From the human T2T-CHM13v2.0 reference genome, Homo sapiens: 64,000 nt of DNA. A program made the translations under genes and the position numbers. The DNA is taken from the NCBI RefSeq assembly GCF_009914755.1, contig NC_060932.1; one strand, 5' to 3'. Of this stretch, positions 1 to 64,000 are shown piece after piece (position 1 is the stretch's first letter; each line of letters opens with the position of its first letter). The notes under the pieces are model-generated. The model was not told the DNA's origin, did not search any database, and saw only the letters and a list, made by a program, of their open reading frames with translations.

Positions 1-230
1 GTTGGACTAACATAATTTGGCTTAAATCATTAACCATTTAATCATATGGTTCATCTTTCCGTTGTGACCAGCCCCCATTCCAAGTCATCTTGTTGGCACA
101 AACTCAGGGATGCTGCAGGGCCTGCTTTGGAATATCAAAGACACTTGTATCACTTAGGACATTATAAGGTTTTAAAAGGGTCTCTTTAGAAACCAGGAAT
201 AAAATAAAACAGATTCTTTATTATATAACA
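1..230 (-). mobile_element. ERVL-class LTR fragment, MER21-like (truncated by window edge)
   Basis: Motifs 'cacaaactcagg...caaagacacttgtatcact...aaggtttta...ccaggaa...ttattatataaca' resemble the MER21 terminus; recognised by eye. Confidence 0.45.
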
Positions 231-588
231 GTGAAATAGTAGGGGAGCAAGAAGAGATGAGAAAGGAAAGAGTCTCTGTGCTATGTTCTCATTTCATTTC
301 ACAGTATTTAAAAATGCAGCATCCTATATGGCAAGTTCAGATACTTGAAATTATGCTGTAGATAATAGGCAGCTGATAGTAGTTTCTAAGTAGAATAGTC
401 ATATGATTAGTATATGTCTTCAGGAGGATATTGGGTAAGAGTCTGGAAGTTGGATTAGATAGGGAGATTAGTGACATATCTTCAAGTTAGTAGAATATCA
501 TCAGAATTAAGGTGAGATAAAAAAGACACTATCAAGGGTCATCAAAAGAAGAGGCTAAATAACAGGGACATTTAAGATATAGAATTAG

Positions 589-918
<330 letters not shown>

Positions 919-1239
919 TTAAGGATGCTTCTGAGCTTTCTAGCTTGAGAACAGTTTGATCTTACATCAATGTGTAGGTTTGTGCTGAAAATAATTTATG
1001 CATAGGCCAGAGAAAAATATTTATTTTATAAGTATTTGGAAAAAAGTTAAACGTGCTGCATTACTGATTTTGAAAATAGATGTTTGAGTTTAACCTGACA
1101 AAAAGGGTTATACATTTGCCCTTTTTGTATGTACATTACACATACATGACAGTACACGTGACAATGAGTTTCATTTCCTATCTGCATGATCAGGACACTG
1201 CAGCAGGAGCCTCCTTTTGGCATTTATGTATTATGTTCT

Positions 1240-2900
1240 GAAAGTTTTAAGTTCTCACTATTTCTAGGCTCTGTAGAGTGACAGGCTTTAAGGGTGAAAG
1301 AAAATTATATGCCAAATACAAGGGATCAATGGAAACATGATACAATCTTTATTTGAGCAGGACTGTAACATTATTTTTAGTTGTTTGTAGACAGGAAAGT
1401 GTTCCATAGGAAAGGTAATGGTGTTGCCCCTTAGAATTCTTTGAACAATAGCACCAACACTGCCTTGCAGAAGACGTAAAGATGGAAATTCTCCCTCAAG
1501 AGGCCAATCTAGGATTGGAATTGTTTTTGAGGAAACATTTGAGCCTTGTTTTCTATTTCAAAACTGTTAGGAACACAAATAACACCTTTAGCATATAACA
1601 GCTGTGAACCTCCATGCTGAGAATGAATGCATTATGCAGCTTCAAGAGTGTAAATATATGTTTATCAGGGATCAGTCCAAAACTGAGAATGTGCTAAGCT
1701 CCAGACAGCTGGCAAGAGCCCTGGGACAAAGGTTAAGATTTCCTTTAAAAATAAACTGATAGAAAATTGGTGGTGATGGTGGGTTTACCTAGCATTATAT
1801 GCTTAAAAATATGCTGGCACCCTTACCAGCTAATGACACAAATGTAAGTGCAAATGAAATCAATGCTCTGTGCTTATTTTATTTCACAATAACTGAACTT
1901 CATGTAAGTAAAATACAAGAGAGTATATACGAGTAGCATTTTAACTCAAAAATCAATAATTTAAAAAATCATTTCTATAGAAAATGTCTTTATACCACAG
2001 AAGATATTTTTAGATGTCTTTTGCAAGGCTTTGTTTGTTCCCGAGATTTAAGCTACATTGTAAGAAACAACAATTCTCACTCAGAGGCTTCAATTCAAGT
2101 TTTCCCTCTGGAGATGGTTTTCAGGATACAGGCAACAAACAATGTCCAAGGCTTTCCTATGTTGTGTCTTCCCACCTTTTAATTTTGAGCCTTGATAACG
2201 CTGTGCTACTGTGTTGATTACCCATTCTCTTTAAACATTCTTTTCCAGGATTTTAAACCACACATTATAGCAATGTAGAATAAATGAAATTTTCAATACC
2301 AGTTCAATGATAGGTGTGATAGTATTAAACCCACTAGAAGTCATTTTTCATGATTTGTATTACATTTGGAAGCACTCTTCATTGCCACTACCTAAGCAAA
2401 TTTTTATGTTAACCAAAATAGACACAAATAAAGGACAATCAAGTTTTTTTTCCCTGTGGTCTGCTATATCCCTGCATTTTATAAGTCTTATTTACTTATT
2501 TAGTTGTTCATTTTGAACAAAGTCCATACACATTAATAATTTTAGACCTACTTTGCTATATTTTACAATGATTTTCATATACTTAGAATTTGATATTTGA
2601 TCATTAGTCATCACTTAACTTGTACATTAGAAGTTAAGAAAAACAACCTGAATCATGGGTCATAGGCTTCCTATATAGAACTGAAAGTTGAACAAGATTG
2701 TTTCTATTTTCTTTGGACATTAGCATTCGATTTTAATGTTTATTCCACTTTAGTGCTTTATTATTTGATTTAAATTTCCTGATGTTACCTAAGTACTTCA
2801 TGCAAATTAGCATATAGTGCTTTTGTTTATGCTTTATTCACTTTACGAAATACCCTTTCCATCAGGAAGAAAATCCATTATGATCTAGATCAAACATCAA
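1240..2900 (+). mobile_element. Ancient non-mammalian-type L1 ORF2 fossil (Z, RT and post-RT region)
   Basis: Ordered motifs with frameshifts: TGKC (1391)..LEFFEQ (1431) ~ GKSPGPDGLPxEFY; RDQS (1667) ~ DQxGF; WDKG*DFL (1722) ~ FDKVxWDFL; KCLYTTEDI (1982) ~ KISLYADDI; ORF 2307-2516 PLEVIFHDLYYIWKHSSLPL ~ PLLxxIxxDLxxWxxLxLSL; QPESWV (2644). Confidence 0.6.
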
Positions 2901-3239
2901 CTATTTGCTGTGTGTTTCAATTTCACCATTCCTAACTTTTAATTTCTAACAATCAGTAAAGTTACATATGACATTACAAGAAGGAAAAGGAGCAAACATA
3001 TTCTTACCTACTCAATACCTGTCTGTTTGGTGCATACTCTTTTTCTTGTAATATATTGGAGGTTAACAAAGCTTAATGCAGTTAGCTAACTTCTCCATGT
3101 GACACAGACAAGATGTTGAATGTCTAAAATGCAACTTAATAGAAAACAGAACAAGCTTATGCTCCTCATTTCTACAATAAGATAATTTTAATTTATGTCG
3201 CTAACTTGTAGTTTACTAGCTAAGCCTGATTTTTTCTTA

Positions 3240-3950
3240 TGCCGTTTGCTGGTTAAAGGGTTATCCCACAAGTTTAACTCACTCCCTTTTCTCTCTAACT
3301 CTTGCTACTGGAAAAGTAAACTGATGTGGTACTTTCTTAGAGCATGGCAGTAGAGCTTTCCCATAAGGTCTTGTTTAGATCACCTTGGACACAGCAGATA
3401 AAAGTGTAATAAGATTTAGGCTTGAAATGAAGATTTTTTGTGGAAATATGGGGAAGATGTAAAAAGTCTCTTAGCTTTACAGCAAATATAATCCAGTCTC
3501 AAGGTTACTGGAGTTTTCTGCATTTCTATTTTGTATTGCTTGGAAGCAAAAATTTCCTTACTAATAAAATATAATGTTGATTTTTTTGTCAGTGTACCTT
3601 GTCTTTCTATCTCCCTTAAAAAAATTTAGAAGAAAAATTGATAGCAAGATAGAATTTGTGGATTTCTGCCTCAATTGGCCAAATGTTATCTAAAAGTCAT
3701 TGAGCGCTATCCTTATTTCCAGTAGGCCTATTAATAATAACACCAAAAGGCACCCACCCAAATTTTGTGTTATACCCACTGTCAGGTTGTTGACGTCTTA
3801 TTGATCTTAATATTCCCAGAATATAACATAGTAACTGACAGATAAATGCATGAATAAATGCAATTGAAATTGAACTCAAATAAACCTTATGTCAAAATTA
3901 ATATATTTTGAAGCTATCATTTATTAAGTATATAAAGGAAGTATGTCTAA
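3240..3950 (+). mobile_element. Ancient L1 endonuclease + linker fossil
   Basis: VCW/VKGL (3244-3263) ~ SWNVKGL; AWKQKFP (3538) ~ DxWRxxNP; SKIEF (3642) ~ SRIDY; LSKSH*ALSL (3686) ~ LSDHxxVSL; EAI..KGSM (~3910-3945) ~ WEAxKAxIRG. Confidence 0.5.
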
Positions 3951-4168
3951 CATAATGCAGTGTTGTTTATTGTGAAGACAGTCTTGTTTCCTTCAGGAAG
4001 GAGTGTTTAAATATTCTTTCCATTAGTAGTGAGGGTGAACTGAACCTTATACATTCTTTCCCTTGTTCTGCTTGTGGCCAGTTGCAATTATTTATGAAAC
4101 ATATGGGTAGAATAGGGTGTACAGTGTAAAGCCAGGGAACACAATGGCTGTCTTTGTATGATGCTTGC

Positions 4169-4242
4169 TGTCTCATATGGGGAATAAACCCCTGACCTTG
4201 GCCTCATTAACACCAAGCTCTAATGAGCTGAGATAATGGGTC
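4169..4242 (-). pseudogene. Decayed tRNA-Ile(AAT)-derived sequence (tRNA pseudogene or head of a MamSINE1-like tRNA SINE)
   Basis: 74-nt ungapped match to remembered human tRNA-Ile(AAT), about 54/74 identical by hand; T-loop and anticodon arm mutated (ggtgttaatgaggccaaggtc). Confidence 0.75.
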
Positions 4243-4724
4243 CAGATTGTACACCAGCAGGTATCAAATCTAATTTAATTCAACCATTTATTCCTATTTT
4301 TTAGAACTGACTTTTTAGAGTGTGATATTCAAGTATACATACTTTCTAAGATTTCTAAAACAGTATATATTTGCTTTCTGGTGGTTGGACCTGAAAAATG
4401 AACATTACCCTTTTAATCCCTTCAAACTTATTCATTTCAAGTAGGCTATCGAATTGTTGCCATAAATAGTGTTTTCAGGTAGATATAATCCCATTACATA
4501 TTTTGTGGTTAGCTGGTCAGGTGCCAACAGATACAAAAAAAAAGACAGATTCCTAACAATATATGAGGCAAGCAGACATGTTGGTTTGGGTAATGTAATT
4601 AACTTGAGAAGACAAAATACAATATTTAGTTTTTTTAGCCTTTCTCAGCTGCTCTCAGGCAGCATAAAACTCTAAAACTACTTGGTCCAAATCATTACCT
4701 TTCTCACTCAAGCAATTGATTATG

Positions 4725-4730
4725 TGAGTG

Positions 4731-4766
<36 letters not shown>

Positions 4767-4805
4767 TGCATGTATATATGTGTGTATATATATATACATA
4801 TATAT

Positions 4806-4843
<38 letters not shown>
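4725..4843. repeat. Compound (CA)n/(TA)n/(TG)n microsatellite
   Basis: Read directly. Confidence 0.95.
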
Positions 4844-4848
4844 GCAGT

Positions 4849-5093
4849 CCAAGGATGCTAAACTATAGTAGCTTTTTGGTAAAACATGGAATATAGCCTG
4901 TGGCTTGTTTTTCTACACTTTATGGAAATGTTAGCCATGCCCATTTGTTTACCTATTGTCTATTGTTTATTTCGTGCTATAAAGGCAGAATCCAGTCCTT
5001 TAACAGGAACCTAATATTTAAAATGTTTAAGAGGGACAAAGTTTAAAATAGTTCCTATGTAGTCATTTACAAAAAAAGCTTGCTGAATGCTAA
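4849..5093 (+). mobile_element. MER58A-like hAT-Charlie MITE
   Basis: 'agccatgcccatttgtttacctattgtctat...aaggcaga...tttacaaaaaaagcttgctga' follows the MER58A pattern. Confidence 0.7.
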
Positions 5094-5174
5094 CCTGGTC
5101 AGTTAATAGAATTTAATTGACCAAAAATTTAAGTTTTAACAGGCTGACTTATTTATCTCTATAATGAGAAGTAA

Positions 5175-5325
5175 ACGGAAATGGAGTTCCAGGACCTCAG
5201 TGCCAGTTTTGCTTCCCAGATTGGTAATCATTCTATTTCTTTCAGTCTGAATTTCTTTATCAATAAATATATGGTATTGAGTTAGATATTCTCTAAAATG
5301 TATTCTTCACTCTAACTTTGTAATT
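5175..5325 (+). mobile_element. MIR/MIR3 remnant
   Basis: Degenerate core 'gtctgaatttctttatcaataaat...gagttagatattctctaa...ttcactctaac'. Confidence 0.45.
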
Positions 5326-5419
5326 TCAGTTTTTTAGAATTGTAAAAGAAAATTCTGAAATTATTCTAGAGTTTACTGATCTCCCCAAACTGTCACTGTC
5401 TCTCTGACTATCCAACTTT

Positions 5420-8400
5420 CACAATCTAGAGGGAGGGCTTGGGAATCATCACTAACATCCAACAGATAGAACAGATCTAGGGACCCAAGTACAACACTTC
5501 TAAAGTATGTTGTGAGGACTAGAGGAGCAACTTGGATGCACTAAACTGAATCTGGCATAATAATGGATGTGTATGACATAATACTAAGTTTTGCAAAACT
5601 CAAGTCTCCTTCACTATTATTAACCTTATGAAAAACTCATGTTCTTTAGTGATATCCATGGATGGTTCATGTTATCTTCATTTCCTCTAGACTGTCGCAG
5701 ATGCTGCTTATTCTCCATGATAGAGATACAACTTTCCTTCTGTTAACTCTGTTGTTACAAAACTGCGATATTCCGTATCCTTCCTCATCATACATGACAA
5801 CTGGCATTTGATGATGCAAGGGTATTTAAATGGGCCTCATCTCACCTAGATAGAAGCTATTTAGGGCCAATTATGGCTCTTACTCTTACTGAAACTAAAA
5901 TAGGAACTAGATGTTTTCCTTATTTCTTCTGTTGCTTCTTAACAATGGAATGATACATAAAATAATTGTGATGAGGGTGTAGGAATGCAAGAGTGAATGA
6001 GGAAGAAGATTTAGCAATATCATCTAATTGTATTTATTTTACCCGTTAAAAGAATTCTCATGGGACTCTGAATCTCCCATTAGCCTACATATGATTTTTA
6101 CTACTTGAAGGGACCTAGAATATTAATAAAATGTTAACTATTGTTTGATAATTCAGCCACTGCAATTCATCTTGCAACATGTACTTTTTCATTTGGTGAG
6201 GATTAAAAACACATACAAAGGTCTTGTCTTTGTCTAGATATCCTCTTTTTTCTAACCTGTTCAAAATCATTAAAGTTTGTCTTTGCCTGAGCAAGGGCTA
6301 ATGAGATTTAGCTGTGCAGAGATTTCAGGAGACCTGGTATAGGCATTCAACATTCAGGGCACTATTTCCAAACTATTAGAGATTCAACTGTGGAGTATAC
6401 CTAGCATCCAATTGTGTGTACCAACCATGAATCAGCATTGTAAGCGTGGTGGCAGAACAATATGAACACTCTTTAAAAATCTTTAAACAGAGGAAGTAAA
6501 GCATTATGGGCAAAGTTTAAGTATAGTTTATACAGTTTCTGTCTTTCAACACCTTAAATTTCTGGTTGATTATGATTAAAGGATTTAAAGGGCAACCAAA
6601 GAGTCTGGCATAACATTAAATACATCCCAGAACACATAATTGTGACAGCATGCTAACATCTTTGCTCATAAAAATTCATTTTGACATCACATTTATAGGT
6701 GAATAAATTATAACTAAAAATGTTTCATTAAATGAGTAAATTAATCTATTTGACCATTTGCTATTAAAAAATCCATCAATACAATTAGTTGATTTATTTT
6801 TCCTCATGACTAGATTAGGGTTTAAAAAGTTGAAAAATAACCCTAAATCAGGAGCTTGGCTTTTCTAGAATTTTCAGAGAAAGATCATAATATATGTATA
6901 AGATTGGCACATGTGTTTCAGATGCCACTTGACAGCCTAGAGTGAGCCTGTAAGCAGTAGCAATAAAGTTTAGGTAATAAGGAGAAGCATCAGCATAAAG
7001 TCTGCAAAAGCAACTTTTCAGAGAAAAATGGTAAGGAGGTGAGACTTGGAATTCTAAAGTGATAACAAAGCCATAGGGTAGAAGATTGGAATAGGAATAG
7101 ACCAACTTCAGGAGAGGACCCAAGAGCCATGTAAACTTCAAAGGTGTCAAAGTAAAGCCAAAGATCAGGAGGGGAGATGGAAACAAAATGACAAACAAAA
7201 ATTCACTATAAAAAAAGAAAGGCTTTACCTTTTATAAAGGAATTCACTTAAATATTTAATGAGTAATTTCATACTTATATTATTTAGGCTTGCAAAAAGT
7301 TTTAGGACAGTTCATGCAAAGTACATACCAGATGTTAGCCACAAGCTAGTAGGGACCTTGGATATTAACAAAAATTTTATATTTTATTTTTAACTTCAAA
7401 CAAAGAAAATGTATTGATTCTTCCTCAAAAGCATGAAATACTTAACTGACTAGGATAAATCTGAGCCACCAGAATATAGGATGGCCAGTGATAATGCAGT
7501 TCTCTGACCTAGGTGTCAAAAACACATGAATGATTTCTTCAGTGTGCCATCATTAAAATTACTTAGATCCACACTTCTTCATTCTTATGTAATGTGAGAT
7601 TTAAATTCTCTAAATAAAACTTTATATTGGTCTACTTTATGTCTTATGCCCATTCTATGACTAACAGGTTCACTGACATTTCATAAAATGAAATGAAAAA
7701 ATAAGTGCTGTACCTTATGGGAAAGTTAGGATGATATTATGAAAAGGAGGAAAGAATTGAAGGTTGCCAGAAGAAGAAATACAAAAGATAAAGTAACTTT
7801 GTATTAAGATAACTTTACAGTATAATCAGAATTTTCTCCAGCACTTAAACTACTTGTAATTCAGCCTCATAGCACACCCAAAAGATTCGAAGAACAAAAG
7901 AAGCACATTTCTGCATAACCCTATCTGAAAGAGCAAATTTATAGCTCTGGTTTATTATAGAGGAGAAGATTAATTATAGAGACAACAGAAAACAGTTTCA
8001 AATTCCAATTATGAAACTATCACAATGAATTTTTTCCTGGTATGCTGTTGCCACAGTCACTAAAAATCTATGTTTGCTTTCCTCTCCTCCATTTTATCCT
8101 ATATTTAACATTCAAATAGAGCCCTCCTGCTTTTGAATGTAGCATCCTTCATAAGGTACAATTTTTGAGACATTTCTAGCTAAGAAAATTTTATGCAAAG
8201 CCACAGGAAGTAACATGATGCCACGAAAGGGCACTGGATAAGGAGGTGAGGAAGCATGGAGAGTAAGCTGTCTATCTTTGTACATAAATCCTATATGCAT
8301 TAAGTTGACAACCCATTATAGAGCCGTCTATCCATTCTGGAATGCATAGAAACCTTGGCAAAGTATTTTGGTTTGCCAATTTTTGGCACTTGAAACCATT

Positions 8401-9800
8401 TCCCATTGTTCTCACTCTAGCGTTTCTAGATTGAATGATGGTAATTATCAAAATATATCAAAAATTCTCCTAAACGATAAAGGACAGTGTTGGGATGTGA
8501 GTGTGTACATAGGTGTGTGTAGACAGGGTATGTTTGAGAAATGATGAAAATCAGTGATTCAATCCTCTAGCAATATGGCCTATATTTTACAACAAACATA
8601 CATATATATATATATATATATGTAAGATTGGGTCTCCCAAGAGTGATGCATAACTATCTTCATTTTAGTTTGGCTGATTTTCCTAAATATAAATAATTTT
8701 GGCAAATTTCAGTAAAAAAAAAATGCTTCATTAAATACATAGTTTATTTAATAATCAGAGCAACTACCTGTATACTTAATTATATCCATTATTTAATAGA
8801 AAATTATTTCTCTTTCCTTTACAAATATAAGCTGCTTTACTCTCACTTTGCATTTTACTTCTTAGTGTCTTTTAATACACACATTTTCTTATTTCAGTTA
8901 ATACTAAAAGATACAAATTAACAAAGGCTGCTTAATTTTCCTTTGTTTGTTCTTATTTAGACAAGCCAGCTCCATGATCCCTTAATACTCTGTGTCACAA
9001 GTAGGGAAAGCTTATTAAGCTGATGTTACTGATATTTTACATTTTAGAATAATCTCTAGAGCCAAGAAAAACTAAAGTGTTAATGTAATTAAGTTATTAA
9101 TTTCAAGTCCAAATATTTTACTACACTATAGTAAGTCCTGCTTATTAAGTAGGTAGCACATATGGAGAAAATAAACCTCTAGGTTTATTCTAGAGAATCC
9201 TTCATTCTACGGTTCTCCAGAATTCTACTTGGCCTTTTTTACTTTGATAATCAAAATATTAGAATAGGTAAGAATGATTATACCTATGTTGTTATAATTG
9301 GGGTGGCTTAATAATTAGAAATTTCATAATATTTATAAATATGATAAAATAATTATTAAGTGTTCTAGAAATAAGACACACACTCTGAAATGGCAAATAC
9401 ATATGCACACATACACAAACATATGCTCATAATGTATTATCTACTATTTACATGTTTACTATGCAGTCTGATACCAATTTCCTAACTGCTACAATCAGTT
9501 GTTTATTTGAGGAATGAATGTGGTGTTCAAGGCTGTATTCTCTTTAAGATTATGAAAATTCTAATTTATGAGATCTATCATATTCTGGACTAACCTCTCT
9601 GCCCTGACTTCTCTGAGGTTATTTGGCTTCTTCTTTTTTTAAGTACTGAATGTGAATTGCTGGGCCTTTTTTTGCCTTTTTTATATTCACCCATAAAACA
9701 AACCTTATTATTTATGATGCTGAAGCTTCTGACTCTGTAACCTGTTTTCAAGTAATTTCTGGCACTGAACTATTTTTAGCATGATAAGTATTTTAAACCT
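5420..9800 (+). mobile_element. Near full-length ancient non-mammalian-type L1 fossil (ORF1 C-half plus ORF2 EN-Z-RT-Cys)
   Basis: Collinear motifs: ORF1-CTD-like 5630-5790; AFNIQG (6343); IMIKGFKGQPKSLA/NI (6569); YYEKEER (7735); PKRFEEQKKHISA (7877); NEFFPGMLLPQSLK (8024); NRALLLLNV (8115); IFETFLAKKI (8161); NA*KP/GKVFW (8341); FLD* (8423); GS/QE*C (~8629); KIISL-FTN (8800); VNVIKL (9079); RNECGVQG (9510); EIYHILD*PLCPD (9570). Confidence 0.7.
6850..7200 (-). mobile_element. Probable L2 fragment inserted in the ancient L1 EN domain
   Basis: Purine-rich L2-antisense-like texture; interrupts the EN motif order. Weak recognition. Confidence 0.35.
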
Positions 9801-10322
9801 TGTCTAAAAGTAAGAATCGGAATGTGTTTTAGATCCAAACAAAAAGCAAATCATTTTAACACCTGGAGGAGGCTACAGTGATCAATGTAATAATTGATTA
9901 GAATTGGGGATATTAACACAAACTCACGTTAGCTTAATATAGATACAGGTGGTTATTTATAAAAGTGTGTGTGTGTGTGTGTGTGTGTGTCTGTACATGG
10001 GTTAGTATAAATACATATATATATTTTTGCTCAGTCAGTTTAGAGATACTAAAAGAAACAATGCCCCTATGCAACAGCACACCAGGCACAACTTTATTGG
10101 TTCCTAATGCCATTCTCCAATAAAAGCAACCAAGGATCCTTGGAGAAACAGCTAATTCTAGGACATGGTAGAAGATCCTGAGGCATTTTATAGTGTTAGA
10201 AATAAGGAGTGCTCAACACACACACACACACACACACGCACGCACACTTATGAGATCAAAGGCCCATAGGAGGCAACTGGAGAAGCTCCCATTTGCCAAA
10301 ACTGTAACAAGGTGAGCAACAG

Positions 10323-10437
10323 AGTAGTATTGGATTATAATCCAAATTATATAGTAATACTCAGTAGTATTGGATTATAATCCAAATTATATAGTAATAC
10401 TCAGTAGTATTGGATTATAATCCAAATTATATAGTAA
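10323..10437. repeat. Perfect 40-bp tandem repeat x2.9 with a 16-bp palindrome in each unit
   Basis: Unit agtagtattggattataatccaaattatatagtaatactc at 10323, 10363, 10403. Confidence 0.95.
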
Positions 10438-10548
10438 ATAAATATCCATGAATCTATACTGATATAAATATATGATTGGATAAGTAAATGTAGAGAATAG
10501 ACAAATCTGTCACACAGTAGAATTTCAAATAATTATGTAAATAAGCTT

Positions 10549-11120
10549 TGTGATGGTTAATTTTGTGTGCCACCTTGACTAAGCTACAAGATGCCCAGAT
10601 AATTGGTATTACATTATTTGTGGGTGTGTCTGTGAAGGTGTTTCTGGAAGTTATTAGCATTTGAATCAGGATATTGAATAAAAATTACCCTCACCAATAT
10701 GAATGAAAATCATCCATTCCATTGAGGACCTGGATAGACAAAATGGCAGAAGAAGGACAAATTCTCCCTCGTTTGAGCTAGGACATTATCTTCTGCTGCC
10801 TTTGGACATTGCCTTTTCTGGTTCTCAAGCCTTTGGACTCGAGTCAAGACTTACACCATCACTCCTTCTGCACTCTCCCCTTCACTTCTCAGGCCTTTTT
10901 ACTCAGACTGAATTATGCCACCAATTTTCTTGGTCATCTGGCTTGCAGATGACTTCTAGACTCTATAATTGTGTGAGCCAATTACCATAATAAATCTCAT
11001 TGTGTGTCTATGTGTTTGTGTGTGTATGAGTGTGTGTGCGTGTTTATGTGGGGGGGGGCAGTGTGTATGTGTATTCTCCCATTGATTCTGTTTTTTTCTG
11101 GAAAACTCTTGACTAATACG
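10549..11120 (+). mobile_element. MLT2-family (ERVL) solo LTR
   Basis: Starts tgtgatggttaattttgtgtg, ends ...gaaaactcttgactaatac; internal 'gggtgtgtctgtgaaggtgtttctggaag' and TG tract. Confidence 0.85.
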
Positions 11121-11741
11121 CTCTGTGTTCAAGGATGAGGACATGATTCCCCGTTTCTTAGGTGTGGGCTGTGCACAGCAACTTTCTTCCAAAGAATAGT
11201 AGTATGCAAAGAGAGATTTAAAAAGAGTAACTTTCCAGTGGAGAAACCTCTCAAATACTACTTCAGCCAGGTGATTAAGGCCAATATCAAGTCATAAACC
11301 ATGTTGATAATGTGTACCCTTGATATGATGTGATGAAAACGACCCACCATTGGGCTCCTCCTAAAACCTATAACTCCAGTTTTATCATAAGGAAAACATT
11401 AGAAAAATTCCAGAGGAGCACATCCCCCCAAACTAGTCAGTAGTTTAAACTTAAGATCATGAAGAATAGACTCTTAGAAACTGTCACTAGCAAAAGAGTC
11501 CTACAAAATATGATACCTAAATGAAATGTGGTGCCTGGATGGAATCCTGAAACAGAAACAGACCTTAGATAAAAACTAAAGAAATCTCCACGTTATCATT
11601 AGTTAATGATAACGTATCATTATTGGTTCATTAATTGTAACATATGTACTATAAGAATGGAAGATGGCAATTATAGGGGAAACTGGATGCTGGACATTTG
11701 AGAATTCCCTGTATGTTCTTTTAAATTAATCTTTAAATCTA

Positions 11742-13109
11742 TCATTTCTAATTTTATTTATTTGCATCTTCTCTTTTTTCCCATAATTATTCTGGCTGAA
11801 GCTTTGTCATTTTTTTTTAACTTTTCATCAAACCATTTTTTGTTCCATTTATCTTTTGTGTTGTTTTCTTTTTTCATTTCAATTTTATTTATTTCTGCTC
11901 TGATCTTTATCATTTCTTTTCTCCAAATTCTGGGTTTGGTTTGCTCTTGCTTTTCTAGTTCTTTAAGATGCATCGTTAGATTGTTTATTTGAAGTTTTTC
12001 CTTGTTTTCATGCAGGCACAGATAGCTATAAACTTTCCTCTGAGTACTGCTTTTACTGTATGTATACCATGGGTTTTGGTACGTTTTGTTTCCATTATCA
12101 TTTGTTTCAAGAAATGTTTCAGTTTCTTATTGCTGGTTATTGAGGGCCCAAGGAGTCTTCAGTTAGCAGGTGATGAATGCTGACGGGACTGAGTCCTTTC
12201 CTTCAAGGCAGCAGATCCTCTTCTGGCCCAGGGTGTGTCTAGACATGTCATCTGGGAGCTAGGGCCTGGAACAAGGGCCTCCTGACTCTGACTGGTGCCC
12301 TATGCTGCTGTGGCTGACCTGGTATCCTAGATGTAAGACACAGTCCTCCTCACTCTTCCCTCTCCTCTCCTCAAGTGGGAGTTCTCCTACTGAGATACCA
12401 TCTGGGGCAGCCAAGGGACTCTTGGCATCAACTGTCTCCTCAACCCAGGTGGCACAGCTTAGGGTTAGAGGAGGGGTGATGCCAACACCCACTTCACTGC
12501 CCCAGATGGTGTCTCAGTATTTTATGTATGTGTCCTGTCCTGACCCCAGTTCTCTGTCTCTGTGCCTATTTCAGCACTAGGACTCACCTAAAAGTTGCAG
12601 TACTTATAGCCCAGACTGCCTTTCAAATTTACTTGGAGACACAGCGTGTTGTGCCACACTGTGCCCTCAGTGGCAAGGTTTGAGGCACTCAGGTTTGAAC
12701 CACTGGGATTGGAGATCCCTTTCTGGCTATGGTTGGATTAAATATTCACTCCGTGGACAGGTGCTAGCTGAGTTTGGTCTGGTTTTCCTCTTTGCTCTAA
12801 CAGGACAACACTGAGTTCATTGCCTCACAGTTGCTGTGTTCTTCCCCCTCAGTGCCCAGAGAAGCTCTCTGCACCACGAAGCTGCTGCTGGGAGTGGGGG
12901 AGAAGTGGCATTGGCCATTTAGGATTGTTTTATTTTTATCTCTTCAGCACCTCTTTCAACTATATAAAGTTAAAGCCAGGTACTATGAATACTCACCTGA
13001 TCTTTGGTTCTTATGAAGGTGTTTTTCCCGTGTAGATAGTTGTTAACTTGGTGTCCTTCAGTGGAGAACAATTGGTGGAGCTTTCTATTCTGCCATCTTG
13101 TTCCTCTCC
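11742..13109 (-). mobile_element. Old L1 (L1MA-type 5'UTR) joined directly to an ORF2 fragment
   Basis: 5' end caagatggcagaatagaaagctcc (rc of 13078-13101); 5'UTR runs to ~12130, then ORF2 peptide HLKELEKQEQTKP..IKIRAEINKIE (11758-11973). Confidence 0.85.
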
Positions 13110-13649
13110 TACCATAAGTACTTTTAAACAAACAACAAAATACTGTGATGTAAAAATTTTAAGGAGTTTTGGAGATGTGAATTCTTTTTTAAGAGAGCCC
13201 AGAATAATCAGCCAATTTAATTCCAAAAGCAAATACCAAGCAATACCCATTTTAAGGTGCTGCTCAGTTGCAAATGAAAGGCAGAGAGAGGGAGATAGAG
13301 ATAATTTGCTTCCTTAGCATCAACTCTTTGTTTTCTCAATAGGGGAGATCCAAAAGTGGAGGCAAACATAAAATTGGTTTGGGGAAGAGGTGCCATAGAG
13401 GAGAAATATAAATAGCTACAGTTCACTAATCATGTAAAACCAGGCTGGCAAGTATTATCTGACTCCATGGTCAGTCACTATAACACTGTGAGGAAATACA
13501 TTTTTCAGTCAAAAAGCCCTAACCTAGATTAATGAATTTAGTTGATTTGAACATTTCCAACTTTTATTTTATTTTTCTATTCTCATTATATTACTTATTT
13601 TTTCTCTTCTGTACCACCTCAAACTCCAATAATGTATGCAAAGATCAAA

Positions 13650-14030
13650 CACATTTTCTGTAGTTCTGTGACCAGCCTACATGGAAATATGTAACCCAAG
13701 GAATGTCTGCCTTACCCTGTTTCTCAGATTCTCCTTCAGAATTCATTGAACTCTAATTTCAAAATTTGTAACACAGCAGTAAAAATGATGGGCATGATTT
13801 ATAGTTTTAGCAGTTGAATATAGTTTAAAATAAAATGTATTTATAGACTTTCTGTCTGCAAGAAATGTGCCACTCAAACTAATTAGTCTGCATTGTTTTC
13901 CAAAGAGAACCAAAATAATCTTACAACTATAACCTATGTGATAGCTAAATCAAGAATGTATATTCTAAGTTTATTGAGGGAGAGGTTTGTGTCTTATACT
14001 TGAAAAGATGATCTCCCACAATTTTCAGCC
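13650..14030 (-). mobile_element. Ancient L1 endonuclease C-half fossil
   Basis: PSINLEYTFL..SH..DYF (13975-13912) ~ NPxxxEYTFFSxxHxxYSRIDYF; then NEF/LKEN..PWVT ~ EFLxxN..LW. Confidence 0.5.
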
Positions 14031-14269
14031 TATACTTTGTTTTGAATGCAATAAATAACGATGATGCTAAATCAAAGGCAAGAGGATAGCAAGAGTGCCC
14101 AGTAATGACTATGTGGCAGATCCCGTAATAGGTAGTAGTTCAAATTTTTTTGTGGTACCATATCGAACTACTATCATCTGGTCTCCAGAGAAGTTAACCA
14201 ATGGCAACATTTCATTAGTGATTCTTTATCTGCAATTCCTTTGGAAAATTATTCTCTTTTAATTAAACT

Positions 14270-14680
14270 TACTTTAATCTGGAATAATTCCTCAGACTTC
14301 TTTTGTTTTTCAAGACATTTCAATTATTAGAGCTTACAGAGTAGTTATTGTAAAATGGCTCTCAATATGGGAATGTCTGTTGTTTCTTCATAATTAAATT
14401 CAGGTTATGCTTTTTTGGCACAGATAACACCAAAATAGTATTCAGTCCTTTTCAATAACATCATATTAAAAGCATCATGATGCCAGTTGGTTCTATTATT
14501 GATGATGTTGCATTTGATCTGTTGGCTAATGTAGCGCCTGCCATGTTTCTTTTCTATGAAGTTACTATTTTCCCTTTGAAATCAATAATTAATTTATAAG
14601 ATAGATTGAATCTACACAGTTATGCTGTATCTCATCAAACTTTTGCCTACTTGATTTAGTATCTATTAATGATTATTGAT
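14270..14680 (-). mobile_element. L1MC4/5-type 3' end
   Basis: 'ttaatctggaataattcctcag', 'taattaaattcaggttatgcttttttggca', 'gaagttactattttccctttgaaatcaataa'. Confidence 0.7.
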
Positions 14681-14739
14681 ATGTCACTGTGTAAGCATTT
14701 AATATATAGAAATGTGTATACAAGACTAAAATTATGTAT

Positions 14740-15145
14740 CCAACACTGAAAAGTGAGGATTTAAAATAATGGTGAGTACTGTAAATAAGAGGTAATAATA
14801 ATTCCTTTAAAAAATGATTTCATGAGAAAATATGAGGGAAATTTAAGTGAGACTTATCTAAGCAGGTGATATAGGAGCTGAGAATTAAATCAACAATGAA
14901 TCAATAATACATTAACGGAATGGAGATTTCTAAGCAGAAAGAACAGCAAGAATAAAGATTCTATGAAAGAAAGAGATTGGCATCTTTAGCAGATAGAAAG
15001 AAGGCCAATGGATGAATCAACAGAAATTACGGAGAAAAGTAGAAGGTGTGATTTGAGATGTAGATAGGCTAGATCATGAGAGGCATTGTAGGTCTTTGTA
15101 ATAATTATAAATTTTATGCTAAGTGCCATAAAAGGGCATGGGAGC
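14740..15145 (-). mobile_element. L2 fragment
   Basis: 'agcagaaagaacagcaag', 'gaaggccaatgg', 'ggctagatcatgagaggcattgtagg'. Confidence 0.65.
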
Positions 15146-15639
15146 AGATAAGTAACATGGGCTATATAATCTGTATTTGTAGATATATATCTATGTATAT
15201 ATACATATACTTACACACATGCAGTCATTACTGTAATCTAACATTAACATATTTTTTGGTAAGTTTTAGTAAACTACTCCTAAGTACCTATTATATTATT
15301 TGGTTAAGCTTAACCTCAGGAAAATTTTTTTTTTAATTTAGATATTTGTACCATATACAACTGTCATCAAGAATAGGCAAATGTGTGTATGATATCTTTA
15401 AGCTATAAAGTAGCAGGACAAATTTGCAGAATCAATGTGTACTTAAATAATTAATTATGCAGATATAAGCAATAACAAATAAGTGTCGAAAAATATGCGT
15501 AAAAAGAGATAAAAAGACAAAATCTTCAGAAAAATAATTTTAAAAAGCTTTTCAATTTTAGATTTGACAGAGTGTCTTTACTCTCTTTACTGTTCTTATC
15601 TGAAGTCTTTCCAGAGACACATATATTACATATGAGTTA

Positions 15640-16380
15640 ATGTAAGATGAAGAATAATAGGTTCTCACATATCCTAATGCCTATCTCCCTTTCCTGGGTC
15701 AGCCAAGGTAAGTCCTTTCTCATCCATCATATGCTTCACACATCTAGAACACAGTTGCTTCACTGTAGTATTGGTATTTGCTCTTGTCTGGTGATCATAT
15801 ATTTCATAATTAATTGGAGGGATATTATCAGCTTAAATGAATTTTTAGAATTTCTGTTCTGTTGCACTATCCCAGGAGAATAAGAGGCATGTCATAGTGA
15901 ATAGATAACTTTGTAATTATTTCAATTTACCATAGCACAATCTTTACAGCATGTAGCAATTACTGAGCATGACCACAAAATAATGTCCTCTTTTCCCACA
16001 GTTCCTCCAGCATAAATCAGACAAGAAAGCCTAGAGTTATCATAACTTAGTGTATAAATTAAAAGAAGTCTGGTATTAAATTTCTGTAAAATTATATGGC
16101 ATAACCTAATATTTTGTATATTCAAAAAACTTTCCAAACCAAGGTCAATCTTCAGGAATTTTTACTGTTTCCTTTATAACATGTAACCTGTTTATTATAA
16201 AATTGCAAAAAACATCACACAGCTCAGCAGGATAACTTAGATTTTGCATCCCAAGAGAAAATATGCCAAAGATTTTTCACATCTATAAAAGCTGTTTTTC
16301 TAATTAAATATTCTGAATGTTTTATGAAAACTTGACAGCTGAACAAAAAGGGAAAATAAAGAAACATTGCTAAGCATGAG
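15640..16380 (-). mobile_element. Ancient non-mammalian-type L1 ORF2 C-terminus (zinc-knuckle region)
   Basis: NIRLCHII..K...RL; SDLCWRNCGKRG (16021-15986); WSCSVI (15975-15958); IEIITKLSIHYDMPLILLG (15926-15870); LIISLQLIMKYMITR..PILQ*; DM*EPIILHL (15673-15644). Confidence 0.75.
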
Positions 16381-16829
16381 TAGGAAAATTGTGGAAATCT
16401 TTTCAGAAAAAAAGTATAACCAAAACACCTTATTATTTGACTTATTTTTACTAAACTGGAAAAAAATCATTGTAGGTGATTCTGTGAAGGTTAATCATGC
16501 ATTGTCAGTAATGCAAAGCTGAGAGGCAGGCAGACTCAATTCTAAAAGAAAAATTTAATTTATCGATCTTCAAGTTGGAAAGCTGTCTTGGTTATGTCTA
16601 CAAATTATTCTTCCATGTTATCAAAAGTAAGAAATATCTATACTGTAGGGCAGGAGACCACTGTGTGTGTATCAACTATATTGCCCTTCTATATTTCCTT
16701 GAAACGTTAGTCACCTGAAAAAAGAAAAGGCTATGGAACATTCACTGGCTACAGAATACGGACAAAAACATGCCAGGGAGGCAAAGAAACACTTGTTCAA
16801 CTCTTCTACTAATTTGTGCAGACTACTTG

Positions 16830-17000
16830 GAAAACTACTGGATTTGTAATTAAACAGGCTAGGGGCCAGATCCTGATTGTTCAAATAACCAAATGTGCTA
16901 GCTTGAACAAATGACTCATCACATAATGTGAGATTCAAAATAAGCACCTCACTGTTTATGATGCAGACTAAATGCAATGATGTATAAAATGTGTTTCCAA
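16830..17000 (+). mobile_element. MIR remnant
   Basis: Degenerate MIR core 'gtgctagcttgaacaaatgactc...taaatgcaatgatgtataaaatg'. Confidence 0.45.
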
Positions 17001-17176
17001 GTTACTAGACATCCAATTTAACATTGCCCTCTTGCCTATTTCATTATGCTACATATTTCTCTCACAATAAGAAGAGAAACCAAACTCATGAACTGTTGAC
17101 TTTATTTGACAGCATTTGTTGGATACTCACTATTGCAAGATCCATACTAAATTCTGAAGATAGAAAAAAAAATGGG

Positions 17177-17920
17177 CTACATTTTCTTAATCCAATCTAT
17201 CATTGTTGGACATTTGGGTTGGTTCCAAGTCTTTGCTATTGTGAATAGTGCCACAATAAACATACGTGTGCATGTGTCCTTATAGCAACATGATTTATAA
17301 TCCTTTGGGTATATACCCAGTAATGGGATGGCTGGGTCGAATGGTATTTCTAGTTCTAGATCTCTGAGGAATCGCCACACCGACTTCCACAATGGTTGAA
17401 CTAGTTTACAGTCCCACTAACAGTGTAAAAGTGTTCCTGTTTCTCCACATCCTCTCCAGCACCTGTTGTTTCCTGACTTTTTAATGATTGCCATTCTAAC
17501 TGGTGTGAGATGGTATCTCATTGTGGTTTTGATTTGCATTTCTCTGATGGCCAGTGATGATGAGCCACAACAGTCCCCGGTGCGTGATGTTCCCCTTCCT
17601 GTGTCCCTGTGTTCTCATTGTTCAATTCCCACCTATGAGTGAGAACATGCGGTGTTTGGTTTTTTGTCCTTGCGATAGTTTGCTGAGAATGATGGTTTCC
17701 AGCTTCATCCATGTCCCTACAAAGGACAAGAACTCATCATTTTTTATGGCTGCATAGTATTCCATGGTGGGGAGGGGGGAGGGATAGCATTAGGAGATAT
17801 ACCTAATGCTAAATGATGAGTTAATGGGTGCAGCACACCAACATGGCACATGTATACATATGTAACAAACCTGCACGTTGTGCACATGTACCCTAAAACT
17901 TATAGTATAATAATAATAAT
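17177..17920 (+). mobile_element. 5'-truncated L1PA2/3-like element with two separate inversions
   Basis: rc(A) 17177-17565, rc(B) 17566-17769, sense 3' end 17770-17920; TSD aaaaaaatggg at 17166-17176 and 17921-17931. Confidence 0.92.
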
Positions 17921-18149
17921 AAAAAAATGGGAAGGATACTTCTGAAATGAAATTCAAGAAAAAATATTCTGAAATATCACACTCAAGGAAAATTTGATCT
18001 AACTTATTTATCATTACTGGCCTTTTTCAATTCGATGGGTAGAACATTAGTGTCACTCTCATTTTGCTATGTGTTCTTGAACTTTGACAAATTACATTTC
18101 AATTCCTTGTGTTTCATTCATGTGCTAGTCTGTAGCCATAAGTACAAGG

Positions 18150-18335
18150 TTTATGGAGTCAAAACTGATCTTTAGTAAAATCTTGCCATAGGAGAATGGC
18201 CTTGGGCATTTTAAACTTTCTGAGGCTTAGTATTTATGTTATTTTTAAAAATTAATAGAGATAATATAGCAAGTATTTAGAAATGTGTGAACACATAGTA
18301 AGTGCTCAGTAATTATTGACTATCATTATTATTGA
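18150..18335 (+). mobile_element. MIR
   Basis: 'ccttgggcattttaaactttctgaggcttagt', 'cacatagtaagtgctcagtaa..tattatt'. Confidence 0.7.
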
Positions 18336-18889
18336 TGTTATTTCCTATTGACATGATAAGGAACTAAAATGTATATCGTTGTTGCTAGGATAATACGTGG
18401 GAAAGATTTTCAATATAAGCTTCATTTACTTTTTGTAAAAATAGAACAAAAATTATTATTTGCCAAATATCCTACAGACTTATTTGCAGAGGGAGAAAAA
18501 AAGCATTGAAGAAGCATTGACATAGGAGTAACTCTTTACCAATGTGTCTTCCCCATGAGTTATGTAAAAGATTTTAATAGAATTCCATAAAAGTGATACC
18601 TAGCCACTAACTAATGAAAGGTTTACATCAAAGAAAGAGAGAAGTAAAAATAAAATAAAAGTCTTCCAAATGTGATAATATTAAAATTTTCCCCAAGTAT
18701 TTTTTTAATTAGAAGTAAGATTAACAGGTTAATATTTATTTTTATAACCAGTAAAACACATTAGATTTATCTATGATAGAAAGGCAAAAAAATGGCTTTT
18801 GAAGATATTGAATAATGGAAACCTAAGCTTCCTTTGCAACTTGGACAGATGCTTACTAATGGTAATCAAATTTATGTATTTTGTTGTTA

Positions 18890-19022
18890 TTGAAAAGCAC
18901 TTCCATGATATAGGTTGGTTTTCACAACAATCCTATAATATAAATTAAAGTATGGGAAATTGAGTTACTCAACATAAATAGCTAGTAAATGGTATAGTTG
19001 GAACTTAAACCCAAGCTTTCTA
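18890..19022 (-). mobile_element. MIR remnant
   Basis: 'tcacaacaatcctat..ggaaattgag..agctagtaaatggtatagttggaacttaaacccaag'. Confidence 0.6.
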
Positions 19023-19479
19023 ATTAATAATTTCTTGTTTTCTTATATATACTTCCTACCTGCCACATATTCTTTCCAAGGAACATAAGATATAAAATAA
19101 GAGTTTTTGTTTCCTGTTTAATGCCTCTATCCTGAATACATCTTGATATTTCAAATATTGTGTTTTTTCTTGAATTAATATACAAATAGTTTTCTGAAGA
19201 ATTTGAGAGAGTTTAAAAGGAAAAAAAACTGATGAGCAATTTAAATGTATTGAAAATACACCGTGCACTGTGTTTAAAAGTAATTCTATATATTAGAATA
19301 AAAAATATATACTCTTTCACTGCAGGCTAACTCAGTGGCAAGAATGAATAGGAACTGTCTTACTCTGAATGTATTAAAAAACTGGTTGCCTGGTTTTATT
19401 AATCTAGTTATGTAGCATTTGCTTTTAGAACACAAAGCAAAATGTGTTGTTTATCCTTGAAACTTATCTGAGTTTCAAA

Positions 19480-19950
19480 ACATACCAGAATTACCCCCGA
19501 TTTTCTGAGTTTAAAAGAGGTTGAACACTTGGCCAAAAACACACTTATTTATATTTTATCATGTTCAATTTAAACTTAGAGTTTATAGCATAGCAAAGCC
19601 CTCTCTAAATCTATCATGGATGAGATTCTCAGTTTTGTAGAGATCCCTGAGGCCTAGCTGATGGTAAGCTAAACTTTTATTGGCCCACCTTTTCCAGCTA
19701 TAATCTATGCTTCCTACATGTAGAGAGAATTTCTGGCACCACTAATTGTATCTTGTCTAAAAAAAAATTCTTTTAGAATATTCAATACAGCTGGAAGCAA
19801 GATGTAATGCCACAATGACAGAAAAGTGATGTTAGGGCTTCCTCTAAAGTGTATGCAATGTCAGGACTAAAGTTAAAGAGACAGAAAGTTTGAAAATGTT
19901 CTTAATAGAGTGCTGTCCCTTCTTGGCTATGTTATTTGCCATTACCTTTT
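19480..19950 (+). mobile_element. Ancient L1 RT fossil (domains 1-4)
   Basis: QNY/PI (~19487) ~ NYRPIS; CCPFLAMLFAI (19911-19943) ~ [11 protein letters not shown]. Confidence 0.5.
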
Positions 19951-20639
19951 TTCATGCAGAAAGAAAAATGAACTGCTCTTTCCTCACCTTTCAATAAAAC
20001 TGCTCACCTTTAGAATCACGTAGGATAGTTCTATACCAATGGTGTAGTAAATGGCATTGCTTATCGAAGGGCTAATTCCACATGTGGTTATCTAGGTTTT
20101 TAGTTTTTGGTTTTGCTGTTGTTTTTATTGTTGTTGGCTTTTGGGCCCATTTTACGTGTCAAAAAATAGAATAAAAGACTAACAGATTTGTAATAAATTT
20201 TCTCTTTCTGAGGGTCACTTCGAAGGGACTGATAAAAAGATTGGAATTCTTAGCTGAGTAAGTTTCTTTGGTTACCTGTGCCACATTTTTAAAAGCACTA
20301 CAGAGCTTCTTTATACTTAGAAGAACAGAACTTTTTTTTTCAGGCAAGTAAAGGTATTTTTTCAATACTAGATATCAGAGAAGTAGAATCTTCCCACTCT
20401 ATGCCTATTATGAAAGACAATTGAATTTAAATTAGCTTGATCTTGGACCATATACAATGGTGTTTAATTATAGAACTATAAAACATTATTGTTTCATTGC
20501 CTTTAATTTAGGATTGGAATATTTAATCTCTTCTTATCTATTTTAACACAAAATATAGACAATAAATTTAAGATAGTAAGATTAGGTAACAAAAATCTGA
20601 TGAGATAGCAAGATCACCAATATATGGCCTTTTAGAACA

Positions 20640-21150
20640 ATAATTGAACTGAATTTTTTTCTCTCTTACAAGCCTCAGACTTCCGCCTGTATGTCCCACA
20701 GTTATTAAGCCCAAAATGCTCTGTACCAACTATTTTTTTCTCCCTGATGTTCTCCATTCAAATGACAACCATCTTAATATCCAAACTAGAAACATGAAAG
20801 CTCTTCTTTGTTCTTCAATCTACCTCATATTTCATATCTGATCATTAACTAATCCTCATGAACTTACGGAATATTAATTAAAGTCATTCTCTCATCTCTT
20901 GTATGCTATAACTCCGGTTTTACCACGAATCAACTTAACTGATCTCTTTGCTTTGAATACTACCCCTCTCAAGTCATTCTTCATATAGTCCAGAGATATG
21001 GATGTAAAAGGTGAAACGAACCAGTCATTTTTCATTAAACAATTCTTACAAGTTTACTCATTGCCTAAAGGCAAATTATATTCTTAATGTCCAGATGTTA
21101 ATTCCTTGGTAGTGTGTCTTCTATCTAGACTTATACCTTATCATCTACCT
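20640..21150 (+). mobile_element. L2 fragment
   Basis: 'aatgacaaccatc..ccaaactagaaac', 'ccctctcaagtcattcttcatatagtccagag'. Confidence 0.55.
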
Positions 21151-21799
21151 TCTGCTTAAGTCATGGTCTGTACGAAAGACCTTTTTTTATTGAAGGACTT
21201 GTCACCAATTATTCTTGGCTGGAAACCACTATAGTAATAAAGTTCAAGTGCACTGGTAAATTTAGAGGGAGGTAGATGAATAGAATTAAAACAGAATATT
21301 GAGGAAATACAGAAGAGAGGAAAAAGAGAATCACATTGATTTTTTGCCAAGACTGTGAACTAGGAAAGGCTGTCATCTCCCTCCACAAAATGACTCTTTG
21401 ATAAATTGTTGAAACAAAGTGGGTGTGGATATGAAAGAGATAATAAACACTTTGAAAAAAATCTAAGAAGGGTACTTGAAATGGTGTTGGGTGAATAACA
21501 TAGCCTGGAAGGGAGGGTGGTTGGAGGTGGGAAGCAAAGGATAAATTGACAGAAATGGATTTAGTTATGCTTTTCCTCTTCACTGAATAAGATAAACATT
21601 AATTTATTATCCATCAAAGAAATTACCTTCTCTAAAGAATTGCTTTTGTCCTCAATGCTTTATATATCCTTTCTTACTTATTTTTTGTCAAAGAAATTAC
21701 ATATAAATGACATCCTAGGTCTAAAGTGCTGGTAAAGAGGATGGTCAGCATCAGAGCAGTACAAAATTTTAATGGCATAAGAAATTCATAAATACAGGT

Positions 21800-22715
21800 G
21801 AGAACTGATCTGTTGCCTCAAAACTCTGTTAGGCTTCCATCAATGATTAATTACTGGGTCAATTGTCCTCCCACTGTAAAGAGCTAGAAAACAAAATATA
21901 TTATGCAATGGGTTCAGACATTGAATAACAAGCAGTGGAGGTTTCTGATCTCTGAAAGAAAGGATCTCTGAGAGAAGAGCCCTACAACAGCCCTAGAGAA
22001 ATGCCTGAAGGCACATATTATACCACTGCGCATAGGGGTGGGACCAAACAGAAACTAGTAACCTCACTCAAGTAAGGAGACAGATATGTGGATTTCGAGA
22101 GGCTGGGGTCACTAAAACTTGTTGGGCAGAGCAATGATGAGGAGAAGGCTGCATTGAGAAAGAAAGATCCAAGCATCTGCAAAGGAATACCCTCATGTCT
22201 TTAGCTGAGTAGTGATCTTACATGCTTAAGAAACTAGTTGAGACCAGGGAAAGACTACTAAAATACATTAGGTCCAATAATTCTTAAAGCTCACAAGAAC
22301 TGGAAATAGTCAGTGTTCTCAATAGCCAGAGTAAGGAGAACTCAGAATTTGGAAGACTTTGGATACATTTCTCAGAAGGATATTACCTTATTAGTGGAAC
22401 TAAAGTAGTCCCCAAATATATGCTACTCTGGATCAGCCACACTAAAACTTATAAAAAAAGCTCAAAAAGATCAAACTAATCTGTGAGTTACTTAACTGCA
22501 CGTGAGATGAAAACCCAGTGCTATTTATAAAATACCTATAAATCAAGTACCTCTAAACATAAAAGGTACAATTTCTGGTACTCAATTTAAAAATGATTAT
22601 GCATACAGAGAAGCAGATAATTATTGTGCTTAACCAAGAGCAAAACTGCTCAACATAAACAGACACAGAAATATGAGACATAATGAATTTAGTAGATAAG
22701 AGCCTTAAATAGTAG
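21800..22715 (+). mobile_element. L1ME-type 5' end (continues at 29490-30130)
   Basis: 'cagacattgaataacaagcag..tgatctctgaaaga', 'aagctcaaaaagatcaaactaatc', ORF1 start region 'gacacagaaatatgagacataatgaatt'. Confidence 0.6.
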
Positions 22716-22752
22716 AAAAGGACCGTAAATAGTAGGTTGAAACACTATAGCA

Positions 22753-23310
22753 TGGCTTATTTCTCTTAACATAAAGTTCTCCAGTGTCATCCATGTTGTT
22801 GCAAATGACAATATCTCATTCTTTTTTATAGACACTACTGTGTATAAATTAAATAAGCCAGTCACAGAAAGATGAACTTCACATGTTCTCACTTATTTGG
22901 GGGAGGTAAGAATTAAAACAATTTAACTTGTGGAGGTAGGAGTAGAATGATAGTTACCAGAGGCTCGGAAGAGTAGTGGTGTGTGTGTGTGGTCGGGGGA
23001 GGGTGAAGGGACACGGAGTAATGTGGGGATGGTTAATGGGTACAAAAATAGTGTTAGATAGAATGAATAAGATTTAGTATTTGATAGCATAACAAAGTGA
23101 CTACAGTCAAAGTAATTTATTGTACATTAAAAAATAACTAAAAAAGGATAATTGGATCATTTATAACACAAAGAAATGATAAACATTTAAGGTGACAGAT
23201 ACCCCATTTACTCTGATGTGATTATTGTTCATTCTATTCCTTATACAAATATCCATGTCTCATAAATATGTATACCTACTATGTACCCACAAAAATTAAA
23301 AACTAAAAAA
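22753..23310 (+). mobile_element. L1MA2-4-type 3' end with short 5' inversion
   Basis: Inverted 22753-~22845 (rc KKNEILSFATTWMTLE), then sense 3'UTR ending 'ctactatgtacccacaaaaattaaaaa'. Confidence 0.85.
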
Positions 23311-24417
23311 AATACTGCTGCACACAAGGCTTGGCATAATACAAGCATCCAATAAGGGTTAATTCCTTTTCTGTGACATAAAATCTCTAAATTAAAAAAG
23401 AAGATGGCCAAACAGAAACAGCTCCAGTCTGAAGCTCCCAGCATGATCGACACAGAAAATGAGTGATTTCTGCATTTCCAGCTGAGGTACCTGGTTTATC
23501 TCACTGGGACTGGTTGGACAGTGGATGCAGCCCACAGAGGGCGAGCTGTAGCAGGGTGGGGTGTTGCCTCACCCGGGAAGTGCAAGCGGTGGGGGATTTC
23601 CCTTTCTTAGCCAAGGGAAGCCATGACAGACTACCTGGAAAAACAGGGCATTCCTGGCCAAATGCTGTGCTTTTCCCAAGGTCTTAGCAACTGGCAGACA
23701 AGGTGATTCTCTCCCGTGCCTGGCTCGGTGCCTCCCATGCCCACAGAGCCTTGCTCACTGCTAGCACAGCAGTCTGAGATTGATCTGCGAGGCGGCAGCA
23801 TGGCTGGAGGAGGGACGTCTGCCATTGCTGAGGCTTGAGTAGGTAAACAAAGTGGCCGGGAAGCTCAAACAGGGCAAAGCCCACCGCAGTTCAACAAGGC
23901 CTACTGCCTCTAGACCTCTGTGGGCAGGGCATAGCTGAACAAAAGGCAACAGACAACTTCTGCAGACTTAAACATCCCTGTCTGACAGCTCTGAAGAGAG
24001 CAGTGGTCCTCCCAGCATGGCATTTGAGCTCTGAGAATAGACAGACTGCCTCCTCAACTGGGGCACTGACCCCATGTAGCCTAACTGGGAGACACAGCCC
24101 AGTAGGGGCCAACAGACACCTCATATAGGCAGATGCCCCTCTGGGACGAAGCTTCCAGAGGAAGGATCAGGCAGCAATATTTGCTGTTCTGCAATATTTG
24201 CTGTTCTGCAGCCTCTGCTGGTGAAACCCAGGCAAACAGGGTCTGGAATGGAACACCAGCAAACTCCAACAGACCTGCAGCTGAGGGACCTGACTATTAG
24301 AAGGAAAATGAACAAACAGAAAGGAATAGCATCAACATCAACAAAAAGATCATCTACACCAAAAGCCCATCTGCAGGTCACCAATATTAAAGACCAAAGG
24401 TAGATAAAACCAGAAAG

Positions 24418-25439
24418 ATGGGGAGAAACCAGAGCAAAAAGCTGAAAATTCTAAAAATCAGAATGCCTCTTCTCCAAAGAATTGCAGCTCCTCATGAGGA
24501 ACGGAAAAAAGCTGGACTGAGAATGACTTTGATGAGCTGACAGAAGTAGGCTTCAGAAGGTATGTAATAACAAACTTCTCCGAGCTAAAGGAAGATGTTC
24601 AAACCCATCACAGGGAAGCTAAAAACCTTGAAAAGAGATTAGATGAATGGCTAACTAGAATAAATAGTGTACAAAAGACCATAAATGGCCTGATGGAGCT
24701 GAAAACCATGGCACAAGAACTTCATGATGCATGCACAAGCTTCAATAGACAATATGATCAAGTGTAAGAAAGGGTATCAGTGATTGAACATCAAATTATG
24801 AAATAAAGTGAGAAGACAAGGTTAGAGAAAAAAAGAGTAAAAAGAAATGAACAAAGCCCCCAAGAAATATGGGACTATGTGAAAAGACCAAATCTATGTC
24901 TGATTGGTGTACGGGAAATTGATGGGGAGAATGGAACCAAGTTGGAAAACACTCTTCAGGATGCTATACAGGAGAACTTACCCAACCTAGCAATGCAGGT
25001 CAACACTCAAATTCAGGAAATACGGAGAACACCGAAAAGATAATCCTCAAGAAGATCAACCCCAAGACACATAGTTGTCAGTTTCACGAAGGTTGGAATG
25101 AAGGAAAAAGTGTTAAGGGAAGCCAGAGAGGAAGGTTGAGTTACACACAAAGGGAATCTCATCAGAATAAAAGCAGATCTCTCGGCAGAGACTCTACAAG
25201 CCAGAAGAGAGTGGGGGCCAATATTCAACATTCTTAAAGAACAGAATTTTCCATCCAAAATCTCATATCCAGCCAAAGTTAACATCATAAGTGAAGGAGA
25301 AATACAATCCTTTACAGAAAAGCAAATGCTGAGAGATTTTGTCACCACCAGGCCTGCCTTACAAGAGCTCCTGAAGGAAGCAATAAACATAGAAAGAAAC
25401 AATGGGTACCAGACCCTGCAAAAATATGCCAAATTGTAA
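24418..25439 (+). pseudogene. L1 ORF1 remnant (frameshifts and stops)
   Basis: ATG GGG AGA AAC CAG start and ..GCC AAA TTG TAA end; broken reading frame. Confidence 0.9.
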
Positions 25440-25502
25440 AGATCATCGATGCTATGAAGAAGCTGCATCAATTAATGGGCAAAATAAATAGCAAACATCA
25501 TA

Positions 25503-28500
25503 ATGACAGGATCAAATTCACACATAACAATATGAACCTTAAATATAAATGGGCTAAATGCCCTAATTAAAAGACACAGACTGGCAAATTGGATAAAGAG
25601 TCAAGACCCATCAATGTGCTGTATTCAGGAGACCCATCTCACATGCAAAGCTGAACATAGGCTCAAAATAAAGGGATGGAAGAAGATCTACCAAGCAAAT
25701 GGAAAGCAAAAAAAAAAAAAAAAAAAAGCAGGGGTTGTAATCCTAGTCCCTGATAAAACAGACTTTAAACCAACAAAGATCAAAAGAGACAAAGAAGGCC
25801 ATTACGTGATGGTAAAGAGATCAATTCAACAAGAAAAGCTAACTATCCTAAATATATATGCACCCAATACAGGAGCACCCGGATTCATAAAGCAAGTCCT
25901 GAGAGACCTAAAATGAGACTTAGAATCCCACAGAATAACAATGGGAGATTTTAACACCCCACTGTCAATATTAGACAGATCAATGAGACAGAATGTTAAC
26001 AAGCATATCCAGGACCTGAACTCAGCTCTGCAACAAGCAGACCTAATAGACATCTACAGAACTCTTCACCCCAAATCAACAGAATATACATTCTTCTCAG
26101 TGCTACATCACACTTATTCTAAAATTGACCATTTAATTGGAAGTAAAGCACTCCTTAGCAAATGTAAAAGAACAGAAATCACAACAAACTGTCTCTCAGA
26201 CCACAGTGCAATCAAATTAGAGCTCAGGATTAAGAAACTCACTTAAAACCACATAACTACATGGAAACAGAACAACTTGCTCCTGAATGACTACTGGGTA
26301 AATAAAAAAATGAAGGCAGAGATAAAGATGTTCTTTGAAACCAATGAGACCAAAGATACAACATACCAGAATCTTTGGGACACATTTAAAGCAGTGTGTA
26401 GGAGGAAATTTATAGCACTAAATGCCCTCAAGAGAAAGCAGGAAAGATCTAAAACTGACAAAAACATATCTATGCAAACAAAGTAGAAAATCTAGAAGAA
26501 ATGGATAAATTCCTCGACACATATACCCTCCCAAGACTAAACCAGGAAGAAGTTGAATCCCTGAATAGACCAATAACAGGCTCTGAAACTGAGGCAATAA
26601 TTAATAGCCTACCAACCAAAAAAAGTCCAGGACCAGATAGATTCATAGCCGAATTCTACCGGAGGTACAAAAGCAGCTGGTACCATTCCTTTTGAAACTA
26701 TTCCAATCAACAGAAAAAGAGGGAATCCTCCCTAACTCATTTTATTGGGCCAGAGTCATCCTGATACCAAAGCCTGGCAGAGACACACAAAAAAAGAGAA
26801 TTTTAGACCAATATCCCTGATGAACATTGATGCAAAAATCTTCAGTAAAATACTGGCAAGCCAAATCCAGCATCACATCAAAAAGCTTATCCACCACTAT
26901 CAAGTTGGCTTCATTCCTGGAATGCAAGGCTTGTTCAACATACGCACATCAATAAACGTAATAGATCACATAAACAGAACCAATGACAAAAACCACATGA
27001 TTATCTCAATAGATGCAGGACAGCTTTCGACAAAATTCAACAGCCCTTCATGCTAAAAACTCTCAATAGGTAGTGATGGAATATATTATCTCAAAATAAT
27101 AAGATATATTTATTACAAACCCACAGCCAAATCATACTGAATGGGCAAAAACTGGAAGCATTCCTTTTGAAAACTGGGACAAGACAAGGATGCCATCTCT
27201 CACCACTCCTATTCAACACAGTGTTGGAAGTTCTGGCCAGGGCAATCAGGCAAGAGAAAGAAATAAAGTGTATTCAATTAGGAAAAGAGGAAATCAAATT
27301 GTCCCTGTTTGCAGATGACATGATTGTATATTTAGAAAATGCCATCATCTCAGCCCAAAATCTCTTTAAGCTGATAAGCAACTTCAGGAAAGTCTCAGGA
27401 TATAAAATCAATGTACAAAAATCACAAGCATTGCTACACACTATTAACAGAAAAACAGAGAGCCAAATCACGAGTGAACTCCCATTCACAATTGCTACAA
27501 AGAGGATAAAATACCTAGGAATCCAACTTACAAGGGATGAGAAGGACCCCTTCAAGGAGCACTACCAAGCACCACTCAACAAAATAAAAGACAAAAACAA
27601 GTGGAAGAATATTCCATGCTCATGGATAGGAAGAATCAATATCGTGAAAATGGCCATACTGCCCAAGGTAATTTATAGATTCAATGCCATCCCCATCAAG
27701 CTACCAATGACTTTCTTCACATAATTGGAAAAAACTGCTTTAAAGTTCATATGGAACCAAAAAAGAGCCCCTATAGCCAACATGATCCTAAGCAAAAAGA
27801 ATACAGTTGGAGGCATCATACTACCTGACTTCAAACTATACTATAAGGCTATAGTAACCAAAACAGCATGGTACTGGTACCAAAACAGAGATATAGACCA
27901 ATGGAACAGAACAGAACCCACAGAAATAACACCACACATCTACAACCATCTGATCTTTGACAAACCTGACAAAAACAAGAGATGGGGAAAGGATTCCCTA
28001 TTTAATAAATGGTGCTGGGAAACCTGGCTAGCCATAAGTAGAAAGCTGAAACTGGATCCCTTCCTTACACCTTAAACAAAAGTTAATTCAAGATGGATTA
28101 AAGACTTAAATGTTAGACCTAAAACCATAAAATCCCTAGAAGAAAACCTAGGCAGTACCATTCAGGACATAGGTATGTGAATGGACTTCATGACTAAAAC
28201 ACAAAAAGCAATGGCAACAAAAGCCACAATAGACAAATCTGATCTAATTAAACTAAAGAGCTTCTGCATAGCAAAAGAAACTACCATCAGAGTGAACAGG
28301 CAACCTACAGAATGGGAGAAAATTTTTGCAATCTACCCATCTGTCAAAGGGCTAATATCCAGGATCTACAAAGAACTCAGACACATTTACAAGAAAAGAA
28401 CAAATAACCCCATCAAAAAGTGCGCAAAGCATATGAACAGACACTTCTCAAAAGAAGACATCTATGCAGCCAACAGACACATGAAAAAATGCTCTTCATC

Positions 28501-29028
28501 ACTGGTCTTCAGAGAAATGCAAATCAAAACCACTATGAGATACCATCTGACACCAGTTAGAATGGCAATCATTAAAAAGTCAGGAAACAACAGAGGCTAG
28601 AGAGGATGTGGAGAAATAGGAACGCTTTTACACTGTTGGGAGTGTAAATTAGTTCAACTATTGTGGAACACTGTGGCTATTCCTCAAGGATCTAGAACTA
28701 GAATTACTACTTGACCCAGCCATCCCATTACTGGGTATATACCCAAAGGATTATAAATCATGCTACTATAAAGACACTGCAAACATATGTTTATTGCACC
28801 ACTATTCACAATAGCAAAGAGTTGGAACCAACCCAAATGTCCAACAATGATAGACTGGATTAAGAAAATGTGGCACATATACACCATAGAATACTATGCA
28901 GCCATAAAAAGGATGAGTTCATGTCCTTTGCAGAGACACGGATGAAGCTGGAAACCATCATTCTCAGCAAACTATCTCAAGGACAGAAAACCAAACACCA
29001 TATGTCCTCACTCATAGGTGGGAATTGA
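25503..29028 (+). pseudogene. L1 ORF2 (EN/RT) remnant
   Basis: ORF-track peptides [49 protein letters not shown] in shifting frames. Confidence 0.92.
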
Positions 29029-29305
29029 ACAATGAGAACACTTGACACAGGGTGAGGAACATCACACACCAGGGCCTGTCAGGAGGTGGGGGTCTAGGGG
29101 AGGGATAACATTAGGAGAAATACCTCATGTAAATGATGAGTTGATGGGTGCAGCAAACCAACATGACACATGTGTACCTATGTAGCAAACCTGCACGTTG
29201 TGCACATGTACCCTAGAACTTAAAGTATAATAATAAAAAATAAAATCTCTAAATTACCTGCCAAGTGCTTTTGTGTTTAGTCATTCATTAAACAAATATT
29301 AACTA

Positions 29306-29307
<2 letters not shown>

Positions 29308-29348
<41 letters not shown>
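29308..29348. repeat. (CA)n microsatellite
   Basis: Read directly. Confidence 0.95.
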
Positions 29349-29351
<3 letters not shown>

Positions 29352-29489
29352 TCTACACCTAAAGGAGAAAAATCTTACCTACACAAAAAATACTACTCTT
29401 CACGCAAGAAGCTGTCTATATGTAAAAATCTTAGCTCTAAACTGCTGGTGGGCTTGTGAGGTTGGAAGAACAATATCTGTCAGCATAAA

Positions 29490-30130
29490 GATTTACTGAA
29501 AGTGGAGGCATTGATGAGGACAGTAGTTGAAAAATTGGAAAAAAATGTAAAATGCAATCTGTACAAAATAACGAGGTTAACAGAAGATTAGTCTGAATAG
29601 TAAAAGATCACTGAGCATAAAGCATGGCAATAGAACTTATTCAAAATAAAGCTCAGGATTAAAAAAGCTAAAGAAATACAAACAGAGACTTAGATGTGTG
29701 GCAATATGAAGTGTTGTATGTGTACCTGAAGGCTCAAATGGAGGGGGTTGCAGGAAAAATATTTTAGGACTGATGACTAATATTTTCCCCAGCTTGACAA
29801 AAATTATAACTTCACAAATGTCAGAAGTTCAACAAACCCAAGAAGAAGAAATTTAAATAATTTAAAACCAAGGGACAACAAAGTAAAATTGCTTAAAATC
29901 AGTTATGAGAAAAATCTTAAAAACAGCCAGAGGAAAAAATATCATACTGCATGCAAAGTTATAAATGTAAGAATTACAGCATACTTTTTATTAGAGTCTA
30001 GGCAAGCAGAAAACAATGAAATAGGATCACTATAATACTACTAATTTAAAAAAACAGGATTAAAAGCAGTAATAAAAAAATTGTCAAGCTCAAATTCTAT
30101 ACTCAAAGAAAACAAGTTTTGAAATTAATG
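29490..30130 (+). mobile_element. L1ME-type ORF1 region
   Basis: 'agaagttcaacaaacccaagaag', 'gagaaaaatcttaaaaacagccagaggaaaaa', 'aagaattacagcatactt'. Confidence 0.65.
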
Positions 30131-31019
30131 TCAAAATCCTCAGATTTAACTGCCTTTTCCAGATTCTGCTTCTTTTAAAGTTTTCTGGATGAGATATTTT
30201 AATTGAAGTATGTGTCTAAGTTGACAACCAAAGGGAATGATTAGTAGTAGTTTTGTGGTGCTCAAAGCTCTCTATCCTAGGCTTCGTACCATTTACTTTT
30301 CTCAAACCACTGGATTAGTAGAGATCAGGACCTTGTATTATTTTTTCCCCCACAGGACACACTACTGAGCCAAGTAGATGATAACCAGAGAAGAATAAAC
30401 TTAGAGGTCAAATAAATAGATATTTGAAGAATATAACCACTTCAAATAATAGTTCAAAAGAAAAAAATCAATACAATGGAGAGGGAACATATATCAAGTC
30501 AACCAAAAGTAATGGAAAAGACAGATCTAGAACTAGAAATAAACACAATAAAATTTTAAAGAAATAAGGGAGGCTGTTAGCAGTAACCAACAAGAATAAG
30601 TAATAATTAAAAAGCATCAAGATAACACAATACAGAAAGTTATTTAAAATAAAGTACCACACATATGAGTCAAAGAGTAGTATAAATATGTAAGAAACAA
30701 ATCAGCAAGGTAAGTGGTCAAACAGGAATGTTAAAAAGGTGACAGAAAGGGATAAAAAAGTATAATATATATTTAAAAAGTAGAAGATATAAAACATGAA
30801 GTATCCATTTTGGGTTCAAAACATCCTAGAAGAGGAGGAGAGGGAGAGGAACATAGAGAATTAATTATATTTGAAAAATAATTTTGTCAACTACCAGAAA
30901 TAATCAAAAACAAGATTTTAAGAAAGAAAACACTGGTTAAAATAAGAGATTGCATGATTAATTCCTTAATCATATGGCTAAAGGATCACAAGTAAACAAG
31001 TAACAGAAAAGAACTATGT

Positions 31020-31700
31020 CTTATGACATTTTTGAAATTTCATGGATTACAATCATTTAACAAATGCTACAATGATTTACCAGTACAGTATATTTTTAAA
31101 AAGTGTTATCTGCTATGCATATATTTCTCAAGGTACATTGGTGCATATATATGAATATTTAGGTATTTATCATGTTTTTCCTTGATAGGAAAATTGTCAT
31201 ACTCAAGTACTGTGAAGCAGACAGAGATTAATTATTGAGGTCTAAAAAAACTGAAAAACTGCCTGTCATTTCTAGTGCCTTACACAATGTTTGGGATAGT
31301 CACATATGTTTTATACTTATATAAATAGTTAGAAAAATATATGAGATAATCAGAGTTTCAAAACATTGCTTATTGAATGTCTGCATGACAGACAGCAAAA
31401 CATTAGACACTTAGGTTAGTGGGTTTGGGATTGTATTGGGATTATATTCTAACCTTTTAAAAGCCATAAAAGTTATGCTCATAATTTAGGTTCACTTACA
31501 AACAGTTCTAGTATACATTGTCCTGATTCAAGATTTCATAGTATAAAAGCTATACCATTCATATTCCTTAATAAATATTTTTCCCACTAAATATTTTAAC
31601 CTTTTATAAAAAGCCCACGATGTTGATTTGTCTTTTTCTAAAATAAAATTAGTCCACATGGCTCCAGATAATAATTATATCACAAATTTCTGGAAGATAC
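31020..31700 (+). mobile_element. Ancient L1 ORF2 fossil (EN N-terminus, RT2-3; heavily deleted)
   Basis: *N/HGLQSFNK (31033-31064) ~ WNVxGLxxxxK; IF/QGTLVHIY (~31121-31152); LLNV (31370); KAHDVDLSF (31610) ~ KAFDxVxWxF. Confidence 0.45.
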
Positions 31701-31882
31701 ATTATTTCTCTTCCTTTTCTTCTCTTTATTTACTTCTGTATTAGACTAATATTTCCAACATTATTTTAAGCTTTCTTTTAAATTTTTTCTGTCACAGTTC
31801 GGAGACAATATATATTTGGTATATAGGGACGAGTGGGAAATAGTGACTTGAGAAAAATTTGTGATACAGAAGAAGGTGAAGG

Positions 31883-33335
31883 TGTGTCCGGAATTGGTGG
31901 GTTCTTCGTCTCACTGACTTCAAGAGTGAAGCCACGGACGCTTGCAGTGAGTGTTACAATTCTTAAAGATGGTGTTTCCAGAGTTTGTTCCTTCTGATGT
32001 TTGGACGTGTTTGGAGTTTCTTCTTTCTGGTGGGTTCATGGTCTCACTGGCCTCAGGAGTGAAGCTACAGACCTTTGCGGTGAGTGTTACATCTCATAAA
32101 GGCAGTGCAGACCCAAAAAGTGAGCAGCAGCAAGATTTATTGCAAAGAGCAAAAGAACAAAGCTTCCACAATGTGGAAGGGTACCTGAGCAGGTTGCCTC
32201 TGCTGCCTCCGGCAGCCTGCTTTTATTCCCTTATCTGACCCCACCCACACCCTGCTGATTGGCCCATTTTACAGAGAGCTGGTTGGTCCATTTTACAGAG
32301 AGCTGATTGGTTCGTTTTGACAAGGTGCTGATTGGTGCATTTACAAACCTTGAGATAGACATGGAGTGCTGATTGGTGTATTTAGAATCCTCTAGCTAGA
32401 CGTAAAAGTTCTCCAAGTCCCCACTAGATTAGCTAGACACAGAGCACTGATTGGCACATTTACAAACCTTGAGCTAGACACAGGGTGCTGATTGGTGTGT
32501 TTACAAACCTTGAGCTAGACACAGAGTGCTGATTGGTGCATTTACAAACCTTGAGTTAGACACGGGGTGCTGATTGGTGCATGTACGATCCTTTAGCTAG
32601 ACATAAAAGTTCTCCAAGTCCCCACCAGATTAGCTAGATACAGAGTGCTGATTGGTGCATCCACGAACCCCAATCTAGACACAGAGTGCTGATTGGTGCA
32701 TATACAATCCTCTGGCTAGACATAAAAGTTCTCCAAGTCCCTACCCAACTCAGGAGCCTAGTTGGCTTTGCCTAGTGGATCCTGCACCAGGGCTGTGGGC
32801 AGAGCTGCGTGCTGGTCCCGCTCTGTGGGCCTGCACTCCTCAGCCCTTGGGTGGTTGATGGGCAGACTGGGCACCTCAGAGCAGGGGGTGGCACCTGTTG
32901 GGGAGGCTCAGGCTGCACGGGAGCCCACCGCCAGGGGGCTCAGGCATGGTGGGCTGCAGGTCCCGAGCCCTGTCCTGTGGGGAGACAGCTGAGGCCCGGT
33001 GAGAATTTGAGCATGGCGCAGGCAGGCCGGCAGTGCTGGGGGACCCGGCACCCCCTACATGGCTGCTGGCCTGGGTGCTAAGCCCCTCACTGCCCAGGGC
33101 TGGTGGCAAACTCGCACTGGCCCACAAATGCCATGCGCAGCCCCGGTTCCCACCTGCGCCTCTCCCTTCACACCCTGCAAGCAGTGGGAGCCAGCTCCAA
33201 CCTTGGCCAACCCAGAGAGGGGCTCCCACAGTGCAGGAGTGTGCTGAAGGGCTCCTCAAGCGTGGCCAGAGTGGACGCCGAGACTCAGGAGGTGCTGAGA
33301 GCGAGCAAGGGCTGCTAGCATGTTGTCACCTCTCA
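31883..33335 (-). mobile_element. LTR12 (ERV9) solo LTR
   Basis: rc termini TGAGAGGTGACAAC...AATTCCGGACACA; 4-bp TSD aagg at 31879-31882 and 33336-33339; GC-rich U3 and tandem CCAAT repeats. Confidence 0.97.
32218..32700 (-). promoter_or_regulatory. LTR12 promoter/enhancer: ~10 CCAAT (NF-Y) boxes, GATA site, AATAAA TATA-like box; fires leftward
   Basis: Repeated ctgattgg 32255-32696; cttatctg ~32230; ttttattccc 32221. Confidence 0.8.
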
Positions 33336-34029
33336 AAGGGATACCAACTTTACCTGCTAAAGAGTAGACAGAGTTAAAGTAGTAAATTCAGAAGAAACTG
33401 CACAAGTAAAGAAGAAGTAAACTTAGAAGAAACTTAAAACATAAGAAAAGGAAGAAATAGACTTGAGGTGAGAAAGACAAAAGAAATAGAAATTCTTCCG
33501 AATTTAGATGTGGATTATATTCTTTTCCCAGGATAGTAAAGATATTTCAAGATATCAGGAAATGTGGTTAGGCTGAATTAAAGATCTTGGTCCAGCTGCA
33601 CTGGGCATGCTCCACTCTGCTGGCCCTGGTAAAAGGATATGGTCTTCTAATAATTGATATATAATGATGAAAATCACATGAAATTAAATAAACATGTTTT
33701 CTGAATATTTCAAAATAAACTTAGGTTTACATGTTTTAGAGAAGAAAACAGAAAATGTCTGCATCCTGTTGACTTGCTTCTTATAGCACTGACTCTCATT
33801 AGCATGATGTAATATATCTTGTAGTAATTAAAGCCAGTTATTATTAGTCTAATTCATGGCTGCTTGAAATGGAATTCCAGAAATCCGGAAGCACAAATGA
33901 GAAAAACAGAAATCTTTGTTCCTCGGCTCTAGGTAGAAGAGTCAGAGCCATCCATGAGTCAGCTGCTTGATTTTCTCTTTGTGCCACTATCATCTCCTTG
34001 CATTTAGGGCCACTTAGAGGTGAGGAAAA

Positions 34030-34600
34030 GAAAAGGATTCAACATATAGCATATTGGTTTTTATTGTACATGTTATTCAGAATTTCTTTGTAAAACTGTT
34101 TCCAAAACAATAAAAGCAACTAAAAAATTAGTAAGTGAAATATATCACGCTTGCCTGCTTCCTCCCAAACATATCACATCAATTAATTACTTTTTACTGA
34201 TGAAAATAATCTAACTTCCATTAAGGCAACTCTTTCAGTTCCTCAGGGTAAAAAGAAGTTCTTAGTTTTTTAAATGCTATAATTTGGAGCATGTTAGGAG
34301 GTACAGAGAATTGGAGATAATGCTACTTAACTACATTATTTTCTTTCAATGTAAGTAAGATTTCATTAGGCAGAATTTCAAACCCATCAATCACAGGTAA
34401 AAAATTCAGTTACAACTGAAGTGTTTATCATATTTTAAACTCATATAAACTTGAGGGACAATGTGAATGGTAGTTATTGAAGCAGTTTAAAGGATTACCC
34501 TTTGTCAAAGAACATAAGCATTAAGTTTGTATTTTCATTGTGCATAACAAATGTTATAAAATACTCTTTGAAATAAATGACAGGGAGAATCCCTGTACTT
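34030..34600 (-). mobile_element. Ancient L1 Z-domain + RT1-2 fossil
   Basis: FKEYF..LMLMFFDK..KL (34572-); PVIDGF (34397-34380) ~ PGPDGF; IIFISKK (34210-34190); *YISLTN (34147-34127) ~ RPISLLN; LETVLQR; NKNQYA ~ DQxGF. Confidence 0.6.
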
Positions 34601-35877
34601 AATCTTTAAAAAAATAGTTTTCATTCGGCTCATGTTAAGAAATATGTATTTAAGCTACACTTACCATTTATTATGAGTCAATCACCAACTAGGATGTGAA
34701 AAATATTCTCCCATAAAATAAAATGACTATTCCATTCTCTTTGGGAAAAGGTAATTTAATTTAAAAAACTATATATACATATTTTGTTTGAAGGATCTTT
34801 GTTGTCAAGTGAAAATAAAACATTTGTCTTCAGTCCAACATAAGAAATTAACAGAAAATCTTTAACATTTTCAATAATATGGTGCATGTCTGTTTCCTGA
34901 AAAAATCTTTTGATGAAAGATGAGATTTGCATGTATGAAATTTCATATCTCTTATGAAGTGACTGTAAATTATATTCTTAAAATTCTTAGTGGGAAAACA
35001 AACACACACATTTTTTAAAGTTATTTTCAGTATATATTCCCTACTAGCAACAAGTATATATACTTTTTATTGATTTCATTTATTGTCTATGGGAGTATGA
35101 GATGGAGAATTTAGGTGCTTTAACACTTCTTAATGTAAATATTTAGCCTTTTAAGGCCAAGTATACAACTGGTTTTAAACATCACTACCTTCTTTCTCTC
35201 ACATTTTAGCTCAAAACAAGTTCCAATTTCTCTCAGCTATAATTCCAAAATCATTCTATTCTGTCTGGCTTAAGATCACCTTACCCATTACTTCCAATTT
35301 ACTTCCAAATTTATTGAAATATGTAATATATATTCACTCTTTCATTTCTCATCTTTCAGTTGCTTCAGTATCAAGGTAGTCCCTGACTCTCCATTGAAAC
35401 ATCTTTTACTGTCTGGCAAAATGTTCTGTCTGCTGAATCCCATGGCCCTTTCCTGTGTATACTCTTCTGTATCTTCAAATATCAAGCATCGATTCATTCT
35501 GGATCAACTCTTCTTTTGCCTCATGGCAACATTATCTCTGTCTTACAGTTCCTCATTCTGTCTACAACATTTAATATCCTTTACGGGTTTATTTTTGTTT
35601 GTTCATGTCAAGTAATCTAGTTCTTTTTCCAAACATTTTATTTGAAACCAGATCATACCCTAGCCTCATGTTCTATTGGTACATCTCTGAGTGTTATATG
35701 AGGTTTCCACGACAGTGCTAAAAGCCCCACAATACTTCTTCCTGCTGGTTTGAAACAGAACCTGAGGCTTCTTGGCTCAAGAGAAGCAAATAGATTAAAA
35801 TTGAGACAGGAGAAAAAAGGGCTACATTCTACTAACAATGTTTCTGTTTCCAGAATCTCCTTGCTTTACCCAGGTAA

Positions 35878-36598
<721 letters not shown>

Positions 36599-37449
36599 CC
36601 ACTTTTCCTTTTGACAAATCTCTTAACTATTCTATATCCTTCACACAGCTTCTAGGAATCTATTATTTTAAAAATATATAAAAAATGAGGAAAAAGAAAA
36701 TATGAATCCTGTCACCTTCTATTCCTCCTCTCAAAGCCCTGAATCAGTTGCTACTAATAAAATAATAGAGAAAATGGCGATTAAGTTTCAAGAAACAGAA
36801 TTTAATCTCTTAATCCTTATTCATCTTAGACATTTATTTTCCCATCTTTTCCAGCATGTCTCCTCGTAGCTTACGCTCTCCAAGTTGTTCCATGACCATT
36901 TTTTCTTTATAGAGCTAACTCTTTCTCTTCTATTCAATCTGGAAAGTCTCCCATAAAAACATGACTTACCTTTTACTCTCCTTATCCCTGCAGGAAAGCA
37001 TTAGCCACACACATTCCTAAGTGCTCTGTCAGTATTCTTTTCCATTTAAGTATTAAATACATGCTTAATGAAATAATGAATAAATGAAACCAAACTTAGA
37101 GCAAATAGACATGGCACTTTGAGTAGGAGAGTAGTTTAATATAGAAGTAATTTAATATAGAAGTTGACTGCCATTACATTTTCTAGGTGGGGCTATAAAC
37201 AATGCTTCTCCAATCTTTAAAAGTAGTCACCACACATGACTCACATATAATTCAAAAGTGTCAAAGTAAAGCACTATGGATGTTTTATTCTTTGACATAT
37301 CAGTTTTCAAGAGGTGATGAATATTGACAAAATATTTAAGCAAATACACTCAACTTTCTGGCATGTTGGATTAATAGTAATCAAAATCTAAAGTAAACAT
37401 TTATGAGATATGAACCTTTTTTTAATGACTCATTTATTTGTAAAATAAA

Positions 37450-37950
37450 ATAACATCTTTAGTGCGTATATAATTTTGCTGTGCAGGGAACTGTTTCTTC
37501 AATATCCAATACTTGTAGGTAGATTATAAACCTTTAAAAATGGTGATATTTTTTAGTTATAAACAAAAAACAGAAGTATATCTGAATGGACATTACAATA
37601 GAGAGCCATCTTTTACTTTCATATGTTGTTACTTTAGGAAAACATTTAGTTATTCTTTCTCTTGCCAAGAGATTAGAAGACATCATTAAATACTTTGAGC
37701 TCCAGAAGGTGTCATCAACTCGCAATATTTTTGCTGAGTCATCCAAATACACACAGCTAAAAGCATTAATTTCCCCTTAAAAGTATCCTGAAAGCTGTGC
37801 TGTTTCATAAACAGAAGCAAAGTCAGCTGAAAAAATACAGTCAAATTCACCTGTAAGTGGAAATATATTTTAAAAAATCAATTTTGAGTAAAGTGTTGTT
37901 ATTTATTATAGGACAGAATTTAATCCAACTAGGTTTTTGTGCAGGAAATT
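37450..37950 (-). mobile_element. Ancient L1 endonuclease + linker fossil
   Basis: GEFDCIF (37851-37831) ~ GDFNCIL; ORF-track LDDSAKILRVDDTFWSSKYLMMSSNLL..ITKC ~ LxDxWR..YTFFS..YFLVSxxLL..ITxC; FCFLFITKK/ISPFLK..SLHSKIIY ~ FCxFIxxKISxFL..LRGKIISY. Confidence 0.65.
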
Positions 37951-38099
37951 TAATATATTTCTTGATCCTATATACATTTCATATTGAAATGTTAGAGCTA
38001 TTTCTACTGTTTCAATTGTTGGATCTAATCCTTCATCTCTGAGGGTTTAACTAATGAATTCCAAAGTCCTGACTTGCAATATGTTGTATTGCCTTTTAA

Positions 38100-38450
38100 A
38101 GGACAAGGCAGCCAAACCTGACAACAAAGTTGCCTCTTGCCACGAATTTGAAAGCATCTATTCTTGCCTGATGTGTATATAGATAATCAAAACTTGGCTT
38201 ATACTAGTAGAAATGAGTCCTTTCTAGTGAATAAATTATAAGACAACCATTCCCATTTCCTACAAATTCAAATGAATTAAGATACTTATCTTGTCATTGT
38301 CTAATATTATTATAAATTTCAATGCCATTTACTATCTAAACCTGATTTATTTTCATGTCATTCCTCTAATATAATATGATAAACTATATAATGGCAACAA
38401 GAGGAAGCAAATTTAAGTATTTCAGCATCCAGAGTAAACGCCAAATGGTT
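38100..38450 (-). mobile_element. Ancient L1 RT3-4 fossil, inverted relative to the adjacent RT5-7
   Basis: LAFTLDAE (to 38421); SIYTSGKNRCFQIRGKRQLC (to 38124) ~ SVxTNG..FxLxRGTRQGC. Confidence 0.5.
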
Positions 38451-38549
38451 TACATAGACCTACAACCACAAAGATAGTAATGAAGATCATTGCCAAAGGC
38501 CTTGATGCTAAATATCTTATTAATGTTAAATAATAAGATGCTTAGCTCT

Positions 38550-38980
38550 GAAAATTCAATGTCCACTTTTTACAGATGATACCCTTGTATAACTATATTA
38601 TAATATCACTGTGTAGCTAATTAGCATTAAATTTTAAGTTAACGACAGAGAATCAGGACCTTGTGAGATTATCCAGGCAGGGATTTGGTCCAAAGGAGTT
38701 TCCTCAAACCTGGGAAATCTGTTTATATATAAGCTCATAGATAAAATATTTTGAGTAAATCTGTTGATATATCTGGTTTGACCATGATTGCAAAGGTGGT
38801 TCCATGAGTTATAATAAAGACATGTATTACTTAATACCTAATGCAATATTTTGGCTTATGTAAGTGAAAGAATGTGTCTGCTCAATCTGGTAAATCATGT
38901 ATAATTTAGAATAATTTATTTCTGCATGCAATTAAACTGACTATTCTTTTGTAAATAAATGAAAAATGCTAAATATTTCA
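38550..38980 (+). mobile_element. Ancient L1 RT5-7 fossil
   Basis: LFTDDTLV*L (38566-38595) ~ LFADDTLVYL; IKYF/VNL (38741) ~ IKYLGVNL; SERMCLL..RIIYF ~ GRIxLI..RLLYL. Confidence 0.65.
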
Positions 38981-39202
38981 GGGTTTTGCTCCTTTTTTAT
39001 TACACTTTAAGTTCTAGGGTACATGTGCACAACGTGCAGGTTTGTTATATATGTATACATGTGCCATGTTGGTGTGCTGCGCTCGTTAACTCGTCATTTA
39101 CAATAGGTATATCTCCCAATGCTATCCCTCCCCGCTCCCCCCACCCTATGACAGGCCCTGGTGTGTGATGTTCCCTACCCTGTGTCCAAGTGTTCTCAAT
39201 GT

Positions 39203-43022
<3,820 letters not shown>

Positions 43023-43085
43023 TATGATGTTAGCTGGTTAGTTTGCTCGTTAGTTGATGCAGTTTCTTCCTAGCCTCAATGGTCT

Positions 43086-44163
43086 TTACAATTTGGCATA
43101 TTTTTGCAGTGGCTGATACCAGTTATTCCTTTCCATGTTTAGTGCTTCCTTCAGGAGTTCTTGTAAGGCAGGCCTGGTGGTTACAAAATCTCTCAGCATT
43201 TGTTTGTCTGTAAAGGATTTTATTTCTCCTTCACTTATGAAGCTTAGTTTGGCTGGGTACGAAATTCTGGTTTGAAAATTCTTCTCTTTAAGAATGTTGA
43301 ATATTGGTTCCCACTCTCTTCTGGCTTGTAGAGTTTCTGCCAAGAGATCTGCTGTTAGTCTGATGGCCTTCCCTTTGGGGGTAACCCAAACTTTCTCTCT
43401 GGCTGTCCTTAACATTTTTTCCCTCATTTCAACTTTGGTGAATCTGACCATTCCATGTCTTGGAGTTGTTCTTCTCGAGGAGTATCTTTGTGCTGTTCTC
43501 TGTATTTCCTGAATTTGGATGTTGGCCTGCATTGCTAGGTTGGGGAAGTTCTCCTGGAAAATAACCTGAAGAGTGTTTTCCAACTTGGTTCCATTCTTCT
43601 CGTCACTTTCATGTACACCAATCAGACATAGATTTGGCCTTTTCACATAGTCCCATATTTCTTGGAGGCTTTTTCATTTCTTTTACTCTTTTTTCTCTAA
43701 ACTTCTCTTCTTGCTTCATTTCATTCATTTGATCTTCAATCACTGATACCCTTTCTTCCACTTGATCTAATTGGCTACTGTATCTTGTGCATGTGTCATG
43801 TAGATTTCATGCCATTGTTTTCAGCTCCTTCAGGTGACTTAAGTTCTTCTCCACACTGTTTATTCTAGTTATCCATTCACCTAATCTTTTTTCAAGGTTT
43901 TTAGCTTCTTTACAATGGGTTCGAATATCCTCCTTTAGCACAGAGAAATTTTTGATTGTTAGCTTCTTTGCAATGGGTTTGAACATCCTCCTTTAGCCCA
44001 GAGAAGTTTGTTATTTCTGATCATCTGAAGCCTTCTCCTCTGAACTCGTCAAAGTCATTCTCAGTCCAGCTTTGTTCCATTGCTGGCAAGGAGCTGTGTT
44101 CTTTGGAGGAGAAGTGCTCTGATTTTTAGAATTCTCAGCTTTTCTGCTCTGGTTTCTCACCAT
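43086..44163 (-). pseudogene. L1 ORF1 remnant
   Basis: KRPNLCLIGV..YPAKLSF..QPLQKYAKL peptide; N-half disrupted, including a 58-bp duplication. Confidence 0.9.
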
Positions 44164-45214
44164 CTTTGTGGTTTTCTCTACTTTGGTCTTTGATGATGGT
44201 GACGTACAGATGAGGTTTTGGTGTGGATGTCCTTTCTTTTTATTAGTTTTTCTTCTATCAGTCAGGACCCTCAGCTGCAGGTCTGTTGGAGTTTGCTGGA
44301 AGTCCACTCCAGACCCTGTTTGCCTGGGTATCACCAGCAGAGGCTGCAGAACAGCAAATGTTGCTGCCTGATCCTTCCTCTGGAAACTTTGTCTCAGAGG
44401 GGCATCTGGCTGTATGAGGTGTCAGTCAGTCTCTACTGGGAGGTATCTCCTAGTTAGGCTACTCAGGGGGTCAGGGACTCACTTGAGGAGGCAGTCTGTC
44501 CATTCTCAGATCTCAAACTCTGTGCTGGGAGAACCACTACTCTCTTCAAAGCTGTCATACACAGATGTTTAAGTCTGCAGAAGTTTCTGCTGCCTTTTGT
44601 TCAGCTATGCCCTGCCCCCAGAGGTGGAGTCTACAGAGGCAGGCAGGCCTCCTCGCACTTTGTTGGGCTCCTCCTAGTTCAAGCTTCCCGGCCGCTTTGT
44701 TTACCTACTCAAGCCTCAGCAATGGTGGACGCCCATCCCCCAGCCTCACTGCTGCCTTGCAGTTCGATCTCAGGCTGCTGTGCTAGCAGTGAGCGAGGCT
44801 CTGTGGGCGTGGGACCCTCTGAGCCAAGTGTGGGATATAATCTCTTGGTGTGCCATTTGCTAAGACCATTGGAAAAGTGCAGTATTAGGTTGGGAGTGTC
44901 CCAATTTTCCAGGTACTGTCTGTCATGGCTTCCCTTTGCCAGGAAAGGGAATTCCCTGACCCCTTGCTCTTCCCGGGTGAGGGGATGCCCTGCCCTGCTC
45001 GGTGGGCTGCACCCACTGTCCAACAAGCCCCAGTGAGATGAACCTGGTACTTCAGTTGGAAATGCAGAAATGACTCATCTTCTGTGTTGTTCATGCTGGG
45101 AGCTGTAGACTGGAGCTGTTCCTATTCGGCCACCTTGGAACCTCCCCGGCTTTGTTCCTTTTTGTTTAAAAAAGTAAATTCAAGGGTGCTTCTAAAAATT
45201 TGAGAGAATTTCTT

Positions 45215-48200
45215 TCCTTAACTTTTATTTTAAGTTCAGGGATACAACTGTATGTTTGTTATAGAGGTAAACTCATGTCACAGTGGCTTGTTGCACCAAT
45301 TATTTCATCACCCAGGTACTGAGCCTAGTACCCAGTAGTTAGTTTTTACTCCTCCTCTCTCTCCTCCTCCCCTCAAGTAGGCCCCATTGTCTCTTCCCTT
45401 CTTTATGCTCATGAGTTCTGATCATTTAGCTACCACTTATAAGTAATAACATGTAGCATTTGATTTTCTGTTTCTGCATTAGTTTGCTAAGGAAAATGGC
45501 CTCCAGCTCCATCCATGTTCCCACAAAAGACATTACTTCTTATGACTGCATAGTATTTCATGGTGTATATGTACCATATTTTCTTTACCCAATATGTCAT
45601 TGATGGGTATTTAGGTTTATTCCATGTGTTTGTGCAGCAACGAACATTCAGATGCATGTGTCTTTATGATAGAATGATTTATACTCCTCTTGATGTATAC
45701 CCAGTAATAGGATTGCAGGTTCAAATGGTATTTCTATTTTTAGCTCTTTGAGGAATCACCATACAGAATTCCACAATGGTTGAACTAATTTACACTTCCA
45801 CCAACAGTGTATAAGTGTTCCCTTTTCTCCACAACCTTACTAGTGGTTGTTATTTTTTGACTTTTTCATGATAGCTAGTCTGACTGGTGGGAGATGGTAT
45901 CTCATTGTGGTTTTGATTTGCATTTCTTTAATGATTAGTGACATTGAGTTTTTTTTCATAAGCTTGTTGGCTGCATGTGTGTCTTCTTTTGAAAGGTGCC
46001 TCTTCATATCCTTTGCCCACTTTTTAATGGGGTTGTTAGTTTTTCTCTTGTAAATTTGTTTATGTTTTTTATTCATACTGAATATTAGACTTTTGTCAGA
46101 TGCATAGTTTGCAAATATTTTCTCCCGTTCTGTAGATAGCTGATAGTTTTTTTTTCTGCACAGAAGTTCTTTAGTTTAATTAGATCCCATTAGTCAATTT
46201 TTGCTTTTGTTGCAATTATTTTGGTGTCTTTGTCATGAAATCTTTGCTCATTCCAATGCCCAGGATTGTATTACCTGTGTTGTCTTCCAGAATTTTCATA
46301 GATTTGGGTTTTACATTTAAGTCTTTAATCCATCTCAAGTTGAATTTTGTGTTTAGAGAAAGGAAGGGGTCCTATTTCAATCTTCTGCATATGGCTAGCC
46401 AGTTATTCCAGCATCATTTATTGAATAGAGAAGTTTTTTCCCTGCTGCTAGTTTTCGTCAGTTTTGTCTAAGATCAAATGGTCATAGGCGTATGGCCTTA
46501 TTTCTGCACTCCCTATTCTGTTCCATTGGTCTATGTGCCTGTTTTTGTACCAGTACAACACTGTTTTGGTTCCTGTAGCCCTGTAGTATAGTTTGAAATT
46601 GGATAACGTGATGCCTCTAGCTTTGTTCTTTTTGCTTAGAATTGTCTTGGCTCTTTTTTGGTTCCATATGAATTTTAAAGTAGTTTTTATCTAGTTCTGC
46701 AAAGAATGCCATTGGTAATTTGATAGGAATAACATTGAATCTATAAATTGCTTTGGGCAATATGGCCATTTTAATAACATTGTTTCTTCCTATCCACGAC
46801 CATGGGACCTTTTACATTTGTTCGTGTCATTTCTGATTTAACAATGTTTTGTAATTCTCATCGTAGAGACCTTTCACTACCTGGCTAATTGTATTCCTAG
46901 GTATTTTATTCTTTTTGTGGCAATTGTAAATGGTATTGTGTTCCCGATTTGGCTATAGGATTGACTTTTGTTGGTGTATAGAAATGCTAGTGGTTTGTGC
47001 ATTTATTTTTGTATCCTGAAACTTTACTGAAGTTGTTTATCAGGTAGAGGAGCATTTGGGCTGAGACTATGGGGTTTTCTACATACAGAATCATGTCATC
47101 TGCAAAGAGGGATAGGTAGACTTCCTCTCTTCCAATTTCAGTGACGTTTATTTATTTCCCTCATCTGATTGCTCTGGCCAGGACTTCCAATACTATGTTA
47201 AATATGAGTAGAGAGAGAGGACACCCTTGTCTTGTGCCAGTTTTGAAGGGGAGTGCTTCCAGCTTTTGCCCACTCAGTATGATGTTGGCTGTAGGTTTTT
47301 TATAGATGGCTCTTATTGTTTTGAGGTATGTTTCTTCAATACCTAGTTTATTGAGAGTTTTTCACATGAAGGGATTTTGACTTTTATCAAACCTTTTCTG
47401 CATTTATTGTGATAATCATGTGATTTTTTCTTTAGTTCTGTTTATGTGATTAATCACATTTATTGATTTGTGTATGCTGAACCAACCTTGCATCCCTGGT
47501 ATGAAGCCTACTTTATCATGATAGATTAACTTTTTGATGTGCTGCTTGATTCAGTTTGCAAGTATTTTGTTGAGGATGTTTGCATCAATGTTTATTAAGG
47601 ATATTGGCCTGAAGTTTTCTCTTTATTTGGTTTTGTTGCTGTAAGGTTTTGGTATCAGAATGATGCTGGCCTCATAGAATTAGTTGGAGAGGAGTCCCTA
47701 CTCCTCAATTTTTGGAATAGTTTCAGTAGAAATTGTACCAACTCTTCTTTGTTCATCTGGTAGAATCTGGCTGTGAATCCATCTGGTTCAGGGCATTTGT
47801 TGGTTGGTAAGCTATTTATTACTGATTCAGTTTTGGAGCTCATTATTGGTCTGTTTAGGAAATCAGTTTCTTCCTGGTTCAGTCTTGGGAAGGTGTAAGT
47901 GTCCAATAATTTATTAATCTCTTCTAGATTTTGTAGTTTGTGTGCAGAGAGGTGTAGGTGGTGGTTTCTGATGATTATTTTTATTTATGTGAGTTCAGTG
48001 GTAGCATCCCCTTTGTTATTTGTAATTGTGTTAATTTGGATATTTTCTCTCTTTTTTTCTTTATTAGTCTAGGTAGCAGTCTATCTTATTCATTTGTTCA
48101 AAAAATTAATTCCTGGATTTGTTAATATTTAGAATGGTTTTTGATTTCTTAATTTCTTCCATTTCAGCTTTGATTTTTGTTGTTTTGTTATTTATTGTCT

Positions 48201-51200
48201 TCTGCTAGCTTTGGGTTTGATTCATTCTTGCTTCTCTAATTATTTTGGTGTGATATTATGTTATTAATTTGAGATCTTTCTATCTTTGTGATGTAGGCAT
48301 TTAATGCTATAAATTTCCCTCTTAACACTACCTTAGCTATATCCCCCAAATTATGGTATGTTGTTCTCTTTTCTTCCAAAGAACTTTTTGATTTCTGCCT
48401 TAATTTCATTATTTACCCAAAAGTCTTTCAGGAACATGTTATTTTATTTCCATGTAATTGCATTGTTTTCAGCAATTTTTTTGTCTTGACTTCTATTTTT
48501 ATTGTGCTGTGGTCCGAGAGTGCATTTGGTATGATTTCAATTCTTCTACATTTTCTGAGGATTGTTTTATGTCCAATTATGTGATCAATTTTAGAGTATG
48601 TGCCATGTGTTGATGAGAAGAATGTATATTCTGTTGTTTTGGGATGGAGAGTTCTGTAGCGCTTTCTCAGATCCATTTGGTCCAATGTTAAGTTCAGGTC
48701 TTGAATATCTTTGTTAATTTTCTGCCTCAGTGATTTGTCTAATACTGCCAGTGGAGCGTTGTTTCTCACTATTACTGTGTGGGAGTCTGAGTTTCTTTGT
48801 CTGTCTCTAATAACTTGCTTTATGAATCTGGATGTTCCTTTGTTGGGTTCATATATATTTAGGATAGTTAGGTCACCTTGTTGAATTGAACCCCTTACCA
48901 TTATGAAATGCCCTTCTTTGTCATTTTTTATCTTTGTTGGTTTAAAGTCTGTTTTGTCTGAAATTAGGATTGCAACCCCTGTTGTTATTTTTTTCTTATT
49001 TCCATATGCTTGGTAGATTTTCCTCCATCTTTTTAATTTTGAGCCTATTGGTGTCACTGCACATGAGATCAGTCCCTTGAAGACACCATCCCATTGGGTC
49101 TCACTTTTTTCTCCAGCTTTCCACTTTGTGTCTTTTAAGTGGCACATTTAGCTCATTTACATTGAAGATAAGTATTGATATTTGTAAATTTGATCCTGTT
49201 ATTGTGTTGTTAGCTAGTTATTATGCTGGATTATTTGTGTGGTTGCTTTATAGAGTCACTGGTCTGTGTGTTTTTAAGTGTGTTTTTGTGTTAGCTGGTA
49301 GTAGTCTTTCCTTTCTATGTGTAGTGCTCCTTTTAAGATCTCTTGGAAGGCATGTCTGCTGGTAACAAACTCCCTCAACATTTGCTTATCTGAAAAGGGT
49401 CTTATTTCTCTTTCACTTAGGCAGTTTAGTTTGGCTGGATATGAAATTTTTGGTTCTTCTTTAAAAATTTTTTCTTTAAGAATGTTGAAAATATACCTCC
49501 AGTCTTTTCTGGCTGATTGTGTTTCAGCTGAGAGGTCTGCTGTTAGCCTGATGGGGTTCCCTTTTTAGGTGACCTGCCTTTTCTCTCTAGCTGCCTTTAA
49601 CACTTTAACATTCTTTTTTTTTCATTTTGACTTTAGTAAATCTGATGATTATTTGTCTTAGGGATTATATTCTTGTGTAGAATCTTGCAGGGGTTCTCTG
49701 TATTTCCTGAATTTGACTGTTGGCTTCCATAGCAAGGTTGGGGAAGTTTTCATGATATCCTGAAATATGTTTTCCAAGTTGTTTGTTTTCTCCCCATTCA
49801 TTTTAGGGATGCCAATGATTCATAGATTTGGCCTTCTTATATAATCACTTATTTCTCAGAGGTTTCCTTCAATCTTTGTCTTTCTTTTTACTTTACTTTT
49901 GCATGACTATCTTATTTCAGAGAGCCAGTCTTCAAATTCTGAGATTCTTTCCTCAGCTTGGTCTATTCTGCTGTTAATGATTCTGATTGTATTGTGAAAT
50001 TCTTGTGTGTTTTTCAGCTCTGTCAGATCCATTAGGTTCCTTTTTATACCAGCTCTTTCATCATTCAGCTCCTGTATCATTTTATTGTAACTCTTAGTTT
50101 CCTCATATTGGTTTTCACTGTTCTCCTGAATCTCAAATATCTTCATTCCTATCCATATTCTGAATTCTATTTCTGTCATTTCAGCCAGCTCAGCCTGGTT
50201 AAGAACCTCTGTTGGAAAACTAATGTGGTTATTTGGAGGACCTACAACACTCTGGCCATTTGAGTTACTGGAGTTGTTACATTGGTTATTTCTCATATCT
50301 ATGTGTGGGTGTTTTTTTTAATTGGTGTGCAGATTGAGTACCATCAATAGACATCTCTTCTAGATGTTCCCACAGAGCTGAGAATTTGTGCAGGGTCTTT
50401 ATTTGTAGCTGACTTCCTGCTGTTGGTTTCACAGGGTGATATGTTAATGAGGTGTTTTTAGTGTTGAAGCTTTAGGGTGTAATCCACTAAGTGGCACTTA
50501 TATGTATTGATCAGTTCGTAGGCTCCTGCTTGGTCATTTGGGTCACCTATATTTCCTCACATTTGCAGCCCTGCTCCCTCTGAATGCTCTGCAAATCTGG
50601 GCTTCTGTCCAACTTAAGTGCAGGCTGTAGATCATGGCTTGGCACTCATGGGCTTCCCACTGTAGCTCTAGGGCAATCTCAGAGTAGGGCTGTTCTGTTA
50701 TGCTGGGAGTCCACACCAGTCCCTAGTCACCTCAAATTTTCCAATACCTGAAGGTATCAACAGTGAAGATTTCAAAACTGCAAAGACTGTGATCCCTCCC
50801 TCCCTCTGGGAGCTCTATCCCAGGGAGGTACAGTTCTGTTGCTAGCCTAAATGCATCTGTAGGAGGCAGCTGGACACCCTGGTTGGGATGTCCCTCTTGG
50901 TGGGGATGAATGAAATCAGGGACCCACTTAAAAAAGAAGTCTGGGCACATTTTTGTAGAGAAGTGCTGTGCTGGGGTTCTCCTTCAGCCCCCAGTCAAGT
51001 TGGACTCTCCAAAGCCTAAAGGCCAGAATGGCTAAGTCAGTCAAACAGCAAAGATGGCAGCCTGTCCCTCCCTCTGGGAACTCAGTCCCAGGCAAATTTG
51101 AAACCCTTCTCAGCCAAAAAATACTAGTGTGGGTGACTGGAGACCCCAGTCAGAATCCATGTGAATAAGCAGTCTGAACACCTAGAGAGAGCTGCTGGAC

Positions 51201-52222
51201 TGTGTTGGGGGACCACTCCAATCCATAGTTGCCTCAGATTCTCTAGAGCCCTAATGCAACAGTGGCTGAGGCTGTGAAACAGCAAAAATGGTAGCCCACC
51301 CTTCCCCTTGGGAGCTTTGTCTTGGGGAGGTGTAACACTGCTACTGGTGACTGGCTAGAGTTCCTAACCAGCAGGTTTTATCCTATTAGGAGCTGTGGAA
51401 GCAGGACCTGCGGAAGCAGGACCTGCAGACAGTCACTGCTCAGCCCCTAGGATTCAGTGCCTTTCCCAGGGGTGTGTATGGTGGTGTAACCTCCCACTTT
51501 GCTGGAGTTACGGCTGCTTTTGCTGGGAAGCCTAGGTATCTAAGGTTCCCAGGTCTCTGCACATGCTTGAGCAGCTTCTCTGCTGAGACTCCATGTGGCT
51601 TTGTGTCAGACTGAATGCCCTGGTGGAGTGGGTTCACAAGGGGATCTCCTGACATGAGGGCTGCAAAGATCTGTGGGAGAAGCATGGGTTCCTGGGGATG
51701 CTCGTTCACTTACCACTTCTATGAGTGAGGGAGGGTCCCCTGGCTTTGTGTCACTTTTTGGGTGGGCTGTCAATCTGCCTTGCTTTTCTCCGTTCTCTGT
51801 TGGTGAAGTTGTTTCCTTGGTTTGTCCCAGTGCATGCACCTACCTGGATGTTTCAGTTGAAGGTGCTGTATTTACTCACCTCTTCCATGGTCTGTGGCCT
51901 ATTAGAAACTGGGCTGCACAGCAGGAGGTGAGCAGCAGGCCAGCAACCATTATCACCTGAGCTCTGCATCCTCTCAGATCACTGGCAGCATTAGATTCTC
52001 ATAGGAGCGTGAACCCTATTGTTAACTGTGCATGGGAGGAATCTAGGTTGTGCTCCATTTGAAAATCTAATGCCTGACGATCTGAGGTGGAACAGTTTAA
52101 TCTCAAAACCACAACCCCAATCCCCACCCCAGTCCATGGAAAAACTGTCTTCCTTTAAATCAGTCCCTAATGCCAAAAGGGTTGGGAACTGTTGTTCTAG
52201 TTGGCCATCTTGGCCAACCCCC
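45215..52222 (-). mobile_element. Full-length older primate L1 (L1PA13-16/L1PREC2-like)
   Basis: 3'UTR 'tttcatcacccaggtactgagcctagtaccca'; ORF1 start MRNNQCNNSSNS (50296); ~1.9-kb 5'UTR ending ggccatcttggcc; TSD ttgagagaatttctt (45200-45214) / ttgaagaatttctt (52223-52236). Confidence 0.92.
51886..52194 (+). mobile_element. MER1B hAT-Charlie MITE nested in the L1 5'UTR, left end missing
   Basis: 'gcattagattctcataggagcgtgaaccctattg', right end 'aaaagggttgggaactgttg' followed by ttctagtt (NTCTAGAN-like target). Confidence 0.9.
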
Positions 52223-52245
52223 TTGAAGAATTTCTTGAAGACAGT

Positions 52246-52557
52246 TTAAAAACACCCACACACAGATATGAAAAATAACCAATGTAAGAACTCCAGTAAC
52301 TCAAATGGCCAGAGTGTTGTTGGTCCCCCAGTGACCACATTAGTTCTCCAACAGAGGTCCTTAACCAGGCCGAGCTGGCTGAAATGACAGAAATAGAATT
52401 CAGAATATGGATAGGAATGAAGATCATTGAGATTCAGGAGAACAGTGAAAACCAATACAAGGAAACTAAGAGTTACAATAACATGATGCAGGAGCTGAAT
52501 GATGAAAGAGCTGGTATAAAAACGAGCCTAATGGATTTGACAGAGCTGAAAAACACA
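52246..52557 (+). repeat. Inverted copy of L1 ORF1 segment ~50006-50321
   Basis: About 20 differences in ~310 nt by hand; no poly-A or TSD of its own. Confidence 0.9.
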
Positions 52558-52559
52558 AC

Positions 52560-53800
52560 TAAGAGCAGTATATTTTAGCTAATACAGCCAATTTACTTTG
52601 TTTTTTCACTTAAGCCCTTTATTATTTGGTAAAATACTACATTGTGAATATTTGTTTTAAAATATGTAACTTGTCTCATCAAAATAGATCTTATAATTGA
52701 AAACCAGAAGTTTTGAAATACATCTCACTTCATTACTTAGAAAGACATCACAGAGAAATTTCCCCAAAACTAAAAAGTTTAGTACTACTGGGTTCTCAAA
52801 AATATTTTTTATTTCACAATTCCCTATTTTAGTTGTAGTGATTTGATTATACTTTATGATCATCTTTTAATCTGTTGTAAACACTATCGGTTGGAAATTA
52901 AGAGTCTAAAAGTAGAATATTTAAAATTCTATTTAACTTACTATATTTATTTAAGCTAGAAAATGTTATTTGGTTAAGACAGTGTTTGATAACCTTTTAA
53001 ACCTTGGGGATTTCCTCCAAGTGGGAAGTCAGTATTGTGGCTCTAGCCAGAACAAATTATACTCTTATTTTTGGCTGTTTTGTTACAGCCACTTTGCTTG
53101 CTTTGTAGCTGTGATTTCAGGCATACCATTATAAAAACACATTTGTGAATAATATTAAATAATATGTATATATGATATATCTACATGTAAAATATACTTT
53201 TTTAATATTTATTTTTGTAAACAAGGGTACAGATGCTCCTCAATTTATACCAGGGGGCTACGCAACAATAAGCCCATTGTGATTTGAAAATATAGTAAGT
53301 TAAAAGTTCATTTAATACCATAATAGAACCATCTTTTAAATAAAGTTACTGAGTCAGAGACTCAATGATATGAATTTGTGAAGCACATTCTGTGTGCCCA
53401 GAGCTGTATACTAAGAATGGCAGGTTTTCATGGGATCAAAATGTGGCTTTTGGTCTTGGTTATGCATATTTTCTGGGCGGTGGAATTGCTAAAGTTGCAA
53501 TGCTAGTCTCCACTGTCTGTTTTCTCTCTCCTCTCTCTTTCCTCTAGGGCCTGTGAAGCTCTAACTGTATCATCTCTCCAGCAATAGCAGACATGTATTC
53601 AGAATATATTTCTTTTATTATTTTGTTACTCGACTGGAATATATACTTCCCAACTTTCACTGGTTCCTGGGAAAAATTATGCACTTTTAAATAGGACCCA
53701 ATTTTACTTAATATCCTTTAATATTTTATGAATATATAAACTAAATTACAAGTTACCTTTGTCTTCAGTAAAATTTTTCCTAACTTGCTTTTCTTAAAAT
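52560..53800 (+). mobile_element. Ancient L1 ORF2 C-terminal fossil (probable continuation of 38550-38980)
   Basis: ISQFPIL (52811); DFLQV (~53009); SKCG..MHIFW (53462-53476)..KLQ; ILLLDWNIYFPTF (53620-53658) ~ ILxxWK...PT; FSKIF (53764) ~ FxKIW. Confidence 0.55.
53230..53367 (+). mobile_element. MER47-like TcMar-Tigger MITE
   Basis: ta|cagatgctcctcaatttat..aagcccattgt..gaaaatatagtaagttaaaa..catttaatac. Confidence 0.7.
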
Positions 53801-54199
53801 TATTTTAAACTTTAAAATACATGTCATATGGAAATTGGGATTTATGACCTACTTGTATGCCATATTTTATTAAAACTCATAATCACAATACAACAGAACA
53901 AGTCATTCTCAGGAAAAGGTAAGAATTTGCCCTGAAGAAAATACAAGACACAGTTGCATTTCAAATTCTTATCTGTCCCTTGCTTAATATTTCATAATGA
54001 CTCCTCTTATTCTTTTGATATGCTCTATCAGTGATTTTCTGTTTTATCTTACCTTGCAATTACAGTATTACTTTCAATACAGCCTATGTTTAAGAATATG
54101 CGGCTAATGAAGAACTAAAATGTATTAAAAGCTTAGTGGCCTATTCACTGCCACAATATGCAGTTCCAAAAAAAAAAAAAAAAGGAGAGAGAGAGAGAG

Positions 54200-54980
54200 A
54201 GAAAATAGAGATCAAATGTAATAATGGCAATAGTTAGGAATTAGAAACAATTACATCTGTTTATTTTCCAAGCAGTTATTGCACTCAAATTACAGTACCT
54301 TACTTTATAAGTGACTTTTCTTAATACTTCTAATAAAGGCTAGAGCACCCCTTCAAACAAATATGTTTAGATACATACATACACACGATGAACCCGATTG
54401 AACAATGAAGGTTCAGTTATCTCAAAAACATTTTAAAATATTAGTTATCTGCAGATATGACACTGAAAATGTTTAACAACCAGCCTGGCATTTACTCACA
54501 CCAATCAGAACAGTGGCTGACTGTACCTGCTGATACAGCTGTACTGATGCATGCAACCCTGGTCATCTAGATAGGGTAACATTTGTTGCACTCTTGGACA
54601 GTAAAATACAAAATCAAATGATAATTTGTGTCTATGTGTAAGTATTTTATTTTCCTTTTTGTAATAAAGTGAATCATATATTTTCTATGATATTTTTCTT
54701 AAATAATTGTTCATCTTTTGCCTTTGAAACAAGCATAAGGCCAGGACTTTTCAAGGTCAAAGAACTTGGGGAGATGCTGGTAGGAATAGAAGGAAATAGT
54801 AGAACCCATTAGATCACAGTCATTGGTTGTTGATAGTATGTAGCTGTATGTAATTCTATGATACTATTTCTTTCAGTTTCTGATTTAAAAAGACATTGTA
54901 GTTAAAGGACTAAATATAGTTCATCCACAGGATTCTAATGATTCTACCTCCCTTATTTTCTAAAGATCGAATCACAAGAT
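54200..54980 (-). mobile_element. Ancient L1 ORF1 + start of EN fossil
   Basis: LENKGGRIIRIL (54963-54928) ~ LENRSRRNNIRI; NG/TISFYS (54810-54783) ~ GxxIxFYPD; weaker EN motifs 54220-54340. Confidence 0.5.
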
Positions 54981-55419
54981 GGATATTATGTTAATATAAT
55001 TTAAAAAAAAGCATATTACAAGTAACAGTCTTATTCTACCTTACTTAAATACAAATATTTTGTAAAGAAATTAAGTAGTGAATATTCAATTCACATTTAT
55101 AAGTCTTTATATGTATATGCATATATATTTATTAAATGCAAACAATTTATTATATATTTACAATTATATATCAAACTTAAATTATGACAAAATTAGTACA
55201 AATCAATTTCAACAGAAATTATTTCTTGAATTTCATTTTCACTTTGTGCAGAAATATTACACATGAAAAAGTATTGTTTTTAATTTCAGGTGTTTTGTTA
55301 TATTTTATTTGAATTTCTAAGTATTAAAATGATGCTTTAATTATGAAAATATATTAATAAGGATAATTAATTTTGACAATCTTGTTTTGGATGTTTTATC
55401 TTGAGATAGTAGATGAAAT

Positions 55420-55545
55420 TTCTTTCATTTATTTATTCCTTGAACAAATATTTTTTGAAAGTCTATCATGTATGAAGCATTATTCTGTGTACTTGAAACA
55501 CGTTCATGAATAAAAAATCTAGTTGATGTGGCACTTACAGAATAA
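55420..55545 (-). mobile_element. L2 3' tail
   Basis: 'ttcatttatttattccttgaacaaatattttttga..ctatcatgtatgaagcattattct'. Confidence 0.6.
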
Positions 55546-55699
55546 AAACAAGGGGGAAGATCACAAGCTGGCCCATACATTGTCAGATCATGTGTGGTCA
55601 GAGTGTAATTGGGCTTAAGGCTGTTCATTCATTTCATTAAAGATAGTTACAGTTATATCCTTCCTCCTCTTTTTTTTTCTTTCTTTAGTTACATTTTGT

Positions 55700-56330
55700 G
55701 AGTTTTGAAAAAGAAAGTCTCCACTCCTCTTTGACCAAAATTTATAAACTACTTTTGCTATCGAAAAAAAAGTGGGGTGGGCAGGAGAAAAAGCTCCCCT
55801 TCAACTATTAACCAACAGCGGCTGTTACATTTCTAATCATTGACACTCAAAAAATGAAAATATTTATAAACAGCAAACATTTTTTGAATTTAATTAAAAA
55901 AACCCTTCATCTTCAAGAGTAAACCAGATGGATTTTTTTATATTTAATTTTGTCCAATTTTCTTATTTTTACTAGAAAACTCATGTTTTGTGAGCATAAT
56001 TTTCAAAGCACCATATTTTATATTCACACATTTATCACACTCTTCTGCAGTGGAATGCATTATGTGGCAGATAGGTTTACATTTTTCTCCAAATTAAACT
56101 TCTGTTTCTCATATCAACTTTAAGTGGAACTTGTACCTAGCTGGGAGATGGTGGTAAACACTACCTTATGAATTGCAATTTGAAATAAAATGATCAGTTT
56201 CTACTTTGGCTTGTTACAAACACACATATAATAAACACAGAAATTACTACCTAGTGTAGCTGATGATGAAAAGATGACCAGGATCTCACATTTTTCTTCA
56301 TGCTATCAATGTCCCTTTAAATAAGACAGA
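55700..56330 (+). mobile_element. Ancient L1 ORF2 C-terminal fossil
   Basis: LTKIYKLLL (55731) ~ ISKIYxLL; THLSHS..EC (56026-56058); LLPSVAD ~ PSxxxW. Confidence 0.4.
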
Positions 56331-56796
56331 AAGATTAGAAGAAAGGAATATAAAATAATAAAATATCAATTTGATAAAAATGACTTCGTTCAACAACTTT
56401 TTTTTATCTTTCAATGTTCACTATGTAGTTAAATTAATATTTTTGGCTAAAGAAATAGATGCTTTTTAATATAGGAAATCTTAACAGGCTATTTTTTTCT
56501 CTCTTGTCCATATATAATAATTTCTCCAACGTAAACATCAAGAAACAGATTGTTAATCTTTGTTAATGAACATGTTCAAGATTATTCAGTAAAGACTTTT
56601 CTGAAATGATTGTACAAATATTAACCAGATGTAGATGTGAGACAGGAGTTCTTTATGCTTTACAACTTTTCAAAAGTCCATGTTAGCATTTTATATCATT
56701 CTGAACGTAGCACTGTGAAATTGATGCTTTTTTTTTTAATTTACAATTCTGAATACCAAAGGTTTGGGACATCTTTTCATATTAATGAGTCACATC

Positions 56797-57277
56797 TTAA
56801 TCAGTTTTTCTGTGATAGGTCATGATAACAAACCACACCCAAAAACCTCAGCAGCTTACAAGAACAAATATTACTTCTCGCTAATTTTAGTTCTGACTCC
56901 GCTCTGCATTTATTTTAGGGTGTGGCTCTGTTTTGTGCTATAAGTTGCCTGGGGGTACCCGCCACATAATTCCTTCATTCCTGTTTATAGGATGAGGGAG
57001 TAGCTTCTATTTGCAATATACTTTTTTATGAAAGAGGGAAAATGTAAGACAACTGGCATAAACATTCAGTAGCTCTTAAACCATCTGTTCATATGTCACA
57101 TAGATCATATTCACTTACACATAATTGGTCAATGCAAGTAAAATGGACAAACCCAAAATTAGTAGCATGGAAGTGTATATACCCCACTACTTCAGTGACA
57201 ATTGACATGGATGCACAATCCTATTCTAAGGGAGGGAAAAGTACAAATATGTGAAAACACTAATACAATCAATGACA
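56797..57277. mobile_element. MLT1 (MaLR) LTR remnant
   Basis: 'taacaaaccacacccaaaaacctcagcagcttacaa', 'attggtcaatgcaagtaaaatggacaaacccaa', end 'taatacaatcaatgaca'. Confidence 0.7.
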
Positions 57278-57729
57278 AGTCATGCGTATTTTTTTGGGGG
57301 GGTTAACATAAAAATTAACTGGGTAACATAAAAATTAGTTACCCAGTTTTCTTCATTGAGTAGAACAAAATATCAGATCAAATAATAAAAAATGCATAGC
57401 TCAAATAAAAATATATTTCTAGTTATATTCAATTGGAGAATCTCTAGAGCAAATGTAAGGACTTGTGCAGAAAAATATTTTTCCTAAAATTATGATGCAT
57501 ATTTAACATGGGCTTCAAATAATTTTCATTAAATTAAAATCATGTTTATAAAGGATAATTTCTTCTCATAAAACTAATAGTAACACACTATTTGTGTGAA
57601 TTCTTAGAATTTCATTCAAAAGACTTTACATCCTAATACATATAGTTTTATTTTTTGTGTGAATTAGCCTTTAAATATTGTCACATGTAAAATATTCGTA
57701 TCAGGAAAAAATGTTGATTGAATAGGTTC

Positions 57730-58560
57730 ATTTTTCTGCATTGTCAGAATTTGCTGAACAGAATGCTGGCAACCTCGGTTAAATAATGACTACAAGGTAA
57801 CTAAACCTTGGCAGTTAATGATAGAGATCTCTGGGAAGATGTACAAGTTTATGTCCCCTGGAACTATCTGCTTACAGTCCAAAGTATAGGGGACTTAGAG
57901 ACTTTCCCCTCTTCTCTCCAGATAAGATTTATTTATATTTAAAAAATTACATCTGTTTCTCTCTGTTTCTTTCCTCTTCCCTCTCTCTCCCTCTTACTCC
58001 CCTATCCCTTTCTCTTATTTAATTCTATCACTTTCATTCAGTAGAGTGCATTTAATATACGTCATCTCTGTTTTGTGTATCTCAGCCTGGAAAATTTAAA
58101 GTGAAGTTAATATTGCCTTTCTGCATAACAAGTGGAGTACTGAGGATGAATATTTGTGCAATTGAGTTATGTATTTGGGTTTTAAATTAGAAAAAACATT
58201 TTGTCCTTATTTCAAATAGCAGTGACTGTATAAGAATTGGTTGCCATCATCTTGAAGGTTCAAACTAAGCCAGACAGTTTTGAGAGCTTTAATCATTGTA
58301 ATTGCAAGAAAATCAAGGCAAACAAACTTAATTACAGTTTTGTGTGGCTGGCTTTTGAAAACATCTTTTATATATATAAATTATTGACCTCTTGAATATG
58401 CAGACTCTGTCAAACAAATCTAGATGTTTGGAAATTTCAATTATATTCCTAATAGTTTATGTTGTGTCATGTCAATATTATGAAATTCTAATGGTCTATG
58501 TTTGGGTTCAATATCATTTTCCATGTTTTTATCCTGCATTCATTCATGTCTTTTACTATT
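57730..58560 (-). mobile_element. Ancient L1 fossils: RT1-3 (58390-58560) next to ORF1 (57730-58300)
   Basis: HRPLEFHNID (58500-58471), LDLFDRV (to 58402); EPSR*, RQ..KFSR, FQGT*/LYIFPEIS (57863-57823) ~ FxGxxIxIFPDxS. Confidence 0.5.
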
Positions 58561-58974
58561 ACTTTCAGCAGTGATGATTTTACATCTCAAGTAGAAAATA
58601 AAATCAATATTTCATGTTCAAAAGTTGTTAGTGAAGAATCTTTAAAATTGACTCTTTAAGTAGAAAAAGTTGATGAAAGTTGATGCTTTCAAGTTTCAGG
58701 GTATAATTTAGGTCCAAGTTAGATAATTCACCTTGAAGGTAAAATTTAAATTGCTGTTTTTAAAATTTCAGTTAGCTTAAGAAAATATATTTTTTAAATG
58801 ATTCATTATACTTCAGATTGTTTGTTTCATTCTGTGTTTTACTTATCAAAAATTTAAACCTGTATTTCCTGATTTCCCAAAGAAAACTGAATGTCTGTTA
58901 TAAAATTAGTCTGCAAGACTACTGAAATTAAATAAATAAGGTATAAAGAACTGGTGAAAAATCTTTATGAACAA

Positions 58975-59195
58975 ACAGACCCATTGTTTAGAGTTCAGAC
59001 AAATTTGGAGTGAAAACCTAGTTCTTTCACTTTTGGATTTGGGAATATTATTTAACCTAAGCCTTAGAGTACTCATTTCTATAATGAGGATACAGCATCT
59101 TTCTTTATATTGTTTTCAAGTCCACTTGGAAGAAAATAAATGTGACATGCCTGGCACAATTTCTATGGTGTCACAGGAGCCATATACATGGTAAA
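58975..59195 (+). mobile_element. MIR
   Basis: 'gagttcagac..ttgggaatattatttaacctaagcct..ctcatttctataatgaggata'. Confidence 0.65.
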
Positions 59196-59729
59196 CATGA
59201 GAAGTGGTATATTTGTAATATTAAAATCCTAGCAACAACAACATAGTGCCTTGCTTTCCCTGTGTGTAAACAAGAAACAACAAAATGTGAGAAACATAAT
59301 CTTCAACTATACCAGTCTGCTTGCTATTTCCAAAACTTTTCTTACAATTTCTTAATGTTTGCATTATTGTTAATTTTAATTCTTAAAGCCTCTTCTCCAG
59401 TCCCTCCAATATTTTTGCATTTCATAAATTGTAACTGTTCTTTGGCACAAATGTTACCTTTACCATAGAACATTTCTCAGTTCATGCTGGACATTTCTCT
59501 TTTCCTGACTTACAGTCCATACTGTTAAAAGCTATTTGCGTACATGTCTGCCTCATGTTTAAGATTATAAACATTCTTATAGGCAGTGAAGAGATTCTGA
59601 CAGTAGAGAATATCAGAGCCCATGGAAGGAGCCCAAGCAGGAATAATAATTCTACGGGCCAGAAATTAGAAGGGGAAAGAAGGAAGGAGGTAAAGAAAGT
59701 ATTTATTCAATAAATGTTTCCGGATAAAG

Positions 59730-59970
59730 AATAATATCTAACACTTTTTAGCATTTAATATGTGTAAGATACTATTCTAAATATCTGAATATGTTAACTA
59801 ATTTTTAACAGTAATTTTATGAAGAAATTATCTTTATTTACTTTATTTTCTAGATGAGAGTTTAAGTAAATGTTACCAAAATTTTCAATAATAAAATTGG
59901 TGATACCCTGGATTCAAATAATGCAGTCTGGATTCATAGCCTCTGATATTCATAGCAATGCTATGCTGCT
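59730..59970 (-). mobile_element. MIR
   Basis: 'aataatatctaacactttttagcattta', 'ggattcaaataatgcagtctggattcatagcc..ctatgctgc'. Confidence 0.65.
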
Positions 59971-61089
59971 CTTCACTACCTGCATCGTCACTGTTAGAAG
60001 TGAATGGATAAATGGATGAGTGAGTAAATGAGTGAACAAATGAACACAGGGGTGCATCAGGACATTGCTATTGTACTTTCAATTACTGTACATCTGTGTT
60101 TCAAGACTGCAAGTCTTTGAAATATCAGCATCCCTCTACTCTAAGATAGGATGTGTATGCATGTTGTTGTTTTTGTTGTTATCCTAGTTGTTAAAATAGT
60201 AGAATTTTAATGCAATGCCCTTGGAATTATAAAAAATTTCTCCAGGCAATCTGAAGCCTGAATTCAATAAAATGTCAAAGTGTGTAAAATAGGGAACTCA
60301 ACAGAAAACTGTAGAAACCACATTAATATATAATTTGCAATATTTCTCTTGATAAAAATTAAGTTTAGAAGCAGAAAAATATTGAAACAGAATTCAAAAA
60401 GAAATCCATTCACCGTCCATGATTATCTTGAGCATTTTGATCAATTTCAGATGCTCCAAAAGATAATTGTCAAAAAATTAGTATTAATTGGCAGTTTTGT
60501 AGTAGCTAATACCATTAACGCTGGAGTCACATTGTCTGATTCCAAATGCAACTATGTCAATCTCCATCTATATTTTCTGGATAGTTACATATCTCTCTAT
60601 GCCTTCATTTTCCTATTATAAATAAAAGTAAAAATAATCACTTATTCATAGGATATTTGTATGCCTTAAATTACTTAATGTATGAAAATCAATGATAAAA
60701 CTATGTCATATACTAAACACCTTATATGTATTTCATATTAGATTTTGATATTATAGTCAAGACTTAGAAAAGCCAACCATCTTCTCTTTATATGTGAAAT
60801 CATTTAACTTTCAAAGTTGTAATAATGAATATATGTACTTTAATTATATCTACACACGGTTACCTCTCCCTAGACCTCTTTCAAATTATTGGGCTAAATC
60901 TTTCCATAAGGAAGTTCAACTGAGTTAGTATTTCAAATAAATCTATACTTTAAAAGTCAATAAATCTTAGCCTTAAAAATAACTTCTGGGGTGTTTCCAG
61001 AAGAGTTTTTATTTTTTCTGGTCAGAGTTTCTCCTCTACTCATTTTACAGGGCTCATGAGATTGGTGGGTCATAGGATATTTCATAGTA

Positions 61090-61141
61090 CTGGTTGGCTA
61101 TTTAGTATCTGGTTGGCTATTTAGTATCTAGTTGGCTATTT
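61090..61141. repeat. 19-bp tandem repeat x2.7
   Basis: ctggttggctatttagtat at 61090 and 61109, partial at 61128. Confidence 0.9.
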
Positions 61142-61419
61142 TCTTTTCCTAAAGGAACCTAATTTGGTTTATACATCTAGATTCCTCTGGTAACTCATAG
61201 AAAGGAGATCCCATCTGCAGTTCCAGAAATAGTTGCTGATTAGTTTTAGCTAATTAGTGTGCAGCATTCCTCAGTGACTGTTAATGCTCCAAGTGGGAAA
61301 ATTTAACTTAAATAGGCCCAGATTAAAGGGGAGATTTATATTCCAAGTTCGGGCAAATTGTCCTTATTTTTTTTTCCTGTCTCCCCTTATTCGACAGGAA
61401 AAAATAATTTAGCCCCAAC

Positions 61420-61682
61420 TGCCATTGGTTTTTATGTTATGATCACAGGGCAGGAGCCATGAAAGGTATTCAATTTGACACCAACACTGCAGAGCTGAGA
61501 GGCTGAATAAATCTGACTCCTAATTGCATCAGTGAGAGCCACGGATCACATGGTGCCTTGATCCTATTTTACTTTTGGACTTCCGCTATGTTATAATAAT
61601 ACATTTCTTTATTGTATAAGAAAGCTTGAGTCATGATTTTATGTTATTGCAGTCCCCCCAAAAAAGCATTGTACCAGAGACA
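61420..61682 (+). mobile_element. ERVL/MaLR-type LTR 3' part (LTR16/MLT1J-like)
   Basis: 'cttttggacttcc..aataatacatttctttattgtataag..ttgagtc..gttattgcag..agaca'. Confidence 0.5.
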
Positions 61683-64000
61683 GCTCACAATTAATATTCT
61701 CGTTTCTCATTGAATCTTCATTGTCTTAAATAAAAAAAAAATTATAATTATTTTCCTTATTACAGAAATCTGTTTAGGCAGTTTAGGGCCGCTCTATGCT
61801 GTCATTAGTGATTTGTTTCTGTCTACTGGATGCTTCCATATTTCACTGAATTGGTGTTAAAAATAGTTAACATTTCAAATAATATTGGTTAAGCTAATGA
61901 ATAATATACCAACAAAGGGGAAAAGAGTATGTTTTAAATAGCAGGAGACCTTTTGAAATAAGACTATGTCACAACCTAACTCTGTAAAAAGGCAGACATT
62001 GGTACAAATCATGTAGTTCCGATGCTTTAAATTATATCTATTGGAAATAGACTTTCAAAATTAAAAAGCACATTGGTACATGAAAATTTTTTTAACATGC
62101 CCGAGTTGTAATCTTCCTAACACAAGCCCTAAACGTTTTCAACATTTTCATAAGGTGTTGGCATTTCTAGTATGATTTTAGTAATAGTTGGCTCCAGGAC
62201 TGATATTGAAAATAAATCCTGATTATGTTACAACTATAACATTTGTTTATGTTTCATTTGTTTACATATTTCAGGATTGAAAGTTATATACTTCCATGTA
62301 TTTTTATTAACACTGGATTTTCAAAGGAAACTTATTTCACACTGCTAAAAAATTTCAGGTTGCTATTTCATTAGCCAGAATTTAAATGTTATTAAATAAA
62401 ATTTAAGAACCATGTAAAAAATGTTTTTTCTTCAAGGAAAGAAAAGTTAGTAGCCCTAACCATTACAATTTTTATCATGTATATTAAAAAATGGGCTTAC
62501 CGGCATTCCTCAACTAGTGTCTTGTTAATCCTGACCGCATAGCAAAGGTACTGAAGGGGAGCATTCTCATCCTCATCTTAGAGATCAAGTTCATGAACTT
62601 GGAATGCTGCCTTCAGTTGATTCAGCTCATTATTTTCTACTGTAATTTAAATTCCCACATGAATCAGGAATCTAATAATCAAGATGCCAGTCACAATACA
62701 TTTAAGGGGTATTTTCAAGTAAATGGGATGCAGCTATATATTTAAAGAAATCAAGGATTTTCACTGAAAATACAATTATTTTTGAATTTTGATTTATTTT
62801 CACATAGATCAAGAACAACAGAATCTAAGCCATGTTGAAGATTGCAAGCCATCTTAGAATTGATTCCTATCCTCCAGCTTGAGTTGACGATCACATGCAA
62901 AGCTACAGTCCCTTAGACAAGCACCTCAATTCCAGGTTTTGCATACAATAAACTAGGAAAGATAGTTGAGTTCCATAATAAATGACCACTCCTGCCAACA
63001 TTACCAAGACATAATACAAGACTGCTTTTACTGCCACCTCTATCTTTGGTTCACTTATAACCATATAAGTCAAAGGAATACATGGTAATGGCATACCTTT
63101 CCACAGAATCTCAGTCCCAGTCATTTATTTATTTACATACACAAATACATGCACAAATGCTCTTATTCTATTTCTTAGATAATTTGAATATCTTAATTTC
63201 CCCTATTATTTTGCAGAACAATGAAATTTTTCTTAGATGCTAGATTTTGGAAATCACTACCTAGAATAATTTTGACAAGGAAGCAAGATAAAACACAAAC
63301 ATAAAACCAAAAACCTATATAGACAACTAGCTTTGGGTAGTACTATTTTTTCTTAAGTAACATTAAATTTAAAATATACATTACACAATTATCTCATATT
63401 AGTTTGGTAGCTAAAAGTGTAATTGAATGTACACATATGCATGCTCAAGGATATTGACTGAGACATTACATAGAGGATTTTAAAATTTTAGGGAATCTAT
63501 ACGTGTATTGAACAAGGTACCATTCTACGTATATAAATAAATGATATGTTCACATTTATATTTATATTAAGCATGCATAAAAAAGATTGAGGCAAAGTTT
63601 GAAAGATCTCAGAGCTATACTGTCAGAAAAAAGTTATAGTACAATATATATAAAACATTTATTTGTAAAGGTAATATTATGCACATGAACATACATGTAC
63701 ATTTAAATATGTGTAGAAAAAACTAGAAAGAGACACTCAGATGACAGCAATATTGAAAGGGAGAATAAATAATGATGTTTATAATTTGTTCTTTATTATT
63801 TGAATTTTACCAATGGCAACATTTGTATTGTTTACATGGACAATTAGAAAAAAAAAGTCAGTGTAGATCATCCCACATCCTATTTTCCCAACTACAGTTA
63901 CAAATAAAAGCAGCTTTCAAATTATGCTGAATCATGAACTTTGGAAAGTAACATTGTAAAATTATAGGTATGTTATTTTATCTCAGTAGTCCAACTTTTT

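What the first reader, a model, noticed from the sequence alone, without database searches (positions are those of the whole stretch)
15640..16380. Clearest diagnostic: non-mammalian L1 zinc knuckle and C-terminus
SDLCWRNCGKRG..WSCSVI..IEIITKLSIHYDMPLILLG..LIISL...K..I..P.LQ*..DM*EPIILHL fits the fish/amphibian/lizard pattern (SxLCWRxCGxxG..WxCxxI..FW..IxxI..LLG..KIWEP). It differs from the mammalian [19 protein letters not shown] form, whose L1PA copy lies 1 kb away (17177-17565).
Basis: partly seen in the sequence, partly recalled or inferred. Interest (0 to 1): 0.7.

Follow-up and report, generated by a model that had tools for sequence, protein, structure and literature searches.

The report
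Fossil of a non-mammalian LINE-1
A 360-base stretch of human chromosome 8 is a broken remnant of the end of a LINE-1 jumping gene that resembles frog- and fish-type copies more than mammalian ones, so it is likely a dead leftover from before the mammalian LINE-1 line took over, a kind of fossil already reported in the human genome.

Summary
A frameshift-aware profile alignment joins them colinearly over 16021-15659 to the last ~123 residues of L1 ORF2p: 36.5 bits against a frog-containing non-mammalian profile, 24.5 against mammals, shuffles 14.4±1.8 (max 23.3 of 150). Corrections: the knuckle alone is not diagnostic (20.7 vs 20.9 bits; CX3C spacing is the mammalian type), the signal comes from knuckle plus tail; lizard L1s score poorly; 16022-16380 carries no signal. 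It is most likely a dead, 5'-truncated insertion of a non-therian L1 lineage. Age, conservation and RepeatMasker/Dfam status (X9_LINE?) could not be tested. Such fossils are known (Frith 2022: 137 pre-amniote L1 fossils), so this is a new member of a known kind.

The parts
15659..16021 (-). Degraded C-terminal ~123 codons of L1 ORF2p (cysteine-rich knuckle to terminal W-x-P), with about 4 frameshifts and 4 in-path stops
   Evidence: Frameshift-aware profile alignment, 36.5 bits vs shuffles 14.4±1.8
15967..16012 (-). CCHC zinc-knuckle remnant: CWRNC (CX3C), then a short deletion/frameshift around the His, then ILWSC
   Evidence: Translation; path codons; zf-CCHC E 0.25 only
15659..15667 (-). 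TGA-GAA-CCT, read as a decayed W-x-P, 100.7 codons after the last Cys
   Evidence: W-x-P at 99-102 residues after the last Cys in 8 of 30 group A and 9 of 20 group B proteins, 0 of 38 mammalian
15626..15628 (-). TAA in the W-x-P frame, 13 codons after the W position; candidate original ORF2 stop
   Evidence: non-mammalian proteins with W-x-P end 8-28 residues after it. Inferred
15335..15625 (-). Candidate 3' UTR, about 290 nt, T-rich on the element strand
   Evidence: T 0.40 over 15340-15636 vs 0.30 in the coding remnant, but upstream flank is also 0.38-0.41 T: weak
15325..15334 (-). A10 run on the element strand; candidate poly(A) tail remnant
   Evidence: runs of 9 or more occur 5-6 times per strand in 29.4 kb of flank, so about 7% chance in a 400-nt zone: weak

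Best explanation
The stretch 16021-15659 (minus strand) is a broken remnant of the 3' end of LINE-1 ORF2 that scores closer to frog- and fish-type L1 than to mammalian L1, and it is likely a dead, 5'-truncated insertion of an L1 lineage older than or parallel to the therian L1 line. Shown: colinear homology, multiple stops and frameshifts, no further ORF2 piece nearby, preference for non-mammalian profiles. Inferred: it was pasted in by target-primed reverse transcription that stopped just 5' of the knuckle (established L1 mechanism), carried a ~290-nt 3' UTR and poly(A), and has since decayed; it makes no protein. Its age (probably over 150 My) is inferred from lineage type and decay, not from orthologues. 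Whether it was kept by selection is untested.
For: Alignment and shuffle test; in reversed 104 kb the A-profile peaks were 31.5 and 25.6 (mirroring the TC-rich repeat near 35.8 kb, my reading) and then 20.7 or less. Non-mammal minus mammal = +11.9 bits here, negative (-10.6 to -154.6) at 13 of 13 other L1 3' ends in 104 kb, including old weak ones, and at 30 of 30 human L1 loci picked by a ray-derived query. 0 of 320 simulated decayed mammalian ends reach +11.9 (max +2.0), while held-out non-mammalian proteins decayed at 0.25 subst/site give A 30-37, mammal 17-28 for 6 of 8 (fossil 35.4 vs 23.8). Direction holds in 12 of 12 parameter sets. WSC, Pro after the last Cys (fossil TCA, one change from CCA) and terminal W-x-P occur in non-mammalian groups and in 0 of 38 mammalian proteins. 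Best single protein P0280 30.6 bits vs best mammal 22.0. Group A holds Xenopus tropicalis and Leptobrachium proteins.
Against: The aligner is my own and its statistics are rough; extrapolated genome-wide E is about 0.7 for one profile. With stiff gap costs the gap shrinks to 3.6-9.9 bits. The post-knuckle part alone scores only 22.3 (A), 22.5 (B), 23.5 (deep, presumably invertebrate group) vs 17.4 (mammal), so the clade cannot be pinned. The mammalian set is extant eutherian, redundant (many rabbit) and, as far as names show, lacks marsupial and L1ME/L1M5-8 proteins. One held-out protein sister to mammals (P0121) gives near-equal scores, and P0129 stays low on both. No TSD, no sibling copy in the genome by DNA or protein search, no close living relative found.
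Confidence: 0.76

Rival explanations
1. It is an extremely decayed copy of the ordinary mammalian L1 line (oldest L1M/L1ME or its immediate stem), and the non-mammalian look comes from decay and a broad profile.
For: Knuckle is CX3C/CWR, as in 38 of 38 mammalian proteins, and scores equally; horse ORF2 aligns over 16021-15763 at 22.0 bits; mammal profile itself is above shuffles (24.5, P 6e-4 per kb); oldest L1M proteins were not in my set.
Against: 0 of 320 decayed mammalian simulations and 0 of 13 natural neighbours behave so; W-x-P end and WSC never seen in 38 mammalian proteins.
Confidence: 0.12
2. It belongs to a Tx1-like or other deep L1-group clade (such as the human MARE6 family, filed as Tx1 in Repbase) and not to vertebrate L1 proper.
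For: The tail alone scores 23.5 on the deep, unnamed group vs 19.1 on group A; Tx1 fossils exist in human (PMC5753468; PMC9004415).
Against: Whole-piece score 25.7 vs 36.5; 0 of 25 deep-group proteins have CWR or CX3C, 1 of 25 has W-x-P. My labelling of that group as invertebrate/Tx1-like is inferred from the tree.
Confidence: 0.06
3. The match is chance in AT-rich DNA stitched together by frameshifts.
For: tblastn and Pfam see nothing significant; about four frameshifts are needed; single copy in the genome searches.
Against: 36.5 bits vs max 23.3 of 150 shuffles; alignment ends on the true C-terminal motif at the right distance, followed by a stop.
Confidence: 0.06

Closest known systems
Ancient L1 protein fossils of Frith 2022 (PMC9004415): 137 pre-amniote and 5 pre-tetrapod L1 fossils in human, 115 of the 137 missed by RepeatMasker
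   Same: Short, frameshifted L1 ORF2 remnant in a gene-poor region, found only by frameshift-aware protein comparison; the five pre-tetrapod ones were aligned to coelacanth or zebrafish L1 proteins.
   Different: Frith's fossils are dated by alignment to non-mammal genomes; that is untested here. This locus is not among the table rows I read (chr8 rows lie at 71.1, 76.9 and 105.7 Mb of hg38); the 137 are not listed in the paper, so it may be one of them.
Amphibian and fish L1 ORF2p with CX3C knuckle (Xenopus tropicalis P0123, Leptobrachium P0128; unnamed P0280 clade, related to a Mobula protein P0290)
   Same: Knuckle, WSC/W-x-C then Pro, LLG, terminal W-x-P at about 100 residues.
   Different: No close relative: best single-protein score 30.6 bits; group C lacks W-x-P, group A includes CX2C members; the fossil cannot be placed in one clade.
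Mammalian L1 (L1PA/L1M) ORF2p C-terminus
   Same: CX3C/CWR knuckle; same overall spacing; homologous along the length.
   Different: After the knuckle mammals have K/R (36 of 38), no WSC and no W-x-P; profile score 12 bits lower.
X9_LINE (L1 clade) and MARE6 (Tx1 clade), Repbase human families (PMC5753468, table 3)
   Same: Human families listed under the L1 and Tx1 clades apart from the L1P/L1M series.

Membership tests
L1 clade non-LTR retrotransposon (fossil) | ORF2 C-terminal cysteine-rich motif CX2-3CX7-8HX4C | tested here: met
   Three Cys and the His are present, with 8 nt missing between Cys2 and the last Cys
L1 clade non-LTR retrotransposon (fossil) | Colinear homology to ORF2p from knuckle to stop | tested here: met
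   363 nt to 123 columns, 36.5 bits
L1 clade non-LTR retrotransposon (fossil) | RT and endonuclease domains (used to assign the clade) | tested here: not met
   No further ORF2 piece above background in 12.5-23 kb apart from mammalian L1s; expected for a 5'-truncated copy, but the clade rests on the C-terminus alone
L1 clade non-LTR retrotransposon (fossil) | 3' poly(A) tail | tested here: inconclusive
   A10 at 15325-15334; about 7% by chance
L1 clade non-LTR retrotransposon (fossil) | Target-site duplication | tested here: not met
   Best candidate matched or beaten in 35 of 88 control windows; loss expected at this age
Therian L1 (L1P/L1M) | Mammal-type post-knuckle tail scoring best on a mammalian profile | tested here: not met
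   24.8 vs 36.7 bits; 13 of 13 neighbours and 314 of 320 simulations prefer mammal, the other 6 by at most 2 bits. L1ME-age and marsupial proteins not in the set
Majority non-mammalian L1 (CX2CX8HX4C) incl. lizard L1 | CX2C spacing | tested here: not met
   Fossil is CX3C (consensus from PMC5381506); lizard proteins score 14-20 bits
Pre-amniote exapted L1 fossils (Frith 2022) | Orthologous, syntenic alignment to reptile, amphibian or fish genomes; phastCons conservation | not testable with these tools
   No vertebrate relatives held
X9_LINE / MARE6 | DNA match to the Repbase/Dfam consensus | not testable with these tools
   No repeat library; only the names were seen in print

The most novel reading that the evidence does not exclude
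The locus is the 3' end (ORF2 tail, UTR, A-tail) of an unnamed frog/fish-type L1 lineage that was still jumping in the synapsid or early mammal line, absent from RepeatMasker/Dfam and from Frith's list; its orthologue in marsupials or monotremes would be direct evidence that L1 was inherited vertically into mammals, against the proposed horizontal entry into therians 160-191 My ago.
Probability: 0.2. Interest if true: 0.55.

Novelty: new member of a known kind. Interest (0 to 1): 0.3.

Why it matters
Mammals are described as having a single L1 lineage (PMC5381506, abstract), and one study proposes L1 entered therians horizontally because monotremes lack it (PMC6036668, passages). Non-therian L1 fossils in human DNA argue for older, more diverse L1s in our ancestors. 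Frith 2022 already made that point with over a hundred fossils, so one more undated locus adds little unless it proves to be a new family, datable, or conserved as a regulatory element.

Tried and rejected
tblastn with 120 and then 270 L1 proteins: only short HSPs. Pfam on nine stop-free frames: nothing above cut-off. First run of my aligner used a trinucleotide background that inflated CpG-containing and reversed sequence; discarded. Second version with a global background gave false peaks in GC-rich DNA; replaced by a local background (on). TSD candidate near 16151-16164: chance. Extension 5' of 16021: none. Sibling copies: DNA and protein searches of the genome returned only the locus itself or weak hits (L008 is noise and the L009 locus holds a mammalian L1); the tool warns that no match does not show rarity. 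A ray-derived query returned 140 matches, of which the 30 fetched are all mammalian L1. Rfam on 13-19 kb: 0 hits. The protein atlas gave no answer. 'Not masked in NCBI's file' was rejected as evidence of novelty: the clear L1 at about 46.1-49.2 kb is also missing from the listed longest masks. Literature: no paper for RALYL/SNX16 desert terms (gene names recalled as the flanking genes); Frith supplement has no chr8 text hit, its figures and GitHub lists were not visible; Boissinot supplement part 1 of 7 read, its FASTA not used.

Full report
Observation. The region is AT-rich with no annotated gene. Pfam sees only a sub-threshold zf-CCHC match and tblastn with 270 L1 proteins only short HSPs, best E 0.067, because frames change every 15-45 codons.

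Reference set. I fetched 120 mammalian-type ORF2 proteins with a window L1 RT frame, 150 cluster representatives with a horse ORF2 and 20 more from two searches. A tree of 86 proteins (FastTree, output partly cut) gave groups: mammals (38 with full tails used), A (30; holds Xenopus tropicalis and Leptobrachium proteins), B (20 unnamed, other vertebrate-type by position), a deep group (25, presumably invertebrate/Tx1-like; inferred) and C (11 in the profile; related to a Mobula protein). Most representatives carry no species name.

Homology. I wrote a frameshift-aware profile-to-DNA aligner with a neutral-decay codon model. The locus aligns from 16021 to 15659, 363 nt against 123 columns, from the knuckle to the terminal W-x-P. 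With a local background it scores A 36.5, B 28.3, deep 25.7, mammal 24.5; 150 dinucleotide shuffles give 14.4±1.8, max 23.3 for A; Gumbel P about 1e-7 per kb; C scores 30.3. That is about 1e-5 for the window and near 0.7 for the whole genome, by extrapolation. The path has about four frameshifts and four stops. One stop, TGA at 15667, sits where W is expected, 100.7 codons after the last Cys; W-x-P lies at 99-102 in 8 of 30 A and 9 of 20 B proteins and in 0 of 38 mammals; a TAA follows 13 codons later. An A10 run lies about 290 nt after the stop (weak; about 7% by chance). No TSD is distinguishable from chance (35 of 88 controls).

Lineage. The knuckle does not separate the groups: 20.7 vs 20.9 bits; mammalian proteins include SDKCWRGCGEKG, and CX3CX7HX4C is the mammalian consensus, shared with a few non-mammalian families (PMC5381506, passages). 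The whole piece does: A minus mammal is +11.9 here and negative at 13 of 13 other L1 3' ends in 104 kb and at 30 of 30 fetched human L1 loci (of 140 matches) found with a ray-derived query. Of 320 decayed copies of four mammalian ends from the window, 6 scored higher on A, by at most 2.0 bits, none by 11.9; of eight held-out non-mammalian proteins decayed at 0.25, six gave A 30-37 and mammal 17-28 like the fossil, P0129 was lower on both and P0121, sister to mammals, was near even. The direction held in 12 of 12 parameter sets, margin 3.6-20 bits. Against over-reading: the post-knuckle part alone is weak (A 22.3, B 22.5, deep 23.5, mammal 17.4), lizard proteins score 14-20, the best single protein is an unnamed one at 30.6, and no L1ME-age or marsupial tail was identified in the set.

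How it works. By established L1 biology (my knowledge), target-primed reverse transcription starts at the poly(A) and often stops early, leaving the 3' end only. This fits a remnant of ORF2 tail, possible UTR and A-run with no upstream ORF2. It is now non-coding. Insertion before the therian L1 expansion is inferred from lineage type and decay. Exaptation is possible, as for Frith's fossils, but untested. No sibling copy was found, with low power.

What is known. Frith 2022 (PMC9004415; parts 1-5 of 8 of the text read; supplement searched) reports 137 pre-amniote and 5 pre-tetrapod L1 fossils in human, mostly missed by RepeatMasker, and argues for vertical inheritance. Kojima 2018 (PMC5753468, passages) lists X9_LINE under L1 and MARE6 under Tx1. 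Ivancevic 2018 (PMC6036668, passages) proposes horizontal entry into therians. Kitao 2025 (PMC12129022, abstract and outline) shows a Paleozoic L1 ORF1 co-option in sauropsids. The tuatara paper (PMC7116210, passages) added nothing decisive. Seven literature searches ran; none names this locus, but locus lists on GitHub and in Dfam were not visible.

Verdict. A real, hard-to-see L1 fossil, probably of a non-therian lineage (0.76). New member of a known kind; interest 0.3, rising to about 0.55 if it proves unlisted and datable in marsupials or monotremes.

Noticed in passing
window 17167-17933: The neighbouring L1PA is a plus-strand, 5'-inverted insertion with TSD AAAAAAATGGG (17167-17177, 17923-17933). 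Its inverted part is in two blocks in swapped order (17172-17565 and 17565-17769), more complex than simple twin priming; the last 160 nt are in sense.
   Followed up: partly
window 25500-29030 (+), 39200-43020 (-), 45430-49200 (-), 11716-12162 (-), 22749-22901 (-): Three near-complete mammalian L1 ORF2 remnants of different ages, two head to tail on the minus strand, plus two short older pieces. The 46.1-49.2 kb one is not in the hub's list of longest masks.
   Followed up: partly
window 32876-33377: GC-rich stretch with open frames on both strands; looks like an LTR12-type solo LTR (label recalled, not tested).
   Followed up: no
window 35800-36490: Long TC-rich simple repeat next to an Alu-like sequence; the main source of false peaks in my profile scans.
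   Followed up: no
protein P0121 (and P0122): Unnamed L1 ORF2p that branches as sister to all mammalian L1 with support 1.0, 41% identical to horse ORF2; a possible outgroup for the origin of mammalian L1. Host unknown.
   Followed up: partly
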